Source: Escherichia coli | Lineage (GTDB): Bacteria; Pseudomonadota; Gammaproteobacteria; Enterobacterales; Enterobacteriaceae | Assembly: GCF_016903815.1 (NCBI RefSeq) | Contig: NZ_CP069973.1 | Strand: one strand, 5' to 3' | Length of the DNA stretch: 64,000 nucleotides | In this document: piece after piece, positions 1 through 64,000 of the stretch | How positions within the stretch are numbered: the first letter of the stretch is position 1 | How the letters are laid out: each line of letters opens with the position of its first letter | Translations under genes and position numbers: made by a program | The notes under the pieces: model-generated | What the model was told of the DNA's origin: nothing | Databases searched by the model: none | The model's input: only the letters and a program-made list of their open reading frames with translations

Positions 1-11480: not shown

Positions 11481-12157
11481 TTCAGTATCTGAACGTCTTT
11501 TTTTATGATATCTACCCGTACATTTGTGCGACAGTGTTTTTCCTCGGCAGCTGGCTGCGCTACGACTACGGGCAGTATACCTGGCGCGCCTCCTCGAGTC
11601 AGATGCTCGATAAACGCGGGATGGTGATATGGTCGAATCTGTTCCATATCGGCATTTTAGGGATTTTCTTCGGGCACCTGTTCGGCATGTTAACGCCGCA
11701 CTGGATGTACGCGTGGTTTCTGCCGGTGGCGGTAAAACAGCAGATGGCGATGGTGCTCGGTGGTATTTGCGGTGTATTGACGCTGATTGGCGGCGCAGGA
11801 CTGCTGTGGCGCAGGCTGACAAATCAGCGCGTGCGTGCCACTTCCACTACGCCGGATATTATCATCATGATCATTTTGCTGATTCAGTGTCTGCTGGGGC
11901 TAAGTACCATACCGTTTTCAGCACAGTATCCTGATGGTAGCGAAATGATGAAGCTGGTGGGTTGGGCGCAAAGCATTGTCACTTTCCGTGGTGGATCGTC
12001 AGAAATGCTTAACGGCGTAGCGTTCGTTTTCCGCCTGCATCTGGTGTTGGGAATGACCATCTTCCTGCTCTTCCCGTTCACCCGACTGGTGCATGTGTGG
12101 AGCGCGCCGTTTGAGTACTTTACTCGTCGGTATCAGATTGTGCGCTCGCGGCGATAA
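11477..12157 (+). CDS. narV: Respiratory nitrate reductase 2 gamma subunit (cytochrome b)
   Basis: 226-aa membrane protein; 4-nt overlap with narW. Confidence 0.9.
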
Positions 12158-12235
12158 TTTCACCCTGGCCGGATAGCCCTTCGCTCTCCGGCCACTTGCA
12201 GGCTATGATAGTTCTCCAGTCACAGGAGAACGTTA

Positions 12236-13129
12236 ATGAAACCGCAGGTTTACCACGTCGATGCTTTTACCTCTCAACCATTTCGCGGCAATTCTGCCGG
12301 TGTTGTTTTCCCCGCCGATAATCTCAGCGAAGCGCAAATGCAGCTTATCGCCCGCGAATTAGGTCATTCCGAAACTGCTTTTCTGCTGCACAGCGACGAC
12401 AGCGATGTGCGCATCCGCTACTTTACGCCAACGGTTGAAGTGCCGATTTGTGGTCACGCGACAGTAGCTGCGCACTATGTACGTTCGAAGGTATTAGGTT
12501 TGGGAAATTGCACGGTCTGGCAAACATCTCTGGCAGGACGGCATCGCGTGACTGTTGAAAAGCAAAACGATGATTATCGTATTTCGCTGGAACAAGGTAC
12601 GCCGGGCTTTGAGCCACCGCTGGAAGGCGAAACACGTGCGGCGATTATCAACGCGCTTCATCTCACTGAAGACGATATTTTGCCAGGCTTGCCAATCCAG
12701 GTGGCAACCACAGGACACTCAAAAGTGATGATTCCGCTGAAACCAGAAGTGGATATCGACGCCCTTTCGCCTGACCTTGCTGCGCTGACCGCTATCAGTA
12801 AACAGATTGGCTGCAATGGTTTCTTCCCGTTCCAGATCCGCCCTGGCAAAAATGAAACCGATGGTCGCATGTTCTCGCCTGCGATTGGTATCGTGGAAGA
12901 TCCGGTGACCGGCAATGCCAATGGCCCGATGGGCGCATGGTTAGTACATCACAACGTATTGCCCCACGATGGCAACGTGTTGCGTGTTAAAGGCCATCAG
13001 GGGCGCGCATTGGGTCGTGATGGAGTGATTGATGTAACGGTGACAATTCGCGATAACCAGCCGGAGAAAGTTACCATTTCCGGCACGGCGGTGATTTTGT
13101 TTCATGCCGAATGGGCAATTGAACTCTGA
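12236..13129 (+). CDS. yddE: PhzF-family isomerase-like protein
   Basis: 297 aa; recognised as YddE; synteny. Confidence 0.85.
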   Translation: MKPQVYHVDAFTSQPFRGNSAGVVFPADNLSEAQMQLIARELGHSETAFLLHSDDSDVRIRYFTPTVEVPICGHATVAAHYVRSKVLGLGNCTVWQTSLAGRHRVTVEKQNDDYRISLEQGTPGFEPPLEGETRAAIINALHLTEDDILPGLPIQVATTGHSKVMIPLKPEVDIDALSPDLAALTAISKQIGCNGFFPFQIRPGKNETDGRMFSPAIGIVEDPVTGNANGPMGAWLVHHNVLPHDGNVLRVKGHQGRALGRDGVIDVTVTIRDNQPEKVTISGTAVILFHAEWAIEL

Positions 13130-13134
13130 AACCG

Positions 13135-13245
<111 letters not shown>

Positions 13246-13247
13246 AA

Positions 13248-14093
13248 CTATTTCCCCGCCTCCGGATGCGTATCAAACGCTGCCATCACCAACGCTAAAT
13301 CATCCACTGTAAACCCATGTTTGGCATCATCCACGCCCAGTCCAAACTGCTCCTGCATCACCGCATACAACGACACCACATCCGGTAGATTTAGCTGCTC
13401 CACTGCATGTCCATTTTCATAATGGGTGAAATGAAAATTGGTCAGTGTCAGCTTGCCACCGTCCGGCAAATGGCGGCACATTAACAAATGATGGCGAAAA
13501 TGCGATTGCGGCCAGTGCGCCGACCAGAAATTACCCATCACATAATCGCTTTGTTGCTGCTCGCAGAGATCAAAACGGTACATCGACTGCCAGTGCTGAT
13601 GATGATTAAACTGCAACACCCAATCATCACCCTCCTGCAACAACCGATACTCTCCGTGTGGCGTGGTCTGCACGAGCTCGGGAACTAATCGAATCGGCGC
13701 GGTTAGCGTCTGTCCACCGAAACCGACATCAGCAATCCATTTTTCCCCTTCCACTTCCACCAACAACAAACGATGGGTGCGCGGCGGTAATGCTGGCGGA
13801 TTTGATAACACTACGCGCCCTAACAAGCTGCGAACGTTAAACCCCAGCTCGCGTAACACCCGCTCAAACACGCCATTCTGCTCAAAACAGTAACCACCAC
13901 GACGGGCTGTCACCAGTTTCTCTTCCAGCGATTGATCATCAAGCTGTATTTCCCTCGGCAGCAAAACGTCGAGGTTTTCAAACGGAATGGTGCAATTGTG
14001 TTTCAGGTGCAATGCACGCAGCGTATCTATATTGACCGCAGCAGCTCCCAACCAGTTAATACGGGCAAAATAGTGATTCAGAATGGGCGTCAT
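13248..14093 (-). CDS. nhoA: Arylamine N-acetyltransferase / N-hydroxyarylamine O-acetyltransferase
   Basis: 281 aa; MTPILNHYFARINW...; NAT family. Confidence 0.9.
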   Translation of the reverse strand: MTPILNHYFARINWLGAAAVNIDTLRALHLKHNCTIPFENLDVLLPREIQLDDQSLEEKLVTARRGGYCFEQNGVFERVLRELGFNVRSLLGRVVLSNPPALPPRTHRLLLVEVEGEKWIADVGFGGQTLTAPIRLVPELVQTTPHGEYRLLQEGDDWVLQFNHHQHWQSMYRFDLCEQQQSDYVMGNFWSAHWPQSHFRHHLLMCRHLPDGGKLTLTNFHFTHYENGHAVEQLNLPDVVSLYAVMQEQFGLGVDDAKHGFTVDDLALVMAAFDTHPEAGK

Positions 14094-14267
14094 CAGGCGT
14101 TTCCCTTAGTGGTTTTCTCAACTTATAACCTGGAATAGACGCTGCACCGGCTATTTTGTGCGATCGCGGACATGCATCACGTTCGCAAATCGCCAATCCC
14201 GTTAATTTCGTTACTTATTGCGTTACGAGCTACGCTTTTAAAACACCCTTCATAGCGAGGCGATACC

Positions 14268-14837
14268 GTGAGCCGATTCATCCCTGTCGAATTACACCAT
14301 GCCAGCCGTCTGTTAAATCATGGCCCAACTGTCTTGATCACCAGTTTCGATGAGCAATCCCAGCGGCGTAACATTATGGCAGCCGCCTGGTCAATGCCGG
14401 TGGAGTTTGAACCGCCACGCGTGGCGATTGTGGTAGATAAATCGACATGGACCAGGGAGTTGATTGAACGTAATGGTAAGTTTGGCATCGTTATCCCGGG
14501 TGTTGCAGCAACTAACTGGACGTGGGCGGTGGGAAGTGTGTCGGGGCGTGATGAAGATAAGTTTAATTGCTATGGTATTCCGGTTGTGAAAGGTCCGGTG
14601 CTTGGTTTGCCGCTGGTCGAGGAAAAATGTCTGGCGTGGATGGAGTGTCGCCTGCTACCTGCAACTTCCGCGCAAGAAAAATACGATACGCTATTTGGCG
14701 AAGTGGTATCTGCAGCGGCAGACGCACGAGTATTTGTCGAAGGCCGCTGGCAGTTTGATGATGACAAACTCAATACGTTGCATCATTTAGGTGCTGGCAC
14801 GTTTGTTACCAGCGGCAAGCGTGTTACGGCAGGTTAA
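14268..14837 (+). CDS. yddH: Flavin reductase-like protein
   Basis: 189 aa; recognised as YddH; synteny. Confidence 0.85.
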   Translation: MSRFIPVELHHASRLLNHGPTVLITSFDEQSQRRNIMAAAWSMPVEFEPPRVAIVVDKSTWTRELIERNGKFGIVIPGVAATNWTWAVGSVSGRDEDKFNCYGIPVVKGPVLGLPLVEEKCLAWMECRLLPATSAQEKYDTLFGEVVSAAADARVFVEGRWQFDDDKLNTLHHLGAGTFVTSGKRVTAG

Positions 14838-14840
14838 GCA

Positions 14841-15068
14841 TTACATGCTGTAACCGGGTTTCTTTATCAAAGCCTCCATTTGGGGCGCGATTTCGGCATC
14901 CCAGATAGCTTGCCAAGATTCTGGTTGAATCTGCTGTAGAGAAATGCTTATCGAGCTATCTTTACTGTTCAGATGGCGAATAATAACGTCGGTAATATCT
15001 GCAGCAAGTGCTGCTTTTTGTTGTTCGTCCAGTTCACGCGGAAAACATTTAATGTCTATGTGCGGCAT
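14841..15068 (-). CDS. pptA: Tautomerase PptA (4-oxalocrotonate tautomerase family)
   Basis: Start taken at [13 protein letters not shown] (N-terminal Pro tautomerase hallmark), internal Met of the track ORF 14841..15107. Confidence 0.85.
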
Positions 15069-15373
15069 GATTGTGCTCCTTTTGAAAGATGTCAGTAAAA
15101 TTAACACACGTTGTGAATGTCGTGTGTCCGGTAATGCGTTTTTACGGCAATAATGCCTACTTGAAATTGTACATATTTGTACTACACACTTTTAAATAAA
15201 GCGCCAATGAAAACGTTAACTTGCAGAATATATTCTTCGCCAACATGCCATTAAGAAAACATCAATTTCCCGGCTTGCCAATTTGTTAACGCCCATTATA
15301 GTTATTCTTGCCCTCACTAAAAATTTTCATCCGTAATTACCCCCAATAAAAATCCATTCTGGAGACGCTTAAG

Positions 15374-17350
15374 ATGCAGCTTAATCATATCGTTAAAAGT
15401 CTGCTAATAACGGGATTATTCACCACCAGTTCTTTACCTCTCCTCGCGGCGGAAGCTCCTAAAGACGCCACCGCAGCCACGCAACAAGCAAACAATTTAC
15501 TCTACAACCAGTTGCCGTTTGCCGATAACACTGACTTTACTGATGCCCATAAAGGTTTTATTGCCCCTATCCCTCAAGACGTGATTAAGGGCGAACAAGG
15601 GAATGTTATCTGGGATCCACAACATTACGCTTTTATCAAAGAAGGCGATAAAGCCCCTGATACGGTGAATCCGAGTTTATGGCGTCAGGCGCAACTGATA
15701 AATATCAGCGGGTTATTCGAAGTAACTGAAGGTGTCTATCAGATTCGCAATCTCGATCTATCAAATATGACCATCATTGAAGGCAAAGAGGGTATTACCG
15801 TCGTTGATCCCCTTGTTTCAGCAGAAACAGCCAAAGTGGGTATGGATCTCTATTACAAAAATCGCGGCAAAAAACCGGTAGTGGCGGTTATCTATACACA
15901 CAGTCATGTCGATCACTACGGTGGTGTTCGTGGCGTAATTGATGAAGCTGACGTTAAATCAGGCAAAGTTAAAATCTATGCGCCAGCCGGATTTTTGGAG
16001 GAAGCCGTTTCCGAAAACATCATGGCTGGCAATGTTATGAGCCGACGAGCCAGTTATATGTATGGCAACTTATTGAAACCTGATGTTAAAGGCCAGGTGG
16101 GGGCTGGACTGGGAACGACTACTTCAGCAGGAACAGTCACGTTGATTGCTCCTACTAACTACATCACCAAAACCGGACAAATAGAAACTATTGACGGGTT
16201 GACTTATGATTTCCTGATGGCGCCAGGTTCTGAAGCGCCTTCTGAAATGCTGTGGTTTATTGAAGAAAAGAAACTGATCGAAACCGCTGAAGATGTCACG
16301 CACACCCTTCATAACACCTATTCGCTGCGTGGGGCTAAAATTCGCCAACCGCTGCCGTGGTCAAAATATATTAATGAAGCTCTCAATTTGTGGGGTGATA
16401 AAGCCGAGATTATTCTCGCTCAACATCACTGGCCAACCTGGGGCAACGATAACGTGGTCAAACTGCTTAAAAGCCAGCGTGATTTGTATCGTTACATCAA
16501 TGATCAAACTCTGCGCATGGCTAATCAAGGGATGACCCGTGATGAAATTGCCGCAAACTTTAAACTGCCCTCTTCACTGGCTAACACCTGGGCGAATCGC
16601 GGCTATTACGGTTCGGTAAGTCATGACGTGAAAGCAACTTACGTGCTTTATCTCGGCTGGTTTGATGGTAACCCCGCGACGCTTGATGAACTGCCGCCAG
16701 AAGAAGGCGCAAAAAAATTCGTCGAGTATATGGGCGGTGCTGATGCCATTTTACAGAAAGCCACACAGGATTATGACCAGGGTAATTTCCGCTGGGTTGC
16801 CCAAGTTGTTAGTAAGGTGGTGTTTGCCGATCCAAACAACCAGGCAGCGAGAGATCTGGAAGCTGATGCGCTTGAGCAGTTAGGCTATCAGGCTGAATCT
16901 GGGCCGTGGCGTAATTTCTATCTCACTGGTGCACAGGAATTGCGTAATGGCGTACAAAAATTACCAACACCAAATACTGCCAGCCCAGACACCGTGCGTG
17001 CGATGACGCCGGAGATGTTCTTTGATTATCTTGCCGTCCATATTAATGGTGAGAAAGCGGCAGATGCCAAAACCGTGTTGAATTTCGATTTTGGTGAAGA
17101 TGGCGGCACCTATAAAGTGGAGCTTGAAAATGGTGTTCTCAATCATACCGCTGGTGTAGAGGCTTCGGATGCTGATGCCACTATCACTCTGTCTCGTGAT
17201 GTATTGAACAAAATTGTACTGAAAGAAGAGACGCTGAAAGAAGCCACGGCCAAAGGAGATGTCAAAATTACTGGCAATGAGGAAAAACTCAACGAGCTGT
17301 TAGGTTATATGGATAATTTTGAATTTTGGTTCAATATAGTGACACCATAA
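15374..17350 (+). CDS. Secreted alkyl/aryl-sulfatase, metallo-beta-lactamase fold (SdsA1/YjcS family)
   Basis: 658 aa; signal peptide; THSHVDHYGG zinc motif; GGAGA RBS; not present at this position in K-12 as I recall it. Confidence 0.8.
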   Translation: MQLNHIVKSLLITGLFTTSSLPLLAAEAPKDATAATQQANNLLYNQLPFADNTDFTDAHKGFIAPIPQDVIKGEQGNVIWDPQHYAFIKEGDKAPDTVNPSLWRQAQLINISGLFEVTEGVYQIRNLDLSNMTIIEGKEGITVVDPLVSAETAKVGMDLYYKNRGKKPVVAVIYTHSHVDHYGGVRGVIDEADVKSGKVKIYAPAGFLEEAVSENIMAGNVMSRRASYMYGNLLKPDVKGQVGAGLGTTTSAGTVTLIAPTNYITKTGQIETIDGLTYDFLMAPGSEAPSEMLWFIEEKKLIETAEDVTHTLHNTYSLRGAKIRQPLPWSKYINEALNLWGDKAEIILAQHHWPTWGNDNVVKLLKSQRDLYRYINDQTLRMANQGMTRDEIAANFKLPSSLANTWANRGYYGSVSHDVKATYVLYLGWFDGNPATLDELPPEEGAKKFVEYMGGADAILQKATQDYDQGNFRWVAQVVSKVVFADPNNQAARDLEADALEQLGYQAESGPWRNFYLTGAQELRNGVQKLPTPNTASPDTVRAMTPEMFFDYLAVHINGEKAADAKTVLNFDFGEDGGTYKVELENGVLNHTAGVEASDADATITLSRDVLNKIVLKEETLKEATAKGDVKITGNEEKLNELLGYMDNFEFWFNIVTP

Positions 17351-17360
17351 ATTTACTGCA

Positions 17361-17390
17361 TACCGGGCAGGTATCCTGCCCTTTTTTGGT
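17361..17390 (+). terminator. Rho-independent terminator after the sulfatase gene
   Basis: gggcagg-tatc-ctgccc followed by tttttt. Confidence 0.6.
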
Positions 17391-17396
17391 TAAAAA

Positions 17397-18494
17397 ATGG
17401 CTGAACGAAGAAAAACTCATCACTCATGGAAAACCCGCCGCGATATGGTTATTCGCGGCATGACGATTAGTTTGCCATGGTTTGCTTTTATCAATGTCAG
17501 TTTTGCATTGATAATTTTGCTGCGCCGTGTTCTGTTTAATGACCTTACTCCACCCTGGTTAAATGAAAAAAGCCTTATACATTCTATTGATATATCTGCA
17601 ACGGGTATTCTGCTGATTTGCAGTGGTTTACTACTCATCCCTCGGCAAAAAACATTACCTATCCAGGTGCTATTAGTTGCCCTGAGCCTGCTATGGTCAT
17701 GGTGTAGTTATCACTTTATTGCGTACTGGACGCTGCAGTTTGCTTATCCACTATGTGTATTATTAATGCTTAGTGGCGTTGTCGCACTTTATTTCCATAC
17801 CCCATCATTGCTCGCATTTGTCATTCCCTTATGGTTCACCACTCCAATAGCGAGTCTTATGCTTAATCAACAGATCAATATTCATTTTGCTGTTGTATGG
17901 TGTATTTTTTCACTGGCGCTATATGGTGGGCGACTCATTTTGTTACGTTGGTTTGAAGAAGCATGGATACAAAACAGTTATAACAACCAGTTAATTAATC
18001 GCCTTGATGCATTAGCACATCGTGATCCTTTAACTGGGATAGCAAACCGACGTGCAATGAACAGTATCTTACACGACGCGATGGATAACGGCGGGTCATT
18101 TGCTCTTATTATGCTGGATGTCGATTTTTTTAAACGTTACAACGACACTTACGGGCATCCTGCTGGGGATCGTTGTCTAATACAAGTTGCCGACGCTCTA
18201 CAGCGTTCAACTCGCCAGTCGGAGGATGTTGTTGTCCGTTATGGTGGCGAAGAGTTTGCCATCATACTTTTTAATGCAACATTGCCGGAAGCAGAGACGG
18301 TAGCAGCCAGAGTGAAGCAAGAACTTAAACTGGCAGCTATCCCACATCAGGCATCTGCTGTTAATGCATTTGTTACGGTTAGTCAGGGGATTACCTGTTC
18401 TGCTCCCGCAAAAACGGCTGAACAAATTATTTCAGATGCCGACGCTGCGTTATACCGGGCGAAAGAAAGTGGGCGAAATCGATGGGCTTTATAA
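17397..18494 (+). CDS. Membrane-anchored diguanylate cyclase (multi-TM N-terminal domain + GGDEF)
   Basis: 365-aa ORF; hydrophobic N-terminal ~200 aa; RYGGEEF active-site motif; start codon uncertain (no clear RBS; internal Met candidates at 17445 and 17460); AT-rich. Confidence 0.8.
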   Translation: MAERRKTHHSWKTRRDMVIRGMTISLPWFAFINVSFALIILLRRVLFNDLTPPWLNEKSLIHSIDISATGILLICSGLLLIPRQKTLPIQVLLVALSLLWSWCSYHFIAYWTLQFAYPLCVLLMLSGVVALYFHTPSLLAFVIPLWFTTPIASLMLNQQINIHFAVVWCIFSLALYGGRLILLRWFEEAWIQNSYNNQLINRLDALAHRDPLTGIANRRAMNSILHDAMDNGGSFALIMLDVDFFKRYNDTYGHPAGDRCLIQVADALQRSTRQSEDVVVRYGGEEFAIILFNATLPEAETVAARVKQELKLAAIPHQASAVNAFVTVSQGITCSAPAKTAEQIISDADAALYRAKESGRNRWAL

Positions 18495-18567
18495 GCATTA
18501 GGGGACTGGACAGATTACGTCTCTCCTCGCTTAACAAGGGCTGACGGAGGGTAATAATTGTCTATAG

Positions 18568-19119
18568 CTATCTTCTTAGCGATGTCTTTCTGGTATCACA
18601 TTGGATCGGTGCAATTATTTTTCCTTTAATACCCATTATGTTAAGAAATTCAGAAACAGCTGTAATCTCATTGTTTTTTTCATTCGTCTTGATCTTCCAA
18701 GGAATCTGACTGTGCATTATTGAGAACACACTAATAACGTGAATCGCTCCCTTGCGACGACTCTTGTCATAAGAGTACCGGAGCGTTTTTCCATCAATTG
18801 CAATGACGTCTTTATCATCTGAAGAATGGCAGTCAAGCATCCAGTTAATAAAGCACTCATGAAATTTTTCAGGACTGATACAGGATACAACTCTGGCAAT
18901 GGTATCGTGAACAGGAATACCATTATCAAAATCACCATATTGCTTCAAAAAATCGAGATGTGTTTCCCCAAAATCCTCTATATCTTCCCAGCCTTCTGCA
19001 CCCGAAATAACGGCACAAATAGTCAACAGTAGAATATCCGATAATTTATGCTCCACTTTCCAGGCTTGTCTGTAATCGGGGATAATAGAAATATGTTCCA
19101 TCAATTTTTTAAGTTCCAT
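18568..19119 (-). mobile_element. H-repeat-associated (ISAs1-family) transposase, N-terminal fragment only
   Basis: 183 aa, [50 protein letters not shown]... recognised as H-rpt/YdcC-like; full-length proteins are about twice this size. Confidence 0.75.
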
Positions 19120-19254
19120 TTTGTTCTCCTTAATTATGTAAAGAGTATTTGATCATGTATAAGCAATAAAAAACAGCTTTAGGTAATGAGGAATATCTCA
19201 ATTTTTAAACATAAAATGCGAATTATTTAGTACAAAAAAGCAGCGTTACGTGAT

Positions 19255-19390
19255 CTTTCCCTGCCCTATCGGGTCTGTGTGATATATCGTCCCTGTCCCG
19301 GATTGTAGTACCGGTGCCAGTTGTAGTGCAGTTCGGATTCGTCGTCATACTGCTAGCCCGGATGGCGGAGCAGTTGCTCTAGTCACTCAG
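19255..19390 (-). pseudogene. Vestigial rhs core 3'-end fragment (nonsense + frameshift)
   Basis: Minus-strand translation [34 protein letters not shown] aligns with the main Rhs ...[35 protein letters not shown]; clear nucleotide similarity to 20331..20460. Confidence 0.6.
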
Positions 19391-19424
19391 AATATTGTAA
19401 TAGTAATATAGTGCAGTGCCGGTT

Positions 19425-19823
19425 TCAATATCCTAACGCTGGTCTTTTGCCTGTATTAACTGATTTAGCTGGTTTGCTACATATTAATGCCTTCAGATTT
19501 TCCCTTTCCTTGTCTGTGATACTGTCGCAAACCCTACTAGCCCATTCTACTTCACTCTTCTCCAGGCATTCAATTTTCTTATTGCTCATTGTTCTAATGT
19601 TTGGTGTTGCATCTCCATTTAATAACATCCATGTTTCATTTTTCTTCATAAAACATCTTCCATTATGTTCAAAGATATTAGGTGTGAATATATTATCAGA
19701 ATCCCATGTTACGACTTGCTCGAGGGCTATATTATCTTGATAGTCCATGCCAGAATTATAATAATCACAAGATATAATTATCATGGAAATAATTATCACT
19801 AATATCTTCCCAAGCATTTCCAT
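19425..19823 (-). CDS. Putative Rhs-toxin immunity lipoprotein
   Basis: 132 aa, immediately downstream of and abutting the rhs stop; lipobox IIS-C with Asp at +2; AT-rich; assignment is by position. Confidence 0.55.
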   Translation of the reverse strand: MEMLGKILVIIISMIIISCDYYNSGMDYQDNIALEQVVTWDSDNIFTPNIFEHNGRCFMKKNETWMLLNGDATPNIRTMSNKKIECLEKSEVEWASRVCDSITDKERENLKALICSKPAKSVNTGKRPALGY

Positions 19824-22800
19824 TTACTTTACCTCTTGAAATTTAAATGGGAATCCAGTGAAAGGACCTTTAGGCATAATATATCTTTGATATCCATAAA
19901 ACTCACCGAGCACTTGTAGGCTTATAGGCGCATTTGTATTCATAGAGGGGTTGTTAAACCCGCACGCCTCAAAAATCATGTTCGTTCGGCTAAAACAATT
20001 ATTTGCAACAGGAAGAGGCCCGAGGTTAATAGTTTTTAGTTTTTTATTAAGGTCTATTGCCTTATTCATCATACATTGTTCTTCTTCATCTGTTGTATCT
20101 ATTATCCAAATCCAGGTATCTCTGCGGGGTTGCATCTTTTTAAAATAATCAGAGACAGAGGCGCCCATCTCATCCCCAGTTCCCGAACTCATTAATCCAT
20201 ATCGATTTGCCGCCGCAGCATGCCCAAAAGGATTATCAGGAACGGGGCCATTACCTATTATCATAGTACTAAGGCCTAATGGATCAACGTGTTGCACTGG
20301 ATTCAGCGGATATTGGTACAGATTCCATCCCCCATCCCCCCCTATCGGGTCCTGGATGATATACCGCCCCTGCAACGGATCGTAGTACCGGTGACGGTTA
20401 TAATACAGCCCCGACTCCTCATCGTGTTGCTGCCCTGGCAGACGGTACGGCTGGTGCAGGTGATGCGGGTTTTCCTCATTCAGCAGGTTTCCCCACTCAT
20501 CATACTCCCCGCTCCACGCCGTATTGCCGTCTTCGCTGATGAGCGCCAGCGGCAGGCCCCGGTGGTCGCAGTGGTAAAGATGAACTTTTCGCGCCGGTGT
20601 GTATTCCGGCTCCACCTGTCTGGCCAGTTGCTCTACCGTCAGCCCGCACTGCGCAAGCCACGCCCGGCTTTCACTGCTCACGCGGTCTGCCCGGATTTCT
20701 TCCTCCAGTCTGTCCAGCAGCCGTACCAGTTCAGCCGGGAACACCACGCCGTGCCCGTCCTCGCTCCCTTCCTGCTGCAGCTTCTCCGCCAGGCTGTGGC
20801 GCTGCGTTTTCTCCCGCTCGCCGTTGTCTGTTTCGATGCGGATGAGTGGTGTGAAGCTTCCCGGCTCGTATACCGTCTGGATCCGGCTCTGTTGTGTCTG
20901 TATCGTCGTCAGCCTGTCACCGTCCCAGCCGTACCACGTTACCTCCGGTTTACGCGACAGCGACATCCACCCCGTCAGGTCACGTACCCGCCGCCACACC
21001 CGTTTACCCGTCCGGCGGCCCAGCGGGTCGTAGAGGTAGCGGCTCTCCACCTGCGGCTCGCCATGCTGTATCCGCGTGTAGAACTCTAGGCGGTGCTGGC
21101 TGTCGTAGTGGTAGTGGTGGGTCCGCTCGTCGTCCGTCCGTATCACACCCGCCGGGATGCGGTCCGTCTTCTCCGTCAGCCTGCCGTATTCATCGTGGCG
21201 GTAGACATAGTGCGCATCCTCCGCGATGCGGTTATCCAGCCACACTGTGAGTGTACTGTCCGGGTGCAGCTCCGGGTCCGGCAGCCGGTTGCCCGCCGGG
21301 TCCGTGGCATACGGGATGCGGATGTCCAGGTCCGGTGCGAGGGTGCGCACACTCGCCAGCCTGCCCGTGGCGCTGTAGCCGTATTCCCGCGTCTGTCGCG
21401 GGCCGCTGATGCGCACCAGGTCGCCGTTGTCATTCCACCCGTAGTCACGGTCATACACCAGGCTGTTCAGGTGCTGGCTCTGTAACTGGCCTGCGGGGGT
21501 GTATGTGCTGGTCAGTTCGTATGCGGCATTACTGCCTGCCATGCTGCCGAAGCTGCGCACCGTCTCCCGGTGCAGCCTGTCCCGCGTATACTCGACCCGC
21601 GGCGTCCCGCCCAGCTTCATGCCCGCCAGATAGCCGCTACCATAGGTCAGCCACTCCACCGGCGGCAGGCTGTCCGGCGTGACGCGGTTTGCCAGCCCCT
21701 GCTCGTTGTATGCGTGTTTCGTCTCATGCTGCCACAGCAGTTCCCCCGTCTCCGGGTTCTCCACCGTCTGGCGTTCGCCGGTCAGGCGGCCTTTATCGTC
21801 ATAGCCATAGTGGACGGCAACACGGTGGCCTTCACTGGTATGGCTGAGGGTGGTTAACCACCCGTGCTCATCATACTGCCACTGCTCTGCCGGGTCGCCG
21901 TTCACCGTCCGGTGCGTGATGCGGTCTGCTTCATCGTAGTACCACTGCGTGACCTGCCCCTCATCCTCGCTGCGGATGAGCTGCCCTGTGGCGCTGTACC
22001 GGTAACGCTGTGTCCTGCCATCAAAGCCGCGCTGCTCCGTCAGGCGGTCCAGCACATCGTAGGTAAATTCACTCCGGCTGCCGTTCTCGTTGGTCAGCGT
22101 GGTGACACGTCCTGCCGCGTCATACTCCATACTGCGCGTCAGCCCGCCCTGCGTGGTGCTGACCGCTTTTCCCCACGCATCGTACTGTGTCTCGCTCCGG
22201 TTGCCGTCCGGGGTGATAACGGCAGTCAGGTCGCCTGCGGCGTTGTACTCATACTGCGTTTCACGGCCCTGTGCGTCTTTCACCGAGGTTAACCGGCCAC
22301 GGTTGTCATAGCGGCGGTAACGGCTGATACCTTCCTCGCGGTGGACCGCCGTCATCTGACCAAAGCGGTCGTATTCATAGCGGGTCTGGTAGCCCGAGCA
22401 GTCGGTGAACGCCAGCAACTGCCCGTAGCGGCTCCAGGTCATCTGCCGGGTGCTGCCCGTCGCATCCGTTGTCGTCGCCGGTAACTCACTGTACGCGTCA
22501 TCGTAGCGGTAGCGTACTGTCTCCCCGCTGCGCGATGTCTCCGTTACCAGCCTGCCCGGTTCATCATATGCCCGGCGGCTCTCCAGCCCGTCCGGGGACA
22601 CCACTGCCGTCACCTGGTTCCCGTCGTTATAGTAAAATTTCGTCTCCCGCCCGTCCGGTGTGGTGATGTCCGTGATATCGCCTGACACCACATTCAGACC
22701 GTACTCTGTCCGCCGTCCCGCCGCGTCCGTCTGCGCCGTAAGCCTTCCTGCCGCGTCATACCCACTGTGCGTGGCGCTGCCGTCCGCCAGTTCTTTTTTC

Positions 22801-24029
22801 ACCACCCGCCTCAGCCCGGCCCCGCCTTCTGTATGCAGCACCTCACGCCGGTTCAGGCTGTCCGTGACGGTGATGCGGTCCTGCTCATACTGGTAGCGGT
22901 AACTCAGGCCTGCCGGGTTCAGCTGCTCCACCACCCGCCCCGCATCGTCGTAGCGGTAGCGCATCTCCGGCCTTCCCGCGTAACGGTGCGCCACCATCCG
23001 GCCCGGGTGCTGCGCGTCATACGTGAAAGCGCGCACCTGCGTATTGCTGCGGTCATATACCGCCAGCAGTTCACCGGCTTCCGTATACGTGTACCGCACC
23101 AGTGGCGCACCGGGCAGGCTCTCCGGGTATGCCGGGTCGTGCATCAGCCACACCGCCGAAAGACGGATGCCCCTGTCGGGGCCGTATTCGGTACCGGGCA
23201 GTGTGTCGGGGAACGCTGAGGCTGAAAGAGGGCGGGGGGTGTCAGGGGAAAATAAGGAAGCGGTGTGCTGTTTACGGGCCTCTTCCGCCCGCTGCGCCTG
23301 CGTGGTCAGCACCAGACGGAACTCCCGCCCGGCACCGTCCGTCACGCCGGTGATTTCCCCGGCCAGGTCACCGGCGGCCTCACGCCGGTACGTCAGCCCG
23401 GTAAGCACCCGGTACGGCGGCAGCGGCGCTGGCAGTACGTCCTCAGTGCCCGGCACCCGCTCTGACCACCCCAGTATCCACCACGGTCCCTGTGCGCTGT
23501 TGGTCGCCAGGTAAAGATGCGGGCTTAACCGGATATCCGGCGGCAGCGACGCCCACAGCCGTGCCAGCGTGTGGCCGTCCGGCTGCGCTGCCTTACCACC
23601 GCGAACCAGCCACATTGACTCGCTGCGGCTGTACACCGCCCCCCCCGGCAGCAGCGGCTCAAAGTGAATGCTCCGTCCGCCGTTGTCGTTGAGTACCAGT
23701 GCATCATCGCGTATCTGTAAGCGGATATCAGAAGGCGCTTTCCAGCCGGGGCCAAAAATTCCCACCGGCGCAGGCGTCTTCGTCCGGTAGCTGCTGTAGG
23801 TGCGGGAGAGAATGAACGGCAGCGGGCCGGGCAGCGCAAGGTCCGTCTCGCCGGGCAGCACCTTCGCCCCCAGCAGCGGATTTACCGGGTTGCCCGAAGT
23901 CATCCTGCCCGGACACACCGAGCACGCCACGCCGGTGGGCGCGCCAATTCTTACACCTGCCGAACCCTGGACAATGGGACCGCCATACTGAGTCATATCT
24001 CCCTGACGCGCCGCTGGTTTTCCGCTCAT
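19824..24029 (-). CDS. rhsE: Rhs-family polymorphic toxin with N-terminal PAAR-like domain, YD-repeat core and variable C-terminal toxin domain
   Basis: 1401 aa; N-terminus [11 protein letters not shown]; many YD repeats; core ends at ...[27 protein letters not shown], followed by a 148-aa AT-rich tail (19827..20270); gene symbol by synteny only. Confidence 0.9.
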
Positions 24030-24095
24030 GATTCAATTCCTTCTTCTGTTTATTTTTAATGCTTGTTTGTTACTGAATACCGAACAGGTACGGGA

Positions 24096-26204
24096 TCAGT
24101 ACTCTCTCATATCCGGCGTATCCTGCTTTTCATCAGGGGTCTTCGGTGGGGATTTCGAGGCTGCACAGTTCCAGTTAATCAACAGTGAGTCACCATTAAC
24201 CTGCTCCTTACCCTGCAAATGAATTTTTGTGCCGTTGAGAAAAATTTGTCCGTCCTTAGTCAGCACCAGCCTTGCCTTACCACAGCAGAGTTCCAGATGC
24301 TCACCGGCGGAGTAAATCGCGGTCTGCCCGGTATCATCCTTTTTCGTTTTACCAACGGTGAAGGTAACGTTATTTCCGACTTTGACGTCATAACCCAGCC
24401 CGACCATCAACGATTTATGCAAACCGATCTGCGAGGACTGCATCAGGGCCACCGAAGTGTTCATAATGCCACCTACCGTCGTCTGATACGCCACGCCCAC
24501 AGTCAGCGCACGAACAAGTCCAATCGTTTCCACCTGAACAGAGCCCACTTTAATGATCTGGTTACTGCCCACCGTCTCTATCTGGTTAACGCCCACCGTC
24601 TGTATCTGATTGTTGGTAACCGCAATCATCTGATTGTTGCCAATGGTCTCAGCATGGTTGTTTATCACATCCGTGGTGCGGTTATTCAGCACCTCGGTGT
24701 TCATGTTCTTCTGCGCGTGGATGTAGACCTGTTCTTTCCCTGTCGCATCGTCAAACTTCAGTTCATTAAACCCGCTGCCCTTATAGGTTTTCGAACGAAT
24801 GGTCATCTGCGTCTTTGTTCCCGGCAGGCTGCCGGGGGTGCGGTTTTCCTGGTGGTAGGTACGCCCCATAATAATCGGCTGGTCCGGATCGCCGTTGAGG
24901 AAGTCCACAATGACTTCCTGACCCACACGCGGTATCGCCAGGTTGCCAAAGCCGGTGCCTGCCCACGCCTGTGCCACACGGATCCAGCATGAACTGTCCT
25001 GGTTTGACGGGTTATAGCGGTCCCAGTTAAATTTCACCCGCACGCGGCCATGTTCATCACAGAAGATTTCTTCTCCTGCCGGTCCCGTCACGACGGCGCT
25101 CTGCGGGCCGTCCACCAGCGGTTTCAGCAACGGCTGTGGCCGCCATGTTCTGTCTGCCGGTATTACCGCAAAGTGGTTATTCAGCGTGGTACCTGAACCC
25201 CTGCGTCCCGGCACCGCCTGCGGCTGCTCGCCGTGCAGTTCACTTGCCACCACCTGCCATTCCCGGTTCAGGTTCGCCTGCGGATGCCCCGTCAGCGCAA
25301 TTCGCCGTCCCGGCCATATCTCCGGCGAACGGCTTGTTCCGCGCGCCACTTCTGCGTTGTTTCGCCAGCCATCCATCTGCCAGCAGGCAAAGTTCTGCCC
25401 GTGGGCACCCTTGAAACGTCCGGGGTAGTCATACACTTCATACTGTGTGCGCTGGTAATCCTGGTGCTGGCCTTCCTGATCAAAACGCCCTGCCCAGCCG
25501 GGTCGTTTAAAGGTGTAGTCTTTGGTCACCACGGAAGATGGGCGGATTTGTGCGCTGTAGAGGAACTGGCTGATGCATAGGGTGCTCACCTCGGTACGGG
25601 TGTTCGGATTCCAGGGGATCTCAAAGGACTCCGGCAGATAACGCACGGTGTCGCACAGGACCAGGCTCTGGTCGGTACTTTTTTGCGCGTGCTCCTCATA
25701 AAAGAAGATGCCTTCCTCCGCCGCCATCCGGCACAGGAAATCGTAATCGGTTTCGCCGTACTGGACACAAAACTCACGGGAAGGATGCGGCTCGCTGAAC
25801 AGCGGACTCCACTCGGTCACCCCGTTTTCTTTCAGGATCGTCGCGAGTATGCTTTCGATGTCCTCATTCTGGAAGATACGGAAGTTCTGGCGCAGCCCTG
25901 TGCGCCACAGTGGTGGGCACACCTTCATGCTGTACAGCATCTGGTTTTTGTCGTTCTCCCCCAGTTCAAACCAGGTCACCACACCTTTCACCCGGCGCTG
26001 TACGTCATCGCCCTGCCATACCGTCAGGTAGGCCATTTTGTCCAGCACCTGCGCAAATTCAAGGGAGAGAAACTGCTGGCTGACCAGAGAGAGATCGAGG
26101 GAAAAGAGCGAAGAGAATGACTGGTTCAGATGAAAGGAGACCACCGCAAACGCGTCCGGTGGCAGGCCGTCCACTTCCAGCGTGAAACGTAATCCGGCTG
26201 ACAT
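24096..26204 (-). CDS. vgrG: Type VI secretion spike protein VgrG
   Basis: 702 aa from MSAGLRFTLEVDGLPPDAFAVVSF (internal Met of the track ORF, GGAGG RBS 7 nt upstream); 66 nt upstream of rhs. Confidence 0.88.
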   Translation of the reverse strand: MSAGLRFTLEVDGLPPDAFAVVSFHLNQSFSSLFSLDLSLVSQQFLSLEFAQVLDKMAYLTVWQGDDVQRRVKGVVTWFELGENDKNQMLYSMKVCPPLWRTGLRQNFRIFQNEDIESILATILKENGVTEWSPLFSEPHPSREFCVQYGETDYDFLCRMAAEEGIFFYEEHAQKSTDQSLVLCDTVRYLPESFEIPWNPNTRTEVSTLCISQFLYSAQIRPSSVVTKDYTFKRPGWAGRFDQEGQHQDYQRTQYEVYDYPGRFKGAHGQNFACWQMDGWRNNAEVARGTSRSPEIWPGRRIALTGHPQANLNREWQVVASELHGEQPQAVPGRRGSGTTLNNHFAVIPADRTWRPQPLLKPLVDGPQSAVVTGPAGEEIFCDEHGRVRVKFNWDRYNPSNQDSSCWIRVAQAWAGTGFGNLAIPRVGQEVIVDFLNGDPDQPIIMGRTYHQENRTPGSLPGTKTQMTIRSKTYKGSGFNELKFDDATGKEQVYIHAQKNMNTEVLNNRTTDVINNHAETIGNNQMIAVTNNQIQTVGVNQIETVGSNQIIKVGSVQVETIGLVRALTVGVAYQTTVGGIMNTSVALMQSSQIGLHKSLMVGLGYDVKVGNNVTFTVGKTKKDDTGQTAIYSAGEHLELCCGKARLVLTKDGQIFLNGTKIHLQGKEQVNGDSLLINWNCAASKSPPKTPDEKQDTPDMREY

Positions 26205-27300
26205 AGCAACCTCCGTGAAAATGAATAATAATCCGCACATATTGCATGTACAACATGTCGGGCGGATGAGATAAGCGAGTCGACATCTGGCGTTACCGGG
26301 GAATATCAAAAAAATGTCATGGTTATGTGATGATTTAGTCTGGGATTTTACTTCAGAGAAACGGGTGTCTGTTTAGTCAACAAAATAATCACAAACGCAA
26401 CGGATGGGTTCTCGACGTTATTCACGACAGGCTCGCGAGTAATAAAAACCTGATATGCAAAGTCAAACCAATATTCATAATGTCTTTTTATTCACAACAA
26501 TAAATAATTCAATAACAATCATTGAAATGAATGATGGTTTGTATAAGGAATATACGCTACCGCCCCACCCTGAAAACATGAACTGCACATTGCCATCTTA
26601 ACGTCGTTAAACACTGGCTTAATAGTGGGTATTTAAAATTAGGAATTTATTAAATTCACCTGATGAATATCATAAGCAAATAGCATAGAAAATAATGACA
26701 ACTCCCCCGAGGGGACCATTTCCAAAGCACTGCACCACCACCTGGTGCCCGGATGATCTTGCTTCATTGGTAAGAGTACCTGATTCATTGTTTCCAAAAT
26801 GGTGTTTTCCCCGGCCCCTCCAATAATGTGCAGCTCTCACGTGATAATCTATTGATTAGGTTATATTAAGAATCAATATTTGAAATACATCCATTTTCTT
26901 GAATAAATCAACATGTTTATTTATCAATTGCTGTTTTAGCTCTGACTCATCAAGCTCTCCATATTTGTCCTACAGATAATCGCGAATAAATACAGAGAAC
27001 GCCATTTATCCTTTTAGCATACCTGCCGGATATTTTTATTTGTATTAATATTAATTGCATCTCCAACTCCGAGCATATCCATCATTAAAAACATTTTGAG
27101 ATTATAGAATGCCTGTGATAACAACTGAAACATCTGCACAATGTGAATAGTTAGTTTCTTTTCAGAGGAAATGAAATAGACAAGCTGAATGAAAGGGAGA
27201 GTAATATAAATTAAAAAAATAACATGAATCTAATTAATTACGTCCATCATTGTGGATAAAGTTACTGAATAATAAATAACATAATCTTCTGGCATCCCAC

Positions 27301-27918
27301 TCAAATAATTTCATTCCTTTTTAATACTTCTTGTAATTTCGGTAACTGACATACAGCTTCAGCAATCGCACTGATATTCTGCGCATTATCGTGAAACCAT
27401 TCATGCCCCGGCCCCCATGTGCGCATGGTGCAGAGATAACAGTCCACCAGCGTTAGTTGCTCGCCAAAGGCATAAGGTTCAGCGGTCAATTGTGAATTCA
27501 GCCAGATATAAAGCGATTTACGATATTCAATAACATTATTCTTTAACTGTTCGGGTGCGTCAGGAGCCCAACGCTCAGGGTAATCGGCGAAAGTGAATGT
27601 TGGATAGACATTAGCAACCAGCCAGACCAATAGCCGTTGAAACTGCTGACGTTCGGCGCGCCCAACCGGTGGCGCAAGGTCCGGGCGACGATCGAGAACC
27701 ATCAATGCAATCGCCGCTGTCTCCGTCATAATCTCGTCATTTTCCAGCGCCAGTGTCGTAATCTGACACAACGGGTTCAGGGTTTTCAATAACTCGCGTG
27801 AGGTTCCCTCGTGGTCAAAACCACTGACATCAACGAACTGATAAGGAATATCAGCCAGTGTTAGCATCAGCTCACTGATTGTAGAGCCCCATCCGGGTAC
27901 GCCATACACCTTAATCAT
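27301..27918 (-). CDS. yncG: Glutathione S-transferase homologue
   Basis: 205 aa; MIKVYGVPGWGSTISE...; synteny next to ansP. Confidence 0.85.
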   Translation of the reverse strand: MIKVYGVPGWGSTISELMLTLADIPYQFVDVSGFDHEGTSRELLKTLNPLCQITTLALENDEIMTETAAIALMVLDRRPDLAPPVGRAERQQFQRLLVWLVANVYPTFTFADYPERWAPDAPEQLKNNVIEYRKSLYIWLNSQLTAEPYAFGEQLTLVDCYLCTMRTWGPGHEWFHDNAQNISAIAEAVCQLPKLQEVLKRNEII

Positions 27919-28184
27919 ATGCCCCTCACAATCTTTTAAAGATTAAGTGTAGGACAGTACACAGGTTAACCAGCAAAAGGATTTGTCATTTTTTCGTCAG
28001 TTGTATTATTCCCCTTCAGGATTGTAAGGGGATGTTTTGCATCGTTTATCGATAACGGGTAGGATGCTGCGCCGATAGTTTTATACCCATAAAGAATAAT
28101 GGTGATAACTATCATCGCCAGGATGAATAAACATTGTTCATGGCAACTTATATGACTTTTTCATTAAAGCAATCAGGGAGAGCA

Positions 28185-29684
28185 ATGAGTAAACACGACA
28201 CCGACACTTCAGATCAACACGCCGCGAAACGCCGCTGGCTTAATGCCCACGAAGAGGGGTATCACAAAGCGATGGGCAATCGCCAGGTACAGATGATCGC
28301 CATTGGCGGCGCGATTGGTACGGGTTTGTTTTTAGGCGCGGGAGCCCGACTGCAAATGGCGGGTCCAGCACTGGCACTGGTCTATTTAATTTGTGGCTTG
28401 TTTTCGTTTTTTATTCTGCGTGCATTGGGTGAGCTGGTGTTACACCGCCCTTCCAGTGGCAGTTTTGTCTCTTATGCCCGTGAGTTTTTAGGAGAGAAAG
28501 CCGCTTACGTTGCAGGCTGGATGTACTTCATCAACTGGGCGATGACGGGGATTGTCGATATTACCGCCGTTGCACTGTATATGCATTACTGGGGCGCATT
28601 TGGTGGTGTACCGCAGTGGGTCTTTGCGCTCGCTGCACTTACCATCGTTGGCACCATGAATATGATCGGTGTGAAATGGTTTGCGGAGATGGAGTTCTGG
28701 TTTGCGCTTATTAAAGTGCTCGCCATTGTGACCTTTTTGGTCGTGGGTACAGTGTTCCTCGGTAGTGGTCAGCCGCTGGATGGCAACACCACTGGCTTTC
28801 ATTTAATCACCGATAATGGCGGCTTCTTCCCCCACGGTTTGCTGCCTGCGCTGGTGTTGATTCAGGGCGTAGTGTTTGCTTTTGCCTCCATTGAAATGGT
28901 GGGTACAGCTGCCGGAGAATGTAAAGATCCGCAGACCATGGTGCCTAAAGCGATTAACAGTGTGATTTGGCGTATTGGCCTGTTTTACGTCGGCTCCGTG
29001 GTGTTGCTGGTTATGTTATTGCCGTGGAGCGCGTATCAGGCGGGGCAAAGTCCGTTCGTGACGTTTTTCTCTAAACTGGGTGTGCCATATATCGGCAGCA
29101 TTATGAACATTGTGGTGCTGACCGCTGCCCTCTCCAGCCTGAATTCAGGTCTGTACTGCACCGGACGTATTCTGCGCTCAATGGCGATGGGCGGTTCCGC
29201 ACCGAGTTTTATGGCGAAAATGAGTCGTCAGCATGTGCCGTATGCCGGGATTCTGGCGACACTGGTTGTGTATGTCGTCGGCGTATTCCTCAACTATCTG
29301 GTGCCGTCGCGCGTATTTGAGATTGTGTTGAACTTCGCGTCGCTGGGAATCATCGCTTCATGGGCGTTTATCATCGTGTGCCAGATGCGCCTGCGTAAAG
29401 CGATTAAAGAAGGCAAAGCCGCGGATGTCAGTTTTAAACTGCCTGGCGCGCCCTTCACTTCCTGGCTGACATTACTGTTTTTGCTGAGCGTCCTGGTGCT
29501 GATGGCGTTCGATTACCCGAACGGGACTTATACCATCGCGGCGCTGCCGATTATCGGTATTCTGCTGGTTATAGGCTGGTTTGGTGTGCGCAAACGCGTT
29601 GCTGAAATTCACAGCACTGCGCCAGTCGTCGAGGAAGATGAAGAACAACAGGAAATTGTGTTTAAGCCTGAAACGGCGAGTTAA
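28185..29684 (+). CDS. ansP: L-asparagine permease (APC family)
   Basis: Start taken at MSKHDTDTSDQHAAKRRW, internal Met of the track ORF; 499 aa. Confidence 0.9.
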   Translation: MSKHDTDTSDQHAAKRRWLNAHEEGYHKAMGNRQVQMIAIGGAIGTGLFLGAGARLQMAGPALALVYLICGLFSFFILRALGELVLHRPSSGSFVSYAREFLGEKAAYVAGWMYFINWAMTGIVDITAVALYMHYWGAFGGVPQWVFALAALTIVGTMNMIGVKWFAEMEFWFALIKVLAIVTFLVVGTVFLGSGQPLDGNTTGFHLITDNGGFFPHGLLPALVLIQGVVFAFASIEMVGTAAGECKDPQTMVPKAINSVIWRIGLFYVGSVVLLVMLLPWSAYQAGQSPFVTFFSKLGVPYIGSIMNIVVLTAALSSLNSGLYCTGRILRSMAMGGSAPSFMAKMSRQHVPYAGILATLVVYVVGVFLNYLVPSRVFEIVLNFASLGIIASWAFIIVCQMRLRKAIKEGKAADVSFKLPGAPFTSWLTLLFLLSVLVLMAFDYPNGTYTIAALPIIGILLVIGWFGVRKRVAEIHSTAPVVEEDEEQQEIVFKPETAS

Positions 29685-29796
29685 TTGCAAAATTGCCCGG
29701 CTACGTGCCGGGCAAATTCAAATTACTGACGAAGGTGCCGGATACGGCGTGATAAAAGTCAGGCAAGTCTCTCCGTTTTCACCCTCGCCATATCTA

Positions 29797-30858
29797 TTAC
29801 AGCGCAATACGAATCACATCGTCCGGCTGGGTAGCTTCCTGCTGTTTAGTGGATTTTTGTTTCACACTGACATACAGCGTTTTGCCATCGGCAGACAGCG
29901 CCAGGCTGTTCGGATGAGTCGGCGTATCGAACGTTTTCACCACTTTATAGCTTTTCGCGTCAATCACACTGACTTTACCTGCCTGACGATGCGTTACGTA
30001 GGCTTCATTACGCGCCGGGTTAAACAGCACAGCCAGTGATTCCGGTGCCGCAACCTTCGACAGAATATTGCCATTACGGGTATCGACCACTAACACTTCT
30101 GCGGCTTTAGAATCGGTGATAAATGCACGCTGCCTGGCGGTATCAAGGCTAATGTTGATAAAGAAGTGCTCTTTGCCGTCATCCAGCAGCTTTTTACGGC
30201 TGAGGATTTTATTGTCGGCGGTGTCGATGGTAATCAATTCGCCGTCAGCGTTAGTGGTGTAAAGACGTTTGCCTTTGCTATCCAGCGCCAGACCGGTACT
30301 CATTTTACCGGTGTTCTGGATGGCGGTTTTCAGTTTGATATTCTCGCCATCAACGACCCAAATCACGCTCTCTTTACCAATACCACTGATGTAAACGGTG
30401 TTCGTGGCATCATCAGCTACCAGCTCACGCGGTTGCAGCGGGCGCACCTCTTCCGTGCGCTTACGATCATCCAGCACCAGACGGCCTTTCACTTCGCCCG
30501 TTTTGGCATCTATCGCCGTGACCGCGCTGTTTACAGTGTTACCAAACCACAACGTCTGAGTCGTGTTATTGATGGTAGCACCAAACGGCTTGAGATCGTT
30601 ATGGATCGCCTGCGTCACTTCCAGAGTAACCGGATCAAGACGATAAACCACGCCGCCTTTATCCAGTTTGCGGCTTTGCGAAGTGGCGAGCCACAGCGCG
30701 TTTTCTTGCTGGCTATAAGCCATTTCGTAGGCACCTTTACCTACCGCTTTACGCAGCATTTCTTCTGCGGCCTGCGTACTGAATGATGAAGCAACAAGCA
30801 ATGAACCTAACAGTAATGAACCACGCAGGCGCGATGAAAACAGATGACGTAAATGCAT
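29797..30858 (-). CDS. yncE: Periplasmic beta-propeller protein YncE
   Basis: 353 aa; signal peptide; recognised as YncE. Confidence 0.88.
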   Translation of the reverse strand: MHLRHLFSSRLRGSLLLGSLLVASSFSTQAAEEMLRKAVGKGAYEMAYSQQENALWLATSQSRKLDKGGVVYRLDPVTLEVTQAIHNDLKPFGATINNTTQTLWFGNTVNSAVTAIDAKTGEVKGRLVLDDRKRTEEVRPLQPRELVADDATNTVYISGIGKESVIWVVDGENIKLKTAIQNTGKMSTGLALDSKGKRLYTTNADGELITIDTADNKILSRKKLLDDGKEHFFINISLDTARQRAFITDSKAAEVLVVDTRNGNILSKVAAPESLAVLFNPARNEAYVTHRQAGKVSVIDAKSYKVVKTFDTPTHPNSLALSADGKTLYVSVKQKSTKQQEATQPDDVIRIAL

Positions 30859-30942
30859 GACGACTCCCTTTGATGAACCGATATTTTTGCTGCTTCACAA
30901 TGCTTCGCTAAGCGTAATCATCGTTACGCTCTTGTTATAAAT

Positions 30943-30961
30943 GGGAATGGTAATCATTATT
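30943..30961. promoter_or_regulatory. Candidate Fur box in the yncE–yncD divergent region
   Basis: GGGAATGGTAATCATTATT matches the 19-bp Fur consensus GATAATGATAATCATTATC at 15 of 19 positions. Confidence 0.4.
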
Positions 30962-31099
30962 TTCTCAAATGTGGAGCATTTCTTGCCGTTACGACTACAA
31001 TTTTCTCAATTACTTAACGTATCGTGCCGTTTCGTTTTCCATAAATTTACAATTTTATTACCATAGCGGCGTTTTCCCATTCTTAACCTGGCTTTTTTC

Positions 31100-33202
31100 A
31101 TGAAGATTTTTTCCGTCCGACAGACCGTTTTGCCCGCACTGCTTGTCCTTTCCCCTGTTGTTTTTGCCGCTGATGAACAGACCATGATTGTCAGTGCCAC
31201 GCCGCAGGTGGTTTCAGAACTGGATACCCCAGCAGCCGTGAGCGTGGTGAATGGCGAGGAGATGCGTCTGGCAACACCGCGCATTAACTTGTCTGAATCA
31301 CTGACCGGCGTGCCTGGTTTGCAGGTACAAAACCGGCAGAACTATGCGCAAGATTTACAGCTGTCGATTCGCGGATTTGGCTCCCGCTCCACTTACGGAA
31401 TTCGTGGTATTCGCCTGTATGTGGACGGTATTCCCGCCACCATGCCCGACGGACAAGGGCAAACATCCAACATCGATTTAAGCAGTGTACAAAATGTGGA
31501 AGTGCTGCGCGGCCCCTTCTCTGCTCTGTATGGCAACGCGTCTGGCGGTGTAATGAATGTCATCACCCAGACCGGACAACAGCCACCAACCATTGAAGCC
31601 AGTAGTTACTACGGCAGTTTTGGCAGCTGGCGCTATGGGCTGAAAGCAACAGGCGCAATGGGCGACGGCACTCAGCCTGGCGATGTCGATTACACCGTCT
31701 CAACAACGCGCTTTACGACCCACGGCTATCGTGATCATAGTGGCGCACAGAAAAATTTAGCCAATGCCAAACTGGGCGTACGCATTGATGACGCCAGCAA
31801 ATTAAGCCTGATTTTCAATAGTGTGGATATCAAAGCAGATGACCCAGGTGGGCTAACCGAAGCAGAATGGAAGGCGAATCCGCAACAAGCGCCACGCGCT
31901 GAACAGTACGACACGCGAAAAACCATCAAGCAAACTCAGGCTGGGTTGCGCTATGAACGTAGCCTGAGCGCACAAGATGATATGAGTGTGATGATGTATG
32001 CCGGGGAGCGAGAAACGACCCAGTACCAGTCAATCCCGATGGCACCACAACTTAACCCGTCGCATGCGGGCGGCGTGATTACTCTGCAACGCCATTATCA
32101 GGGGATAGACAGCCGCTGGACACACCGTGGCGAGCTGGGCGTTCCGCTCACGTTCACTACCGGCCTGAACTACGAAAACATGAGTGAAAATCGCAAAGGC
32201 TACAATAACTTCCGCCTGAATAGCGGCGTGCCGGAATACGGGCAAAAAGGTGAGTTGCGCCGCGACGAACGCAATCTGATGTGGAACGTCGATCCCTATT
32301 TACAGACGCAGTGGCAGCTGAGCGAAAAACTGTCGCTGGATGCTGGCGTGCGCTACAGCTCCGTGTGGTTTGATTCCAACGACCATTACGTTACTCCGGG
32401 TAACGGCGATGACAGCGGTGATGCCAGTTATCACAAATGGCTACCTGCCGGATCGTTAAAATATGCAATGACCGACGCCTGGAATATCTATCTGGCAGCC
32501 GGGCGTGGTTTTGAAACGCCGACGATTAATGAGCTCTCTTATCGCGCTGATGGGCAAAGCGGTATGAACTTTGGTTTAAAACCATCCACCAACGATACAA
32601 TTGAAATCGGCAGTAAAACGCGTATTGGTGATGGGCTGCTTAGTCTCGCATTGTTTCAGACCGACACTGATGATGAAATTGTTGTCGATAGCAGTAGCGG
32701 TGGGCGTACGACCTACAAAAATGCCGGAAAGACCCGTCGTCAAGGAGCTGAAATGGCATGGGATCAACGTTTCGCGGGAGATTTTCGCGTAAAAGCGTCC
32801 TGGACCTGGCTTGATGCGACCTATCGCAGCAATGTGTGCAATGAACAGGATTGTAACGGTAACCGGATGCCAGGGATCGCCCGTAATATGGGCTTTGCGT
32901 CGATAGGTTATGTACCGGAAGATGGCTGGTATGCAGGCACGGAAGCGCGTTATATGGGTGATATTATGGCAGATGATGAAAATACGGCCAAAGCGCCGTC
33001 TTATACTCTCGTCGGCTTATTCACCGGGTATAAATACAATTACCACAATTTAACTGTGGATTTATTTGGTCGTGTCGATAATTTATTCGATAAAGAATAC
33101 GTTGGTTCTGTCATTGTCAATGAGTCAAACGGGCGATATTACGAACCTGCACCCGGGCGAAATTATGGTGTCGGCATGAATATTGCGTGGCGATTTGAGT
33201 AA
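31100..33202 (+). CDS. yncD: TonB-dependent outer membrane receptor
   Basis: 700 aa; signal peptide; C-terminal ...AWRFE; recognised as YncD. Confidence 0.9.
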   Translation: MKIFSVRQTVLPALLVLSPVVFAADEQTMIVSATPQVVSELDTPAAVSVVNGEEMRLATPRINLSESLTGVPGLQVQNRQNYAQDLQLSIRGFGSRSTYGIRGIRLYVDGIPATMPDGQGQTSNIDLSSVQNVEVLRGPFSALYGNASGGVMNVITQTGQQPPTIEASSYYGSFGSWRYGLKATGAMGDGTQPGDVDYTVSTTRFTTHGYRDHSGAQKNLANAKLGVRIDDASKLSLIFNSVDIKADDPGGLTEAEWKANPQQAPRAEQYDTRKTIKQTQAGLRYERSLSAQDDMSVMMYAGERETTQYQSIPMAPQLNPSHAGGVITLQRHYQGIDSRWTHRGELGVPLTFTTGLNYENMSENRKGYNNFRLNSGVPEYGQKGELRRDERNLMWNVDPYLQTQWQLSEKLSLDAGVRYSSVWFDSNDHYVTPGNGDDSGDASYHKWLPAGSLKYAMTDAWNIYLAAGRGFETPTINELSYRADGQSGMNFGLKPSTNDTIEIGSKTRIGDGLLSLALFQTDTDDEIVVDSSSGGRTTYKNAGKTRRQGAEMAWDQRFAGDFRVKASWTWLDATYRSNVCNEQDCNGNRMPGIARNMGFASIGYVPEDGWYAGTEARYMGDIMADDENTAKAPSYTLVGLFTGYKYNYHNLTVDLFGRVDNLFDKEYVGSVIVNESNGRYYEPAPGRNYGVGMNIAWRFE

Positions 33203-33210
33203 TTACCTTG

Positions 33211-33238
33211 ATGCCCGGTATTTGCCGGGCATTTAATT
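33211..33238 (+). terminator. Rho-independent terminator after yncD
   Basis: atgcccgg-tatttg-ccgggcat followed by an A/T-rich tail. Confidence 0.55.
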
Positions 33239-33903
33239 TAACGATTGTATTGCTGGTATAAAATAGCAATATTTTGTTGCATAATTTCAGCAAGACAATG
33301 CCTGCATCCCTCTTTGTCTTTTGCTTTTAACGCGGCGAGTAATAGACGATAGTTTTCTATACGCTCCCGTAATTCCGCTGGATTAATCGCTTCATAGAGA
33401 TAATGTAAACCAGGTCCCATCCTGACCCACAGTTGCTCAATCATCTCACACAGGATGGGCATATTTGAACGATGATAAATCGCTAAGCGAAATAGCCTGT
33501 TCGCATTAACGATTTGTTCCATGTCGCCCTTTTCTTGCGCCTGCTGTAATTTCTCGAGCAATTCCTCGAGTTCCGCCAGGTCTTGCGGGGTGAGGTTTTC
33601 AACAGCCAGAGTAACTGCCATTAATTCCAGCTCGTAGCGGATCCGATTGATTTCGTCTAATTGACGTTTCCCCACTTCCGGAACTGTAAATGCTTGCGCT
33701 GGTGCGACAGAAAGCGCATTCACCGAAACCAGACGTAATAATGCTTCACGCACGGGTGTAATACTCATACCTAATTGCTCCGCCAGATTTTTAGTAATCA
33801 GGCGTACGCCAGGTTTTAGTGCGCCAATACTAAGCTGATGTTTCAGGTCGTTCTCAACCTTCATAGTTAAACTGATATGCGGTATTTTTTCCGTTCCAGG
33901 CAT
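33238..33903 (-). CDS. mcbR: GntR-family transcriptional regulator McbR/YncC
   Basis: 221 aa; HTH N-terminus with FCD domain; synteny. Confidence 0.85.
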   Translation of the reverse strand: MPGTEKIPHISLTMKVENDLKHQLSIGALKPGVRLITKNLAEQLGMSITPVREALLRLVSVNALSVAPAQAFTVPEVGKRQLDEINRIRYELELMAVTLAVENLTPQDLAELEELLEKLQQAQEKGDMEQIVNANRLFRLAIYHRSNMPILCEMIEQLWVRMGPGLHYLYEAINPAELRERIENYRLLLAALKAKDKEGCRHCLAEIMQQNIAILYQQYNR

Positions 33904-34101
33904 GTTATTTCCTTTAGGCGTTTTCGTTCCAACTCTGCCAGCATAGCAGAAGTCGTTTACCTGGCGTATGAAGCTGAATAATCATTATCCACTCACCTTT
34001 ATTGTTATTAGCTACAGAACAGAGAAGTGATAAGTTAATTAAAGCTGGAAATAAGATTTTTGCCTGGATTTTTATGGCGGCTTTACGCCGCCGTCGTATC
34101 T

Positions 34102-35139
34102 TTAATCATCACCCGCCACGCGGATCACCACTTTGCCGAAGTTTTTACCCTTCAGCAGGCCGATAAATGTCTGTGGCGCATTCTCTAAACCGTCAGTAAT
34201 TTCTTCGCGGTAGTGGATTTTATCCTCTTTCACCCATTGCCCCATCTCCTTCTGAAACTCATGGATGCGGTGACCATAATCCTGAGCGATAATAAATCCT
34301 TGCAAGCGAATACGTTTTTTCAGCACCGTAGCCATCAGCAGAGGTAAACGATCCGGACCGGGTGGTAGCTCTGTAGCGTTATAGCTGCTCACTAAGCCGA
34401 AGACGGGAATGCGCGCAGATGTATTAAGTAACGGTAGCACCGCATCAAATACCTTACCGCCCACGTTTTCATAATAGATATCAATACCTTTTGGGCACGC
34501 TTTCGTCAGTTGTTCGGCAAAATCATCCGCATGGTGATCAAGGCAAACATCAAAACCTAACACCTCGGTAGCATGGCGGCATTTTTCCGCGCCACCGGCC
34601 ACCCCCACCACCCTGCAACCTTTAAGTTTGCCGATTTGACCCACCGTCGCCCCCACAGGACCTGTCGCCGCAGCAACAACCAATGTTTCGCCCTCTTTGG
34701 GCTGACCGATATCCAGCAGCCCCATATAAGCGGTAAAGCCTGGCATCCCCAGCACACCCAGCGACCACGATGGATTTTGCGGATGATCGCCAAGTTTCAC
34801 CAGTTCATCACCACTGGATATGTCATAGTCCTGCCATCCACTGTAGCCCAGCACCCAGTCGCCAGGCTGATAATCAGGATGATTCGACTCCACGACACGG
34901 CTCACCGTACCGCCGACCATCACGCCGCCAATATCAACAGGCGGTGAATAAGATGGCTCATCGCTCATACGTCCACGCATATACGGGTCCAGGGACAAAT
35001 AAACTGTGCGCAGTAACACCTGTCCTTCACTCGGTGTGGCGACATCATCTTCTTCAAGACGAAAGTTCTCCGGAACCGGCGCGCCATGCGGACGCGAGGC
35101 CAGAACCCAACGTCGATTACGCTGCTTTTGTTGCCCCAT
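34102..35139 (-). CDS. curA: NADPH-dependent curcumin/enone reductase (MDR family)
   Basis: Start taken at MGQQKQRNRRWVLASRPHG, internal Met of the track ORF; 345 aa. Confidence 0.85.
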   Translation of the reverse strand: MGQQKQRNRRWVLASRPHGAPVPENFRLEEDDVATPSEGQVLLRTVYLSLDPYMRGRMSDEPSYSPPVDIGGVMVGGTVSRVVESNHPDYQPGDWVLGYSGWQDYDISSGDELVKLGDHPQNPSWSLGVLGMPGFTAYMGLLDIGQPKEGETLVVAAATGPVGATVGQIGKLKGCRVVGVAGGAEKCRHATEVLGFDVCLDHHADDFAEQLTKACPKGIDIYYENVGGKVFDAVLPLLNTSARIPVFGLVSSYNATELPPGPDRLPLLMATVLKKRIRLQGFIIAQDYGHRIHEFQKEMGQWVKEDKIHYREEITDGLENAPQTFIGLLKGKNFGKVVIRVAGDD

Positions 35140-35319
35140 AATGCTCTCCTGTGCTTTTGGCATGAATCCATCAATAGTAGCAGGCTCGCAGGAATGGTTT
35201 TGTTTGCAGCCGTCACATCCCCTCTGCAACACGCAATAATTTCATCGAGGAATCCGTTGCTTCGGGCTGTTTTCGATAGTATTGATAACGTCATCATCAT
35301 TATTTAATCGAGGCCAAAC

Positions 35320-35838
35320 ATGTCCATCCGTTTTGCCCGCAAAGCCGACTGTGCTGCCATTGCGGAAATTTATAACCACGCCGTGTTGTATACGGCGGCT
35401 ATCTGGAATGACCAAACGGTGGATGCAGATAACCGCATTGCCTGGTTCGAAGCGCGGACTTTAGCAGGTTATCCAGTGCTGGTGAGCGAGGAAAACGGCG
35501 TAGTGACGGGATATGCCTCGTTTGGCGACTGGCGTAGTTTTGATGGTTTTCGCCATACCGTGGAACATTCGGTTTATGTCCATCCCGATCATCAGGGGAA
35601 AGGTCTGGGGCGTAAATTGTTAAGCCGATTGATTGATGAAGCGCGGGATTGCGGGAAGCATGTCATGGTCGCCGGGATCGAATCGCAAAATCAGGCCTCG
35701 CTGCATCTGCACCAGTCGCTGGGATTTGTCGTCACCGCACAAATGCCGCAGGTAGGCACTAAATTTGGTCGTTGGCTGGATCTGACATTTATGCAGTTGC
35801 AACTCGACGAGCGCACTGAACCGGACGCGATTGGATGA
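35320..35838 (+). CDS. mnaT: GNAT N-acyltransferase (L-amino acid N-acyltransferase MnaT)
   Basis: 172 aa; recognised as YncA/MnaT. Confidence 0.85.
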   Translation: MSIRFARKADCAAIAEIYNHAVLYTAAIWNDQTVDADNRIAWFEARTLAGYPVLVSEENGVVTGYASFGDWRSFDGFRHTVEHSVYVHPDHQGKGLGRKLLSRLIDEARDCGKHVMVAGIESQNQASLHLHQSLGFVVTAQMPQVGTKFGRWLDLTFMQLQLDERTEPDAIG

Positions 35839-36284
35839 ATCAGTCGCTTACCCTTGCTTTTTTGATTGCCGCCGGAATTGGTCTGGTGGTGCAAAACACG
35901 CTGATGGTGCGCATCACCCAGAGCTCCTCTACCATTCTCATCGCCATGTTGCTGAACTCTTTGGTAGGAATTGTGCTGTTCGTTTCTATTTTGTGGTTTA
36001 AACAAGGTATGGAGGGGTTTGGTGAACTGGTGTCCAGCGTGCGCTGGTGGACACTTATACCTGGCTTGCTGGGATCGTTTTTTGTCTTCGCCAGTATCAG
36101 CGGATATCAGAATGTGGGAGCGGCGACAACTATTGCGGTACTGGTCGCCAGCCAGCTGATTGGCGGTCTGGTGCTGGATATCTTCCGCAGCCATGGCGTA
36201 CCACTACGAGCGTTGATCGGCCCAATTTGTGGCGCAATTTTACTTGTGGTTGGCGCCTGGCTGGTGGCCAGACGCTCATTTTAA
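35835..36284 (+). CDS. ydcZ: DMT-superfamily inner membrane protein
   Basis: 149 aa hydrophobic; 4-nt overlap with mnaT. Confidence 0.8.
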   Translation: MNQSLTLAFLIAAGIGLVVQNTLMVRITQSSSTILIAMLLNSLVGIVLFVSILWFKQGMEGFGELVSSVRWWTLIPGLLGSFFVFASISGYQNVGAATTIAVLVASQLIGGLVLDIFRSHGVPLRALIGPICGAILLVVGAWLVARRSF

Positions 36285-36518
36285 TCAGAGGATGGTGCCG
36301 CCTTTGGTTAACTGTTCATGGCGCGCTTCCATATCTTCTTTATGTTTGCGACCGTGATGGGCGATCGCTGTGCGCAGACGCTGCTGCTGGGTATAGCGTT
36401 CTTCCCGACTTAACTCCGCATCATCGCTCAGGGCGATTAATAATTCGTTCATATGGGCAATGACGCTCTCTTCAATCGCGGCATCCACGCGCGCGATGAC
36501 TTCATCCAGATGCGACAT
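36285..36518 (-). CDS. ydcY: Small uncharacterised protein YdcY
   Basis: 77-aa ORF; synteny. Confidence 0.65.
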   Translation of the reverse strand: MSHLDEVIARVDAAIEESVIAHMNELLIALSDDAELSREERYTQQQRLRTAIAHHGRKHKEDMEARHEQLTKGGTIL

Positions 36519-36603
36519 ACTTTCTCCTTAGCCACTTGTGAAATTTATCGATTCATCCAAATGATATAAGTCTGCGTGGTGCCGTCAAGCCAGTGAGTAA
36601 GAT

Positions 36604-36777
36604 TTAAAACAGTGAAAACAACAGCGCCACCGGGAAACTCATCGGCCATGTTGCCCCCACCAGAAAGGCGCTTAAGAAACGGATGCGTTTCTTATCGTGA
36701 GAAAGAAACCAGGTGATAAGAAATGAGATTGCTGCCATAACCGCATAAAAAACAAGCATATGTTGATAGAGAGACAT
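36604..36777 (-). CDS. ortT: Orphan membrane toxin OrtT (YdcX)
   Basis: 57 aa from MSLYQHMLVFYAVMAAISFLITWFLSHDKKRIRFLSAF..., internal Met of the track ORF. Confidence 0.7.
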   Translation of the reverse strand: MSLYQHMLVFYAVMAAISFLITWFLSHDKKRIRFLSAFLVGATWPMSFPVALLFSLF

Positions 36778-37163
36778 GTACGGGCGTCCAGCCAGATGAA
36801 TAAAACGCGCGCAAATATGCGTCATTTTTTGACGTACATCAAGTTTTTTAACCGGTTTGAGAAAAAAACATCAAACAGCAACTTGCCCTTATCCATCTTC
36901 AGAATGAGTATTATTGCGGATTTTCTTAACCCGTACTATACACATAGGGGCAATGATAAAAGGTGGCAAAAATGAATGTTTCCAGTAGAACTGTAGTACT
37001 GATAAATGTCTTTGCTGCTGTTAGTTTGTTTACTCTTATCTCTATGAGATTTGGCTGGTTTATTTGATGTAGTGATTTTGCACGCAGCACGTACTGTCAG
37101 AGAAATCAGTGCTCTGACAGTACGCAAGATCTTCTCATACTCTTACGATCTGCAATATTATCC

Positions 37164-38588
37164 TTAATGTTTAACCATGACGTGGCGGACGACGGTGTAA
37201 TCCTCCAGCCCATAAAGTGACATATCCTTGCCGTAACCAGAAAGTTTCTGCCCACCGTGCGGCATTTCACTTACCAGCATGAAATGGGTATTGACCCAGG
37301 TACAACCATATTGCAGCCGCGCGCTGACGCGATGCGCCCTGCCCACATCTTTCGTCCATACCGAGGATGCAAGTCCATACTGGCTGTCATTTGCCCAGTT
37401 TACCACCTGTTCTTCATTGTCGAAGAGCGTAACACTCACTACTGGACCAAATACCTCTTTTTGCACGATGGCATCGTCCTGTAATGCGCCAGCCAGTAGC
37501 GTCGGCGCATAGTAATAGCCATTACCCTTGCGCTTTTCACCGCCAGTGATCACTTTGATGTGCCCTGTCGCTTTCGCCTCTTCTACCGCCTTGCTGACGC
37601 GTTCGAGATGCGCCAGCGAACTTAAAGGTCCAAGCTCCGTAGAGTCGTCATCCGGCGCACCCGATTTTAACGTTGCCACTGCAGCACCAAGTTTTTCCAC
37701 CAGCGTATCGTAAATGCCTTTTTGCGCATAGATCCGACAAGCCGCTGTACAATCCTGTCCGGCATTGTAATAGCCAAAAGTACGTACACCTTCGACCACC
37801 GCTTCAATATCCGCATCATCAAAAACTATCACTGGCGCTTTGCCACCAAGTTCCATATGAGTACGCTTTATGGACGGCGCGGTATGGCTGATGATGTGCT
37901 CGCCGGTGGCGATAGAGCCCGTCAGCGACACCATCCGCACTTTGGGATGACCGGTCAGCGGATCGCCCACCGTTTTGCCTCTGCCAAACAGTACGTTAAT
38001 CACGCCTGCCGGGAAGATATCTTTCGCCAGCTCTGCCAACTTCAACGCGGTCAGCGGGGTAATTTCTGATGGTTTAAGCACTACACAGTTCCCTGCCGCC
38101 AGCGCCGGAGCCAGTTTCCACGCGGCCATCATCAGCGGATAATTCCACGGTGCGATCGAAGCCACGACCCCCAACGGATCGCGACGGATCATCGAAGTAT
38201 GACCTTCAAGATATTCACCTGCCGCCAGACCATTCAGACAGCGCGCCGCACCAGCGAAAAAGCGAAAAACATCGACAATCGCCGGGATTTCATCATTGAA
38301 CGCACTATGCAGCGGTTTGCCACAATTACGGGACTCCAGTTCGGCAAAAACCTGACCATTTTCTTCGATAACATCAGCCAGTTTCAGCAGACATTCCGCA
38401 CGCACTTTCGGCGTGGTTTGCCCCCATTCGGCAAATGCTGCATCTGCCGCGCGCACAGCAGCATCGACCTGCTCTGCGGATGCCTCGGCAATCTCCAGTA
38501 AAACGTCCCCCGTTGCCGGATTATAGACAGGCTGTTTTTCCCCTTCGCCGCTAACCAGTTCTCCGTTAATCAGTAACTTATGTTGCAT
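37164..38588 (-). CDS. patD: Gamma-aminobutyraldehyde dehydrogenase
   Basis: 474 aa; aldehyde dehydrogenase family; [27 protein letters not shown]. Confidence 0.9.
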
Positions 38589-38609
38589 AGCATATTCCTG
38601 TATCAGTGG

Positions 38610-39404
38610 TTATTGACCATTGTCGCCTTCGCGGGTTAGCCACCAGGCCCCCAGGATCGGCAAGGTTGTTACCAACATAACCAGCAGTGCCACCACGTTG
38701 GTTACCGGTACATCACGCGGTCGCCCAAGCTGATTGAGCAACCACAACGGTAACGTTCGTTCATGACCTGCCGTAAAGGTCGTCACGATGATTTCATCGA
38801 ACGACAAGGCAAACGCCAGCATTCCTCCTGCCAGTAACGCCGAACTGAGATTCGGCAACACTACGTAGCGGAAGGTTTGCCAGCCATTGGCCCCAAGATC
38901 CATTGACGCCTCAACCAGACTCCACGAGGTGCGGCGAAAACGGGCGATGACATTGTTAAACACCACAACTACACAAAAAGTCGCATGACCGACCACGATG
39001 GTGAAAAATCCCGGCTCCAGATTGATGGTTTTAAAGGCGGTTAACAACGCCAGACCAGTGACAATGCCCGGCAGCGCAATGGGCAGCAGCAGTAACAGCG
39101 AAATGGCGTTTTTGCCGAAAAAGTCTCGTCGCCACAGCGCGGCAGCGGCCAGCGTCCCTAACACCAGCGCCATTAATGTCGCCAGCGCCGCCACTTTAAG
39201 TGACAGTGTCACGGCATCAAGAATATCACTACGCTGTGCTGCCACGCTAAACCAGCGCAGCGTCAGGCCCTGCGGTGGAAAACTAAACGCCGCATCTTCA
39301 GTGTTAAACGCATAGGCGGCGATAATCAGGATGGGAAAATGTAGGAAAACCACGCCGCCCCAGGCCGCCAGTTTGAGGAAAAACGGTGCGCGTTCAGAGT
39401 GCAT
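38610..39404 (-). CDS. ydcV: ABC transporter permease
   Basis: 264-aa membrane protein; in operon with ydcSTU. Confidence 0.85.
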
Positions 39405-40335
39405 CGAACGCTCCCAGACGTTTCACGAACGCCAGGTACAGTGCGATGAGAACAATCGGCACCAGGGTGAATGCCGCCGCCATCGGCATATTGCCAATCG
39501 CTCCCTGCTGGGAATAAACCATATTGCCGATAAAATATCCTGGAGGGCCAACCAGCTGCGGAACAATAAAATCGCCCAGTGTGAGTGAAAAGGTAAAGAT
39601 AGAGCCAGCGGCAATACCAGGGATTGCCAGCGGCAGCACCACATAGCGAAAGGTTTGCCGTGGACGCGCGCCAAGATCAGCCGACGCCTGCAACAATGAC
39701 GGCGGCAAACGCTCAAGCGCCGCCTGCACGGGCAGGATCATGAACGGCAGCCAGATATAGAGAAACACCAGAAAGCGCCCCAGCCCGGAAGTTGACAGCG
39801 TATTGCCGCCCACCGCAGGTAATGTAAGGAACGCAGTCAGCAGTGGTTCCAGCCCAAGATGTTGTAAAAACCACTGAGCCACGCCATCTTTTGCCAGCAA
39901 TAACGTCCAGGCATAGGCTTTAACAATGTAGCTCGCCCACATCGGCAACATTACCGCAATATAAAAAAACGCTTTCATTTTCCCGCTGGTATAGCGCGCC
40001 ATATACCACGCCATTGGAAAAGCCAGAATGGCGCTGGCGATAGTGACTGCCACAGCCATAGTCAGCGTGCGGAGAATGATGTCGTAATTCGCCGGATTAA
40101 ACAGCGCACGGATATTCGCCAGCGTCAGTTCCGGCGTTACCGACATGGTGAAATCGTCAAAGGTATAAAATCCCTGCCATAACAGTGTCAGCAGCGAGCC
40201 GAAATAGACAATGCCAAACCACATTAGCGGGCCAAGCAGCAGTAAAAACAGCCCCAGCCCCGGATTACGCCAGAAGAAACCGGACACCTTACCCAGACCT
40301 GGACGTGAAGGTGATTGCAATACATTCATCGCCAT
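39394..40335 (-). CDS. ydcU: ABC transporter permease
   Basis: 313-aa membrane protein. Confidence 0.85.
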
Positions 40336-41349
40336 TCACCTCTCCTCAACCAGCGGCACCATCACATCACGCGACCAGGAAACCATCACCTGTTGTCCGG
40401 GCGTGAGCGTGGCAGGCAGTTCTTCGCCTGTCATATTGGCCTGACTCACAAGCAGTTTTTCACCGCCGTTCAATTTCAGTTCAAAACGAGTTGCCGCGCC
40501 CTGATATTGCACCGCCTGGATCGTGCCATTGGCCTGCAGTTCACCAGGGGTGTTGAGGCGGATATGTTCCGGTCGCAGGGCGAAGCTTCCCGTCATGCCA
40601 CAAAGTTTCTCTGCCATCAGTCCATCAAAAACATTCGATGTACCAACGAACCCGGCAACAAACGGCGTGCGCGGGCGCATATAGAGATCGCGCGGGGAAT
40701 CGACCTGCTCAATGCGTCCATTATTGAAAACCGCAACACGATCGGACATCGATAACGCTTCGCCCTGATCGTGGGTAACGAAGATAAAAGTGATACCGAG
40801 AGACTGTTGCAGCTTTTTCAGTTCCAGTTGCATCTGCTCACGCAATTTGAGATCCAGTGCGCCGAGCGGTTCATCCAACAGCAATACGCGCGGTTCATTC
40901 ACCAATGCTCTGGCGATAGCAACCCGCTGGCGCTGACCACCAGAAAGTTGTGACGGTTTACGTTGCTGTACAAACCCCAACGCCACTTTCTCCAGCGCCT
41001 CTTGCGCCATTGCGTGCCGCTGCTTTTTATTCACGCCTTTGACCATCAGCCCATAGGCGACATTGTCAAGAATCGACATATGCGGAAATAGCGCGTAGTC
41101 CTGGAAGACAGTATTCACGTCCCGCTCCCACGGTGGCAGATTGCTGGCGGGTTTACCAAAGATAGAGATAGCCCCGCCGGAAAGCTTTTCGAAGCCAGCA
41201 ATCAGGCGCAGGCAGGTGGTTTTGCCGGAGCCGGACGGCCCCAGCATAGAGAAGAACTCACCATCTTTTATCGCAATACTGACGCCATCTACTGCGCGCA
41301 CGTCACCGTACAACCGCGAGACGTTGTCAAACTCCACTGCGTACGTCAT
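40336..41349 (-). CDS. ydcT: ABC transporter ATP-binding protein
   Basis: 337 aa; Walker A GPSGSGKTT; signature LSGGQRQR. Confidence 0.9.
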   Translation of the reverse strand: MTYAVEFDNVSRLYGDVRAVDGVSIAIKDGEFFSMLGPSGSGKTTCLRLIAGFEKLSGGAISIFGKPASNLPPWERDVNTVFQDYALFPHMSILDNVAYGLMVKGVNKKQRHAMAQEALEKVALGFVQQRKPSQLSGGQRQRVAIARALVNEPRVLLLDEPLGALDLKLREQMQLELKKLQQSLGITFIFVTHDQGEALSMSDRVAVFNNGRIEQVDSPRDLYMRPRTPFVAGFVGTSNVFDGLMAEKLCGMTGSFALRPEHIRLNTPGELQANGTIQAVQYQGAATRFELKLNGGEKLLVSQANMTGEELPATLTPGQQVMVSWSRDVMVPLVEER

Positions 41350-41366
41350 AAAACACCCCAGCGAAG

Positions 41367-42512
41367 TTAGCGACCGCCCATAATGGCAATGTAATCCTGC
41401 GTCCAGCGACTGTAGGGAACAAACTTGCCCCCTTCTGCTATAGGTGTTTTCCAGAAGGCGATTTTATCGAAATAGTTAAAACCGTTGGTTTCACAACCTT
41501 TTTTGCCTAATAACGGACTGGCTTTACACCCTTCCGGCACTACCGGTAACGAGCCAAACCAGGCCGCCACATCGCCCTGCACTTTTGGCGTTAATGACCA
41601 GTTCATCCATTTGTAGGCGCAAACCGGATGTTTCGCTTCACTATGTAGCATGGTGGTGTCAGCCCAACCGGTAACGCCCTCTTTCGGGAATACGGTCGCG
41701 ACAGGCTGGCCTTCGGCTTTCAGGGCGTTGGCCTGATAGGGCCATGCACTGGAAGCAACCACACCCTCGTTTTTGAAATCGCTCATTTGTACGGTAGTGT
41801 CATGCCAGTAGCGATGGATCAAACTATGTTGATCGCGCAGCACTTTCAGCACCGCCTGGTACTGTTCTTCGGTGAGTTGATACGGATCGCTGATGCCCAA
41901 CTGAGGCTGAGTGGCTTTAACGAACAACGCAGCGTCCGCAATGTAGATAGGGCCATCATAAGCCTGAACGCGGCCTTTATTGCTCTTGCCGTCCGGCAGA
42001 TTCTGCTCAACAAAAACCACTTGCCAGCTATCCGGCGGCGTCGGGAAGGTTTTAGTGTTGTACATCAACAGGTTCGGACCCCATTGGTAAGGTGTGCCAT
42101 AAACTTTGCCACTAACGTTAAACCAGTCGCCTTTAACCACGCGCGGATCGAGCGTTTTCCAGTTGGGAATCAATGAGGTATTAATCGGCTGCACGCGTTT
42201 GCCCATAATCAGGCGCAGCGAGGCATCGCCGGATGCCGTAACCAGATCGTAACCCCCTTTGGTCATCAGACTGACCATTTCATCGGAAGTCGCGGCGGTT
42301 TTCACATTCACCGCGCAGCCAGTCTCTTTTTCGAATTGCGTTACCCAGTCGTATTGTTTATCAGTTTGTCCGCGTTCGATGTATCCCGGCCAGGCGATAA
42401 TATCCAGTCGCCCTTCCGGTTTATCTAAATTGGTAGGTGGTTCGGCGGCGTGAGCGGTCATTATTGTCATGGTGAGCGCACACAGGCTGCTGCGGGCAAA
42501 TGTCTTGCTCAT
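41367..42512 (-). CDS. ydcS: Periplasmic substrate-binding protein of a polyamine-type ABC transporter
   Basis: 381 aa; signal peptide. Confidence 0.85.
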   Translation of the reverse strand: MSKTFARSSLCALTMTIMTAHAAEPPTNLDKPEGRLDIIAWPGYIERGQTDKQYDWVTQFEKETGCAVNVKTAATSDEMVSLMTKGGYDLVTASGDASLRLIMGKRVQPINTSLIPNWKTLDPRVVKGDWFNVSGKVYGTPYQWGPNLLMYNTKTFPTPPDSWQVVFVEQNLPDGKSNKGRVQAYDGPIYIADAALFVKATQPQLGISDPYQLTEEQYQAVLKVLRDQHSLIHRYWHDTTVQMSDFKNEGVVASSAWPYQANALKAEGQPVATVFPKEGVTGWADTTMLHSEAKHPVCAYKWMNWSLTPKVQGDVAAWFGSLPVVPEGCKASPLLGKKGCETNGFNYFDKIAFWKTPIAEGGKFVPYSRWTQDYIAIMGGR

Positions 42513-42756
42513 AAAGTCTTACTCCTGTCGTAATTAATTGTTCAGCCGCCGTGCCGTAAAAATATCTCCTTGTTTAACCATAGACGGCGGCTTGCAGGCA
42601 CACCTTCGCCCCTGAGAAAATTTAATCAGGTTGTGAGCTACCGCGCATTATGCCGTCTGTAAGGTTATCTTCTGGAGTATAGACAAGGAGTTAGGAAATA
42701 TGACTGCTATTCGAAATTCATATTACCCAACCTGAGAGGAATTTAATTAAACGCTA

Positions 42757-44163
42757 TTACAGCCGTTCTTGAATAAGTTTGCCTAATTGTTTAACCGCCT
42801 GTTCTTCACGTTCTCCCCACTGCCACGCGGTATTAAAACGGAAAAAACGTGACCAGTTTTCACCGGTAGAAAACATTTTACCCGGCGCAATACTGATATG
42901 ATGCGCCAGTGCCGCCAGGCTTAATTCGCCCGCATCTAACGGTTCGGGAAGCTCCAGCCAGAGAAAATAACCGCTGTCATTATGATGAATTTTCACTTCC
43001 GCAGGCAGATAACGCAGCAGTGCTTGCCAGGCACGTTGTTTACGTTCCGCAAGCTGGCGACGCAGGCGACGAAGATGGGCGTCGTATCGGCGCGTGGAAA
43101 GGTAATCCACCAGAGCAAGTTGCATCGGTGAGCTGGTGGAAAGCGTACTCATCAACTGCAAGCGTTGAATTTTACGTGCATGTTTTCCGGCGGCGACCCA
43201 ACCAATACGAAAACCAGGCACCAGACATTTCGAAAACGAAGAGCAATGCAAAACACCATCGTGGTGATCCCACGCTTTCGCAGGCAGCGGTTTTTCCCGT
43301 CCAAAATAAAGTTCGCTGTAAACGTCATCTTCAATCAGCGTTACGTTGTACTGACTGAGCAACGCTACCAGCCGCGCTTTTTTCTGCGGCGTTAAGGTAA
43401 ATCCGAGTGGATTCTGGCTATTAGTCATCAGCCAGCACGCTTTCACCGGATACTCCTGCAACGCCAGTTCCATCGCCTTGAGATCAATCCCTTCTTTAAC
43501 GTCCGTCGCCACCGATAACGCCTTCAGCCGTAACCGCTCCAGCGCCTGCAACGCGCCGTAGAAACAAGGATTCTCTACTATCACCCAATCGCCCGGTTCA
43601 GTGACCGCTTGTAAACTGAGGTTTAATGCCTCTAACGCCCCGGCGGTAATGACAATTTCATCAGGAGAAATAGTGATGCCCTGTAAGGCATAGCGACGAG
43701 CAATAGCCTGACGCAGTTCTGCGTTTCCTGGCGGTAAGTTTTCAATCACGCTCATCGCCGTGGCGGTTTTGCTTACCTGCGCCAGCGAGCGGTTGAGTTG
43801 TTGGAGGGGGAAAAGTCGCGGGTCGGGAAAGGCCGAGGCAAACGGAACTACCGACGGATCGCGACTGGCCTGCAACATATCAAAAATATAGGTGTTGATA
43901 TCGACTGCTTCATCTCGAGTGACTGGAATGACTGGCGCTTTCGGCATTTTTATTGCCTGTGTCGCAACGTAATAACCCGACTGCGGTCGCGCGATAATAT
44001 GTCCCTGACTTTCGAGCAACTGATAGGCATGGCTCACGGTCATAAAGCTCATGCCAGAAAGCGCCACCTGGTCACGCAACGAAGGCAAACGATCTCCGGG
44101 TTGCCAGATACCCGACGCAATCTGCTCGCGTAATTGTTCTGCAAGCTGCTGGTATTTTTTCAT
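42757..44163 (-). CDS. ydcR: MocR-type regulator (GntR HTH fused to aminotransferase domain)
   Basis: 468 aa; synteny. Confidence 0.85.
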   Translation of the reverse strand: MKKYQQLAEQLREQIASGIWQPGDRLPSLRDQVALSGMSFMTVSHAYQLLESQGHIIARPQSGYYVATQAIKMPKAPVIPVTRDEAVDINTYIFDMLQASRDPSVVPFASAFPDPRLFPLQQLNRSLAQVSKTATAMSVIENLPPGNAELRQAIARRYALQGITISPDEIVITAGALEALNLSLQAVTEPGDWVIVENPCFYGALQALERLRLKALSVATDVKEGIDLKAMELALQEYPVKACWLMTNSQNPLGFTLTPQKKARLVALLSQYNVTLIEDDVYSELYFGREKPLPAKAWDHHDGVLHCSSFSKCLVPGFRIGWVAAGKHARKIQRLQLMSTLSTSSPMQLALVDYLSTRRYDAHLRRLRRQLAERKQRAWQALLRYLPAEVKIHHNDSGYFLWLELPEPLDAGELSLAALAHHISIAPGKMFSTGENWSRFFRFNTAWQWGEREEQAVKQLGKLIQERL

Positions 44164-44241
44164 TATCGAATCGTAATTATGTGCAGATGATTCGGCAGTC
44201 TATATCAGTTGTTAAAAATGACAACTTTTCGTTAACTGTAA

Positions 44242-44658
<417 letters not shown>

Positions 44659-44703
44659 AATTTCGACTGTCTCTCGCATGTCATTAACCTTTTTAATTGG
44701 CGA

Positions 44704-44880
44704 TTAACTCAAACCGAGTTGTTTCAGGATTGCTTTACGCAATGGTTCTTTAATCTCATCGCAGGGGTGACGCGGCATGACACTGCGCCTCCCACGAAAC
44801 CTGAGTTTCAAATGGTTGCTGCCATTCGCTACATCGACGCCCTGAGATTCGAGCCAACGTCTGAACTCGCTTTGTTTCAC
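44704..44880 (-). CDS. hicA: HicA mRNA-interferase toxin
   Basis: Hand translation (below the track size cutoff): V/MKQSEFRRWLESQGVDVANGSNHLKLRFRGRRSVMPRHPCDEIKEPLRKAILKQLGLS*; apparent GTG start. Confidence 0.75.
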   Translation of the reverse strand: MKQSEFRRWLESQGVDVANGSNHLKLRFRGRRSVMPRHPCDEIKEPLRKAILKQLGLS

Positions 44881-45101
44881 ATCGCCTCCCTGCCGCTGAG
44901 TATATCAACAAAGTAAACATTAGTGTTTACCTCCGTGTGTAATTTGCTCGAAAATAGCACTAAATCGCCGCAACGGCAGAATGCAATGCAAAATCAGGAA
45001 GGAAGATTCCAGAATTTCTTTGCGCTAATTTGCAAAACTGAATAATAACCTCAAGAAACTATCGGCATCATAGCGGCAAAAGGTGAGAAAAAGGTGGCGG
45101 G

Positions 45102-45332
45102 ATGTTTACGAAGGCGTTATCGGTTGTCTTATTAACGTGTGCGCTGTTCTCAGGACAACTCATGGCAGGGCACAAAGGACATGAATTTATGTGGGTAAAG
45201 AATGTGGATCATCAGCTACGTCATGAAGCGGACAGCGATGAATTGCGTGCCGTGGCGGAAGAGTCGGCGGAAGGTTTGCGCGAGCATTTTTACTGGCAAA
45301 AATCGCGCAAACCAGAAGCGGGACAACGTTGA
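45102..45332 (+). CDS. yncJ: Secreted small protein YncJ
   Basis: 76 aa with signal peptide; synteny. Confidence 0.75.
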   Translation: MFTKALSVVLLTCALFSGQLMAGHKGHEFMWVKNVDHQLRHEADSDELRAVAEESAEGLREHFYWQKSRKPEAGQR

Positions 45333-45340
45333 GTCATTTA

Positions 45341-45375
45341 TTGCCGGATGCGGCGTGACGCCTTACCCGGCCAAC
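45341..45375. repeat. REP-like palindromic unit downstream of yncJ
   Basis: gccggatgcggcgtgacgccttacccggcc. Confidence 0.5.
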
Positions 45376-45423
45376 AATATCATGCAGATTCAATAAGTTG
45401 TGAGTAACCAGAAAACTGGCGTT

Positions 45424-47385
45424 TTACCCTTTTCGCTTCGGCAATGTTTTCAGCAGCTCATCCGGACTTACGGAGGCGACAACACTTCCCGGTAACGGCA
45501 TTTTCAGAATGTGATTTTTAATTTTGCCGATGACGTGCATCTCGCATGGGCGGCAATCAAACTTTAGCGTTAATACTTCATCGCCGTTAACCAGTTGCAT
45601 TGGCGTCGCCTTCCAGCTTTTGATATTGCCTTTCGCCTGTTTCGGGCACAGATTGAAGGCAAAGCGCAAACAATGCTTAGTGATCATCACCGGGACTTCG
45701 CCCTTCTCTTCATGTGCCTCATACGCCGCGTCAATCAGCTGCACACCGTAGCGATGATAAAATTCACGCGCTTTCTGGTTGTATACGTTCGCGAGGAAAC
45801 TCAGATGCGTTTGCGGATAAACCGGCGCAGGATCAGCAACCGGTTTACGGCTGCCCCGCTGGTAACCGGCAAGACGTGCAGCATCCAGCATGTCGGCGGC
45901 TTCACGGCGGAACTGGTTTAACAGACTGTTTGGTACAAACAGCGCACCCGGCAAATTAATTTGCACATCGCGGGCGTAATAGATGGTTTGCCCCAGTTTT
46001 GCCAGACCATCCTTTAGATTGTTCATTGCTTTTTCGGCGTTATTGGCTTCGTCGAACTGCCCATCCAGCGTATGCGTGATGCTGACACCCTCTTCACTGG
46101 TGAGGGTCAGAATCAGTTGTTCCTGCCAGCCGCCCAGTTCAATGTCTACCGCCACCCGACGTTCGCTGGAGGTTTTTGTCAGTGCCTGCTGCCAGTTATG
46201 ATCAAGATTACGGTTTAGTGGGTGATGCGGGCGAATTTTGTGCAACTCTGCTGGCATTTCATTGGGCCAGACGCGGTACTGATTTTCTCCGGTTTTCTCG
46301 ACCGTATTGGCACGAAAGCCGACGACTTCACGTTTAATCATCACGTTCAGGCCATCGCCATTTGCCAGTGGTTCGGAAACGGCAACATCGAGATGATCTT
46401 TCGCCACTTTCAATACTTCACCCACCGGCAGGCCGATAAATTTCGGCGAATCGAACGCGCCAATATCGCCTTTACGGGCATTCACAAAATAATCTGTGCT
46501 ACCACGGTGGAAAGTCTTTTCCGTCGATGGAACAAAGAAATGTTCAGTACGACCTGATGAAGCACGCGTCAGATCGACACGTTCTTCAATAATGGCATCC
46601 AGCATCTGGCGATAATGGGCGGTGATATTCTTCACGTAGCTCATATCTTTGTAACGCCCTTCAATCTTGAAGGAGCGTACGCCAGCATCAATCAGCGCGC
46701 CGAGGTTGGCAGTCTGATCGTTATCTTTCATCGACAGCAGATGTTTTTCATAGGAAACCACCCGCCCCTGATCGTCTTTCAATGTGTATGGCAAACGGCA
46801 CGCCTGCGAGCAATCGCCACGGTTGGCGCTACGCCCTGTTTGCGCATGAGAAATGTAGCACTGACCCGAATAGGCCACGCACAGTGCGCCATGAATAAAG
46901 AATTCAATGGTCGCGTCCGTGGCCTGGTGAATCGCGCGGATCTGCTCAAGATTCAGTTCTCGCGCCAGCACAATCTGCGTGAAGCCAACATCAGAGAGGA
47001 ACTTCGCTTTTTCTACTGTACGAATGTCGCACTGCGTACTGGCGTGCAGTTCAATCGGCGGAATATCAAGTTCCAGAATCCCCATATCCTGAACAATCAG
47101 CGCATCGACGCCGGTCTGGTAGAGGTCAGTAATCAGCCGTTGCGCAGGTTCCAGCTCATCATCATGCAAAATGGTGTTAAGCGTGACGAAAATTTTTGCA
47201 CCATAACGATGGGCAAACGGCACCAGCTCGGCAATATCTTTCAGGCTATTACTGGCATTATGACGGGCACCAAAACCAGGGCCGCCGATATAAACAGCAT
47301 CGGCACCGTGCAAAATAGCTTCGCGGGCAATGGCGGCATCGCGTGCCGGACTTAACAGTTCAAGACGATGAGAAGATACGGTCAC
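45424..47385 (-). CDS. ydcP: Peptidase U32-family protein YdcP
   Basis: Long ORF recognised as YdcP; start placed at GTG (VTVSSHRLELLSPARDAAI) to give 653 aa; the track ORF extends to 47427. Confidence 0.75.
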   Translation of the reverse strand: MTVSSHRLELLSPARDAAIAREAILHGADAVYIGGPGFGARHNASNSLKDIAELVPFAHRYGAKIFVTLNTILHDDELEPAQRLITDLYQTGVDALIVQDMGILELDIPPIELHASTQCDIRTVEKAKFLSDVGFTQIVLARELNLEQIRAIHQATDATIEFFIHGALCVAYSGQCYISHAQTGRSANRGDCSQACRLPYTLKDDQGRVVSYEKHLLSMKDNDQTANLGALIDAGVRSFKIEGRYKDMSYVKNITAHYRQMLDAIIEERVDLTRASSGRTEHFFVPSTEKTFHRGSTDYFVNARKGDIGAFDSPKFIGLPVGEVLKVAKDHLDVAVSEPLANGDGLNVMIKREVVGFRANTVEKTGENQYRVWPNEMPAELHKIRPHHPLNRNLDHNWQQALTKTSSERRVAVDIELGGWQEQLILTLTSEEGVSITHTLDGQFDEANNAEKAMNNLKDGLAKLGQTIYYARDVQINLPGALFVPNSLLNQFRREAADMLDAARLAGYQRGSRKPVADPAPVYPQTHLSFLANVYNQKAREFYHRYGVQLIDAAYEAHEEKGEVPVMITKHCLRFAFNLCPKQAKGNIKSWKATPMQLVNGDEVLTLKFDCRPCEMHVIGKIKNHILKMPLPGSVVASVSPDELLKTLPKRKG

Positions 47386-47457
47386 TTTCTTATCCAGTAG
47401 CTGAAAAATGGCGGCTATTTTAGCCACAAGCGCGACGTTGCGAAATAGTTTTCCCGC

Positions 47458-47994
47458 TTAACTGCGCGGGTAATGGATGAGGGAATGAAAATGTACGGTT
47501 TGCTCCCCTCCATTACGATAGACATGCGTGACGTCTGCAGCAAATCGAGCGCCTTCCCCACAATTAAGGCTCTGCCATTCACCATCAACGCACAGATCAA
47601 GTTGTCCATCAATGACGACAACATGTTCGATTCCCCCCTTCTCATGGGGCGTCGATTCGCTTATTGCACCAGGTGCCATCTGAATCGAGAAGTGTTCAAA
47701 GCAGAGTTGTGGATCATAAGGAAACAGTGAAGTGATCACCATCGCCTGCTGTTGTGGATCATAAACTGAAGGCGTAGCGGACTGCGGCGGAGAAATAAAT
47801 GTTGAAAATGGCACGTTCAACCCGGTGGCAATTTTCCATAATGTCGCGACCGTCGGGCTGGATTCATTACGCTCAATCTGCCCTAACATCGCTTTAGAAA
47901 CGCCCGTCGCTTCTGCCAGTCGCGAAAGACTCCAGCCGCGATGCTGACGTAGTTGTTTAAGTGTGGTGGATAAAAAGCGAGCGAGATTCTCCAT
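47458..47994 (-). CDS. ydcN: XRE-family HTH regulator with cupin domain
   Basis: 178 aa; N-terminal HTH (LSRLAEATGVSKAMLGQIERNES). Confidence 0.85.
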   Translation of the reverse strand: MENLARFLSTTLKQLRQHRGWSLSRLAEATGVSKAMLGQIERNESSPTVATLWKIATGLNVPFSTFISPPQSATPSVYDPQQQAMVITSLFPYDPQLCFEHFSIQMAPGAISESTPHEKGGIEHVVVIDGQLDLCVDGEWQSLNCGEGARFAADVTHVYRNGGEQTVHFHSLIHYPRS

Positions 47995-48027
47995 GCGACT
48001 CCTCCGGCAAAACGGAAGTTTATCACT

Positions 48028-48078
48028 TGTGCGTTATAACGGACAAATGCTACGGTACCTGTACGTTATAACGCACGA
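48028..48078. promoter_or_regulatory. Paired palindromes in the ydcN–ydcO divergent region (candidate operator)
   Basis: CGTTATAACG at 48032..48041 and 48064..48073, embedded in GTGCGTTATAACG ... CGTTATAACGCAC. Confidence 0.45.
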
Positions 48079-48085
48079 GGTGACT

Positions 48086-49258
48086 ATGCGTCTGTTTTCT
48101 ATTCCTCCACCCACGCTACTGGCGGGGTTTCTGGCGGTATTAATTGGCTACGCCAGTTCAGCGGCAATAATCTGGCAAGCAGCGATTGTCGCCGGAGCCA
48201 CCACTGCACAAATCTCTGGCTGGATGACGGCGCTGGGGCTGGCAATGGGCGTCAGTACGCTGACTCTGACATTATGGTATCGCGTACCTGTTCTCACCGC
48301 ATGGTCAACGCCTGGCGCGGCTTTGTTGGTCACCGGATTACAGGGACTAACACTTAACGAAGCCATCGGCGTTTTTATTGTCACCAACGCGTTAATAGTC
48401 CTCTGCGGCATAACGGGACTCTTTGCTCGTCTGATGCGCATTATTCCGCACTCGCTTGCGGCGGCAATGCTTGCCGGGATTTTATTACGCTTTGGTTTAC
48501 AGGCGTTTGCCAGTCTGGATGATCAATTTACGTTGTGTGGCAGTATGTTGCTGGTATGGCTGGCAACCAAGGCCGTTGCGCCGCGCTATGCGGTAATTGC
48601 CGCGATGATTATTGGGATCGTCATCGTTATCGCGCAAGGTGACGTTGTCACAAATGATGTTGTCTTTAAACCCGTTCTCCCCACTTATATTACCCCTGAT
48701 TTTGCGTTTGCTCACAGCCTGAGCGTTGCACTCCCCCTTTTTCTGGTGACGATGGCATCGCAAAACGCACCGGGTATCGCAGCAATGAAAGCCGCCGGAT
48801 ATTCAGCTCCTGTTTCGCCATTAATTGTATTTACTGGATTGCTGGCACTGGTTTTTTCCCCTTTCGGCGTTTATTCCGTCGGTATTGCGGCAATCACCGC
48901 GGCTATTTGTCAAAGCCCGGAAGCGCATCCGGATAAAGATCAACGTTGGCTGGCAGCTGCCGTTGCAGGCATTTTTTATTTGCTCGCAGGTCTTTTTGGT
49001 AGTGCTATTACCGGGATGATGGCTGCCCTGCCCGTAAGTTGGATCCAGATGCTGGCAGGTCTGGCGCTGTTGAGTACCATTGGCGGCAGTTTGTATCAGG
49101 CGCTGCATAATGAGCGTGAGCGCGACGCGGCGGTGGTGGCATTTCTGGTAACGGCAAGTGGATTGACGCTGGTCGGGATTGGTTCTGCGTTTTGGGGATT
49201 AATTGCCGGAGGCGTTTGTTACGTGGTGTTGAATTTAATCGCTGACAGAAACCGATAA
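48086..49258 (+). CDS. ydcO: BenE-family membrane transporter
   Basis: Start taken at MRLFSIPPPTLLAGFLAVLIGYASSAAI, internal Met of the track ORF. Confidence 0.85.
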   Translation: MRLFSIPPPTLLAGFLAVLIGYASSAAIIWQAAIVAGATTAQISGWMTALGLAMGVSTLTLTLWYRVPVLTAWSTPGAALLVTGLQGLTLNEAIGVFIVTNALIVLCGITGLFARLMRIIPHSLAAAMLAGILLRFGLQAFASLDDQFTLCGSMLLVWLATKAVAPRYAVIAAMIIGIVIVIAQGDVVTNDVVFKPVLPTYITPDFAFAHSLSVALPLFLVTMASQNAPGIAAMKAAGYSAPVSPLIVFTGLLALVFSPFGVYSVGIAAITAAICQSPEAHPDKDQRWLAAAVAGIFYLLAGLFGSAITGMMAALPVSWIQMLAGLALLSTIGGSLYQALHNERERDAAVVAFLVTASGLTLVGIGSAFWGLIAGGVCYVVLNLIADRNR

Positions 49259-49264
49259 TAAATA

Positions 49265-49291
49265 TCCTCCGGCATAGCCGGAGGTTTTTCA
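49265..49291 (+). terminator. Rho-independent terminator of ydcO
   Basis: cctccggc-ata-gccggagg followed by ttttt. Confidence 0.6.
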
Positions 49292-49299
49292 AATGCGCC

Positions 49300-49960
49300 T
49301 ATAAGGCTCTCTTACCAGCCGCGCCCTAACAGGCGCACACGATCTGACATTTGCATCCAACTTCGTTACTTACGGCCCGTAAACGGGCTGCCCGGATAGG
49401 GAATCGATAACTGCTCTCCCATTTTATCCTCTTCAAGCTGGTGCTTTATGTAATCCTGTATCTTCGCCGTGTTCTTACCCACCGTATCGACGTAGTACCC
49501 TCTGCACCAGAACTCCCTGTTCCTGTATTTGAATTTCAAATCACCAAACTGCTCGTAAAGCATCAGACTGCTTTTCCCTTTCAGATATCCCATAAAGCCG
49601 GATACGCTCATTTTGGGCGGGATCTCCACAAGCATATGGATATGATCTGCACAGCATTCAGCTTCCAGAATCCGTACACTTTTCCACTCACACAGCTTTC
49701 TCAAAATACTGCCTATTGCTCTACGCTTCTCTCTGTAGAACACCTGTCTTCGGTATTTTGGCGCAAAAACTATGTGATATTTACAGTTCCATCGGGTGTG
49801 CGCTAAGCTCTTTTCGTTCCCCATTGGGACCCCCTTTTGATTTCTTGTTTGACACTTGCAGTTGCCAGACCGCAAGGTGTTTTAACAAATCAAAAGGGGT
49901 TTTAATAACTGGCTTAAAGCTGAAAGCTTTCCGGAACCCCCAGCCTAGCTGGGGGTTTTC
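49300..49960 (-). mobile_element. IS200-like insertion sequence (boundaries approximate)
   Basis: Contains the tnpA CDS; palindromes cccccagc-cta-gctggggg (~49935..49955) and ccccttttgatt...aatcaaaagggg (~49843..49905) resemble IS200 left-end structures. Confidence 0.55.
49366..49824 (-). CDS. tnpA: IS200/IS605-family Y1 (HuH) transposase TnpA
   Basis: 152 aa from MGNEKSLAHTRWNCKYHIVFAPKYRR...; HuH motif HIHMLVEIPP; catalytic Tyr region YIKHQL. Confidence 0.85.
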   Translation of the reverse strand: MGNEKSLAHTRWNCKYHIVFAPKYRRQVFYREKRRAIGSILRKLCEWKSVRILEAECCADHIHMLVEIPPKMSVSGFMGYLKGKSSLMLYEQFGDLKFKYRNREFWCRGYYVDTVGKNTAKIQDYIKHQLEEDKMGEQLSIPYPGSPFTGRK

Positions 49961-49967
49961 TGTGCAC

Positions 49968-49998
49968 AAAAAAGCGCCATCTAACGATGGCGCGTCTG
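49968..49998 (-). terminator. Rho-independent terminator of ydcL
   Basis: gcgccatc-gtta-gatggcgc followed by tttttt on the minus strand, just after the ydcL stop. Confidence 0.6.
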
Positions 49999-50001
49999 GA
50001 A

Positions 50002-50670
50002 CTACTTTTTGTTAACGTCAAACATGGTGGCATCGGTCGCCATGTCATCAATAACTTGTTTAATATTTTCGAAAGCCATTGGCGTACTTTCGTTATTCAG
50101 GTCTTTACCTTCGCCCTGACGAACGACTTTGATAACCGGTTTATTAGTCGCTGCATCAATCAGCTCACCTTCAAAATAGAGGCGAGTATCCATGGTACGG
50201 TGGCCTGTAGCCATTTGCGTCCCCGCAACCACTAATGCAACAGGAACCACTTCATAGAATTGCAGCCCTTCTTTGCTGGTATCTACACCGGTAATGGCCC
50301 CACGGAAAATCAGACTATGCGGCCCAGCGGTGGTAACCAGTGGTTTACGCTGCGCTATCGCTTCTTTCATTTCGGTGTTGGTATAGTTCAAAATTTTATC
50401 CAGAACTTTCTGCCCTACCTGGGTAGAAGGTTTCGGTACCGGATAATAAGTGATTGGGTTCCAGACGATGCTGTCATATTTGCTTTGATCAAAACTTGGG
50501 TCTACCCAACGTAAAACAGGTTTACCTGTTGCCGAGGTTGTTTCTTTTAAATCAGAGTAATTGTTTAAAAAACCAGAATATTTATCTGGCTGGGTGATTT
50601 TAGAGGCACAACCAGACAGAGCCAACAAGCCGCATAAAGCTGCAACTTTCGCAAATGATGTGGTACGCAT
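50002..50670 (-). CDS. ydcL: Lipoprotein YdcL
   Basis: 222 aa; lipobox LSGC. Confidence 0.8.
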   Translation of the reverse strand: MRTTSFAKVAALCGLLALSGCASKITQPDKYSGFLNNYSDLKETTSATGKPVLRWVDPSFDQSKYDSIVWNPITYYPVPKPSTQVGQKVLDKILNYTNTEMKEAIAQRKPLVTTAGPHSLIFRGAITGVDTSKEGLQFYEVVPVALVVAGTQMATGHRTMDTRLYFEGELIDAATNKPVIKVVRQGEGKDLNNESTPMAFENIKQVIDDMATDATMFDVNKK

Positions 50671-50972
50671 GAATAGTTTCCTGAGATGATTATATTACTT
50701 TCTAAGTTATAGCAAAAAGCGCCGCTTCGTGTTGTGGCAAAAAAAGTGTTGGTGAAAATAAATTTTTTAGCCCCTTTTCAGACGACATAGTCAATGCCGA
50801 AAAAGGGGCTAAGTCAATCATCAGTAGTTAAATTTCAGTAAGTTAAGCGGCTAAAAAACTTCGACTACTGTGATTAATTTCACATCCCTTCGATAAAAAA
50901 TATGCTTACCGAAAAGAAGAACAGTAAACCATCTCAGCGTGGGGAATTTTCACGCGCTTTGTTCTTACCGGA

Positions 50973-51566
50973 TCATTTTTTACGTGCCAGCATCGTGGCG
51001 AAACGCAGTTTAATACGATTACCGTTGGCGTCGGTGCGGTGCAGCTCGCCGACGTCTTCATTGTATTTCACCATCTCCCAGCCTTCGTAATATCGACGTA
51101 ATTCCCCCTCTTTGAAGGCAAACGGGAAGCCGACGGTACATGGATAATCAGCGGTATCCATCGCCGCCACAATCAGGTTGTAACCGCCAGGTTTAGTGCA
51201 ACGTTGCATATTGGCAATCAGCCCTGGGATGGTTTTAGCCTCAAGGAACATCAGCACCACAGTCGAAAGAATAAAATCGTACTGTCCATCAAATGTGAGG
51301 TTATTCAGATCAACGACCCGGGTGTGTAAATTATCCAGATTTTCAATGGACTTAATGCGCTCGACGTTGGCGATACTCATGGCATTTTTATCCCATGCGT
51401 CAACATCATAACCATTGGCTGCCAGGTAAAGACTGTTACGACCATTGCCACAGCCCAGATCCAGCGTTTTACCCGGTTTAACCACTTTCACCGCTTCCAG
51501 TACTTCAGAGTGTGTGCGGGTTAATTCATATTTATCAGTAAAATAGTTTTCGTCACGAATGATCAT
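50973..51566 (-). CDS. tehB: Tellurite methyltransferase (SAM-dependent)
   Basis: 197 aa; SAM-binding motif [11 protein letters not shown]. Confidence 0.9.
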
Positions 51567-52555
51567 TCTTTGTCCTCTGCTTTCATTAAAACGGCGCGCT
51601 CGGTTCTGACTAACAATTTTCCCTGCATCAGAAGCGCAAAAGTACGGATGAGCAGTATTGCAATAATAAAATTGGTAAAGATAAACAGCGGCACCGCCAG
51701 CGTATGGAAAAATCCATTATCGCTGCCACTCCCCAGATGCAAACCGGTGGTTGCCAGTGCAGATACGCCGAACGAGAAACTCCAGAATGAAGCATTAAAT
51801 GGCTGGGAGAGATACCATGGCATCAGACGTAGCATAAACAGCAGTTGCAGCAGTCCATAACCGAAAAGCATTTTCGCCAGCGTGTCACCCTCGCCGCCGT
51901 TGACGCTCAGCCAGGCACTACAGGCCACCAGCGCAGGAGCGAGCTGAATGCCGAGTGATGTCCGCAGCGCCGTGGGTAATTCTCCCGAACTGCGCAGACG
52001 CTGCAAGATCACCGGTTCAAGGCTTAGCCATGAGAAAACGCCTGCGCCTAAAAACACCAGACCGGCGTCGGTGTAGCCCAACGCACCACAGGCCATTGCG
52101 CTGATAAAGTTGTTGGCAACTGTCGGCAGATACAGTCCAGGCGTGGTAGCTTCTTCAGGGTGAGATCCGCGCCATAATCCCGCAGTTTGCCATGCGGCAT
52201 AAGCCAGTTGCACCACGACACCAAAACTGAACAGGCACACCGCCAGTGGGCGAAACCACGGAACAAAACCAATCGCCACCAGCATCGTCGTTGCCGGAAA
52301 CAAACTCACAAAACTGCTCAGCACTGGATGGCGCACTTCCGCCAGCACGCTATGCGGAAAGCGGATGAGTCGGGTAATAAATGCGCTAGTTAATAATCCC
52401 CAGATGATCATCGCCAGAATCACCAGCCCATCCCCTAACCAGTGGCTGACCTGCCAAACCTGGCTGGCATAGCGCCAGGCAAATCCCATCCCTATCGTCC
52501 CCAACACAATACCAAAGTAGCCTGCCGGCAAATTGAGCACTTTATCGCTCTGCAT
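51563..52555 (-). CDS. tehA: Tellurite resistance / C4-dicarboxylate-type membrane protein
   Basis: 330 aa from [19 protein letters not shown]; 4-nt overlap with tehB. Confidence 0.85.
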
Positions 52556-52678
52556 CTTCTTACTCATTTTGTTTAATTTATAAAGTATATTTGAAATGCA
52601 TTTTATGGAATTTTCTCGAGCATAGCCAGAGCCGCAGAATTTGCTACGGTTATAGTAAGTCACCTGTGGGAAAACGCT

Positions 52679-53659
52679 ATGCGCAAATATCGTCTAAGTG
52701 AAGAACAGCGAGCCTTTAGTTATCAGGAAGATGGCACTAAAAAAAGTGTGTTATTACGGCAGATTATCGCCATTAGCGATTTTAACGATGTGATAGCAGG
52801 AACCGCTGGCGGCTGGATCGATCGCGAAACGGTGTTAGCACAGGAAGGAAATTGCTGGATTTACGATCAGAATGCTATTGCGTTCGGCGGAACGGTGATT
52901 TCCGGTAATACGCGTATCACCGGCACCAGCGTTCTTTGGGGAGAGGTTTACGCAACGGATAACGTCTGGATCGATAATAGTGAAATCAGCCAGGATGCAT
53001 ATATAAGTGACAGCGTCACCATTCGTGACTCATTAGTTTGTGGTCAATGTAGAATATTTGGTCACGCCTTAATTGATCAACATTCTATGATCGTCGCCGC
53101 ACAAGGCTTAACGCCCGACCATCAACTCCTGCTACAAATTTATGATCGCGCAAGGGTTAGCGCCTCGCGTATTGTTCACCAGGCACAAATTTATGGCGAT
53201 GCCGTCGTCCGGTATGCTTTTATTGAACATCGCGCCGAAGTTTTTGATTTTGCCAGCGTTGAAGGTAATGAAGAGAACAACGTCTGGCTATGCGATTGCG
53301 CTAAAGTCTACGGTCACGCGCAGGTGAAAGCTGGCATAGAAGAAGATGCCATTCCGACGATTCATTACAGTTCGCAGGTGGCGGAATATGCCATTGTGGA
53401 AGGTAATTGTGTGTTAAAACATCATGTCTTGATTGGCGGAAATGCCGTGGTACGTGGCGGACCGATTCTGCTCGACGAGCACGTTGTAATACAAGGTGAG
53501 AGCCGTATTACAGGTGCGGTGATAATTGAAAAACATGTGGAGTTAACCGACCACGCCGTCGTTGAAGCCTTTGATGGCGACACGGTTCATGTCCGTGGTC
53601 CAAAAGTCATTAACGGCGAGGAGCGCATTACGCGAACGCCGCTGGCAGGGTTATTGTGA
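52679..53659 (+). CDS. ydcK: Uncharacterised repeat protein YdcK
   Basis: 326 aa; synteny. Confidence 0.8.
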
Positions 53660-54190
53660 ATCGATAATACGCGCGTATAAGTTCACATCATCATAGGCAT
53701 CATTCAGGAACTCAGCCTGTTTCAGACAACCTTCAAGGATAAAACCATTGCGCAAGGCGACCTGGTTGCTTTGCACATTGTCCACCCGACATTTGATCAC
53801 GAAGCGTCTAAGTTCACCAGACTGGGCGTAATGATGAATCAATGCCTGCAGCGCCTGAGAAATGATCCCCTGCCCCTGATGAGATTCGTCCAGCCAGTAG
53901 CCGATTTCAGCGGTTTTATTCAGTGGTTCAATACGATTAAACGAGATAACGCCGATAAGTTCATCTTCTTTGAAAATCATGAACATTTTGGCATATCCGC
54001 GTTGATGCAACATTACATTGCCCTGCACCGTTTTTCGCGTGTCCTCTTCACTTTGAACAAACTGCGGCCAGTTTAGCGACTGCTGTAACCAGGTTTTATT
54101 TTTACAGATTAACTGATAAAGAGGTGTGACGTGATTTTCTGCAACAGCATGTAATTCAAGTGATTCGCTTACTTTTATCGTTTCGGTCAT
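53651..54190 (-). CDS. rimL: Ribosomal protein L7/L12 serine N-acetyltransferase (GNAT)
   Basis: 179 aa from [16 protein letters not shown]; 3' end overlaps ydcK convergently. Confidence 0.85.
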
Positions 54191-54252
54191 CTTATCTCCA
54201 GTCAATCCATGCAGTTGTTAAAAAAGCCGCCTGGCTGGCGGCTTAGGAAAGT

Positions 54253-64000: not shown

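Follow-up and report, generated by a model that had tools for sequence, protein, structure and literature searches.

Two genes lie between pptA and a truncated H-repeat in a 64,000-nucleotide stretch of Escherichia coli DNA (hereafter the window, to which all coordinates refer). What do they encode, how did they come to be there, and do they act together? A sequence-only reading of the window had taken them for an alkylsulfatase and a membrane-bound GGDEF cyclase, had implied that the block is an extra, foreign piece of DNA, and had suggested a sensory or biofilm link between the two products. Both open reading frames are found at that place, and both are clearly genes. The locus is arranged as follows.

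14841..15068, minus strand: pptA (tautomerase), the left anchor, transcribed away from the sulfatase gene (NCBIfam PptA equivalog, E = 1.8e-46; RefSeq annotation of the identical locus)
15069..15373, no strand: pptA-sulfatase intergenic region, 305 bp, AT-rich (GC 0.364)
15374..17350, plus strand: alkylsulfatase gene, 658 aa, group III (MBL fold), predicted periplasmic (Pfam domains, PDB matches, dN/dS)
17365..17387, plus strand: hairpin, intrinsic terminator or attenuator, 7 bp with 6 G-C pairs (GGGCAGG-TAT-CCTGCCC followed by TTTTTT)
17397..18494, plus strand: MASE5-GGDEF diguanylate cyclase gene, 365 aa (Pfam, alignments, AlphaFold model, dN/dS)
18569..19263, minus strand: truncated ISAs1 / H-repeat, the right border (NCBIfam ISAs1 transposase, E = 1.3e-49; blastn to K-12 ydcC)

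The ISAs1 fragment comprises only the first ~695 bp of the insertion sequence (IS); its transposase ORF is cut at 183 aa and is labelled 'frameshifted; incomplete' in RefSeq. A search of positions 14700-19900 returned no Rfam matches at E values up to 1.

A predicted periplasmic alkylsulfatase

The sulfatase matches the Pfam families Alkyl_sulf_dimr (PF14863, E = 1.3e-62), Alkyl_sulf_C (PF14864, E = 1.4e-44), Lactamase_B (PF00753, E = 3.9e-19) and the SCP2-like PF02036 (E = 2.8e-06). The HxHxDH zinc motif is present at residues 176-181 (H176-S-H-V-D-H181). The N-terminus, MQLNHIVKSLLITGLFTTSSLPLLAAEA, resembles a signal peptide on direct reading, no predictor being used: a basic residue is followed by a hydrophobic run and LLA-AEA. 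Alignments with crystallised homologues begin only at residue 26-29, as fits a signal peptide. Zinc motif, dimerisation domain, SCP2-like C-terminus and signal peptide, read in this way, place the protein among the group-III MBL-fold alkylsulfatases. The best PDB sequence matches are, in descending order, 7TL5, SdsAP (4NUR), YjcS (4PDX), Pisa1 and SdsA1, with full-length bit scores of 1188, 1033 and 697 for the first three. The dN/dS values of 0.04-0.12 indicate purifying selection.

Members of this group are classed as enzymes that carry a signal peptide and act on SDS or other alkyl sulfate esters (PMC6107682). Judged from its sequence, the E. coli protein is probably a Sec-exported, zinc-dependent group-III enzyme of the SdsAP/SdsA1/YjcS family. 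Its most likely reaction would be the cleavage of long-chain primary alkyl sulfate esters (SDS-like) to alcohol and sulfate in the periplasm.

A membrane-bound cyclase with an intact active site

The cyclase matches MASE5 (PF17178, E = 1.1e-43) and GGDEF (PF00990, E = 1.4e-48). The MASE5 match spans the whole membrane domain, with residues 25-206 aligned to profile positions 2-192 of 192. The active site is intact (GGEEF, residues 283-287), the residues Asp241, Asn249, Asp258, Lys356 and Arg360 are invariant in 41 homologues, and by our reading of the alignment the catalytic residues are spaced as in PleD. There is no canonical RxxD inhibitory site: in R273-Q-S-E-D277-VVVRY-GGEEF the aspartate is in register and the arginine is one position too far away, and the same R-x-x-x-D recurs across the homologues. 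Proteins from Enterobacter, Salmonella, Hafnia and Pantoea are 48-55% identical to the cyclase over its full length, with the same domain order and length. Purifying selection is again evident (dN/dS of 0.19-0.21).

The AlphaFold model (pLDDT 86) has six transmembrane (TM) helices and a stalk helix that runs to residue 207, and the modelled MASE5 domain is nearly devoid of periplasmic loops. The protein would thus reside in the inner membrane, the compact six-helix MASE5 domain being joined by a long helix to the GGEEF catalytic domain. This architecture predicts a cyclase that produces c-di-GMP on reading a signal inside the membrane. To our knowledge, no signal has been described for any MASE5 domain. 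The protein is presumably DgcY of the E. coli pangenome (Povolotsky & Hengge 2016).

MASE5-GGDEF cyclases have been listed without study in Enterobacter ludwigii (PMC7232144) and in Pantoea sp. YR343, whose DGC3134 has a promoter that is active in biofilm and on roots (PMC8294551).

Expression signals and the start of the cyclase

The two genes share a strand and are separated by exactly 46 bp (17351-17396), but a strong hairpin with a T6 tract intervenes. The sequence-only reading had described a terminator and 46 bp between them; both are there, except that the hairpin lies inside the gap and does not add to it. In the Enterobacter and Lelliottia tandems described below, a hairpin of different sequence occupies the same place after the sulfatase gene. 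The best σ70-like site in the pptA-sulfatase intergenic region is TTGCCA-16-TATAGT at 15275-15302, and the sulfatase has a GGAG ribosome-binding site in that region. No σ70-like site was found between 16210 and 17397. We confirmed that the cyclase lacks an obvious ribosome-binding site: the predicted anti-Shine-Dalgarno pairing is -2.2, -3.3 and -2.2 kcal/mol at the ATG codons at 17397, 17445 and 17460, respectively, compared with a predicted -6.4 kcal/mol for both the sulfatase and yddH.

RefSeq places the cyclase start at 17445 (349 aa), which counts against an upstream start. Trp13 and the arginine-rich residues N-terminal to Met17, however, are kept in relatives that are only 48-64% identical, and on this comparison we favour the first ATG, at 17397. 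Expression of the cyclase is probably low, its gene being transcribed, as we infer, by read-through of the hairpin after the sulfatase gene and translated from a weak start. The block is carried by the urosepsis strain MS14384 (ST963), and clinical isolates are among the carriers; the two genes, EW037_RS12800 and EW037_RS12805, have no entry in the omics supplements of the multi-omics study of MS14384.

A probable old resident rather than a recent island

By megablast, 438 (~8%) of the 5426 complete genomes of E. coli carry the block, so that it is not part of the universal core, and in most genomes the search gave no second copy. Its absence from K-12, which the sequence-only reading had suggested, is real: there, ydcC (b1460; H-repeat, ISAs1) lies 99 bp from pptA (b1461), and neither gene is present. 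A junction of the K-12 type occurs in 2365 of the 5426 genomes.

Genomes that lack all or part of the block break off at different points. Homology to the window stops at an ISAs1 copy at 15157 in K-12, at 15443 in IMT16316, which keeps the first 70 bp of the sulfatase gene, and at 18391 in L1PEag1, in which the cyclase is cut to 328 aa. In F9792 homology stops at 15301 and is followed by a 67-bp piece of the 3' end of the sulfatase gene. The gene order nhoA-yddH-pptA-sulfatase-cyclase is found in a relative whose cyclase is 93% identical (locus L087), and the tandem is also kept in a relative at 81% (locus L090). Cyclase clusters at 77-79% identity bear the names E. marmotae and E. ruysiae, and the sulfatase cluster takes in E. 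albertii, E. whittamii, C. sedlakii and C. amalonaticus. Citrobacter has members of the pair in the same region, C. koseri in the order narV-nhoA-yddH-cyclase-yncG and C. portucalensis in the order yddH-sulfatase-pptA. Given the same order in a close relative, the Citrobacter genes at the locus, and the remnants beside ISAs1 at staggered breakpoints, K-12 most likely suffered a deletion here, and the strain studied no insertion.

We therefore consider it likely that the block, a secreted alkylsulfatase with a MASE5 cyclase, has long belonged, as a pair of genes, to the narZ-yddH-pptA / yncG region in Escherichia and Citrobacter, and that K-12 and most other E. coli strains lost it through deletions adjoining ISAs1 (H-repeat) elements, which would have arrived with the neighbouring Rhs/VgrG cluster.

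Base composition speaks for the opposite history, in which an AT-rich pair was recently acquired by horizontal transfer as a genomic island beside mobile DNA. The sequence-only reading had remarked that the cyclase gene looks AT-rich, and it is: its GC content is 0.434 and its GC3 0.363, the corresponding values for the sulfatase being 0.459 and 0.436. The flanking genes narV, yddE, nhoA and yddH have GC3 values of 0.50-0.66. In Escherichia the pair thus lies well under its flanks (GC3 0.36-0.44), whereas in other genera pair and flanks agree, which counts against old residence. Also in keeping with an island are the ISAs1 fragment and the Rhs/VgrG genes on one side, and the sulfatase copies of other genera that are IS-flanked or plasmid-borne. 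Finally, 436 of 443 carriers have cyclase genes that are 99% identical or more, and synonymous sites in the block have diverged less among E. coli carriers than those in the genes on either side.

Set against this are the shared gene order in close relatives, the occurrence of these genes at the same locus in Citrobacter, and the pieces retained by strains without the block, from both the 5' and the 3' end of the sulfatase gene. The IS flanks one side only, and neither an integrase nor a tRNA site nor direct repeats are present. The identity of the block among E. coli carriers (97.6-100%) is what would be expected of old alleles. A recent island is thus improbable, and the foreign origin implied by the sequence-only reading is not supported; the comparisons favour long residence followed by removal. 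One haplotype may nevertheless have spread laterally among E. coli to some extent, as the low divergence and the near-identical cyclase alleles would allow.

Pairing of sulfatase and cyclase across genera

We scanned species-representative genomes with two patterns, one of them a generic GGDEF motif. About nine of the matches listed were true MASE5 loci, none of them from Escherichia, so the survey of pairing rests on a small sample. Across Enterobacterales, in several bacteria of gut and plant, the sulfatase and a MASE5 cyclase are adjacent or at most 3 kb apart in four arrangements and chromosomal settings. They form a tandem beside pptA in Escherichia and one flanked by tynA and feaB in E. 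hormaechei, E. asburiae and Lelliottia; Salmonella subsp. indica and a Salmonella Sandiego replicon have them in divergent orientation; and megaplasmids of Pantoea agglomerans carry them as convergent genes 2.8 kb apart. In Serratia fonticola a cyclase of another type (GAF-GGDEF) lies directly 5' of the same sulfatase. No sulfatase accompanies the cyclase in C. koseri, E. cloacae, Hafnia, Mangrovibacter, Rahnella bruchi and an Enterobacter MAG, and at one further cyclase locus the position of the sulfatase is filled by a ParE toxin pair. Conversely, C. portucalensis, Mixta and K. aerogenes have the sulfatase but no cyclase with it. Between genera the sulfatase is 84-87% identical and the cyclase 48-52%. 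In Mixta, Buttiauxella and Pantoea the sulfatase is found together with FadL-like outer-membrane channels. A 263-aa protein beside the sulfatase in Pantoea and Buttiauxella proved unrelated to the 263-aa protein 3' of the block in some E. coli; their equal length is a coincidence.

These neighbourhoods can be read in two ways. The genes may be neighbours by history only, unrelated accessory genes of a variable, terminus-proximal region, with the cyclase responding to a signal unconnected with sulfate esters. Their separate occurrence in several genera, the terminator between them and their very unlike evolutionary rates all fit this reading, which we find plausible but would not quite back. 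Against it stands the repeated adjacency of the genes, in four orientations and settings and also on extrachromosomal replicons, which is hard to obtain by chance for a family present at one or two copies per genome.

Alternatively, the two products may form a functional module: alkyl sulfates, or the long-chain alcohol released by the sulfatase, would enter the inner membrane and be read by MASE5, raising c-di-GMP and leading to a protected biofilm state. The four arrangements in differing surroundings favour such a module, as do the Serratia cyclase and the hairpin kept in position just 3' of the sulfatase stop codon in the tandem forms. A MASE5 domain almost free of periplasmic loops would suit a membrane-borne signal, and the FadL-like channels point to long-chain hydrophobic substrates. 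The solitary cyclases and sulfatases listed above argue against it, as does the terminator in E. coli, and the sampled lineages are few and not all independent. We regard the module as possible but rather doubtful. Still less probable is its wider form, a conserved alkyl-sulfate-sensing module of Enterobacterales in which sulfated amphiphiles (detergents, or sulfated lipids and alcohols of host or plant origin) yield a membrane-soluble alcohol that MASE5 reads in the bilayer, leading to c-di-GMP and biofilm. Thus, the link proposed in the sequence-only reading gains from the recurrent proximity of the genes but stays conjectural, since each is also found without the other.

Implications

Both protein families are already known, and as an addition to them the sulfatase and the cyclase are of modest interest. 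The complement of c-di-GMP enzymes varies from one E. coli strain to another, and this variation shapes how the strains form biofilms. The present cyclase is one of the few that K-12 does not have, and it is consequently missing from nearly all experimental work. The recurrent placement of MASE5 beside one particular alkylsulfatase provides a concrete hypothesis that is cheap to test. If the two do form such an alkyl-sulfate-sensing module, a signal would for the first time be assigned to a MASE5 domain, and loss of the block from K-12 and most E. coli would amount to the loss of a sensory pathway. As a probable long-term resident, the block clearly illustrates how a segment that looks like an 'island' can be ancestral DNA that other strains have lost by IS-associated deletion.

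Comparison with known systems

The sulfatase shares the common build of SdsAP (Pseudomonas sp. S9, 4NUR), SdsA1 (P. aeruginosa, 2CFU), YjcS (E. coli K-12, 4PDX), Pisa1 (2YHE) and the unnamed 7TL5, namely an MBL domain, a dimerisation domain and an SCP2-like C-terminus. The HxHxDH motif, the signal peptide and the length of ~658 aa are also held in common. It represents a second paralogue in E. coli, nearer to SdsAP of Pseudomonas than to the YjcS of K-12 itself, whose gene sits elsewhere on the chromosome.

DgcX of enteroaggregative E. coli / O104:H4 is, like the present cyclase, an extra membrane-bound GGDEF cyclase missing from K-12. DgcX has an N-terminal domain of ~270 aa with eight helices, similar to YcdT and YeaI, and a canonical RxxD site, and its gene lies beside lambdoid prophages at attB (Richter et al. 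2014, PMC4287979). We rejected an identification of the cyclase with DgcX on account of its six-helix MASE5 domain, its R-x-x-x-D sequence and the location of its gene beside pptA.

The best structural match of the full-length cyclase model is ImcA (PA1851) of P. aeruginosa (cryo-EM structure 8WCN; Foldseek E = 1.6e-14, TM-score 0.49), and both proteins have six TM helices followed by a GGDEF domain. ImcA is controlled by the iron-sensing IsmP, which holds it inactive; the contacts need the TM regions of both proteins, and the TM helices of ImcA are required for partner binding and activity (PMC10904736). By analogy, if the genes are neighbours by history only, the six-helix domain might mainly be a surface for partner docking or dimerisation. 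The match lends some support to that history, but at 24% identity it carries little functional weight, and unlike ImcA with its IsmP, the cyclase has no such partner encoded at its locus.

The closest functional analogy for a module is the SiaA/SiaD system of P. aeruginosa, in which SDS, an alkyl sulfate detergent, causes SiaD-dependent c-di-GMP production and aggregation (PMC4768041). There is thus a precedent for SDS acting through c-di-GMP. The analogy does not extend to the cyclases themselves: the present cyclase scores 154 bits against the NCBIfam SiaD model (cut-off, 290), with the resemblance confined to the GGDEF domain, and SiaD, unlike the cyclase described here, is a soluble protein under the control of a phosphatase/kinase partner switch, and its gene does not neighbour the sulfatase.

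Results

Along the window, narV-yddE-nhoA-yddH-pptA is followed by two genes on the plus strand, then by a truncated transposase of ISAs1 (H-repeat) and an Rhs/VgrG cluster. The two genes, together called the block, are:

15374-17350, + strand: sulfatase gene, 658 aa
17397-18494, + strand: MASE5-GGDEF cyclase gene

Both are real and intact; it is the ISAs1 that is truncated. The 46-bp gap between them, for which a terminator had been proposed, holds a G+C-rich hairpin of 7 bp and then a run of six T, the hairpin lying inside the 46 bp. On the far side, the Rhs core protein (19425-24029, - strand, 1401 aa, GC 0.61) has a low-GC C-terminal tip, directly followed by a 132-aa ORF of GC 0.34, the usual layout of toxin tip and immunity gene. 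Between the Rhs gene and what is left of the ISAs1, RefSeq annotates a 108-bp orphan RHS fragment; it also places a VgrG gene upstream of Rhs.

The sulfatase has the three Pfam domains expected from the sequence-only reading of a signal-peptide MBL-fold alkyl-sulfatase (metallo-β-lactamase, alkylsulfatase dimerisation and SCP2-like alkylsulfatase C-terminal), an HxHxDH motif at residues 176-181 and an N-terminus that on direct reading resembles a Sec signal peptide. The nearest solved structures by sequence are, in order, 7TL5 (an unnamed MBL-fold protein), SdsAP of Pseudomonas sp. S9 (4NUR), E. coli YjcS (4PDX), Pisa1 and SdsA1; the solved homologues all align solely from residue ~26-29 on. 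We assign the protein by sequence to the third class of bacterial sulfatases, which have signal peptides and act on SDS or other alkyl sulfate esters (PMC6107682). A dN/dS of 0.04-0.12 indicates purifying selection. Identity to homologues in Citrobacter, Serratia, Rahnella, Mixta and Pantoea (three families) is steady at 83-87%, suggesting lateral spread or unusually strong constraint; some copies are IS3-flanked or on megaplasmids.

The second gene had been read as a multi-TM GGDEF cyclase, and this holds: Pfam finds MASE5 and, C-terminal to it, GGDEF, with GGEEF at residues 283-287, and residues matching the GTP- and metal-binding positions of other cyclases are invariant in 41 homologues. 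The AlphaFold model (mean pLDDT 86) predicts six membrane helices with very short loops, and a continuous helix (residues 162-207) running into the catalytic domain. An N-in, C-in topology would fit the positive charge of the N-terminal tail and the shortness of the IPRQK loop. We found no RxxD product-inhibition site in the cyclase: the aspartate is in register, the arginine is one residue too far away, and the same is true of all homologues aligned. The dN/dS of about 0.2 again indicates purifying selection.

As had been suspected, the cyclase has no obvious ribosome-binding site: Shine-Dalgarno pairing at its three candidate ATGs is poor (-2.2 to -3.3 kcal/mol, compared with -6.4 for the sulfatase). 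RefSeq uses the second ATG (349 aa). The 16 codons 5' of it are open, keep a tryptophan and basic residues in relatives of only 48-64% identity, and have dN/dS values of 0.09 and 0.34 against two close relatives; for these reasons we favour the first ATG with moderate confidence. No sigma-70-like promoter was found between 16210 and the cyclase start codon.

Distribution and history in E. coli

The block, counted at ≥80% of its length, is present in 438 of 5426 complete E. coli genomes (identity 97.6-100%) and is therefore accessory, not universal core; the cyclase gene occurs in 443 of the same genomes, and in 436 of these 443 it is ≥99% identical. A K-12-type ydcC/pptA junction was found in 2365/5426. 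K-12 lacks the pair, as suggested in the sequence-only reading, and its full-length H-repeat, ydcC, ends 99 bp from pptA. Breakpoints in block-less strains are staggered, each at an ISAs1 copy.

Table. Ends of homology to the window, and what remains
K-12: homology ends at 15157; part of the intergenic region only
F9792: ends at 15301; in addition, 67 bp from the 3' end of the sulfatase gene (17229-17295), stranded
IMT16316: ends at 15443; first 70 bp of the sulfatase gene
L1PEag1: ends at 18391; cyclase shortened to 328 aa

We read the sulfatase-gene remnants in block-less strains as direct evidence of loss. Relatives share the locus. A contig with a 93%-identical cyclase has the same order, nhoA-yddH-pptA-sulfatase-cyclase, and one with an 81%-identical cyclase keeps the tandem. 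Protein clusters 77-79% identical to the cyclase are named E. marmotae and E. ruysiae, and the sulfatase cluster takes in E. albertii, E. whittamii, Citrobacter sedlakii and C. amalonaticus. In Citrobacter koseri the order is narV-nhoA-yddH-cyclase-yncG and the sulfatase is absent; in C. portucalensis it is yddH-sulfatase-pptA and the cyclase is absent. This synteny, with the staggered breakpoints and remnants, argues that the block is ancestral rather than imported, and its absence from K-12 appears to be a deletion in K-12.

Base composition and divergence fit a simple vertical history poorly. The cyclase is AT-rich, as had been noted (GC 0.434, GC3 0.363), and the sulfatase somewhat so (GC3 0.436), compared with GC3 values of 0.50-0.66 in the flanking genes. 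Low GC3 of the pair is confined to Escherichia; in the other taxa compared (Enterobacter, Lelliottia, Salmonella, C. koseri) the two genes have the composition of their surroundings. Synonymous divergence between carrier pairs is 0.03-0.18 for the block versus 0.21-0.51 for the adjacent yddH and nhoA. The lower divergence of the block than of its flanks could come from recombinational spread of one haplotype, or from unusually diverse flanks beside the Rhs cluster. Compared with three other genomes (L099, L087 and L002), nhoA and yddH (13248-14837) are core flanks unusually diverged between E. coli genomes (dS 0.17-0.51), exceeding the 0.03-0.18 of the accessory block in the same genome pairs.

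Pairing in other genera

Among loci reached from MASE5 cyclases of other genera, a sulfatase of the same subfamily (84-87% identical) recurs. In E. hormaechei, E. asburiae and Lelliottia jeotgali it lies directly upstream of the cyclase, in tandem, between tynA and feaB. The two are directly adjacent and divergent both in Salmonella enterica subsp. indica and on a 263-kb replicon of S. Sandiego, there among phage-like genes. On Pantoea agglomerans megaplasmids they are convergent and 2.8 kb apart, and in Buttiauxella the arrangement is similar, with MASE5 present as a fragment. The tandem forms keep a G+C-rich hairpin just 3' of the sulfatase stop codon, in constant position and differing sequence. 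In Serratia fonticola (locus L103, 2659-3630) the immediate upstream neighbour of a sulfatase of this subfamily is a GAF-GGDEF cyclase, a second, unrelated cyclase type.

The phage-like neighbours in S. Sandiego (CP074266.1, 37000-50000) are antitermination and replication proteins, and on the subsp. indica chromosome (L093/L094) the pair adjoins ttcA, in E. coli a site of prophage integration. Like the E. coli cyclase DgcX, it may be carried by prophages.

On the P. agglomerans megaplasmids the sulfatase is the first gene of an operon that also encodes a FadL-like outer-membrane channel, a YicS-family protein and a secreted protein of 263 aa. The 263-aa protein, for which no Pfam match was found, comes after the sulfatase and is 88% identical between Pantoea (L109, 7278-8069) and Buttiauxella (L105, 6032-6823), and FadL-like channels lie beside the sulfatase in Pantoea, Buttiauxella and Mixta. 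The 263-aa protein and channel may form an alkyl-sulfate uptake system without an Escherichia counterpart.

In our reading, four arrangements in four settings exceed what chance would produce for a gene at one or two copies per genome. The sample is small and its lineages partly non-independent, so we regard a functional link as a reasonable hypothesis, not a result. Each gene is also found by itself, which speaks against a strict link. The cyclase has no sulfatase beside it in C. koseri, E. cloacae, an Enterobacter MAG, Hafnia, Mangrovibacter and Rahnella bruchi, and at one tynA-feaB locus a ParE toxin pair replaces the sulfatase. The sulfatase has no cyclase beside it in C. portucalensis, in Mixta, where a FadL-like gene accompanies it, and in Klebsiella aerogenes, where IS3 elements lie on both sides. 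Their rates of evolution are also very different, intergeneric identity being about 86% for the sulfatase and about 50% for the cyclase.

Discussion

Most likely, the sulfatase is exported to the periplasm and would desulfate long-chain alkyl sulfate esters there; hydrophobic substrates of this length would agree with the FadL-like genes seen nearby in other genera. The cyclase would most likely be an inner-membrane dimer, making c-di-GMP when its membrane-embedded domain changes state. It is probably made in small amounts, given the weak translation start, the lack of a sigma-70-like site between 16210 and its start codon, and a terminator-like upstream hairpin that would let only part of the transcripts through. 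If the two are coupled, the simplest route would be that the amphiphilic substrate or its alcohol product enters the membrane and MASE5 reads the signal. In P. aeruginosa, growth with SDS induces aggregation that depends on the cyclase SiaD (PMC4768041), a precedent for detergent-triggered c-di-GMP signalling. MASE5 could instead serve for the docking of a partner protein: ImcA (8WCN), a six-helix cyclase and the closest structural match to the full-length model, is kept inactive by the iron-sensing protein IsmP, and their interaction needs the TM regions of both (PMC10904736).

As a pair the block is ordinary: both genes belong to known protein families, and hundreds of genomes already have them annotated. 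In their E. coli pangenome study, Povolotsky and Hengge (2016) reportedly gave the name DgcY to a second membrane cyclase absent from K-12, and MASE5 is said to have been defined in the accompanying nomenclature paper; we think that the cyclase gene of the window is DgcY. DgcX itself was considered and rejected: its domain has eight helices, it carries an RxxD site and its neighbours are lambdoid prophages (PMC4287979), whereas the window cyclase has six helices, no RxxD and a place near pptA. Within the literature searched, MASE5-GGDEF proteins appear only as entries in genome or promoter surveys (PMC7232144, PMC8294551), and a search combining sulfatase, diguanylate cyclase, SDS and SiaD returned mainly the Pseudomonas SDS/SiaD work and nothing on the gene pair. 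The part worth following is the recurrent placement of this sulfatase with MASE5 cyclases, a testable lead to the MASE5 signal.

Follow-up and report, generated by a model that had tools for sequence, protein, structure and literature searches.

The accessory cyclase gene and its surroundings

The stretch of Escherichia coli chromosomal DNA analysed here (the window, 64,000 nucleotides) contains a full-length gene for a diguanylate cyclase, in which a MASE5 membrane sensor domain precedes a GGDEF catalytic domain. The coordinates of the gene, of its domains and sites and of a hairpin upstream of it are collected in Table 1. RefSeq places the start of the same protein further downstream, at ATG 17445 (M17), which yields a product of 349 aa (WP_020233927.1).

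Table 1. Features of the cyclase locus, in window coordinates
Feature	Coordinates	Strand	Evidence or remark
Terminator-like hairpin GGGCAGG-tat-CCTGCCC followed by a T-run	17365..17391	+	between sulfatase stop and cyclase start
MASE5-GGDEF diguanylate cyclase gene	17397..18494	+	ORF, 365 aa from ATG 17397
MASE5 membrane sensor domain	17469..18014	+	aa 25-206, Pfam PF17178
GGDEF catalytic domain	18015..18482	+	aa 207-362, Pfam PF00990
D230, at the position of WspR R198 (secondary I-site Arg)	18084..18086	+	HMMER alignment to WspR
Primary I-site loop R273-Q274-S275-E276-D277	18213..18227	+	R-x3-D in place of R-x2-D
A-site G283-G-E-E-F287	18243..18257	+	sequence; family-invariant
R305, equivalent of PleD R390, third primary-site Arg	18309..18311	+	+22 from first Gly, as in PleD

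Both domains score above their Pfam cutoffs. The MASE5 domain reaches 149.8 bits (cutoff 25.2), and the GGDEF domain matches the whole PF00990 profile (1-161 of 161) with 165.1 bits (cutoff 23.8) and scores 157.6 against TIGR00254 (cutoff 37.4). None of the NCBIfam equivalogs compared (SiaD, DgcZ, PleD, DgcN, DgcQ, AdrA and others) reaches its cutoff, the highest scores being 154 for SiaD (cutoff 290), 145.5 for PRK09894 (cutoff 256) and 136.8 for PleD (cutoff 474). The solved structures nearest to the GGDEF domain are those of ImcA (8wcn), WspR and SiaD, ImcA being the best match in both sequence and fold. An AlphaFold2 model of the whole cyclase (mean pLDDT 89) predicts a polytopic membrane topology with six transmembrane helices (14-41, 58-80, 86-109, 116-131, 135-157 and 162-207), the last of which runs on as a stalk of 46 residues (162-207) that leads to the GGDEF domain.

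The first-pass annotation had read the active site as an intact RYGGEEF, and this is borne out: the GGEEF motif and the catalytic residues are all present and invariant in the family. The PleD equivalents of these residues are D327 (D241 in the cyclase studied here), D344 (D258), N335 (N249), R366 (R281), E370/E371 (E285/E286), K442 (K356) and R446 (R360). In a diverse alignment of 38 family members, which share 27-93% identity, D241, N249, D258, R281, K356 and R360 are invariant. The encoded protein is an ordinary accessory enzyme of E. coli with a curated Pfam architecture and, as far as can be read from its sequence, is an intact membrane diguanylate cyclase with predicted c-di-GMP synthesis.

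With pptA on one side and an ISAs1 remnant on the other, the gene belongs to the nhoA-yddH-pptA region. Of 5426 complete E. coli genomes, 443 carry it, 436 of these at an identity of at least 99%. It is 100% identical in E. coli strain 7/2, where the product (WP_020233927.1) is annotated as "GGDEF domain-containing protein" and where pptA and an alkyl/aryl-sulfatase gene flank the gene on one side; its other side is occupied by an ISAs1 transposase with a frameshift, an Rhs core protein and VgrG. Strain 7/2 also carries an IS200 insertion in narY, which is absent from the window, where narY is intact. In K-12 MG1655, ydcC (ISAs1 family) directly adjoins pptA, and both the sulfatase and the cyclase are absent. 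A relative with 64% identity occupies the same narZYWV-nhoA-yddH site without a sulfatase, which suggests that the cyclase locus is old and variably retained rather than recently imported.

The domains of the sulfatase are of the SdsA1 type (Lactamase_B, Alkyl_sulf_dimr, Alkyl_sulf_C). A conserved sulfatase-cyclase operon was considered and is unsupported: the hairpin, which has seven pairs, six of them G-C, and which as the product of a consensus scan is a consensus match only, stands between the two genes, and the pairing of the genes recurs in one of six other contexts. As to the other genera, the copy in Salmonella enterica subsp. indica lies at another locus, beside a divergent alkyl sulfatase, the Enterobacter copies lie in the tynA-feaB region, and the contexts in Hafnia and Pantoea differ again.

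Among the accessory cyclases of E. coli, the one with MASE5-GGDEF architecture presumably goes by the name DgcY (Povolotsky & Hengge 2016). With DgcX the protein described here shares the status of an accessory cyclase outside K-12, a membrane sensor and GGEEF. DgcX is known from E. coli O104:H4 and has a MASE4 domain, the catalytic residues E359/E360, a prophage-adjacent position at attB and a canonical RxxD (PMC4287979, PMC10459773). Identity of the two is ruled out: the protein described here has 365 aa, a MASE5 domain, GGEEF at 283-287 (about 357-361 in DgcX), another locus and no canonical RxxD.

Register of the primary I-site motif

The sequence TRQSEDVVVRYGGEEF corresponds to residues 272-287 (T-R-Q-S-E-D-V-V-V-R-Y-G-G-E-E-F, encoded by act cgc cag tcg gag gat gtt gtt gtc cgt tat ggt ggc gaa gag ttt) and to window positions 18210-18257, within the interval 18145-18290 for which a shifted I-site had been proposed. 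When positions are counted from the first Gly of the A-site (G283), R273 lies at -10, Q274 (CAG) at -9 and D277 at -6. This direct count confirms the earlier observation of a Gln at -9 with an Arg one residue upstream. The cyclase lacks the canonical RxxD (Arg at -9, Asp at -6), since Gln occupies -9; the Asp at -6 is kept.

As the frame of a domain we took the spacing, in residues, between the Asp of the conserved GD dipeptide (D258; PleD D344) and the first GGDEF Gly. Among 100 canonical RxxD domains sampled, 80 are of the PleD type, with a spacing of 24 and the Arg at +15, and 19 are of the WspR type, with a spacing of 25 and the Arg at +16. All 30 of the R-x3-D domains combine the spacing of 25 with an Arg at +15. 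Measured from helix alpha2, R273 is thus in the register of the PleD Arg (+15), and measured from strand beta2, D277 is in the register shared by every I-site Asp (-6).

Whether the site appears shifted is accordingly a matter of the sequence with which it is compared. Against PleD, the sequence of which was checked against the PDB, BLASTP and MAFFT both pair R273 with R359 and place a one-residue insertion in the loop between Arg and Asp (STRQSED against NVR-AID). Profile HMMs built from the 80 domains with the 24-residue frame, or from all 99 canonical domains with either frame, likewise set R273 on the canonical Arg with a one-residue insertion. In contrast, a profile HMM of the 19 domains with the 25-residue frame stays ungapped and sets Q274 on the canonical Arg, and the HMMER alignment to WspR is also ungapped, with Q274 under R242. 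The proposal of a shifted I-site thus stands against WspR and the 25-frame domains and falls against PleD and the 24-frame majority. Alignments that bring the Arg into canonical register, which the first-pass annotation had named as contrary evidence, were obtained with PleD and the majority type and not with WspR.

Judged by the majority (24-residue) frame, R273 appears to be the homologue of the canonical Arg, and the loop from R273 to D277 has three intervening residues instead of the two of RxxD, "shifted" being a description that depends on the reference. In close relatives with the 25-residue frame, V(-11) and P(-8) are in register, V-x-R-P-x-D in these standing against V-R-x-P-x-D, with V-R-R-P-x-D intermediates. 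In comparison with these relatives the motif looks like a shift of the Arg by substitution, and in comparison with the 24-frame majority like the insertion of one residue; both descriptions hold.

The differences from the structurally characterised enzymes can be stated in the same terms. PleD of Caulobacter crescentus (PDB 1W25, 2V0N) shares with our cyclase GGEEF, the catalytic residues, the Arg at +15 (R359/R273), the Asp at -6 (D362/D277) and the third Arg at +22 (R390/R305); it differs in its loop, where two residues separate Arg from Asp, and in its frame of 24, the query having three and 25, and also in its REC input domains, the place of which is taken here by the MASE5 membrane domain. 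WspR of Pseudomonas aeruginosa (PDB 3BRE) shares the 25-residue frame and RYGGEEF, the GGDEF domains being 37-38% identical, but carries R242 at -9 where the query has Q274, and R198 where the query has D230. Among the solved sequences, the nearest to the motif region are those of the membrane cyclases GcbC from P. fluorescens (PDB 5EUH; VRRPAD) and ImcA from P. aeruginosa (PDB 8WCN; RRPLD), both of which share the 25-residue frame and the Arg at -10 with the query and differ from it by an Arg at -9 and by membrane domains other than MASE5.

Conservation and predicted structure of the site

To relate the motif to its family, we compared the 120 best relatives, which come from Escherichia, Enterobacter, Lelliottia, Leclercia, Salmonella, Hafnia and Pantoea. 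GGEEF is present in 119 of the 120, and in every one of these 119 it is preceded by R-x-x-x-D-x5 (variants include RTPAD, RTPDD, RTPED, RSPDD, RQPED and RQSED). At position -9 these relatives have T, S, Q, H or M, an Arg occurring in just one of the 119. The diverse alignment of 38 members gives the same picture: R273, D277, R281 and R305 are invariant alongside the catalytic residues, and positions 274-276 are freely variable, residue 274 being T, Q, S, R, N, M, K, A and others. Besides R(-10) and D(-6), the invariant columns of the GGDEF domain that can be mapped to PleD are either catalytic residues or R305. In a neighbour-joining tree, the MASE5-type clade comprises 30 leaves, 28 with R-x3-D and two with RRxxD, and R(-10) is never lost. 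Since R(-10) and D(-6) are invariant family-wide while -9 varies, R-x3-D is neither a chance pattern nor a lesion.

The third primary-site Arg, R305, is likewise present and family-invariant. Its counterpart in PleD, R390, is described as providing (c-di-GMP)2 with one more stair-motif contact (PMC3838380). We also classified, in ungapped register, the GGDEF domains of the 150 best representatives of 50%-identity clusters and read off their R305 column. Arg occupies this column in 67% of 104 RxxD domains, in 8 of 9 RRxxD domains, in 29 of 30 R-x3-D domains (the exception being a truncated protein), in 39% of 31 xxxD domains and in 25% of 116 domains with neither residue. Co-occurrence was then evaluated for the 99 domains that have the 25-residue frame and lack an Arg at -9. 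Here, R(-10) is accompanied by D(-6) in 30 domains and occurs without it in six, and domains lacking R(-10) have D(-6) in eight cases and lack it in 55 (odds ratio 34). Of the 30 domains with both R(-10) and D(-6), 29 carry Arg at the R305 column, as opposed to 19 of the remaining 69. These counts are not phylogenetically independent, as a single clade holds 28 of the 30 R-x3-D domains. The pattern suggests that R273, D277 and R305 act as a unit, like the canonical triad, and their invariance together with their co-occurrence argues that the site has been kept and not lost.

In the AlphaFold2 model, the GGDEF domain comprises helix alpha2 (254-271), a loop from T272 to D277, strands beta2 (278-281) and beta3 (286-292) and helix alpha3 (296-313), on which R305 sits. 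The model of a canonical relative with the motif VQRPGD has the same frame as the query, alpha2 ending at -12, the loop spanning -11 to -6 and beta2 spanning -5 to -2. Because the two models agree in this frame, -10 and -9 are both loop positions, predicted to lie on the solvent side by the same helix end. The models differ in helix alpha1, which has 13 residues in the query and 18 in the canonical relative.

Readings of the site and their consequences

The reading that we favour, at about even chances, is that R-x3-D is a conserved length variant of the primary I-site which probably still binds c-di-GMP. The patch formed by R273, D277 and R305 would in that case be a c-di-GMP-binding allosteric site under selection, and the enzyme would probably still be product-sensitive, with an affinity or a mechanism that is likely altered; the lack of a secondary Arg may weaken inhibition or change the way in which it operates. 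What argues for an I-site is that exactly R273, D277 and R305 are invariant, as nothing else obviously explains this. RR intermediates such as GcbC also speak for a working variant: GcbC was crystallised with c-di-GMP bound (5EUH), and its RRPAD motif has both arginines. The papers on GcbC that were consulted contain no statement on which of these two contacts c-di-GMP. On the other side, an I-site is defined by an i/i+3 spacing of Arg and Asp, from which R273 and D277 depart, and this counts against the variant, as do the absent secondary Arg (D230) and the short alpha1. Neither a motif-directed search of the PDB nor a literature search returned a pure R-x3-D domain with ligand or experiment, and the literature matches to an RxxxD I-site were one typographical error and an unrelated RxxxR mutant only. 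Hence, no earlier description of a conserved R-x3-D variant of the I-site was found in these searches; cyclases without a working I-site are commonplace.

A substantial possibility, although we lean against it, is that the I-site has been lost and that the cyclase escapes product inhibition, control being left to the MASE5 sensor and the expression level only; with Gln at -9 and the secondary-site Arg missing, c-di-GMP would be unable to lock the domains. The position of Q274 under WspR R242, in an ungapped alignment of domains of the same length, is in line with such a loss, and the secondary site points the same way. In WspR and PleD the secondary-site Arg cross-links two GGDEF domains. In WspR, R198 comes from the neighbouring GGDEF domain and completes the site, and the R242A and R198A variants each purify nucleotide-free and highly active (PMC2270323). 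According to Giardina et al., RxxD is necessary but not sufficient, a second Arg being required for canonical inhibition (PMC3838380). In our cyclase D230 replaces this Arg, its column holds no conserved Arg in the family (A, S, L, E, Q, D, R and others occur), and the end of alpha1 is shortened in the alignment of the enterobacterial family members. PleD obtains its second arginines from the REC domain or from R313, none of which is conserved in the query, and a second Arg would need to come from another part of the protein.

Precedents for an escape exist within E. coli, in which both DgcF/YneF (PMC4287979) and YfiN (PMC10127611) are cyclases without an I-site. YfiN/TpbB of P. aeruginosa, E. 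coli YfiN/DgcN and DgcF/YneF are all membrane cyclases for which canonical I-site inhibition is reported or predicted to be absent. As in the query, the secondary-site Arg is missing in YfiN (PMC3838380). YfiN keeps RxxD and has no equivalent of R390, however, whereas the query shows the reverse, an odd spacing of Arg and Asp with the R390 equivalent kept. Against an escape it must further be considered that a dead site could drift, yet R273, D277 and R305 are invariant down to about 27% identity while their neighbours vary. The three residues moreover co-occur as a unit, and R273 is in the PleD register in the gapped and profile alignments.

Rather improbable, in our estimation, is that the patch has been kept for a role other than feedback, such as the docking of a partner, the binding of another ligand or of c-di-GMP in another oligomeric form, or a cross-link to the stalk or to the MASE5 loops. 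Such a role would fit a patch that is conserved without a conserved secondary Arg, and mutations at or near the I-site of GcbC reduce its interaction with LapD (10.1101/212183, PMC12421958). A further case is the DgcY of Halomonas, a GGDEF protein with six TM helices in which RxxD is reported to be absent; it is reported to bind c-di-GMP with a KD of 53 uM, and c-di-GMP acts there through a partner regulator (PMC12421958). No partner is conserved near the cyclase gene, however, the contexts in E. coli, Salmonella, Enterobacter, Hafnia and Pantoea being different, and R273, D277 and R305 are exactly the triad that contacts c-di-GMP in PleD. The Halomonas protein was dropped as an experimental proxy: its transmembrane region is, by eye, unlike MASE5, and its full sequence was not recovered, a primer-derived 21-mer leading to the first 85 codons only, which in Vreelandella stevensii lie at the edge of a contig, and a search at the protein level to no more than a fragment.

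Finally, the idea that the Gln arose recently, by a degenerative point mutation (CGG to CAG) in an accessory gene that is decaying, deserves hardly any credence, for although CAG is one transition away from CGG and some strains carry truncated or frameshifted alleles (243 aa, 328 aa), the family-wide absence of Arg at -9 (118 of 119 relatives, in several genera) rules such a change out, and the allele in the window is full length with a complete set of catalytic residues and an identity of at least 99% in 436 genomes.

Returning to a retained variant I-site, a bolder form of this reading is that R-x3-D and R305 without a secondary Arg constitute a distinct, second architecture of the GGDEF allosteric site, with another geometry or stoichiometry of c-di-GMP; we consider this unlikely. 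The ligand might, for example, be a c-di-GMP monomer, or a dimer that links the GGDEF domain to the stalk or to the MASE5 loops and not to a second GGDEF domain. If such an architecture exists, the feedback set-point of the clade differs from that of RxxD cyclases.

Cyclases are routinely sorted into feedback-inhibited enzymes and others by the presence or absence of RxxD, and a different six-TM cyclase has been called I-site-negative on such motif grounds (PMC12421958); annotators would label the protein described here in the same way. If R-x3-D is dead, the E. coli strains that carry the gene, about 8% of the complete genomes, have an extra cyclase without a product brake, which would be relevant to biofilm output. 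If R-x3-D works, motif censuses under-count feedback-regulated cyclases, and the definition of the I-site should refer to both helix alpha2 and strand beta2.

A mobile-element boundary next to the cyclase gene

The cyclase gene is abutted by an ISAs1/H-repeat transposase remnant, whose counterpart in E. coli strain 7/2 (L001) is annotated as frameshifted. At the same junction, K-12 MG1655 (L013 9817-11286) carries an intact ydcC and lacks both the sulfatase and the cyclase gene. Thus, the presence/absence polymorphism of sulfatase and cyclase is bounded by an ISAs1/H-repeat element. Beyond the remnant lies an Rhs locus, in which the core gene is followed by an ORF without any Pfam match that likely encodes the cognate, putative immunity protein. 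In strain 7/2 a VgrG gene is found just past the Rhs gene, and K-12 contains only the rhsE pseudogene at the Rhs position. In strain 7/2, the cyclase gene of which is 100% identical, narY is split by an IS200C insertion (L001 134-2389). As narY is intact in the window, the window stems from another strain.

Features around the cyclase gene (window coordinates)
Feature	Position	Strand	Description
narY	9241-10785		intact, 514 aa
SdsA1-type alkyl/aryl sulfatase	15374-17350	+	658 aa; Lactamase_B, Alkyl_sulf_dimr and Alkyl_sulf_C domains
G+C-rich hairpin with T-run	17365-17391		between sulfatase stop and first ATG of the cyclase ORF
12-pair hairpin	18240-18266		only 4 G-C pairs; in the cyclase coding sequence across the RYGGEEF codons; terminator scan
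ISAs1/H-repeat transposase remnant	18568-19119	-	183 aa; DDE_Tnp_1_assoc only
Rhs core protein, then ORF	19425-24029	-	1401 aa, then 132 aa

Start site, hairpins and shortened versions of the cyclase

The cyclase ORF opens with an ATG at 17397, located a few bases 3' of the T-run of the intergenic hairpin, and inspection of the sequence revealed no obvious Shine-Dalgarno motif for this ATG. RefSeq, by contrast, places the start at ATG 17445, which yields a protein of 349 aa. The hairpin detected within the coding sequence is almost certainly a chance match.

Within the E. coli population, versions of the cyclase occur that are shortened or annotated otherwise, including relatives of 243 aa (P0007) and 328 aa (P0003). 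The 243-aa version represents a cluster of 138 sequences and ends before the GGEEF motif, and the match in the complete genome NZ_CP159693.1 (H15) spans one base less than the query and is annotated solely as a sensor-domain protein. Because of these versions, the cyclase gene may be decaying in some E. coli lineages.

Related cyclases and the sulfatase neighbour

Halomonas DgcY, a six-TM cyclase, is reported to lack the RxxD motif and to bind c-di-GMP with a KD of 53 µM (PMC12421958). The N-terminus of a DgcY ortholog is encoded at positions 1-255 of a Vreelandella stevensii contig (L007), the end of which cuts the gene before the I-site region, where an R-x3-D motif would be recognisable.

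The sulfatase gene directly precedes the cyclase gene. A MASE5 cyclase at another locus, in Salmonella enterica subsp. indica, likewise adjoins such a sulfatase (L005/L006 3736-5715), here in divergent orientation; the pairing is absent from five further gene contexts compared. The sulfatase neighbour could indicate that MASE5 responds to a signal related to detergents or alkyl sulfates, or else be a coincidence.

Follow-up and report, generated by a model that had tools for sequence, protein, structure and literature searches.

A probable internally deleted, hybrid H-repeat relic beside a variable vgrG/rhs island in Escherichia coli

Introduction

H-repeats are known to accompany Rhs elements as accessory components, examples being those of RhsB, RhsC and RhsE in Escherichia coli K-12, and their transposition has reportedly never been observed. 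Adjacent (nested) deletions mediated by insertion sequences (IS) have classically been described for IS1, IS10 and IS903, and are classically recognised by nested endpoints that share one IS terminus. The general architecture of Rhs elements has been described (PMC3032704), and a study of the K-12 mobilome found no clear circular intermediates for ISAs1 (bioRxiv 10.1101/2024.07.17.603846).

The closest described copy to the one studied here is H-rptE/ydcC (b1460) of K-12, annotated as ISEc1/ISEc5-like within the ISAs1 family. This copy is complete, with a length of 1,291 bp, an ORF of 378 aa and a canonical right inverted repeat. The window analysed here, a stretch of E. coli DNA of 64,000 nucleotides, carries an H-repeat relic at the same chromosomal site, between the rhsE island and pptA. 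Over its left inverted repeat, leader and initial ~480 bp the relic agrees with H-rptE/ydcC (about 96-98% identity). It differs from that copy by the loss of nt 697-1227, by a frameshift and by the divergence of its right portion. In K-12, H-rptE/ydcC abuts pptA directly because a block comprising a sulfatase and a GGDEF gene is missing there. The same island of K-12 also holds yncI (b1459), the RhsE-region H-repeat pseudogene, which is decayed like the relic, with stops and frameshifts and no intact right end. Its lesions and position differ from those of the relic, however, and the two belong to different lineages. Their identity was 26-72% per 50-nt alignment window and 50-72% over the divergent segment of the relic, below that of the canonical copies there.

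Results

Genomic context of the relic

Positions 18300-19420 of the window were 100% identical to many complete E. coli genomes, such as strain 7/2 (NZ_CP023820), which differed from the window at one position over 9851-50000. The gene order was nhoA (-), yddH (+), pptA (-), an alkyl/aryl-sulfatase gene (+), a MASE5-GGDEF diguanylate cyclase gene (+) and the H-repeat ORF (-), followed by an Rhs core fragment (-), a 132-aa ORF (-), Rhs (-), VgrG, yncH, yncG and ansP. The sulfatase gene (15374..17350, plus strand) was assigned by Pfam, as was the diguanylate cyclase gene (17445..18494, plus strand; MASE5 1.1e-43, GGDEF 1.4e-48). Comparison with K-12 identified these two genes as one block that is missing in that strain. 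We also considered DgcX as an identity for the GGDEF gene and ruled it out, since DgcX is located at the lambda attB locus (PMC4287979). The GGDEF gene and the H-repeat relic are convergent, and a terminator scan between this gene and the H-repeat ORF found none. Read from the sequence, a spacer of 11 nt (18495..18505) separates the GGDEF stop codon (18492-18494) from the right terminus of the relic.

On the other side, an orphan Rhs core-end fragment (19264..19382, minus strand; translation ..HRYYNPGQGRYITQ/DPIG) directly abuts the left inverted repeat of the relic, and PGAP labels it as a partial 'RHS repeat-associated core domain'. Beyond it lie the 132-aa ORF (19425..19823, minus strand), situated downstream of Rhs, and the Rhs gene itself (19824..24029, minus strand). 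The succession on the minus strand of Rhs, putative immunity ORF (132 aa), core fragment and left inverted repeat is the arrangement of an Rhs-accessory H-repeat. Pfam gave zero matches for the C-terminal ~187 aa of Rhs (after the DPLGL motif) or for the 132-aa ORF, and we regard the Rhs C-terminal tip and this ORF as a putative, uncharacterised toxin/immunity pair.

Other features of the window were recorded alongside. An IS200C copy lies beside ydcO (49257-49969). Strain 7/2 has an additional IS200C that splits narH (L088, 9141/9852); in the window narH is uninterrupted and this copy is not present. In the RefSeq annotation of the identical sequence of strain 7/2, an ompC-family porin gene is interrupted by an internal stop (window ~1478-2578; L088 767-1867) and a leucine-rich-repeat protein gene is in two fragments (window ~2742-3709; L088 2031-2998).

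The remaining transposase ORF

The H-repeat ORF comprises 183 codons (18568..19119, minus strand) and begins with an ATG behind an AAGGAG ribosome-binding site. It matched the NCBIfam model NF033564 'ISAs1 family transposase' at 169.1 bits (cutoff 70, E=1.3e-49), although only profile positions 1-142/314 were covered. The original prediction of ~183 codons of an ISAs1-type H-repeat transposase, ending 73 bp from the stop of the GGDEF gene, was borne out in both parts, as exactly 73 bp lie between the GGDEF stop (18492-18494) and the ORF stop (from 18568). It had also proposed a comparison with full-length members of the family. Both K-12 YdcC (378 aa) and the YdcC of strain OkiPb01695 (373 aa) covered NF033564 1-314 fully; intact family members are therefore ~375 aa long, not ~180 aa.

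Pfam located a complete DDE_Tnp_1_assoc domain at aa 8-94 (E=1.4e-34). Only the first third of DDE_Tnp_1 (PF01609) followed, with aa 102-163 corresponding to profile 3-73/200 and a score of 18.4 bits, under the cutoff of 23 bits, so that the ORF does not encode a complete catalytic domain. In full-length YdcC, DDE_Tnp_1 spans aa 102-343 (profile 3-200). Codons 1 to ~170 are in the transposase frame and the last ~13 are out of frame, owing to a 1-bp deletion near 18610; the corrected frame holds an in-frame TGA near 18595. In strain 7/2, the same sequence bears the RefSeq/PGAP annotation 'ISAs1 family transposase; frameshifted; incomplete; missing C-terminus'. The relic junction was present in 344/5,426 complete E. 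coli genomes, which excludes an assembly artefact. Given the missing catalytic domain, the relic is presumably incapable of transposing alone, and the product of the ORF, if made, would consist of the N-terminal DDE_Tnp_1_assoc domain and about one third of the DDE catalytic domain.

Ends of the relic and the internal deletion

The canonical E. coli H-repeat measured 1,291 bp, from CAGGGAAAGATCA at the left to TAATCTT(G/T)CCCTG at the right. In comparison, the whole relic (18506..19263, minus strand) has 758 bp and falls short of the ~1.3 kb of such an element, with 531 bp missing internally. Its left inverted repeat CAGGGAAAGATCA (19251..19263, minus strand) was 13/13 identical to canonical copies, and homology between strains starts exactly at this repeat. 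The H-repeat 5' leader follows (19120..19250, minus strand), with the AAGGAG ribosome-binding site and one promoter-like site (19161-19133); the promoter scan returned 6 promoter-like sites versus 3.5 +/- 1.9 in shuffles and was thus not over expectation. Clear homology to canonical copies extends over the leader and ORF nt 1-552, ending at ~18569, and of the 1,137-nt transposase gene the relic accordingly retains nt 1-552.

This end of clear homology at the ORF stop is what would be expected if the H-repeat had been cut at about codon 183 by a rearrangement joining Rhs to the sulfatase/GGDEF block, the DNA past the ORF being unrelated sequence from the side of the block. The flanks are also in keeping with a cut, with the Rhs core fragment at the left and the GGDEF 3' end at the right and no target-site duplication between them (left flank ..CCCGATAGGG, right flank TCCCCTAATGC.., without a direct repeat); the canonical H-repeat copies inspected likewise had none. 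Moreover, when the 24 nt that precede the shared flank were aligned globally, with gaps, to the canonical terminus, the result was not significant (p=0.34). This alignment was in the wrong register, as the true right terminus lies 43 nt beyond the end used in it.

In the ungapped alignment, 18506..18568 (minus strand) corresponds to canonical element nt 1228-1291, as a retained but strongly diverged right end. These positions ran collinear with the terminal 64 nt of the canonical copy, with 37/63 matches, a value reached in 0/20,000 shuffles, although the homology over the 63 nt is weak (59%) and its register was picked after the similarity had been seen. The first 21 nt of the alignment alone gave 12/21 (p=0.002). 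The register is supported by the orthologous flank in OkiPb01695, for which an unbiased local alignment to the canonical end gave 28/39 matches (0/2,000 shuffles). The search for inverted repeats that had been suggested gave a canonical repeat on the left and a probable, degenerate one on the right, the latter lying inside the 63-nt collinear match. This degenerate right inverted repeat (18506-18519) reads CTGGACAGATTACG on the plus strand versus the canonical CAGGGCAAGATTACG, and the right end of the relic terminates in CGTAATCTGTCCAG versus the canonical CGTAATCTTGCCCTG. By eye, it agrees with the CAGGG-type terminus at ~12/15 positions with one gap, a similarity supported only within the 63-nt collinear match. 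Megablast alignments of relic genomes to the OkiPb01695 junction extended 5-8 nt into the right inverted repeat.

Since the 63 nt past the ORF are collinear with the canonical right end, the lesion is an internal deletion combined with the 1-bp frameshift. The segment lost is canonical element nt 697-1227, equal to ORF nt 553-1083 (531 bp), and the deletion junction lies at ~18568/18569. A cut at codon 183 is unlikely in the light of this collinearity and of the right-inverted-repeat-like end. Against it also stand the distal 43 nt, which in OkiPb01695 adjoin a complete canonical right inverted repeat and belong to the flank that matches the canonical end at 28/39, and the breakpoints between strains, which fall at the left end of the relic and not at the ORF end. 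The description of the transposase as truncated to its N-terminal half holds for the gene, which keeps this half only. It does not hold for the element, which was not cut at the ORF end but carries an internal 531-bp deletion and a frameshift and has kept its right end. By sequence comparison, the element meets the GGDEF flank with its own old right end.

Hybrid make-up of the relic

In a sliding comparison with four full-length copies, identity was 97-98% at ~19238-18782, then 86-90%, and then 76-78% at 18731-18583, with a sharp drop near 18780. A canonical-like left segment (18782..19263, minus strand), 97-98% identical to common full-length H-repeats, is thus distinguished from a divergent segment (18569..18781, minus strand) with ~78-80% identity to every H-repeat copy found. 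For the left 482 bp, the best non-self matches were full-length ydcC-type copies (98.3-98.5%). The identity of the right ~275 bp to any copy found was ~78% in the ORF part and ~59% at the end. Relative to the consensus of the four full-length copies, 18569-18781 had 41 substitutions, distributed 15/8/18 over the codon positions, with 19 GC-to-AT transitions against 10 of the reverse.

Closer relatives of the divergent part were sought in three collections. The best non-self match to the right 157 bp of the ORF among the 5,426 E. coli genomes (distant mode) was 80.5%, and the best match to the divergent right part in PLSDB plasmids was 79.8%. A search of the protein collection with the frame-corrected 76-aa segment returned 27 candidates, all short, with the best non-self match 74% identical. 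No full-length element of the divergent type was found in the E. coli genomes, PLSDB or the protein collection, the last yielding short candidates only. We also considered whether positions 19239-19250, the 12 nt adjoining the left inverted repeat on its inner side, were 'old type', which would make the relic an old-canonical-old mosaic. This was rejected, as the variant is common (1,227 genomes at >=99%, other H-repeat loci included).

On these identities, the relic is a hybrid of a common-type left ~480 bp and a divergent right ~275 bp. The right part would stem from a divergent H-repeat lineage of greater age, or would at least be old, with the left part exchanged recently. Alternatively, a canonical copy could have diverged at the right, with no hybrid formed, through accelerated local decay or through error-prone repair that accompanied the deletion. 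The GC-to-AT bias, the almost even spread over codon positions and the want of any full-length divergent-type copy in the E. coli genomes, PLSDB and the protein collection (short candidates) are in line with this. However, ~22% divergence within 213 bp, beside a 98% segment and a GGDEF gene conserved at 98-100% among strains, far exceeds neutral decay in situ. In OkiPb01695, moreover, the distal 43 nt of the retained right end show similar divergence next to a canonical copy. We therefore hold local decay without a hybrid to be very unlikely.

A variable island at the left end

Variation among carriers was concentrated in the left part. Whilst the right part was >=99% identical in 343/344 relic genomes, the left 482 bp reached >=99% in only 163/344. 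Three genomes with the same relic had three unrelated sequences directly outside the left inverted repeat. In the window, the island cargo consists of VgrG, Rhs, the 132-aa ORF and the core fragment. Strain CT30 (L091) carries a different Vgr, a DcrB-related protein, a DUF6531 toxin and a SymE-family toxin, and strain MLI106K1 (L092) a full-length H-repeat pseudogene, a different Rhs and a pentapeptide-repeat protein. The type VI secretion system (T6SS) cargo from ansP to the relic is hence wholly different in the three, with the relic and the GGDEF side constant.

The sequence differences among these genomes were unevenly placed. MLI106K1 differed from the window at 9 positions over 19261-19051 and at none over 19050-18700, and its 3.5-kb match to the sulfatase/GGDEF block was 100.0% identical (rounded). 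This clustering was significant (Fisher p=3e-7) for 8/482 left-part sites against an assumed 1/3,533 block sites. For CT30, the left part showed 5 differences from the window and the right part 1. Such a pattern would be expected from homologous exchange of the island with one crossover inside the H-repeat. The original prediction had seen a rearrangement junction between the Rhs element and the sulfatase/GGDEF block. Strains do differ at this boundary, but it is the left end of the relic, and not the end of the ORF, at which synteny between them breaks. The relic thus appears to be a fixed border, on the right, of an island whose T6SS effectors vary.

H-repeat junctions in other lineages

In other strains, collinear DNA meets the canonical right inverted repeat at four nested points, successively closer to pptA. 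All four junctions are anchored at the right inverted repeat of the H-repeats of those strains and are given here as window-equivalent positions. The outermost lies at the old right end with a GGDEF 3' remnant (18547; OkiPb01695 type, L005; 3 genomes). The next are found at a sulfatase 3' remnant (~17290; O169:H41 type, L007; 30 genomes) and at about sulfatase codon 23 (15443; isolate 624 type, L004; 84 genomes), and the innermost lies just upstream of pptA (15157; K-12 type, L002; 2,289 genomes). These four nested junctions suggest IS-mediated adjacent deletions, which would produce this pattern. The likeness to the nested deletions of IS1, IS10 and IS903 holds for the full-length copies in other strains, but not for the relic.

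The copies in OkiPb01695 and 2018-05-2CC lie at the same locus as the relic and have in common with it the distal 43 nt of the old right end, followed by the GGDEF 3' end; unlike in the window, the sulfatase gene and most of the GGDEF gene are gone from both strains. In OkiPb01695, the distal 43 nt and the GGDEF flank adjoin a full-length H-repeat with a canonical right inverted repeat, so that, compared with the relic, a full-length ORF and this repeat are followed by only 43 nt of the old end. In 2018-05-2CC, they adjoin an H-repeat that has an intact right end and lacks the N-terminal part. This orthologous H-repeat carries a different internal deletion, with the N-terminal part of its ORF gone (L006 6500-7000), which indicates that H-repeat decay is recurrent at this locus. 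OkiPb01695 also has a group II intron (with a frameshifted ltrA) just inside the left end of its H-repeat (L005 ~4600-6480), and the Rhs core fragment outside its left inverted repeat falls 26 bp short of that in the window.

The sulfatase/GGDEF block was at least 80% present in 438 genomes, 344 of which had the dead relic. Most of the remaining ~94 block-bearing genomes resemble strain XDL, in which the vgrG/rhs island is absent. In XDL (L003 12386/12387), the whole yncH/vgrG/rhs/H-repeat island is absent and the GGDEF stop directly abuts the yncG stop. This junction is equivalent to window positions 18486 and 27301, with the last two GGDEF codons differing (EK* vs AL*). Homology of XDL to the window stops at 18486, inside the last GGDEF codons, and does not match the terminus of the relic. 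At most 1/5,426 genomes could pair a full-length copy at the junction with an intact block. The association of a dead copy with an intact block, counted without phylogenetic correction, is suggestive; it may be phylogenetic inertia from few events.

Truncated-transposase inhibitors exist in other insertion sequences. That the 183-aa product is likewise a maintained DNA-binding N-terminal domain, repressing or interfering with other H-repeat transposases, and not the output of a pseudogene, is highly improbable here. In favour of such a role, the ORF is open behind a strong ribosome-binding site, keeps the entire DDE_Tnp_1_assoc domain, is retained in 344 genomes beside differing cargo and is accompanied by the near absence of full-length copies beside an intact block (<=1/5,426 genomes). 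Against it, its end was made by a frameshift and an out-of-frame tail, substitutions in its divergent part fall on all codon positions, its carriers are too alike for a selection test (343/344 at >=99% identity) and PGAP calls it a pseudogene.

Discussion

The relic is probably the non-functional remnant of a 1,291-bp H-repeat that was internally deleted, kept both ends and combines an old right part with an exchanged left part. The locus is an already annotated IS pseudogene of a known kind, to which our analysis adds the internal deletion with both ends, the hybrid structure and the position at an island border. In the scheme that we favour, the left part of an old H-repeat copy would have been overwritten repeatedly as the neighbouring T6SS effector island was swapped. 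The island would be exchanged by homologous recombination, with one crossover in the H-repeat and the other toward ansP. The role of the relic would be passive, that of a portable stretch of homology and a fixed right-hand border of the island. In other lineages, full-length H-repeats would generate adjacent deletions that remove the sulfatase/GGDEF block, the block staying intact beside a dead copy. This order of events is inferred from the comparison of E. coli strains.

A wider interpretation is possible, which we put forward tentatively and with more doubt than confidence. H-repeats at this locus may be active now, or may have been recently, in natural E. coli. At least four nested deletions, produced by a full-length copy and anchored on its right inverted repeat, would have stripped the block from >2,400/5,426 genomes, leaving it essentially where the H-repeat is dead (344) or the canonical junction is absent (~94), and the relic would have served as a long-lived anchor for swaps of T6SS cargo.

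As a pseudogenised insertion sequence that RefSeq has already flagged, the relic in itself matters little. It illustrates that the label 'truncated transposase' can conceal an internally deleted element with both ends, and it provides a stable landmark at the edge of a hypervariable vgrG/rhs effector island. The comparative picture is indirect, population-level evidence of H-repeats shaping this region of the E. coli chromosome, including the loss of an accessory c-di-GMP cyclase and a sulfatase in most lineages.

Follow-up and report, generated by a model that had tools for sequence, protein, structure and literature searches.

Rhs loci are known to undergo C-terminal displacement (Jackson et al. 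2009, PMC2935791). In that work, the attached and the dissociated core fragments within a locus are identical and belong to one clade (PMC2935791). Rhs orphan modules have been described as 'silent cassettes' (Poole et al. 2011, PMC3150448). A functional orphan in S. Typhimurium shares 522 bp at 95% identity with rhs-main, to which it can be fused by recombination (Koskiniemi et al. 2014, PMC3967940). We analysed a stretch of 64,000 nucleotides from an Escherichia coli contig (NZ_CP069973.1), hereafter the window, that holds a short piece of Rhs core 3' end downstream of an intact rhs gene and its presumed immunity gene. This piece, hereafter the stub, is very probably a non-functional vestige of a displaced orphan Rhs toxin/immunity module at an rhsE-type, VgrG-linked E. 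coli locus. It is an already annotated case of a well-described process, tip displacement followed by IS-associated erosion.

Over positions 18400..20500, the window matches the chromosome of E. coli strain 7/2 at 100% identity. The rhs array is encoded on the minus strand and is bounded by yncH and pptA/yddH/nhoA/narI, a site that we take to be that of the RhsE element on the K-12 map. The gene order is VgrG, Rhs, immunity gene, stub and H-rpt, which is that of an E. coli rhsE-type, VgrG-linked locus. Related strains have features named 'ydcC' and 'RHS element protein dsORF-e4' at the corresponding site. In brief, the gene for VgrG, a type VI secretion spike, lies upstream of rhs (24096..26309, minus strand), and its product has the Pfam domains Phage_GPD, Phage_base_V and Gp5_trimer_C (RefSeq 'type VI secretion system tip protein VgrG'). 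The rhs gene (24029..19824, minus strand) is intact and encodes a full-length Rhs of 1401 aa. Its core (20271..24029, minus strand) contains 12 Pfam RHS_repeat matches as well as DUF6531 and RHS, is named 'RHS element core protein' in RefSeq, and ends with DPLGL at 20285..20271. After DPLGL comes the present toxin tip, which is 148 aa long and, with its stop codon, occupies 19824..20270 on the minus strand. The presumed cognate immunity gene (19425..19823, minus strand, 132 aa) has its ATG directly after the rhs TAA. It is followed on the same strand by a spacer (19378..19424), the stub (19264..19377; 114 nt of Rhs core 3' end) and an ISEc1-like H-rpt element of the ISAs1 family (18569..19263). 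Beyond the H-rpt lie a GGDEF-domain gene (17397..18494) and an alkyl/aryl-sulfatase gene (15374..17350), both on the plus strand. The initial annotation had placed the fragment downstream of the immunity gene and beside a truncated H-repeat element. Both neighbours are as described there: the 132-aa ORF occupies 19823..19425, right after the Rhs stop, and an ISAs1-family (H-rpt) transposase gene is found at 19119..18568.

The present tip (coding part 20270..19827) has no sequence match in Pfam, NCBIfam or PDB and belongs to an uncharacterised family. The 132-aa ORF has no Pfam or PDB sequence match, and its one NCBIfam match is insignificant (E 0.009, far below the cut-off). Tip and ORF always co-occur in other strains and loci (WP_000425544/547), and the immunity function of the ORF is presumed from its position. 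The N-terminus of the immunity protein is lipoprotein-like (MEMLGKILVIIISMIIISC), and this signal hints that the tip toxin may act in the periplasm.

A blastN search, using the minus strand of 19424..19130 against the whole window, reported a single non-self match, in which 19359..19264 aligns to 20435..20340 (97 columns, 75% identity, E 8.8e-12). A global alignment of 19377..19264 with 20454..20340 has 81 identical columns out of 115 and one 1-nt gap. Together the two alignments place the homologous 3'-end segment of the resident core at 20340..20454 on the minus strand. The resemblance of some 135 bp at 19255-19390 to 20331..20460, on which the initial annotation was built, is thus significant, but its span has to be shortened at both ends. 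Positions 19263..19255 belong to the H-rpt repeat, and the homology begins near 19377-19385 rather than at 19390.

The stub begins 47 nt past the stop codon of the immunity gene, and the spacer between them has no similarity to the rhs core. Its minus-strand translation gives 32 letters before the frame shifts to DPIG, and its counterpart in the resident core has 37 letters. A stop and a 1-nt deletion had been noticed in this translation of the core-end block. We locate the stop, an in-frame TAG, at 19355..19353, and the deletion, a missing G, between 19275 and 19274. When the stop is read as Q and the frame is repaired, the resulting 37-aa peptide reaches 47.5 bits with TIGR03696 Rhs_assc_core, above the curated cut-off of 32.5, and aligns to profile positions 17-52 of 76. 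It also matches NF041261 RHS_core at positions 1203-1238 of 1261. We did not find an intact frame through the PxxxxDPxGL boundary in the stub, which carries the TAG and the 1-nt deletion and ends at DPIG, about 20 codons before DPxGL. The stub is therefore a pseudogene fragment and, as a gene, no member of TIGR03696. There are no YD repeats and no start codon upstream of it. As in orphan modules, core homology is found without the N-terminal delivery region, downstream of a full-length rhs and an immunity gene. RefSeq annotates window positions 19275..19382 as the pseudogene CRT46_RS27375, 'RHS repeat-associated core domain-containing protein; internal stop; incomplete; missing N-terminus and C-terminus'. 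In E. coli 7/2, the PGAP pseudogene for the stub is flanked by the immunity gene on one side and by a partial ISAs1 transposase on the other.

Comparison with other E. coli genomes, where a second toxin/immunity pair had been thought possible, did reveal one. Strains CX07, OkiPb01711 and ECONIH4 have a complete pair at the exact position of the stub. In CX07, the spacer and the stub are present with a few substitutions, and the stub runs in frame into 28 further residues and then into a 128-aa tip that matches Pfam Tox-WTIP (PF15654, E 2e-13). This tip is followed by a 114-aa ORF (WP_001279018), by about 260 bp that include an IS66-end fragment, and by a full H-rpt. The arrangement in CX07 is a typical orphan Rhs toxin/immunity module. 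The complete module occurs in about 393 of 5426 complete E. coli genomes, counting matches that cover at least 80% of the query. By the same criterion, a 251-nt probe found the stub-to-H-rpt junction in 156 complete E. coli genomes. Compared with the 5' end of the complete module in other strains, the stub has 97-100% identity. The spacer is common to the complete-orphan strains, and 19378..19424 is near-identical in CX07, OkiPb01711, AST240, 2824 and WL297.

The window is 96.4% identical to CX07 over 19260..20600 and 93.6% identical over 19260..24100, and its positions 18569..19263 align to the CX07 H-rpt. A segment of 1082 bp in CX07 (locus L002, 7697..8778) has no counterpart in the window. 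The 114-aa ORF is within this missing segment, and no toxin domain, DPxGL motif or orphan immunity gene is found after the stub in the window.

Two further observations concern the complete module. In CX07, the orphan immunity region is separated from the H-rpt terminus by 89 bp (L002, 7697-7785) that match the end of IS66-family elements, which are found on many plasmids and chromosomes. In the ancestral arrangement, this stretch appears to be one more IS scar. One E. coli ORF of 197 aa (P0001) has an unrelated N-terminal sequence, MFHTIVSIKNDGHYFCRAGGNRPDGLNEPVT, joined to the orphan, which indicates another rearrangement breakpoint inside the same stub.

The same tip is also found attached. 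At the same chromosomal site in strain MLI114, the Tox-WTIP tip and its 114-aa partner are joined to a full-length Rhs. The core of this Rhs is 93% identical to that of the window, and the sequences switch right at DPIG. The flanking genes are alike where the Tox-WTIP tip is attached (MLI114) and where it is dissociated (CX07, OkiPb01711). The tip is thus active in one strain, displaced downstream in others and represented by a stub here, which is the pattern of C-terminal displacement. The fragment had been proposed to be a remnant of a displaced or orphan toxin tip. Its origin from an orphan module is borne out by the complete pair elsewhere and by the attached tip of MLI114, but it is no remnant of the tip itself; the stub stops at DPIG and holds core end only.

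Based on these observations, we suggest the following history. An older module, consisting of a core-end stub of a Salmonella/Citrobacter-like lineage, Tox-WTIP and the 114-aa immunity gene, would have stood at the end of rhs or downstream of it. The present tip and immunity gene would then have been acquired, and the older module would have been left silent downstream by C-terminal displacement. Later, the lineage of the window would have lost 1082 bp, comprising the remainder of the core end with DPxGL, the whole of Tox-WTIP, the immunity gene of the orphan and some 260 bp of spacer. This loss may have come about by an adjacent deletion via intramolecular transposition of the H-rpt, or by the entry of an H-rpt copy into the orphan and subsequent recombination between H-rpt copies. 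What is left is the present 114 nt with stop and frameshift, which encode nothing, can supply no toxin and are too short and too diverged for recombination with the resident core.

We infer both the order of these events and the IS-mediated mechanism of the deletion, the latter solely from the position of the breakpoint, which coincides exactly with the end of the H-rpt at its terminal inverted repeat. The transposase ORF of this element (19119..18568) is frameshifted and without its C-terminus, and it matches Pfam DDE_Tnp_1_assoc and NCBIfam transpos_ISAs1 (E 1e-49). The element does not have both of its ends, as the sequence is cut at 18569. The left terminal inverted repeat, CAGGGAAAGATCACGTAACGC, runs from 19263. 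Read across the junction, the sequence is ...GATAGGG followed by CAGGGAAAGATCACG, or in longer form ...GACCCGATAGGG followed by CAGGGAAAGATCACGTAACGC. Homology to the H-rpt ends at the base corresponding to window position 19263 in more than 5000 genomes. The 21-nt CAGGGAAAGATCACGTAACGC is an imperfect inverted repeat of CAGGGCAAGATTACGAAAGCC at the far end of a full copy, with 16 of 21 positions identical. In CX07, the same H-rpt terminus abuts different DNA. Because the homology stops at 19263, the repeat pairs with CAGGGCAAGATTACGAAAGCC and the CX07 flank differs, the right side of the junction is the H-rpt terminus. CAGGG is the typical end of ISAs1-family elements.

We found a second junction in which the IS end is kept and the breakpoint lies 25 bp deeper in the stub (...GGGACAGGGAC followed by CAGGGAAAGATC). 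AST240 carries it in a yafV-linked rhs locus, whereas in 2824 and WL297 it is found at the rhsE locus. IS-mediated adjacent deletion, an outcome of intramolecular transposition, is classically known from IS1, IS10 and IS903. Nested endpoints at one intact IS end are its classical signature, and the truncation of the stub points to such an IS-end-anchored event, as far as the sequence can tell. It should be noted that the window H-rpt is only about 91% identical to the CX07 copies, so that the deletion is not directly derivable from a CX07-like ancestor. We did not find an intermediate with an H-rpt inserted in an otherwise intact orphan, and the partial-coverage matches that we inspected contained no split orphan. 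In AST240, the sequence past the far inverted repeat does not continue the orphan.

The same orphan origin could also be combined with a truncation that involved no IS activity, either an illegitimate or microhomology deletion or a recombinational import that ended by chance at the H-rpt boundary. We regard this as possible but unlikely. At the junction, a C, or else an imperfect C.GG, is common to both parental sequences, and the locus is highly mosaic, with crossovers inside the H-rpt evident from the identity profile of the window against AST240. Furthermore, the same truncated H-rpt abuts unrelated sequence in strain B1.H1.39. However, the breakpoint matches the terminal CAGGG of the inverted repeat to the base, and the independent second junction, 25 bp deeper, also has the IS end intact. 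Two random deletions that end on one base are unlikely, which counts against a truncation of this kind.

Several other rearrangements were seen around the H-rpt. In strains 2824 (L010, near 3480) and WL297 (L011, near 3490), a group II intron (ltrA; 5' end GTGTGCC...) is located 15 bp inside the H-rpt terminal repeat, where CAGGGAAAGATCACG is followed by GTGTGCCGTAGG. This intron directly adjoins the stub that is 25 bp shorter. In OkiPb01711, a related intron region (L003, 3327-4649) comes after the complete orphan pair. The far end of the window H-rpt is cut at 18568/18569, beside the GGDEF and sulfatase genes. Both genes are missing at this site in CX07 and MLI114, whose H-rpt is directly followed by pptA/yddH. 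The junction between the truncated H-rpt and the GGDEF gene is 99.5% identical in B1.H1.39. The Rhs of that strain has a 77%-identical core, another tip and a pentapeptide-repeat immunity protein.

The stub preserved in the window differs considerably from the core that it resembles. They are 70-75% identical at the nucleotide level and about 65% identical at the amino-acid level. The 33 substitutions between them are distributed 20/7/6 over codon positions 3/1/2 (chi-square about 11, p about 0.004). Because the mismatches are concentrated at third codon positions, most of the divergence arose while both sequences were coding. The bulk of the 25-30% divergence thus predates inactivation and reflects a different Rhs core lineage. 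The stub peptide is nearer to Salmonella/Citrobacter-type core ends than to the resident core, and a run of 16 residues is exactly matched in two orphan-type Rhs fragments from Salmonella (P0031 and P0049). In the initial annotation, the stub was read as a second, degenerate copy of the 3' end of the rhs core. With 20 of 33 changes at third positions and a Salmonella/Citrobacter-like peptide, this description does not hold.

A second copy of this kind would have arisen by local tandem duplication of the gene's own core 3' end and later decayed by random mutation, which we consider very improbable. It is true that the homologous segment is on the same strand, about 950 bp upstream of the stub, and that the stub has a stop and a frameshift. 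However, the 20/7/6 pattern is characteristic of divergence under purifying selection rather than decay. In other strains, the complete orphan has a 5' end that is 97-100% identical to the stub, and the stub peptide fits Salmonella/Citrobacter-type core ends better than the resident one. The resident-type core of MLI114 is likewise only 75% identical to the stub.

The lesions of the stub differ in age. The TAG is found in every E. coli copy examined, complete orphans included, and so are several changes that are not conservative (G to E, Y to H and R to W). The 1-nt deletion and the truncation are absent from the aligned complete orphans of CX07 and OkiPb01711, and the AST240-type stubs do not extend to the position of the deletion.

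At the DNA level, we did not find the parent core of the stub: the best match among full-length E. coli cores is about 80% identical, and the six core ends of an orphan array in Salmonella range from 69 to 79%. A search of 5.8 billion proteins with the CX07 orphan gave 288 matches, and there was no full-length parent with the stub among the best 120. All 120 are short Rhs C-termini (116-324 aa), either orphan-like or partial, and most of them come from Salmonella, Citrobacter and Enterobacter. The best relative of the whole orphan outside E. coli is an 81%-identical Tox-WTIP orphan from Salmonella enterica, encoded in a VgrG-Rhs-immunity-orphan array. As a point against our own reading, the simple single-crossover version of the Jackson model does not account for the origin of the stub at this locus, since stub and resident core share only 70-75% identity, whereas attached and dissociated fragments were identical in that work. 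These observations suggest that the array was assembled on another core lineage and may have been imported whole. The Salmonella enterica genome GCA_005427735.1 (L007, 6701-12445) has a VgrG-Rhs locus with six core-end copies, which is a long orphan array. Its Tox-WTIP orphan, 81% identical to that of E. coli, is 291 aa and has a much longer core stub, of about 130 aa.

With the toxin domain, the DPxGL motif and the immunity gene of the orphan all gone, the stub is inert, and it persists by linkage to the present tip/immunity cassette. The longest exact match between the stub and the resident core is 12 nt. We found no Rfam match in the stub region at E<=1, and a terminator scan found no terminator-like site in the region. 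The number of promoter-like matches is within about 2 sd of that in shuffled sequence. It is hard to believe that the stub is kept for a function of its own, as a recombination substrate for tip switching or as an RNA, promoter or terminator serving the immunity gene or the H-rpt transposase. Such a role would be in keeping with the spread of the junction, which is found at two or more chromosomal loci and in 156 of the complete genomes, and a weak promoter-like match does lie at 19428..19400. However, promoter-like matches are at background, and there is nothing in Rfam or in the terminator scan to suggest an RNA or a terminator. With no toxin or immunity gene after the stub, recombination with the core would merely destroy an active gene, and an exact match of at most 12 nt within about 115 nt at 70-75% identity stands against 522 bp at 95% identity in the functional Salmonella case (PMC3967940). 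The stub is moreover shortened or lost in several ways in other strains, and its spread is accounted for by hitch-hiking with the tip/immunity cassette.

That the similarity between stub and core is a coincidence between unrelated sequences can be dismissed, as only the modest identity of 75% favors it, against an E-value of 8.8e-12 within the window, a restored peptide above the curated TIGR03696 cut-off, and a sequence that in other strains runs on into a bona fide Rhs C-terminus.

A side observation concerns the mobility of cassettes. A block of the window from about 18970 to 22000 is 95-99% identical to the yafV-linked rhs locus of AST240 (L006). This block begins in the part of the H-rpt nearest the IRL, continues through stub, immunity gene and tip, and takes in about 1.7 kb of 3' core. 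Beyond the block, the distal H-rpt is about 80% identical and the 5' core 59-82%. The mosaic suggests, speculatively, that cassettes are exchanged between rhs loci by two crossovers, of which one lies in the core and one in the H-rpt. The association of H-rpt with Rhs elements has long been noted. Based on the AST240 block mosaic and on at least two nested endpoints at the same IS end, we tentatively raise the rather doubtful idea that the H-rpt serves as a downstream homology arm that moves cassettes of core end, tip, immunity gene and orphan from one rhs locus to another, and that its terminus repeatedly trims orphan arrays by adjacent deletion. If true, this would give a functional reason for the association of H-rpt and Rhs.

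On its own, the stub matters little; it is an annotated remnant that illustrates a documented process. It can serve as a marker that the lineage once carried a Tox-WTIP pair, or imported a cassette derived from one, and that the immunity gene was lost at this locus. As judged from this locus only, the loss could leave the strain sensitive to kin that deploy Tox-WTIP, for example MLI114-type strains. The exact IS-end breakpoint and the mosaic profile are small data points on how H-rpt shapes rhs loci.

The RhsE element of K-12, as we take its map to read, consists of rhsE, ydcD and H-rptE/ydcC beside pptA-nhoA, with core-extension fragments and dsORFs. Presuming this map, the locus in the window resembles RhsE in its chromosomal site (yncH ... 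pptA/yddH/nhoA/narI) and in the order of rhs, small ORFs and H-rpt. On the same assumption, it differs in that the Rhs of the window is intact (1401 aa), VgrG-linked and equipped with a different tip, and in that the H-rpt is truncated at its far end beside the GGDEF and sulfatase genes.

The truncation resembles the adjacent deletions of IS1, IS10 and IS903: one IS end is intact, the flank is missing to a varying extent, and the endpoints lie at the same terminus. Unlike in those cases, H-rpt/ISAs1 activity is presumed here from sequence, and the truncated element offers neither a target-site duplication nor a reciprocal product for comparison.

The CX07-type ancestor agrees with orphan Rhs-CT/RhsI modules: its core stub lacks a start codon, its PxxxxDPxGL is followed by Tox-WTIP, and it has a cognate small ORF. 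Unlike the S. Typhimurium orphan, the copy in the window has no toxin, no immunity gene and no usable homology (longest exact match 12 nt). With an identity of only 70-75%, the core portion of the stub is neither identical to the resident core nor of its clade, in contrast to the displaced tips of Jackson et al. It differs from these also in that the tip itself is deleted and the core-end stub alone is left. As with the displaced tips of Jackson et al., however, the stub lies downstream of an intact rhs and an immunity ORF and opens with a short core 3' end, and a complete tip with a small ORF is found at the site in other strains and attached in one.

Follow-up and report, generated by a model that had tools for sequence, protein, structure and literature searches.

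An orphan vgrG-rhs module at the Escherichia coli rhsE locus, with a toxin tip assigned by fold to the permuted NlpC/P60 hydrolases and a putative lipoprotein immunity gene

The window that we analysed, a 64,000-nucleotide stretch of Escherichia coli DNA, carries a vgrG gene, a rhs gene and a small open reading frame (ORF132) one behind the other, and raises the question of what toxin such a cassette would deliver, by what route, and how sister cells would be shielded. The answer that we favour, and consider probable, is an auxiliary type VI secretion system (T6SS) module in which the Rhs tip would be a periplasmic acyl-hydrolase of the permuted NlpC/P60 type and ORF132 its immunity lipoprotein. 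When we read out the open reading frames of the window, we found that the three genes are co-directional on the minus strand: vgrG (24096..26204, 702 aa), a 66-nt spacer (24030..24095), rhs (19824-24029, 1401 aa) and ORF132 (19425..19823, 132 aa), with the order, lengths and spacing that an earlier sequence-only reading had described. A Shine-Dalgarno site can be read directly upstream of each gene, with GGAGG lying 6 nt before the vgrG ATG and GAAGGA, within the spacer, preceding the rhs ATG. A mechanical ORF list starts vgrG at a TTG (26309) and gives 737 aa; the RefSeq form (WP_001523247.1) has 702 aa. The ATG of ORF132 (RefSeq WP_021523077.1) lies directly 3' of the rhs stop codon TAA (...AAGAGGTAAAGTAAATG). 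The cassette is a mosaic in GC content, with 55% in vgrG, 64% in the Rhs core, 40% in the Rhs C-terminal domain and 34% in ORF132, in a window of 50% overall. The vgrG-rhs-ORF132 pattern cannot be a set of chance open reading frames.

The product of the first gene scores 624 bits against the NCBIfam profile TIGR03361 (cut-off 186) and contains the Pfam domains Phage_GPD (residues 29-327), Phage_base_V (384-450) and Gp5_trimer_C (467-576). With a gp27-like hub, a gp5 OB-fold and a beta-helix present in its sequence, it is a bona fide VgrG (TssI), a T6SS spike protein of the vgrE type. The product of the second gene matches NCBIfam RHS_core at 2683 bits (cut-off 2000) over residues 1-1253, as well as YD_repeat_2x and Rhs_assc_core; seven stretches match the NCBIfam YD-repeat model, and Pfam gives 11 RHS_repeat matches at E<=0.001 in the first 1200 residues, DUF6531 at residues 46-123 and RHS at 1149-1185. 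Judged by these profiles, it is a full-length Rhs core/YD-repeat polymorphic toxin protein. Its core (20271..24029, minus strand) runs from a PAAR-like N-terminus through DUF6531 and the YD-repeat shell to an RHS-associated core that ends in DPLGL. Both gene identities and the full YD-repeat core had been proposed before, and the HMM searches bear them out.

The two ends of the Rhs core bear on how the protein would be loaded and processed. The N-terminal 45 residues (23895..24029, minus strand) form a PAAR-like segment with a single literal P-A-A-R at residues 5-8, and this N-terminus is also conserved in the Rhs protein of the T6SS cluster at aspV. The Pfam PAAR_motif model, 70 positions long, aligns through its positions 52-69 with residues 3-20 at E=0.29, and no more than about 45 residues lie ahead of DUF6531. 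A single motif and this E-value fall short of a canonical PAAR domain with its three repeats, so that docking onto VgrG is tentative. The name PAAR-Rhs, which the literature gives to these Rhs proteins and which the sequence-only reading had used, rests here on the one literal motif. Class I Rhs effectors of the prePAAR type, which depend on Eag chaperones, are recognised by the motif AARxxDxxxH, by transmembrane helices near the N-terminus and by a neighbouring eag gene (DUF1795). We rejected this mode of loading for the present protein: the His of the motif is a Tyr, residues 1-60 contain no hydrophobic helix and there is no chaperone gene, the 66-nt vgrG-rhs gap having neither an ORF nor room for one of the Eag/DUF1795 kind. 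At the other end of the core, both Asp residues of an aspartyl autoprotease motif are present, D1227 in QDPIG (PIGG) and D1249 in VDPLGL|S. Identity to the aspV-cluster paralogue ends exactly at DPLGL|S, where a variable low-GC C-terminal domain begins and GC falls from 64% to 40%, and the protein would probably cleave itself at this boundary. Two departures from related proteins are seen in the core. In pairwise alignments with the WCHEC035123 allele and the aspV-cluster Rhs, eight residues (ADRFGRTL / VDGFGRTL) are missing between L212 and T213 (23391..23396, minus strand), an in-frame deletion in an early shell repeat that is lineage-wide; in addition, this lineage has DPIGG where relatives have DPIGL. 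The cassette had been called apparently intact, which is to be read as open reading frames, for the Rhs protein is without eight residues that two related Rhs proteins possess.

The locus is the E. coli rhsE site, with yncH on one flank and a truncated ISAs1 (H-repeat) transposase remnant on the other (18569..19119, minus strand; RefSeq pseudogene). This remnant, which matches NCBIfam transpos_ISAs1 at 1.3e-49 over profile positions 1-142 of 314 and is homologous to the K-12 ydcC region, bounds the Rhs element; between it and ORF132 lies a Rhs core-end remnant of an older, displaced rhs tip (19275..19382, minus strand), annotated as a pseudogene in RefSeq and interrupted by stops in translation. 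In O157 Sakai, the same site reads yncH, vgrG-rhs-immunity, ISAs1 remnant and pptA, and the orphan gene, annotated vgrE, encodes the same 702-aa VgrG and is followed by an Rhs of the same core family; the C-terminal toxin and downstream ORF, in contrast, are unrelated in sequence to those found here. The EHEC literature knows the site as the "vgrE orphan locus", assigns this vgr orphan locus to the aspV T6SS (PMC12981562, PMC7216683), and reports the related EHEC system as degenerate, with the rhs of EDL933 fragmented (PMC12981562), whereas rhs here is one open frame. In K-12, the rhsE-ydcD locus shares the Rhs core, with DNA that is 93.7% identical over 1.56 kb, and a clean 4.4-kb deletion (window 26271-21858, seen as an alignment jump from 26272 to 21857) has removed all of vgrG and the first ~724 rhs codons; what remains is yncH, an rhsE pseudogene and ydcD, with another tip and another immunity gene than here. 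The statement in the sequence-only reading that K-12 has a degraded rhsE without vgrG was correct. The cassette is best explained as a T6SS effector module of the auxiliary ("orphan") kind that occupies the rhsE site. The exact proteins are already annotated in RefSeq and the arrangement is already known, from vgrE in Sakai and from published work (PMC12981562, PMC7216683), so the interest first attached to it was too high.

An orphan module needs an apparatus from elsewhere. Strain 7/2 has a single mismatch to window positions 10001-64000 (54 kb), and its RefSeq annotation places no further T6SS genes within the window, in agreement with the earlier view of an island devoid of other structural genes; the core genes are at aspV. 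We found that the aspV cluster of strain 7/2 is complete, with tssA, B, C, E, F, G, H, J, K, L and M, two copies of hcp and a vgrG, and that none of the core genes is flagged as a pseudogene. KY 1497 has the same aspV cluster. The search for core genes that the sequence-only reading had proposed, naming a lack of any apparatus as the outcome that would count against it, turned up a full cluster in a near-identical genome. A candidate position for the cluster at 3.13-3.18 Mb of strain 7/2 was rejected as the wrong place. We also observed that the rhsE region is locally inverted in the 7/2 chromosome. Aligned with the VgrG from the aspV cluster of KY 1497, the orphan VgrG shows 92% identity, with two differences in residues 1-518 and divergence confined to the last ~190 aa. 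Because the apparatus is complete in 7/2 and VgrG residues 1-518 are near-identical, the cassette is deliverable in principle.

Among the complete E. coli genomes, 5426 in number, the toxin/immunity allele occurs in 566. When tssC from each of the three clusters of E. coli 042 served as a megablast probe, genomes with the toxin showed no second match, and the conclusion that these have no T6SS was ruled out when blastn and inspection of aspV in KY 1497 and 7/2 revealed a divergent, complete cluster. By a rough estimate, about half of the module-bearing genomes lack a matching sheath gene (tssC), which suggests that the module is kept even where it cannot be fired. This persistence of intact copies in genomes without any tssC match fits an alternative that we regard as unlikely, namely that the cassette is open and idle here, silenced or unloadable (degenerate PAAR, shell deletion), and is kept mainly for the protection that ORF132 gives against neighbours firing the same toxin. 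The 8-residue deletion and DPIGG variant, the missing significant PAAR domain, the AT-rich stretch (36% GC) upstream of vgrG and the degenerate EHEC homologues (PMC12981562) all lend it weight; K-12, however, exemplifies how unused copies decay, while here three frames are open over 6.7 kb behind good ribosome-binding sites, the catalytic His/Cys and cleavage motif are retained, VgrG residues 1-518 stand two positions away from the cluster copy, and strain 7/2 has its whole apparatus. We continue to favour a working auxiliary module.

What the module would deliver depends on the 148 residues after the cleavage boundary (residues 1254-1401; 19827..20270, minus strand). For this domain, sequence-only searches gave nothing and fold comparison alone succeeded. 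It has no Pfam match even at E<=10 (DUF4105, DUF6695, Peptidase_C92 and LRAT included) and no match to PDB sequences, whether searched as a single protein or as a 31-member profile. Among these 31 relatives, Pfam Lnb_N is matched weakly, by two at E<=0.001 and by seven at E<=0.1, and DUF6695, Peptidase_C92 and LRAT by none. The tie to characterised enzymes is consequently at the level of fold, and on the modelled fold the domain is a circularly permuted NlpC/P60 His/Cys hydrolase in which His1270 (20220-20222, minus strand) is N-terminal to Cys1345 (19995-19997, minus strand). Its closest relatives at this level are YiiX, TseH and DUF4105/Tox-Act1-like Rhs tips. The catalytic His and Cys hardly vary across 166 homologues; a motif of the Rhs type (YYDPxxGR- or DPxGL-like) is present in 105 of these, and a profile of the toxin family gathers 333 relatives, many of them at the C-termini of proteins of 1100-2500 aa. 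Across the fold matches, identity to YiiX (2if6), the YiiX-like 3kw0 and Lnb/DUF4105 is 8-32%, and these, unlike the domain here, are housekeeping or lipoprotein-acylating enzymes and not toxins. TseH of Vibrio cholerae, the partner of TsiH (PDB 6v98), has 6% identity to the domain, and its Pfam family, DUF6695, is the one already noted as unmatched. To our knowledge, TseH is not reported as an Rhs fusion.

A functional parallel is Tox-Act1, a Salmonella SPI-6 T6SS effector that acts in the periplasm as a His- and Cys-dependent phospholipase; domains of the Tox-Act1 type also occur as the tips of Rhs proteins, some of them from E. coli (PMC12994826). The domain here is likened to it by fold and description rather than by alignment: it shares the permuted NlpC/P60 fold, the order His then Cys, the position at an Rhs C-terminus, the lack of a direct Pfam match and a remote link to DUF4105. 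The His-Cys spacing is 75 residues here as compared to 108 in Tox-Act1, and periplasmic action is reported for Tox-Act1, whereas for the present domain we infer it. The E. coli Rhs protein QMP79959.1 cited in that work has a Pfam DUF4105 match and the Rhs here does not; accessions of the present protein are absent from the supplements of PMC12994826, whose TseH sheet includes a Salmonella entry from the same genome as our homologue, on a different contig. The characterised members of the permuted group (LRAT/PLAAT, YiiX-like, Lnb and Tox-Act1) have acyl groups as their substrates (PMC12994826; PMC3142127), and TseH is active on liposomes, with phospholipase activity shown in one of two assays (PMC12994826). 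By analogy, the tip looks like a membrane-lipid-cutting enzyme, and its substrate is probably a lipid. TseH was itself first proposed to be a cell-wall enzyme, as canonical NlpC/P60 proteins are, and the same delivery module might carry a cell-wall hydrolase (amidase or endopeptidase). We think this improbable, given the permuted topology with His before Cys and the acyl substrates of the characterised members; moreover, the nearest AFDB structures are DUF4105/Lnb_N and not cell-wall enzymes, and the predicted retention of the immunity protein at the inner membrane points away from the wall. A lipid substrate remains our preferred reading.

The retention signal is found in ORF132. Its N-terminus, MEMLGK-ILVIIISMII-I-S-C19-D20, fits the lipobox [LVI][ASTVI][GAS]C; six homologues all keep this I-I-S-C lipobox, the Asp at +2 and four more Cys. 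In E. coli lipoproteins, Asp at +2 causes inner-membrane retention. With one N-terminal signal/lipobox segment followed by a soluble Cys-rich body, ORF132 reads as a predicted inner-membrane lipoprotein, which would make the toxin target periplasmic and probably lipid. It has no significant match in Pfam or NCBIfam and is labelled "hypothetical" in RefSeq; its AF2 model is poor (pLDDT 63) and has no significant Foldseek match in the PDB. The toxin and ORF132 adjoin in Salmonella as they do in E. coli and have matching narrow distributions, which supports the earlier proposal that ORF132 is the cognate immunity gene of the Rhs tip. By comparison, Imm-Act1 has two transmembrane helices (PMC12994826). 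The lipoprotein character of ORF132 would be explained by a further, doubtful possibility, suggested by analogy with the N-acyltransferase Lnb: the tip could be a separate branch of the permuted NlpC/P60 toxins whose target, on the outer side of the inner membrane, is an acylated molecule of the envelope (e.g. lipoprotein maturation intermediates) and not bulk phospholipid, with the cassette used independently of T6SS in lineages without a detectable sheath gene. A last reading, in which ORF132 has no part in immunity and the toxin has a cytoplasmic site of action, for example as a papain-like protease, a deamidase or a protein acyltransferase comparable to the MARTX RID domain, is very improbable, because a protein in which both the lipoprotein signal peptide and four Cys are conserved cannot neutralise a cytoplasmic toxin, ORF132 accompanies the toxin in two genera, and the window ORF list and translation give no other ORF between rhs and the Rhs remnant.

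We therefore return to the auxiliary module with a periplasmic lipid-targeting tip, which, if expressed, may work as follows. The aspV-linked T6SS, whose genes lie ~1.45 Mb from the cassette in the same genome, would build the Hcp tube, and the orphan VgrG would sit at its tip in place of, or together with, the cluster VgrG. The divergent C-terminal ~190 residues of the orphan VgrG would select the neighbouring Rhs, which would dock through its short PAAR-like N-terminus. The YD-repeat shell would enclose the 148-residue domain after self-cleavage at DPLGL|S, and firing into a Gram-negative neighbour would release it in the periplasm. There, as a circularly permuted NlpC/P60 enzyme, it would hydrolyse acyl bonds with its His and Cys, most likely as a phospholipase on inner-membrane lipids like Tox-Act1 (and like TseH in one of its two assays). 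Sister cells would be shielded by ORF132 as a small, disulfide-bonded lipoprotein that stays at the inner membrane and faces the periplasm. We counted against this explanation the PAAR match at E=0.29, the shell deletion, DPIGG, the dissimilarity of ORF132 to Imm-Act1 and its poor model, the carriers lacking a sheath gene, the toxin without Pfam or PDB match and the degenerate EHEC system.

The arrangement of the cassette itself adds nothing new, as vgrG-rhs islands at this locus are annotated and published; what is new is the fold class of an unannotated Rhs tip and the lipoprotein reading of ORF132. This tip and its putative immunity gene are present in about 10% of the complete E. coli genomes, multidrug-resistant clinical lineages among them, and databases label them simply "RHS element core protein" and "hypothetical protein". 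The fold now places the tip in the permuted, lipid-targeting NlpC/P60 class, for which direct biochemistry was first published in 2026. The carriers seemingly without a sheath gene, about half, offer a natural collection in which to ask what keeps undeliverable effector cassettes in place. ORF132 would represent a previously undescribed family of small lipoproteins, putatively immunity proteins, and with it a second, different way of neutralising this class of enzymes.

On the minus strand of the window, at 19425-26204, we found three co-directional genes, as the sequence-only reading had described. They are vgrG (24096-26204; 702 aa from its ATG, with GGAGG 6 nt upstream), rhs (19824-24029; 1401 aa), which follows a 66-nt spacer with GAAGGA upstream of its ATG, and a 132-aa candidate immunity gene, ORF132 (19425-19823), whose ATG comes directly after the rhs TAA and has AAGAGG just upstream. 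Profile searches place both larger proteins unambiguously in the families proposed for them: VgrG matches TIGR03361 at 624 bits, with Pfam Phage_GPD, Phage_base_V and Gp5_trimer_C, and Rhs residues 1-1253 match NCBIfam RHS_core at 2683 bits, with YD repeats, DUF6531 and RHS. In RefSeq the products are a type VI secretion system tip protein VgrG (WP_001523247.1), an RHS element core protein (WP_032153651.1) and a hypothetical protein (WP_021523077.1), respectively. Base composition shows the mosaic pattern classic for Rhs, with a GC content of 55% in vgrG, 64% in the Rhs core, 40% in the C-terminal domain and 34% in ORF132 as compared to 50% in the window. Exactly at the boundary between Rhs core and toxin there is a sigma-70-like site (TTGATC-16-TATGAT, 20287-20260, minus strand); as a consensus match only, it could drive the tip and immunity gene independently.

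The cassette had been called apparently intact, and all frames are indeed open and Rhs keeps both aspartates and the DPLGL cleavage site; however, Rhs has an in-frame deletion and an altered motif. Eight residues are missing in frame after residue 212, in an early repeat (window 23391-23396); they read ADRFGRTL in the phylogroup-A-like allele of strain WCHEC035123 and VDGFGRTL in the Rhs encoded in the cluster at aspV for a type VI secretion system (T6SS). Near the autoprotease motif, residues 1227-1231 are DPIGG where relatives have DPIGL. Both changes leave the frame open and are common to all genomes identical to the window. The name PAAR-Rhs holds in part: a literal PAAR is present near the N-terminus (residues 5-8), but Pfam PAAR_motif aligns weakly, to residues 3-20 only (E=0.29). 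As only ~45 residues lie ahead of DUF6531, Rhs has at most a shortened PAAR-like element, although the literature still names such proteins PAAR-Rhs. We rejected a prePAAR/Eag-type effector, since the motif has Tyr, not His, Rhs is without a transmembrane helix, and a chaperone gene cannot fit into the 66-nt gap.

The cassette is flanked by yncE-ansP-yncG-yncH on one side and by a 108-bp remnant of an Rhs core end, a truncated ISAs1 transposase, genes for a GGDEF protein and a sulfatase, and pptA on the other; the site is the rhsE locus of E. coli. The core-end remnant (19275-19382, containing stop codons) and the ISAs1 remnant (18569-19119) lie downstream of the immunity gene and are what is left of an older tip that was displaced. 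WCHEC035123 retains a longer remnant version (L007 9889-10834). Between the ISAs1 remnant and pptA, the window has alkyl/aryl-sulfatase and GGDEF-domain genes (15374-18494), where K-12 has nothing but the ydcC H-repeat transposase. In K-12 MG1655 the order is yncH, rhsE pseudogene, ydcD, yncI, ydcC and vgrG is absent, which bears out the degraded, vgrG-less rhsE proposed for K-12. BLAST homology to K-12 reaches window position 26272, ~68 nt upstream of where vgrG starts, and picks up at 21857 within rhs, indicating that K-12 has lost 4.4 kb in a clean deletion, namely the whole of vgrG and about 724 codons of rhs; its tip and immunity gene also differ from those of the window. O157:H7 Sakai has the same site and arrangement, with a spike named vgrE (ECs_2060, 702 aa) and, after it, an Rhs of 1400 aa, whose C-terminal domain, however, is unrelated to the window tip. 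In the literature vgrE is described as an orphan locus of the EHEC T6SS, with rhsE downstream of its own vgrG (PMC12981562, PMC7216683). The window's cassette is real and was correctly interpreted, and islands of its kind are already known and annotated.

From 10001 to 64000 the window differs by a single base from strain 7/2 (NZ_CP023820.1); left of 10001, 7/2 carries an IS200 (IS200C) in narH (L009 8530-10785), whereas narH is intact in the window (9241-10785). This insertion and the one base in 54 kb are the only differences found. Relative to K-12, the window and 7/2 have the rhsE region in inverted orientation, and at 0.24 Mb and 3.13 Mb the 7/2 chromosome runs as in K-12, indicating a large local inversion around the terminus-proximal rhsE region. 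Small toxin systems annotated in 7/2 also fall within the window: ortT (36604-36777), hicAB (44242-44880) and hokB (about 61057-61206).

We found no further T6SS gene in the 64-kb window by annotation of the cassette region and of 7/2, so the island is an orphan there, as had been proposed. To follow co-carriage of a sheath gene, we used chimeric probes that join the 846-bp toxin/immunity segment to a 700-bp piece of tssC and counted the places matched per record. With tssC from the three clusters of E. coli 042, megablast gave a second place in none of the toxin-bearing genomes; blastn revealed a divergent tssC in at least some carriers. At aspV, both KY 1497 (toxin segment 100% identical) and 7/2 have a complete T6SS cluster, in the order hcp, vasL, tssM, tssA, vasI, tssH, tssL, tssK, tssJ, tagH, tssG, tssF, tssE, tssC, tssB, hcp, vgrG, rhs, immunity gene, ISAs1, with no pseudogene flags on core genes in either. 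A genome without any apparatus would have made the cassette a relic; the complete cluster in the near-identical 7/2 argues otherwise. In residues 1-518 the orphan and cluster VgrG differ at only 2 positions, and their divergence is limited to the last ~190 residues, a pattern that would be expected for interchangeable spikes selecting different cargo. The cores of the orphan and cluster Rhs share 73% identity, which ends exactly at DPLGLS.

Among 5426 complete E. coli genomes, 566 carry the toxin/immunity segment (nearly full length in 543). The KY 1497 tssC probe matched two places in 7/2 and other close carriers, and the KY 1497-type gene was present in 6 of 13 evenly spaced carriers and, by arithmetic on match counts, in ~266 of the 566. 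Several carriers had no tssC of any tested type, blastn included, and roughly half of the 566 may be without a sheath gene. WCHEC035123 has vgrG, rhs and ORF132 intact at the same locus (L007, NZ_CP058651.1, 3051-9846; toxin 98.9% identical in DNA), and megablast did not find the KY 1497-type tssC in it. Intact same-toxin cassettes occur in smaller E. coli genomes without a tssC match, this one among them. Taken together, the cassette could be fired in the lineage of the window, but it is also kept in lineages that apparently have no means of firing it.

The toxin tip (Rhs 1254-1401) has no Pfam match even at E<=10 and no PDB sequence match. Its close homologues are few (54-97% identity; E. 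coli, Salmonella, Hafnia and metagenomes), and a profile built from them, run against 1.84 billion proteins, finds 333 representatives at E<=0.001, many of which are C-terminal in proteins of 1100-2500 aa; 105 of 166 domain hits have a YYDPxxGR- or DPxGL-like Rhs-type motif. His17 of the domain (Rhs H1270) is conserved in 161/162 hits and Cys92 (Rhs C1345) in 157/158; in a diverse 31-member alignment, N13, G16, G25, S28, G30 and R50 do not vary either. The fold matches, of which the top ones are papain-like, are YiiX (2if6, 9.3), the V. cholerae T6SS effector TseH (6v98, 8.5), YiiX-like 3kw0 (7.7), the MARTX RID acyltransferase domain (5xn7, 7.0), PPPDE (2wp7, 4.3), vasohibin (6j4s, 4.1), CLN5 (6r99, 4.0) and PLAAT4 (7zot, 3.5). 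In the permuted NlpC/P60 relatives YiiX, TseH and PLAAT4/LRAT, His precedes Cys. Beyond the tip's own family, Foldseek against AFDB50 returned DUF4105/Lnb_N proteins (including some from Salmonella salamae) and many Rhs C-termini, at TM-scores of 0.65-0.75. Of the 31 family members, 7 weakly match Lnb_N (formerly DUF4105), 2 match PPPDE and none matches the TseH family DUF6695.

A 2026 study described Tox-Act1, a Salmonella T6SS effector with this permuted fold and a distant link to DUF4105, which is toxic in the periplasm only, requires its His and Cys and is a phospholipase on PG and PE; TseH likewise showed phospholipase activity on liposomes, and the Tox-Act1 clade includes Rhs fusions, one from E. 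coli (PMC12994826). As modelled, the tip belongs to the same structural class as Tox-Act1 and, compared by fold and description only, probably to the same broad clade, although the E. coli Rhs cited there has a Pfam DUF4105 match and the window tip does not.

ORF132 has no Pfam or NCBIfam family, its predicted structure is unreliable, and a structural search with it gave no match. Its homologues are as narrowly distributed as the toxin, and on a Salmonella enterica contig (AAGWGY020000001.1) the tip is followed without a gap by an ORF132 homologue. That contig (L013 1-3628) continues with a 714-aa orphan Rhs fragment and an ORF of 150 aa, a stacked orphan-tip array. All six aligned homologues have a signal peptide ending in a lipobox, I-(I/T/V)-S-C, with Asp at +2 and four further Cys, which suggest two periplasmic disulfides. 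In E. coli, Asp at +2 retains a lipoprotein in the inner membrane. By this rule ORF132 should be held at the inner membrane, facing the periplasm, which would put the toxin's site of action in the periplasm too and speaks mildly for a membrane-lipid rather than a cell-wall target. ORF132 is predicted to differ in kind from Imm-Act1, a protein with two transmembrane helices (PMC12994826). In Sakai, an unannotated ORF downstream of the rhsE tip (L008 20240-20470) starts MKKYIFLVLFLLYGCSP, which likewise resembles a lipoprotein signal; different tips at the rhsE locus may thus share periplasmic lipoprotein immunity.

We infer the function, loading and expression of the cassette, and on its modelled fold we assign the Rhs tip to the permuted NlpC/P60 toxins that target lipids, with a lipid as its putative target. 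What this adds to a known kind of island is a class for an unannotated tip and the recognition of a new family of small, predicted lipoprotein immunity proteins.

What the first reader, a model, noticed from the sequence alone, without database searches (positions are those of the whole stretch)
19425..19823. Putative immunity protein is a lipoprotein with an inner-membrane retention signal
The ORF directly downstream of rhs starts MEMLGKILVIIISMIIIS-C-D: a hydrophobic signal, a lipobox and Asp at +2. By the +2 rule this predicts an inner-membrane-anchored protein facing the periplasm. Immunity proteins usually share a compartment with their toxin, so the unassigned toxin may act in the periplasm or on the membrane rather than in the cytoplasm.
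Basis: inference. Interest (0 to 1): 0.55.

Follow-up and report, generated by a model that had tools for sequence, protein, structure and literature searches.

The report
Membrane-anchored lipoprotein immunity to Rhs toxin
The small gene after this E. coli rhs toxin gene does encode a lipid-anchored protein that faces the space outside the inner membrane, and the toxin belongs to a recently described family of membrane-lipid-cutting enzymes that kill from that space, so the pair is a sensible but not surprising new example of a known kind of bacterial weapon.

Summary
Window 19425-19823 (minus strand) is a 132-aa ORF that starts right after the rhs stop codon (TAAATG). It has a Shine-Dalgarno site 7 nt upstream. 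It begins with an 18-residue signal peptide ending in the lipobox I-I-S-C, followed by Asp at +2.

Eight homologs, down to 36% identity, each sit directly after a homologous Rhs tip. All keep the signal peptide, lipobox, Cys+1 and Asp+2. All also keep four further cysteines, which suggests disulfides and so a periplasmic protein.

The characterised relatives Tox-Act1 (a phospholipase) and TseH are toxic only from the periplasm (PMC12994826, PMC4453574). Partners of distant toxin homologs are also membrane-anchored, and about 40 of 130 toxin homologs carry their own Sec signal peptide.

The pair is a new member of a known kind. The immunity family itself is undescribed and differs from the two-helix Imm-Act1. 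Localisation and activity have not been tested experimentally.

The parts
19425..19823 (-). Immunity gene: a 132-aa prolipoprotein. The mature part is about 113 aa with four conserved Cys (57, 86, 99, 115).
   Evidence: ORF and translation. RefSeq CDS WP_021523077.1 has the same coordinates. Homologs sit directly after homologous toxin tips in L002, L006, L007 and L008. No Pfam or NCBIfam family matches.
19770..19823 (-). Codons 1-18: type II (lipoprotein) signal peptide MEMLGKILVIIISMIIIS, ending in the lipobox I-I-S before Cys19.
   Evidence: The PROSITE-style rule is met. The h-region is 12 residues and Lys6 lies in the n-region. The same architecture occurs in 8 of 8 homologs.
19764..19769 (-). 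Codons for Cys19 (lipidated +1 residue) and Asp20 (+2, Lol avoidance residue).
   Evidence: Both are invariant in alignments A4 and A5 down to 36% identity. The +2 Asp rule is described in PMC6469965 and PMC9595528.
19831..19837 (-). Shine-Dalgarno site AAGAGGT inside the 3' end of rhs, 7 nt before the ATG. The rhs stop TAA (19824-19826) abuts the ATG.
   Evidence: Sequence read directly. The same stop-start abutment (TAAATG) occurs in L006.
19827..20270 (-). Rhs C-terminal toxin tip, 148 aa after the DPLGL cleavage motif. [quoted passage not shown]
19824..24029 (-). Complete rhs gene (1401 aa) that carries the tip.
   Evidence: ORF. RefSeq calls it 'RHS element core protein'. PF03527 RHS matches just before the tip. 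GC falls from about 0.65 to 0.30-0.39 at the core/tip junction.
24096..26204 (-). vgrG directly upstream of rhs, which points to type VI secretion as the delivery route.
   Evidence: RefSeq annotation of the identical locus in E. coli 7/2, mapped to window coordinates by the offset 10299. Not examined further.

Best explanation

Proposed pathway for the immunity protein:
- It is made as a prolipoprotein, translationally coupled to rhs.
- It is exported by Sec, lipidated on Cys19 and cleaved by signal peptidase II.
- Because Asp follows the lipid-bearing Cys, LolCDE does not extract it. [quoted passage not shown]
- Its small alpha/beta domain, probably with two disulfides, sits there.

Proposed role of the toxin:
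- The toxin is a circularly permuted NlpC/P60 Cys-His hydrolase of the Tox-Act1 / TseH / DUF4105 (Lnb_N) assemblage.
- Most likely it is a phospholipase or acyl-hydrolase that attacks lipids of the inner membrane from the periplasm after type VI delivery.
- The anchored immunity protein binds and blocks incoming toxin from sister cells at the place where it would act.

Shown here: the sequence features, their conservation, the gene linkage, and the fold of the toxin.
Inferred: lipidation, inner-membrane retention, disulfides, the lipid substrate, and inhibition by direct binding.
For: - Gene structure and signal features.
- Eight homologs, each immediately downstream of a homologous toxin tip, keep the signal, lipobox, Cys+1, Asp+2 and four further Cys. 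The signal sequence itself drifts.
- The immunity protein diverges faster than the toxin, as in effector-immunity pairs. Toxin identity is 84/63/61/57/54% against immunity identity 77/36/43/36/39%.
- A profile of the family hits PF13387-annotated Rhs tips of Salmonella and Citrobacter at E about 1e-35.
- The invariant His comes before the invariant Cys, which is the permuted order.
- Tox-Act1 is toxic only in the periplasm, cleaves PG and PE, needs its His and Cys, and has a membrane-embedded immunity protein. TseH showed phospholipase activity in one assay. An E. coli Rhs with a DUF4105 tip is listed among Tox-Act1 homologs (PMC12994826). TseH is toxic only in the periplasm (PMC4453574).
- Unrelated partners downstream of distant toxin homologs are all membrane-tethered. 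L004 and L009 have an N-terminal anchor, L005 has two helices, and L003 has a hydrophobic start.
- About 40 of 130 N-terminally complete toxin homologs carry a Sec signal peptide.
Against: - There is no experimental localisation, lipidation or activity data.
- The tip itself does not reach any Pfam family. Only 4 of 48 relatives touch PF13387 weakly. Its link to Tox-Act1 therefore rests on fold and on profile hits to PF13387-annotated tips, not on a direct comparison with the Tox-Act1 sequence, which I could not obtain.
- The +3 residue is Tyr (Cys in the commonest E. coli variant, P0001). It is not the Asp, Glu or Gln that usually follows Asp+2 in E. coli inner-membrane lipoproteins (PMC6469965). 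Hydrophobic +3 residues favour LolCDE binding in RcsF (PMC9595528).
- Ile at -3 and Ser at -1 are permitted but are not the commonest lipobox residues (from my own knowledge).
- Rhs proteins usually carry cytoplasm-acting toxins (PMC12994826).
- Signal and transmembrane calls are simple heuristics, not SignalP, LipoP or DeepTMHMM.
Confidence: 0.72

Rival explanations
1. The protein is exported but not retained in the inner membrane. Either it is an outer-membrane lipoprotein because Tyr at +3 weakens the Asp+2 signal, or signal peptidase I cleaves it (I-x-S before Cys) to give a soluble periplasmic protein. Protection would still occur in the periplasm.
For: - The +3 residue is Tyr or Cys rather than Asp, Glu or Gln (PMC6469965).
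- Retention depends on 'certain residues at +3' (PMC9595528).
- I-I-S also fits the -3/-1 rule for signal peptidase I (my own knowledge).
- Other T6SS lipase immunity proteins are outer-membrane lipoproteins (my own knowledge, not checked here).
Against: - Cys+1 and Asp+2 are invariant down to 36% identity while neighbouring signal residues change freely. This is hard to explain if neither lipidation nor sorting mattered.
- Three unrelated partner types of related toxins are all inner-membrane tethered (PMC12994826).
Confidence: 0.17
2. The toxin is a peptidoglycan amidase or endopeptidase, as first proposed for TseH and as in the canonical NlpC/P60 effectors Tae/Tse1, and not a lipid-targeting enzyme. 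The lipoprotein would then simply be a periplasmic inhibitor.
For: - TseH was described as a cell-wall-degrading enzyme and lyses permeabilised cells (PMC4453574).
Against: - The best matches are all in the permuted branch (YiiX, TseH, 3kw0, RID, PLAAT/LRAT, DUF4105/Lnb), whose known members act on acyl groups (PMC12994826).
- Cells poisoned by Tox-Act1 lyse with the sacculus left intact. TseH showed phospholipase activity in a liposome assay (PMC12994826).
- Membrane tethering of all partner types points to the membrane rather than the wall.
Confidence: 0.15
3. Translation starts at a downstream Met (Met26 or later), so the protein is a cytoplasmic immunity protein. The hydrophobic N-terminus would be an artefact of the longest-ORF call.
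For: In-frame ATGs exist at codons 3, 14, 26, 59, 66 and 79. Some database entries begin at Met59, but these look like fragments.
Against: - The only good Shine-Dalgarno site serves Met1.
- Met26 is not conserved: it is Leu, Thr or Arg in homologs.
- The segment before it is conserved at protein level, and every homolog has an upstream start that gives a full signal peptide.
- Four conserved cysteines fit an oxidising compartment.
- RefSeq calls the same start.
Confidence: 0.03

Closest known systems
Tox-Act1 / Imm-Act1 of Salmonella SPI-6 T6SS (PMC12994826)
   Same: - The toxin is a permuted NlpC/P60 domain with a conserved His followed by a conserved Cys, and it is related to DUF4105/Lnb.
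- It is delivered by T6SS. Rhs-fused homologs, including one in E. coli, are listed in that paper.
- The immunity gene lies directly downstream, and its product is tethered to the inner membrane.
   Different: - This tip does not match PF13387 by itself, and it could not be compared directly with the Tox-Act1 sequence.
- Here the toxin is the tip of a full-length Rhs, not a small stand-alone effector.
- The immunity protein is an unrelated lipoprotein with a folded periplasmic domain, not a protein with two transmembrane helices.
- No activity data exist for this tip.
TseH / TsiH of Vibrio cholerae (PDB 6v98; PMC4453574)
   Different: Only 7% sequence identity. TseH is a separate clade (Pfam DUF6695 according to PMC12994826) and is a stand-alone effector next to a PAAR gene. 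TsiH was not compared here.
YiiX/YaeF-like permuted papain-like proteins (PDB 2if6, 3kw0) and Lnb N-terminal periplasmic domain (PF13387, lipoprotein N-acyltransferase of Bacteroides, PMC11573676)
   Different: These are housekeeping enzymes, not toxins. There is no detectable sequence match to the PDB entries. Lnb has an additional membrane domain.
Periplasmic or lipoprotein immunity proteins of envelope-targeting T6SS effectors in general (for example Tli and Tsi/Tai proteins; my own knowledge, not checked here)
   Same: The logic is the same: the immunity protein is exported to the compartment where the effector acts, and it is often lipid-anchored.
   Different: No sequence or fold relationship was found. 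The conserved Asp+2, which implies inner- rather than outer-membrane anchoring, is the distinguishing feature here.

Membership tests
Bacterial lipoprotein (signal peptidase II substrate; PROSITE PS51257-type rule) | Positively charged n-region (K/R in the first 7 residues) | tested here: met
   Lys6 is present, and all 8 homologs have 1-3 K/R residues.
Bacterial lipoprotein (signal peptidase II substrate; PROSITE PS51257-type rule) | Uncharged hydrophobic h-region followed by a lipobox [LVI][ASTVI][GAS]C, with Cys at position 15-35 | tested here: met
   The h-region ILVIIISMIIIS is 12 residues, the lipobox is IISC and Cys is at position 19. Homologs have LVAC, ITSC, ITGC, LVSC, LISC and IVSC.
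Bacterial lipoprotein (signal peptidase II substrate; PROSITE PS51257-type rule) | Actual lipidation and globomycin-sensitive cleavage | not testable with these tools
   Needs palmitate labelling, mass spectrometry or a globomycin test.
Inner-membrane-retained lipoprotein of Enterobacteriaceae (Lol avoidance signal) | Asp at position +2 | tested here: met
   Asp20 is invariant in all homologs, including P0001.
Inner-membrane-retained lipoprotein of Enterobacteriaceae (Lol avoidance signal) | Favourable +3 residue (usually Asp, Glu or Gln; no adjacent basic residue) | tested here: inconclusive
   The +3 residue is Tyr (Cys in P0001). It is not basic, but it is also not one of the usual strong residues (PMC6469965, PMC9595528).
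Inner-membrane-retained lipoprotein of Enterobacteriaceae (Lol avoidance signal) | Fractionation with the inner membrane | not testable with these tools
   Needs an experiment.
Permuted NlpC/P60 toxins (Tox-Act1 clade, sister of DUF4105/Lnb_N) | Papain-like fold with circular permutation: conserved His upstream of conserved Cys | tested here: met
   His17 and Cys92 are invariant in 48 sequences. Fold matches are to YiiX, TseH, RID, PPPDE and PLAAT4.
Permuted NlpC/P60 toxins (Tox-Act1 clade, sister of DUF4105/Lnb_N) | Sequence-level membership (match to PF13387/DUF4105 or to Tox-Act1 itself) | tested here: inconclusive
   The tip has no Pfam hit, and 4 of 48 relatives hit PF13387 weakly. The family profile hits PF13387-annotated Rhs tips at E about 1e-35. 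Foldseek neighbours are annotated DUF4105 at 25-30% identity.
Permuted NlpC/P60 toxins (Tox-Act1 clade, sister of DUF4105/Lnb_N) | Toxic in the periplasm only; phospholipase activity dependent on His and Cys | not testable with these tools
   Shown for Tox-Act1 only (PMC12994826).
Imm-Act1 immunity family | [quoted passage not shown] | tested here: not met
   The only hydrophobic segment is the 18-residue signal, and the rest is a soluble alpha/beta domain. A two-helix partner does occur after a distant toxin homolog, at L005 7300-7548.
T6SS-delivered Rhs effector | Rhs core ending in the DPxGL motif before a variable tip; vgrG next to it; immunity gene directly downstream | tested here: met
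   PF03527 matches and DPLGL lies before the tip. vgrG is annotated upstream. The immunity ORF abuts the stop codon. T6SS-dependent secretion itself was not tested.

The most novel reading that the evidence does not exclude
The immunity protein may inhibit the toxin as a substrate mimic. The toxin's nearest enzymatic relatives (Lnb, LRAT-like enzymes, RID) work on acyl chains, and Lnb works on the lipidated N-terminus of lipoproteins. The lipidated Cys-Asp-Tyr-Tyr end of this inner-membrane lipoprotein would be presented to the toxin's acyl-binding active site as a decoy. That would explain why the residues right after the lipid anchor are nearly invariant, beyond what sorting needs. It would also imply that the real targets of this toxin clade are inner-membrane lipoproteins or their maturation intermediates rather than bulk phospholipid.
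Probability: 0.08. Interest if true: 0.75.

Novelty: new member of a known kind. Interest (0 to 1): 0.36.

Why it matters
- It assigns a probable activity and site of action to a common E. coli Rhs tip. About 541 of 5426 complete genomes carry this module, and it is annotated only as 'RHS element core protein' plus 'hypothetical protein'.
- It gives an example of an Rhs cage carrying an envelope-acting toxin, whereas Rhs proteins are usually linked to cytoplasmic toxins.
- It defines an undescribed immunity family.
- At least three unrelated partner architectures of this toxin superfamily are all tied to the inner membrane: a lipoprotein with Asp+2, an N-terminal anchor, and two helices. This argues that the periplasmic leaflet of the inner membrane is the site of attack.
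- These points give clear, cheap experiments, but they extend a 2026 finding rather than open a new field.

Tried and rejected
- Pfam and NCBIfam on the immunity protein gave only noise: NANM/YjhT hits at E 0.01-0.08, far below the cut-offs.
- Pfam on the tip gave nothing.
- PDB sequence searches with the tip and with its family profile gave nothing meaningful.
- The search for related loci in genome contigs failed twice. The single scan, with A2, found 136 pattern hits but none was confirmed as a relative.
- The E. coli Tox-Act1 homolog named in the paper (CP057959.1) is not in the E. coli collection under NZ_CP057959.1.
- Our Rhs and immunity accessions are not in that paper's supplementary tables.
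- The Salmonella salamae PF13387 tip (L010) has no recognisable partner ORF downstream, so it was uninformative.
- P0227 is not on record for a context look-up. Two JGI contexts came back without DNA.
- No held paper gave data on Tyr at +3 after Asp+2.
- A fused toxin-immunity structure prediction was considered and dropped, because the tool returns no coordinates or interface scores.
- The antisense ORF 19411-19740 (+) was rejected as an artefact of the AT-rich region.

Full report
**Where we are.** The window is Escherichia coli chromosome. A 1.2-kb query around the finding is 100% identical to many complete genomes. About 541 of 5426 genomes hold at least 80% of it. In E. coli 7/2 the identical locus reads narI, yddE, nhoA, yddH, pptA, a sulfatase, a GGDEF gene, an ISAs1 pseudogene and an rhs fragment. 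It continues with a 'hypothetical protein' (WP_021523077.1), an 'RHS element core protein' (WP_032153651.1) and vgrG. This is the rhsE-type locus, with the module on the minus strand of the window.

**The observation.** The ORF at 19425-19823 (minus strand) is 132 aa.
- The rhs stop TAA is followed at once by ATG.
- AAGAGGT lies 7 nt upstream of that ATG. No other in-frame start has a comparable site.
- The N-terminus MEMLGKILVIIISMIIIS-C-D satisfies a PROSITE PS51257-style lipoprotein rule. It has K in the n-region, a 12-residue uncharged h-region, lipobox IISC and Cys at position 19, with Asp at +2.
- The pattern alone is not overwhelming. Two of 239 ORFs in the window pass the rule, and about 1 in 170 ORFs in shuffled sequence do.

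**Conservation settles it.** The protein family is small, and it has no Pfam or NCBIfam assignment. I collected homologs from E. coli, Salmonella and metagenomes. I also read the gene directly downstream of four more distant homologs of the toxin tip (L002, L006, L007, L008).
- After correcting two gene-caller starts, all eight proteins (36-80% identical to ours) have a 16-18-residue signal with K/R, an 11-13-residue h-region and a lipobox [LI][IVT][SAG]C.
- All then read Cys-Asp-Tyr-Tyr, while the signal sequences themselves differ widely.
- Four further cysteines (57, 86, 99, 115) are invariant. The simplest explanation is two disulfides, that is, a periplasmic protein.
- Met26, the first start that would remove the signal, is not conserved and has no Shine-Dalgarno site.
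- One caution: the representative of the largest E. coli cluster (P0001) has Cys rather than Tyr at +3. Tyr+3 is therefore not fixed, but Asp+2 is.

**Is it the immunity protein?** Several lines say so.
- The gene always sits immediately after a homologous toxin tip. In L006 and in the window the stop abuts the start codon (TAAATG). In L002 and L008 the two genes overlap, and in L007 they lie within a few bases.
- It diverges faster than the toxin. Toxin identity is 84/63/61/57/54% against partner identity 77/36/43/36/39%.
- The tip and the partner share a low GC content of 0.30-0.39, against about 0.65 for the rhs core. The break lies at the DPLGL junction near 20270.
- This is the classical Rhs tip/immunity cassette. 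Protection itself is inferred, not shown.

**The toxin is no longer unassigned.** The 148 residues after DPLGL have no Pfam hit and no sequence relative in the PDB.
- An exhaustive HMMER search found 166 relatives. Almost all are C-terminal tips of Rhs/YD proteins.
- In an alignment of 48 of them, N13, G16, H17, G30, R50 and C92 are invariant. The motifs are GNPFGH and DNCxxRTN.
- With that alignment AlphaFold gives a confident model (pLDDT 92, pTM 0.87).
- Foldseek against AFDB50 returns Rhs tips and many proteins annotated DUF4105 or 'Lnb N-terminal periplasmic domain' at 25-30% identity.
- The family profile hits PF13387-annotated Rhs tips of Salmonella salamae and Citrobacter at E about 1e-35. 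Four of 48 relatives touch PF13387 weakly.

**What is known about that assemblage.** A 2026 paper (PMC12994826) describes Tox-Act1, a Salmonella T6SS effector with a permuted NlpC/P60 core.
- It is the sister clade of DUF4105/Lnb and is related to TseH, LRAT and YiiX.
- It is toxic in the periplasm but not in the cytoplasm, and toxicity depends on its His and Cys.
- It cleaves phosphatidylglycerol and phosphatidylethanolamine to lysolipids, and it lyses cells while leaving the sacculus intact.
- The paper's homolog table includes Rhs proteins, among them an E. coli Rhs with a DUF4105 tip (QMP79959.1).
- TseH is likewise toxic only in the periplasm (PMC4453574).
- DUF4105 is the periplasmic catalytic domain of Lnb, the lipoprotein N-acyltransferase of Bacteroides (PMC11573676, as cited in PMC12994826).
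- I could not obtain the Tox-Act1 or QMP79959.1 sequences. Whether our tip lies inside the Tox-Act1 clade or beside it is therefore open.

**Independent comparative support for the compartment.** Two further observations point outside the cytoplasm.
- Downstream of distant toxin homologs (about 30% identity) the partner genes are unrelated to ours, yet all are membrane-tethered. L004 encodes a 126-aa protein and L009 a 117-aa protein, each with an N-terminal anchor. L005 encodes an 82-aa protein with two hydrophobic helices, like Imm-Act1. L003 has a hydrophobic N-terminus.
- About 40 of 130 toxin homologs with a complete N-terminus are short proteins. They consist of a canonical Sec signal peptide, a remnant of the Rhs core end and the toxin. 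These toxins pass through the producer's own periplasm, so they need protection there.
- Both counts rest on simple hydrophobicity rules, not on trained predictors.

**How it most likely works.**
- The immunity protein is exported, lipidated on Cys19, cleaved by signal peptidase II and N-acylated.
- It is then kept in the inner membrane because Asp+2 prevents extraction by LolCDE (rule: PMC6469965, PMC9595528).
- Its periplasmic domain has a long N-terminal helix, a small sheet and two helices (pLDDT 83). It has no informative structural neighbour.
- That domain would bind the toxin at the outer face of the inner membrane.
- The toxin arrives from sister cells on a VgrG-Rhs spike. It is released from the Rhs shell after the DPLGL self-cleavage site and would otherwise hydrolyse acyl chains of membrane lipids.
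- Three unrelated partner architectures are all tied to the inner membrane. This argues that the target lies in that membrane rather than in the wall or the outer membrane.

**Weak points.**
- Tyr (or Cys) at +3 is not among the residues that usually accompany Asp+2, and hydrophobic +3 residues help LolCDE binding in RcsF (PMC9595528). Retention could therefore be partial.
- The lipid substrate is extrapolated from Tox-Act1. A peptidoglycan target, as first suggested for TseH, is not excluded.
- The near-invariance of Tyr-Tyr right after the anchor is not explained by sorting. A substrate-mimic role is a speculative possibility.

**Verdict.**
- In kind, this is a T6SS Rhs effector-immunity pair with an envelope-acting toxin and an exported, lipid-anchored immunity protein. 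That kind is already known.
- The toxin superfamily was characterised in 2026.
- What is new is the assignment of this common E. coli tip to that superfamily, and an undescribed lipoprotein immunity family with a conserved inner-membrane sorting residue.
- Interest is moderate to low.

Noticed in passing
P0208, P0240, P0186 and about 37 others (proteins); L009 2001-2687: Many relatives of the toxin tip are short stand-alone proteins. Each has a Sec signal peptide, then the last part of an Rhs core (DPIGLxGG...DPxGL), then the toxin. These 'mini-Rhs' exported toxins have no shell.
   Followed up: partly
L009 2001-3967: Two tandem signal-peptide mini-Rhs toxins carry different tips (2001-2687 and 3060-3743). 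Each is followed by a small ORF that encodes a membrane protein (2690-3043 and 3740-3967).
   Followed up: no
P0001: The representative of the largest E. coli cluster of the immunity protein (672 member sequences) has Cys-Asp-Cys-Tyr instead of Cys-Asp-Tyr-Tyr. This puts an extra cysteine right after the lipidated one.
   Followed up: no
window 18569-19382: Downstream of the immunity gene lie a short rhs fragment with an internal stop (19275-19382, minus strand) and a frameshifted ISAs1 transposase pseudogene (18569-19119, minus strand). These are remnants of earlier tip displacement or insertion.
   Followed up: no
window about 20100-20400: GC content drops sharply from about 0.65 in the rhs core to 0.30-0.39. 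The drop falls at the DPLGL junction and continues through the immunity gene, which indicates that the tip/immunity cassette was acquired separately.
   Followed up: partly
window about 50002-50670 (minus strand): This is the only other ORF in the window that passes the lipobox rule: MRTTSFAKVAALCGLLALSGC-A, 222 aa, with Ala at +2 (expected to go to the outer membrane).
   Followed up: no
window 15374-18494: An alkyl/aryl-sulfatase gene and a GGDEF-domain gene lie between pptA and the rhs region. As far as I recall they are absent from this position in K-12. This was not checked.
   Followed up: no
L006 1-3778: A metagenomic contig carries a full Rhs with a Tox-WTIP tip, followed by a 425-aa rhs fragment with a homolog of our tip and its lipoprotein partner. 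This is an orphan tip/immunity array.
   Followed up: no

Follow-up and report, generated by a model that had tools for sequence, protein, structure and literature searches.

The 241-bp spacer between the divergently oriented genes yncE and pqqU (formerly yncD) of Escherichia coli contains a 19-nucleotide sequence resembling the binding site of the regulator Fur, raising the questions of whether this sequence functions as a Fur operator and, if so, whether it serves one or both of the genes that flank it. The sequence was analysed within a stretch of 64,000 nucleotides (64 kb; hereafter the window), with gene identities taken from the RefSeq annotation at 100% nucleotide identity. On the minus strand, yncE (29797-30858), which was present in both the open reading frame list and RefSeq, encodes a Sec-exported seven-bladed beta-propeller of 353 amino acids, and on the plus strand pqqU (31100-33202) encodes the TonB-dependent receptor PqqU; RefSeq places at these positions the same yncE and TonB-dependent receptor genes that the original prediction had named as flanking the site. 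The Fur box (30943-30961) is identical in K-12 MG1655, where it occupies NC_000913.3 1523204-1523222, i.e. -103 to -85 from the yncE ATG, and the five differences between the two spacers (alignment 30840-31120) are all located on the pqqU side, near 31023, 31034, 31056 and 31065-31066. The 1-kb stretch around the box is 100% identical to several human clinical isolates, such as strain 7/2, and is present in 5411 of 5426 complete E. coli genomes. The 63-bp promoter/operator segment comprising the box and its flanks was likewise found in 5411/5426 complete genomes, at 100% identity in 3960 records and at least 95% identity in the remainder.

The Fur box, to which no strand was assigned, was delimited by its consensus match, its conservation and the mapping of published Fur ChIP peaks. 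It reads GGGAATGGTAATCATTATT on the plus strand, comprising the hexamers GGGAAT GGTAAT C ATTATT, and AATAATGATTACCATTCCC on the strand of yncE, with the three hexamers agreeing with the GATAAT type at 4/6, 5/6 and 5/6 positions. Compared with the consensus GATAATGATAATCATTATC, 15 of 19 positions match on the plus strand and 14 of 19 on the opposite strand. The count of 15/19 originally reported was reproduced at 30943-30961, and nowhere else in the 64-kb window does a site reach this score. Based on dinucleotide-preserving shuffles, 0.21 sites of this quality are expected by chance per 64 kb across both strands, and 19% of the shuffles contained at least one, such that the consensus match by itself is modestly unusual and suggestive. 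When the 241-bp, 37% GC intergenic spacer was considered alone, 15/19 was attained in 0.16% of 20,000 shuffles (p ~0.0016), making the placement of the match within the spacer clearly unusual and significant, and the spacer contains no other match of at least 14/19. As a positive control, the Fur box at the ryhB promoter, counted in the same way, scored 16/19.

Published in vivo binding data were then mapped onto the box. The Fur ChIP-seq analysis of CFT073 by Banerjee et al. 2020 (PMC7157518) reported a motif-containing peak at 1711868, of height 845, assigned to yncE/yncD_1. In the CFT073 genome the 19-mer is located at 1711864-1711882, and this peak therefore falls inside it. Fur ChIP-exo peaks were reported by Gao et al. 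2023 (PMC10164565) at 1711873-1711885 in CFT073 and at 1524928-1524940 in W3110, the latter overlapping the W3110 copy of the box at 1524918-1524936. The same study recorded peaks upstream of yncE in MG1655, W, 042, BL21, ATCC 8739 and Sakai, with the yncE-upstream peaks recorded in the iron-replete condition ('R') only. In the MG1655 ChIP-exo sheet, the gene labels are off by one row near yncE, and the assignment of the peak needs re-registration. Once re-registered, and given what we take to be the offset between version-2 and version-3 coordinates, the MG1655 peak at 1521238-1521250 (old coordinates) shows the same overlap with the box as the W3110 peak does. Neither this re-registration nor the assumed offset enters into the mappings for CFT073 and W3110. 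No in vitro footprint or point-mutation evidence specific to the yncE Fur box was found in the literature searched.

Expression data for yncE are available from published fur mutants. Across eight strains, yncE was derepressed with log2 fold changes of 3.1-8.1, or approximately 9- to 280-fold (PMC10164565), and in a CFT073 fur mutant it was up 147-fold (PMC7157518). At the protein level, YncE was over-produced in a fur mutant as seen by Western blot (PMC5120174), and yncE expression rose 16-fold under iron limitation (PMC8896160). Both PMC4676285 and PMC7157518 place the gene among the direct targets of Fur, the former (Beauchene et al. 2015) describing it as Fur-bound and RyhB-enhanced, and PMC8896160 and Huja 2014 (PMC4145685) mention that its promoter contains a Fur box. 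Earlier records of the site are attributed by citing papers to McHugh et al. 2003 and Seo et al. 2014. Given the published ChIP data, the fur-mutant expression data and these mentions of a promoter Fur box, the Fur operator of the yncE promoter is an already known and canonical site, identical in locus and sequence to that in the literature. The reading of the 19-mer as a Fur box, as first made from the sequence, is thus borne out by ChIP peaks that map to it and by its being the most conserved element upstream of yncE, and the accompanying proposal of iron regulation agrees with the strong derepression of yncE in fur mutants and its increase under iron limitation. The adjacent TonB-dependent receptor gene, which had been offered as additional support, does not serve as such, as this receptor imports the cofactor PQQ and not iron.

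To place the box in an evolutionary context, one genome per species was scanned, resulting in 80 yncE loci across more than 20 genera of Enterobacteriaceae, including Escherichia, Citrobacter, Salmonella, Enterobacter, Klebsiella, Raoultella, Kluyvera, Leclercia, Lelliottia, Atlantibacter and others. An orthologous box matching the consensus at 13-16 of 19 positions is present approximately 100 nt before the yncE ATG in nearly all 80 loci, and in most of them this box (14-16/19) is also the best Fur-consensus match within 300 nt upstream of yncE. In Kluyvera, Pseudocitrobacter, Trabulsiella and two Raoultella another site scores higher, with the aligned orthologous box still at 13-14/19, and some Enterobacter and Lelliottia genomes contain a second register, offset by 6 nt and matching at 15-16/19, that forms an extended hexamer array. 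When 28 Enterobacteriaceae sequences were aligned over the 135 nt preceding yncE, conservation across 19 columns peaked at the Fur box, to within 2 nt, where mean identity is 0.945 vs 0.675 elsewhere, and the longest invariant run, TAATGATT, lies within the box. Some of the conserved positions are departures from the Fur consensus: position 17 of the box has an invariant C and position 12 a C with 89% conservation, which probably reflects the box doubling as a -10 region.

At most of these loci pqqU is the divergent neighbour of yncE, across a spacer of 241-281 bp. At nine Citrobacter loci (L010, L011, L014, L015, L018, L019, L022, L026 and L079), the 3 kb upstream of yncE contain no pqqU homologue, and all nine still have the Fur box, at -100 to -103, together with the 5' UTR elements. 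As the box is kept at these nine loci without an adjacent pqqU, it travels with yncE.

The position of the box within a short divergent spacer could indicate a shared, bidirectional operator through which Fur directly represses both yncE and pqqU, linking PQQ uptake to iron status. PqqU/YncD takes up the cofactor PQQ with high affinity (bioRxiv 10.1101/2022.06.07.495086; PMC7193533; PMC12124388). Consistent with a shared operator, the box lies within the 241-bp divergent spacer, the divergent yncE-pqqU arrangement is preserved in most Enterobacteriaceae, and pqqU was up in the fur mutants of W3110 (log2 fold change 2.95, p = 2.7e-51) and 042 (2.02), and is counted as a Fur regulon member in both (PMC10164565). 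However, derepression of both flanking genes was not a general outcome in the fur mutants, with pqqU flat in MG1655 (0.12) and W (-0.10) despite the same operator, and where pqqU did respond, its change was 30- to 40-fold smaller than that of yncE in the same strain and may have arisen indirectly. Two papers also report that neither Fur nor iron controls the gene (bioRxiv 10.1101/2022.06.07.495086; PMC7193533), and the box persists where pqqU is absent. Further, a candidate pqqU promoter, TTTCCA-17-TACCAT (31036-31064, plus strand), is conserved; other genera have TTTTCA … TAACAT, and TTACA is invariant between the two elements. These candidate elements lie approximately 75-100 bp from the Fur box, a distance that would probably be too great for occlusion. 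Taken together, direct repression of both genes from the one site appears improbable. As pqqU is little responsive to Fur and the box is kept with yncE where pqqU is not its neighbour, the operator is best described as essentially one-sided, serving yncE, with pqqU not or only weakly under its control.

A graded version, in which Fur exerts a weaker and strain-dependent effect on pqqU through the same operator (8-fold in W3110, 4-fold in 042 and none in MG1655 or W, all with an identical box), is regarded as unlikely. Taken with the conserved pairing of yncE and pqqU, such an effect would, if true, mean that iron starvation adjusts both the scavenging of PQQ and the role of YncE in the periplasm.

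With the operator assigned essentially to yncE, the conserved positions upstream of this gene also suggest how its promoter is arranged. A putative -10 hexamer, TACCAT (30947-30952, minus strand), lies within the Fur box and appears as TACTAT or TATTAT in other genera, with its T, A and final T invariant or nearly so among the 28 sequences. A putative -35 hexamer, TCCACA (30970-30975, minus strand), lies in the block GCTCCACWTT, whose positions are invariant or at least 90% conserved in the same alignment. The spacing from TCCACA to TACYAT is exactly 17 nt in 28/28 sequences, with no indels, and the box would thus span the -10 hexamer plus the 9 spacer nucleotides next to it. The predicted promoter is weak compared with the consensus (4/6 and 4/6), and its score of 8/12 is below the threshold of 9 used in a simple sigma-70 scan, which called no promoter in the yncE direction. 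The only match returned by that scan, TTCACA-16-AATCAT (30894-30921, plus strand), points into the spacer from within the yncE 5' UTR. TATAAC (30934-30939, minus strand) was also considered as the yncE -10 element and rejected, being unconserved between genera and having no -35 element at 16-18 nt, and with a start that would fall within a covarying hairpin.

That the sequence is simply AT-rich promoter DNA (a -10 element and spacer) resembling a Fur site by chance, with Fur control of yncE exerted elsewhere or indirectly, was rejected as very improbable on the basis of conservation and ChIP: a 15/19 match does arise approximately 0.2 times per 64 kb, and the box does overlap a putative -10 element that would be conserved anyway, but most of the invariant TAATGATT belongs to the promoter spacer, whose sequence would be free to vary if only a promoter were present, the ChIP-seq and ChIP-exo peaks, which come from two independent studies, are centred inside the 19-mer or a few bp away, and the intergenic spacer has no second site scoring 14/19 or more.

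Downstream of the box, the yncE 5' UTR contains near its 5' end a stem-loop, AGCGTAAC-GATG-ATTACGCT (30911-30930, minus strand), that covaries strongly between genera. Double-sided changes were observed in 7/7 pairs and 95.7% of cells are paired, a level equalled in 0/500 shuffles and compared with 34-50% in slid controls. The simple scan that called no yncE promoter had reported this segment as a plus-strand terminator; given the covariation and its context, it was reread as a minus-strand 5' UTR stem-loop of yncE. A conserved RNA helix at this position implies that the transcript starts upstream of 30930, probably at the Fur box, and the start implied by the predicted promoter, at approximately 30940, would put the beginning of the stem-loop about 10 nt downstream. 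The stem-loop may act as a 5' stabiliser or form part of a RyhB-responsive structure, and an Rfam search of the spacer returned no family at E <= 1. The yncE Shine-Dalgarno sequence, AAAGGGAG (30864-30871, minus strand), is conserved in nearly all sequences and ends 5 nt before the ATG.

RyhB has been shown to activate yncE post-transcriptionally (PMC4666370; PMC8896160), and a second conserved element of the UTR offers a possible explanation for this. The block CGAAGCAUUGUGAAGCAGC (30889-30907, minus strand) is complementary to the RyhB seed …UUGCUCACAUUGCUUCC…, and its predicted duplex with RyhB nucleotides 34-62 has an energy of -20.0 kcal/mol, compared with -9.4 +/- 2.8 kcal/mol for shuffles, of which 0.1% attain the observed value. 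This complementarity is retained at -18.8 kcal/mol or better in 26/28 orthologous UTRs. Based on duplex energy and conservation, the block is likely to be the RyhB pairing site of yncE. No mapped RyhB pairing site on yncE was found in the literature searched, and CopraRNA ranks yncE poorly as a RyhB target (PMC7154689). A duplex between the whole UTR and full-length RyhB (-40.6 kcal/mol) was attained by 4.8% of shuffles and was set aside as uninformative, with the local block test used instead.

These elements can be combined into a model of yncE control. Under iron-replete conditions, Fe2+-Fur dimers bind the box and would cover the yncE -10 element and 9 nt of the promoter spacer, such that RNA polymerase would be unable to form an open complex and yncE would remain off. 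When iron is scarce, Fur would lose its metal and leave the DNA, allowing yncE transcription to rise approximately 10- to 300-fold, and RyhB, derepressed by the same signal, would pair with the yncE 5' UTR and further increase expression, completing a coherent feed-forward loop. Occlusion is proposed as the mechanism because the -10 element is placed inside the Fur box; the -35/-10 placement, the transcription start and the occlusion of RNA polymerase are all inferred from conservation. Overall, the identity of the 19-mer as the operator through which Fur controls the yncE promoter is highly probable.

The proposed arrangement resembles that of the canonical enterobacterial Fur boxes at ryhB, fhuA, fepA-fes and cirA, sharing with them the palindrome-like 19-bp GATAATGATAATCATTATC architecture of three GATAAT-type hexamers, an overlap with the core promoter (predicted in the case of yncE), Fur occupancy restricted to iron-replete conditions and strong derepression in fur mutants. 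The yncE box scores 15/19 compared with 16/19 for that of ryhB. Unlike the canonical examples, yncE has a product with no demonstrated role in iron uptake, and its box contains several conserved departures from the consensus. The locus also resembles the bidirectional Fur operators of fepA-fes, fepB-entC and fepDGC-entS in having a short divergent spacer with one gene encoding a TonB-dependent outer-membrane receptor; however, yncE alone responds consistently here, and the receptor, a PQQ importer, shows at most a weak response to Fur. As with cirA and shiA, which are controlled by Fur and RyhB in a coherent feed-forward arrangement, Fur represses yncE at the level of transcription and RyhB, itself under Fur repression, activates it post-transcriptionally, with the difference that the RyhB site of yncE is a proposed one, the conserved complementary block described here.

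The place of yncE in the core E. coli Fur regulon is textbook knowledge, and its Fur box has been described more than once. What the present analysis adds is the cross-genus footprint, the registration of the putative -35 and -10 elements and the linkage test in genomes lacking an adjacent pqqU. The locus additionally provides a calibration point, being a true operator that was recognised from sequence alone. YncE is a strongly iron-regulated, immunogenic periplasmic protein that has been proposed as a vaccine antigen, and the anatomy of its promoter, operator and 5' UTR should be useful in the design of reporters and mutants.

Several further observations were made at and around the locus. 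The pqqU matches at one E. albertii locus (L006) and one Trabulsiella locus (L047) are partial only, and pqqU is annotated as frameshifted in CFT073. On the opposite side of yncE, ansP (28134-29684, plus strand) is convergent with it across a 112-bp gap (29685-29796), in which no terminator-like site was detected. In published fur mutants, ansP changed by a log2 fold change of -1.39 in MG1655 and -2.23 in W and was unchanged in W3110; the lower ansP expression may reflect transcriptional interference by derepressed yncE. Across the window, matches to the Fur consensus of at least 14/19 occur at 9 positions vs 1.4 expected by chance, and three matches of 14/19 cluster near yncG and in the yncG-ansP spacer, at 27268-27286, 27522-27540 and 28095-28113. 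With the label shift corrected and the same assumed coordinate offset, a second Fur-associated region in the MG1655 ChIP-exo table (1520944-1520980, old coordinates) would fall in the 5' part of pqqU, at approximately 31209-31245 of the window, where the sole consensus match nearby scores 13/19 (31180-31198). This region is marked in the table as 'intragenic, not in Seo et al.'. The pqqU side of the spacer also contains a marbox-like sequence, ACGGCACGATACGTTAAGT (31012-31030, minus strand). It has one mismatch to what we take to be the marbox consensus, AYnGCACnnWnnRYYAAAY, with 1.5 such matches expected per window by chance. MarA is listed as a RegulonDB regulator of yncE in PMC4145685, and the marbox-like sequence coincides with a spacer block, GGCAC…GTTAA, that is conserved across genera.

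Follow-up and report, generated by a model that had tools for sequence, protein, structure and literature searches.

The perfect inverted repeat at positions 37090-37124 of the window (the whole stretch of 64,000 nucleotides that was analyzed) is very probably the 3'-terminal stem-loop of the mRNA of yncL, a small gene that converges with patD. On balance, the hairpin probably acts as a barrier to exonucleases after Rho-dependent termination, rather than as the terminator itself. The reading as a whole, with a 3' hairpin of yncL, Rho termination beyond it and exonucleolytic trimming back to it, is the one that we consider probable. The class of such elements is already known; the yncL hairpin is a well-supported addition to it, and its 3' end is already present in a published dataset.

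Arrangement of the yncL-patD region

The features of the region are as follows.

36604-36777, minus strand: ortT (RefSeq annotation)
36936-36942, plus strand: putative sigma-S-type -10 element CTATACA of the yncL promoter, proposed from conservation
36972-37067, plus strand: yncL coding sequence, 31 aa, MNVSSRTVVLINVFAAVSLFTLISMRFGWFI (RefSeq "stress response membrane protein YncL"; orthologues found by tblastn)
37068-37089, plus strand: 3'UTR spacer of 22 nt between the yncL stop and the hairpin
37090-37102, plus strand: left (5') arm of the hairpin, CGTACTGTCAGAG (window letters cgtactgtcagag)
37103-37111, plus strand: hairpin loop of 9 nt, AAATCAGTG (aaatcagtg)
37112-37124, plus strand: right (3') arm of the hairpin, CTCTGACAGTACG (window letters ctctgacagtacg)
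37125-37143, plus strand: 3' flank CAAGATCTTCTCATACTCT, partly conserved, C-rich and G-poor, candidate rut start outside the mature RNA
37127, plus strand: steady-state RNA 3' end mapped by Term-seq
37128-37413, plus strand: antisense of the 3' part of patD; Rho would stop yncL read-through here
37164-38588, minus strand: patD, gamma-aminobutyraldehyde dehydrogenase (open reading frame list and RefSeq annotation), convergent with yncL

The original prediction had placed the repeat between patD and ortT. The patD side of this description stands, but the other side is imprecise: the nearest gene on the ortT side is yncL, which had been missed. The stops of yncL (plus strand) and patD (minus strand) thus face each other across the repeat, which is 22 nt past the former and 39 nt past the latter. 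The yncL frame closes with TGA at 37065-37067 and is present in the list of open reading frames in a GTG-extended form (36963-37067). The window is chromosomal DNA of E. coli, and the 1.2 kb of the region that was tested is 100% identical to strain 7/2. Residue 18 of YncL is Ser in this window and Gly in the other E. coli genomes sampled.

Sequence, fold and rarity of the inverted repeat

The repeat is real as originally described: both the sequence and a repeat finder give two arms of 13 bp that are 100% complementary and separated by a 9-nt loop. The stem has seven G-C pairs, and the element is a GC-rich stem-loop of the kind expected in a canonical terminator. The calculated folding energy is -21.6 kcal/mol for the plus-strand RNA and -22.5 kcal/mol for the minus-strand RNA, with a z score of about -5.5 (none of 200 shuffled sequences folds as well), and the centroid fold of the complete predicted yncL transcript retains the hairpin. 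The absence of a U-tract on either strand, also part of the original description, is confirmed by the flanks, CAAGATCTTCTC on the plus and TGCTGCGTGCAAAATC on the minus strand, both free of a T-run. A consensus-based terminator scan made no call at the site.

Within the 64-kb window this is the sole perfect hairpin-type inverted repeat of at least 13 bp (loop of 3-20 nt). Forty first-order Markov simulations of the window yielded no such repeat, and the analytic expectation is ~0.02 per window (64,000 x 18 x 4^-13). The 13-bp repeat is thus beyond chance. The second-longest perfect hairpin repeat of the window, at 45273-45313, has 11-bp arms (GGTTTGCGCGA and TCGCGCAAACC) and a 19-nt loop.

A palindrome without function could also arise by template-switch repair of quasi-palindromes, which is able to perfect inverted repeats without any selection. 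Such an origin, or one by plain chance, is very improbable here, given the low expectation per window, the hairpins of differing sequence that several genera retain at this position, and the abundant RNA end that maps to the hairpin.

Mapped 3' end of the yncL RNA

A steady-state 3' end on the yncL strand has been mapped by Term-seq at MG1655 position 1517039(-), with 75,264.6 reads in LB at OD 0.4 and 536,300 in LB at OD 2.0 (PMC7815308), and it is present in all three conditions, M63 included (PMC7815308 Supplementary file 1). Coordinates of MG1655 were transferred to the window through the NC_000913.3 locus (L089 in our set). The stem occupies NC_000913.3 1517076-1517042(-), and the RNA (...CUCUGACAGUACGCAA-3', window position 37127) therefore ends exactly 3 nt past the last pair. 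The original prediction turned on the presence of a transcript 3' end at this site, and in this respect it is supported by this strong end. It had tied the hairpin to patD, however, and this part does not hold, as the mapped end is on the opposite strand and, in the comparisons described below, the hairpin travels with yncL. Adams et al. 2021 classified the peak only as "antisense to patD" (PMC7815308); we reassign it as the 3' end of the yncL mRNA.

Upstream of yncL, the block CCGTACTATAC is conserved in the Escherichia, Citrobacter and metagenome orthologues. Transcription would start near 36948-36950, and the predicted yncL mRNA, counted from the CTATACA element, is monocistronic with a length of ~180 nt. 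The Salmonella orthologue of yncL is STnc1110, a 195-nt sigma-S-dependent RNA (PMC5437024, PMC4014581). This fits both the ~180-nt transcript and the seven-fold stationary-phase rise of the E. coli 3' end, and by analogy with Salmonella, together with that increase, E. coli yncL is presumably sigma-S dependent as well. The likeness to STnc1110 (termed a "coding sRNA") covers the orthologous gene, the length and the stationary-phase expression. YncL mRNA is listed among the partners of the sRNAs RprA and KilS (RIL-seq, TRIC-seq; PMC8175672; bioRxiv 10.1101/2025.09.11.675593), which indicates that this short mRNA takes part in sRNA interactions.

Rho-sensitive read-through and proposed trimming back to the hairpin

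Downstream of the mapped end, on the same strand, lies a Rho-region peak at MG1655 1516753(-), which corresponds to window position 37413, inside patD and 286 nt past the 3' end (PMC7815308). DirectRNA-seq reads upstream and downstream of this position number 220 and 9 without bicyclomycin, and 106 and 72 with it (PMC7815308 Supplementary file 2), giving a Rho score of 16.6 (p = 5e-21), the score being calculated from 800-nt windows (PMC7815308). The read-through that is sensitive to bicyclomycin presumably starts at yncL, with another promoter as a conceivable source. A text search of the literature returned no paper combining patD, antisense and bicyclomycin. An end at stem +3 with a bicyclomycin-sensitive region beyond it on the same strand agrees with the first option of the original prediction, a Rho-dependent or processing structure.

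The RNA that follows the stem is rich in C and poor in G (11 C as against 4 G within 39 nt of the stem). Over 80 nt downstream the C/G ratio is 1.36, which is only the 81st percentile of the window and usual for the antisense RNA of coding regions. Citrobacter-type loci (CGATCTTCCCACTC) and a divergent Escherichia locus (L009) have sequence related to the flank after their hairpins, and the flank at 37125-37143 is a candidate for the start of a Rho-loading (rut) tract. Two GATC (Dam) sites, at 37127-37130 and 37148-37151, flank a weak 5-bp stem located after the hairpin; most yncL orthologues (Citrobacter, L009, L096) have retained the first of them.

In the mechanism that we propose, RNA polymerase would mostly pass the hairpin, because the stem is not followed by a U-tract, and would continue antisense into patD. 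Shortly beyond the hairpin, Rho would load on untranslated RNA that is rich in C and poor in G, and would terminate transcription within a few hundred nucleotides. The tail would be trimmed by the 3'-to-5' exonucleases PNPase and RNase II back to the hairpin, which would block them, set the mature 3' end and protect the ~180-nt yncL mRNA. The idea of protective 3' stem-loops on Rho-dependent transcripts is said to have been put forward as a hypothesis by Peters et al. in 2012. Dar and Sorek (2018) described Rho-dependent E. coli transcripts that end directly after stable stem-loops devoid of a U-tract, followed by sequence with more C than G, and trimmed by PNPase/RNase II from diffuse downstream termination sites (PMC6061677). 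At the yncL locus, the stable stem-loop (-21.6 kcal/mol) stands directly upstream of the steady-state 3' end, with no U-tract after the stem and no A-tract before it, and downstream read-through increases under Rho inhibition (as measured in 800-nt windows); the combination of stable stem, missing U-tract, end at the stem base and Rho-sensitive read-through leads to a reading of the Dar and Sorek type. The yncL case differs from theirs in its unusually short transcript (~180 nt) and in a hairpin that may be shared with a convergent gene; its dependence on exonucleases and the loading of Rho are predicted from the class. With it, the known class gains a phylogenetically supported case of a protective stem-loop without U-tract on a very short mRNA for a small protein. 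The general understanding of termination is unchanged: at the ends of E. coli genes, such a feature is routine.

In size, energy and position just past the stop codon, the yncL hairpin resembles a canonical intrinsic terminator. It differs in having neither the 7-8-nt U-tract nor an upstream A-tract, in the end at +3, and in the Rho-sensitive read-through downstream. Intrinsic release usually takes place at +7 to +9, after a U-tract of ~7-8 nt, whereas only 3 U are found in the 9 nt past the yncL stem (CAAGAUCUU), where the terminator scan is silent. A non-canonical intrinsic terminator, in which the hairpin releases many polymerases (maybe with NusA/NusG), the RNA is nibbled to +3 and Rho mops up the rest, is an unlikely alternative that draws on the very stable stem, the sharp and very abundant 3' end, and the suggestion of Dar and Sorek that inefficient intrinsic terminators with Rho as backup may exist among the U-poor stem-loops (PMC6061677). 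The mapped position, +3 and not +7 to +9, the bicyclomycin-sensitive read-through, and the lack of an adjacent U-tract in all orthologues as well speak against it. It should be noted that weak hairpin-driven termination with subsequent trimming would give the same +3 end.

The end could also be made by an endonuclease rather than by trimming, with RNase III cutting a patD/yncL duplex or with RNase E. This origin is quite improbable. The end lies 3 nt outside the intramolecular stem, a typical stall position of an exonuclease, and RNase E prefers RN↓WUU, which the local CAA↓GAUC does not resemble. PatD-sense RNA, moreover, appears scarce where the yncL 3' end is strongest. What speaks for cleavage is a reported overlap of the convergent patD and yncL transcripts (PMC12288877) and a changed yncL mRNA level in arrays of RNase E/RNase III mutants, confirmed by northern blotting (PMC3082872).

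Association of the hairpin with yncL across loci

The yncL loci compared comprise a divergent Escherichia (L009), three Citrobacter species, Superficieibacter and 18 metagenome contigs, the latter being matches to a DNA pattern of the yncL start region (14 distinct sequences, of which one is E. coli-like). In every locus with yncL, the stop of the gene is followed within 20-35 nt by a stable hairpin with no adjacent U-tract, and this hairpin is kept whether or not patD adjoins. In Citrobacter, yncL is 2.3 kb away from patD and the hairpin is still present. In Superficieibacter, the place after yncL is taken by a GC-rich hairpin of unrelated sequence. Most enterobacterial patD genes (80 patD loci of other species) have their own canonical terminator and no yncL nearby. 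In the divergent Escherichia, the 22-nt spacer on the yncL side is identical to that of the window, whereas the spacer on the patD side differs at ~45% of positions. Taken together, the end of the stop codon, the spacer and the left arm are matched exactly by 5091 of 5412 E. coli records.

In ~22% of complete E. coli genomes (5415 genomes with a match, 4244 of them spanning the junction), a segment of 1.3 kb parts patD from the hairpin, which remains 22 nt from yncL. The segment (positions 6640-7990 of locus L002; its site in the window is ~37144-37173) encodes a CatB-related O-acetyltransferase and includes, for patD, a canonical hairpin-plus-T terminator, TAGTGGCTGTTATAGGACGGCCACTA followed by TCGTTTT; its junctions share CTTAAT(A/G)TTTA. 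No homology was detected between its acetyltransferase and the Citrobacter open reading frame that adjoins yncL. Since Citrobacter carries unrelated genes at the same spot, the site between the hairpin and patD is, judging from these loci, a variable hotspot. An integron attC origin of the acetyltransferase segment was considered and rejected, the junctions having no core of the GTTRRRY type. Directly downstream of patD, the three Citrobacter species have a conserved non-coding block of ~100 nt (L011 ~3950-4040, and the same position in L013 and L014), which reads ...CGCGCCACTGGCCTCGTCGCCATCGGACGGCGGTAAGTTGGAA.TATCCGCGAGGTCAGGC... and is followed by a terminator hairpin; the block gave no Rfam match at E <= 0.01.

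Conservation of the helix

The structural alignment contains 23 distinct Escherichia, Citrobacter and metagenome sequences and a helix of 15 pairs, and is less certain at the stem base. The helix is paired in 84% of cells, as compared with 34-51% after a shift of the 3' partner by 1-3 columns. Changes on both sides are seen at 8 of the 15 pairs, and none of 500 shuffles reaches the observed values. An 8-bp core was found independently by RNAalifold. Among the clear independent compensatory events, L009 has changed U-A to C-G and L102 has changed A-U to G-C, and in the core CTG[T/G]CAGAG a U-A pair of Escherichia stands against G-C in Citrobacter and others. Many of the compensatory counts are common by descent, so only ~3-4 independent events are estimated. 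The loop varies among taxa in both sequence and length, with a core-to-core distance of 9 to 12 nt. The aligned loci show that a stem-loop directly following yncL has been conserved in structure among enteric genera.

In the E. coli genomes sampled, the arms are invariant. Among eleven haplotypes chosen for maximal divergence, 0 of 26 arm positions are variable as against 8 of 50 non-arm positions (one-sided hypergeometric estimate, p ~0.03), and the variation falls in the loop, the spacer and the flank. The loop is polymorphic (AAATCAACT, AAAACAACT), and the E. coli population is dimorphic for three adjacent substitutions at 37109-37111, GTG versus ACT; with ACT, the stem is longer by one A-U pair. 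Common single-base variants 3' of the stem are C/T at +1 (37125) and T/A at +9 (37133).

The original prediction had also offered a protein-binding site. An operator of a dimeric regulator, or a cruciform with a role at the DNA level, would agree with the perfect 13-bp half-sites and their invariance in the sampled E. coli. The compensatory changes and the variable core spacing fit an RNA stem, however, and not a protein operator with fixed spacing: the arm changes keep the pairing but not the sequence. The site is also located between two 3' ends and not at a promoter, it is single-copy in the genome, and the hairpin of Superficieibacter, at the same place, is unrelated to it. The DNA-level role is accordingly disfavored, as a most improbable alternative. 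A LexA box (CTGT...ACAG) was ruled out by its spacing, which is 19 nt and not 8.

Comparison with known elements

Bidirectional terminators of convergent genes, as reportedly described by Ju et al. in 2019 (Nat Microbiol), have their stem flanked by an A-tract and a U-tract, one on each side, and are intrinsic in both directions. The yncL hairpin is similar to them in being one palindrome between convergent stops that could fold in both transcripts, but the sequence beside its stem is rich in A or T on neither side. Lacking the U-tract, the hairpin is neither a canonical nor a bidirectional intrinsic terminator.

As an intergenic palindrome able to protect upstream mRNA from exonucleases, the hairpin also resembles REP/BIME elements. 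It differs from these in its sequence, which has no relation to the REP consensus, in its restriction to the yncL locus and in being single-copy, and for the last reason is not of the REP type. A query of 41 nt (spacer and left arm) matched one place per genome in 5411 E. coli genomes; the further copies that the original prediction had suggested searching for were therefore not found. A 55-nt query with the hairpin gave a median of two places per genome, taken as the two strands of the same palindrome. Within the window, only chance matches with 2 mismatches were obtained.

An Rfam scan of 36000-38000 at E <= 10 gave no match at the hairpin or yncL, and the hairpin is outside any curated Rfam family. 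The sole match in this interval is a sucA motif inside patD, at 37886-37968 on the minus strand (20 bits against a gathering threshold of 40, E = 1.1), which is almost certainly due to chance.

A possible role of the hairpin for patD

The hairpin of the minus-strand RNA may in addition end the ydcSTUV-patD mRNA, making the element a shared 3' end for both transcripts. Such a two-way role is compatible with the protective stem-loop of yncL, and we regard it as possible, at rather less than an even chance. The two mRNAs would in this case necessarily overlap by at least the hairpin common to them. The minus-strand hairpin is equally stable (-22.5 kcal/mol), and neither the sequence nor the repeat finder shows a further stem-loop in the 39 nt between the patD stop and the hairpin. 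Other genera, and the E. coli variant with the 1.3-kb segment, have a separate canonical patD terminator; the role in patD is plausible because the common E. coli arrangement is without the separate terminator seen elsewhere, and in this arrangement the hairpin may be the sole 3' stem-loop of the patD mRNA. The ExcludonFinder list for MG1655 includes patD-yncL as a convergent pair with overlapping transcripts (PMC12288877).

On the patD side, however, the spacer is poorly conserved, and the Term-seq sheets for LB at OD 0.4 and 2.0 contain no patD-sense 3' end near the hairpin (1517039-1517357; PMC7815308), though patD is probably poorly expressed in these two conditions. A further step, in which the yncL hairpin without U-tract became a shared two-way 3' end and thereby forced an antisense overlap ("excludon") of yncL with ydcSTUV-patD, is a speculative proposal that we consider unlikely. 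If true, the expression of sigma-S-induced yncL and that of ydcSTUV-patD, which serves putrescine catabolism, could each affect the stability or termination of the other. A shared hairpin points to a possible coupling of yncL and patD.

Of the neighboring genes, ortT also has a hairpin in its 5' region, at 36799-36830 on the minus strand, followed by TTTATT. A weak 3' end at MG1655 1517357(+), equivalent to window position 36809 and 32 nt before the ortT start, has been mapped by Adams et al., with a Rho score of 0.5 and an intrinsic-terminator score of 3.2 (PMC7815308). This hairpin may be a leader attenuator of ortT or the end of a short transcript.
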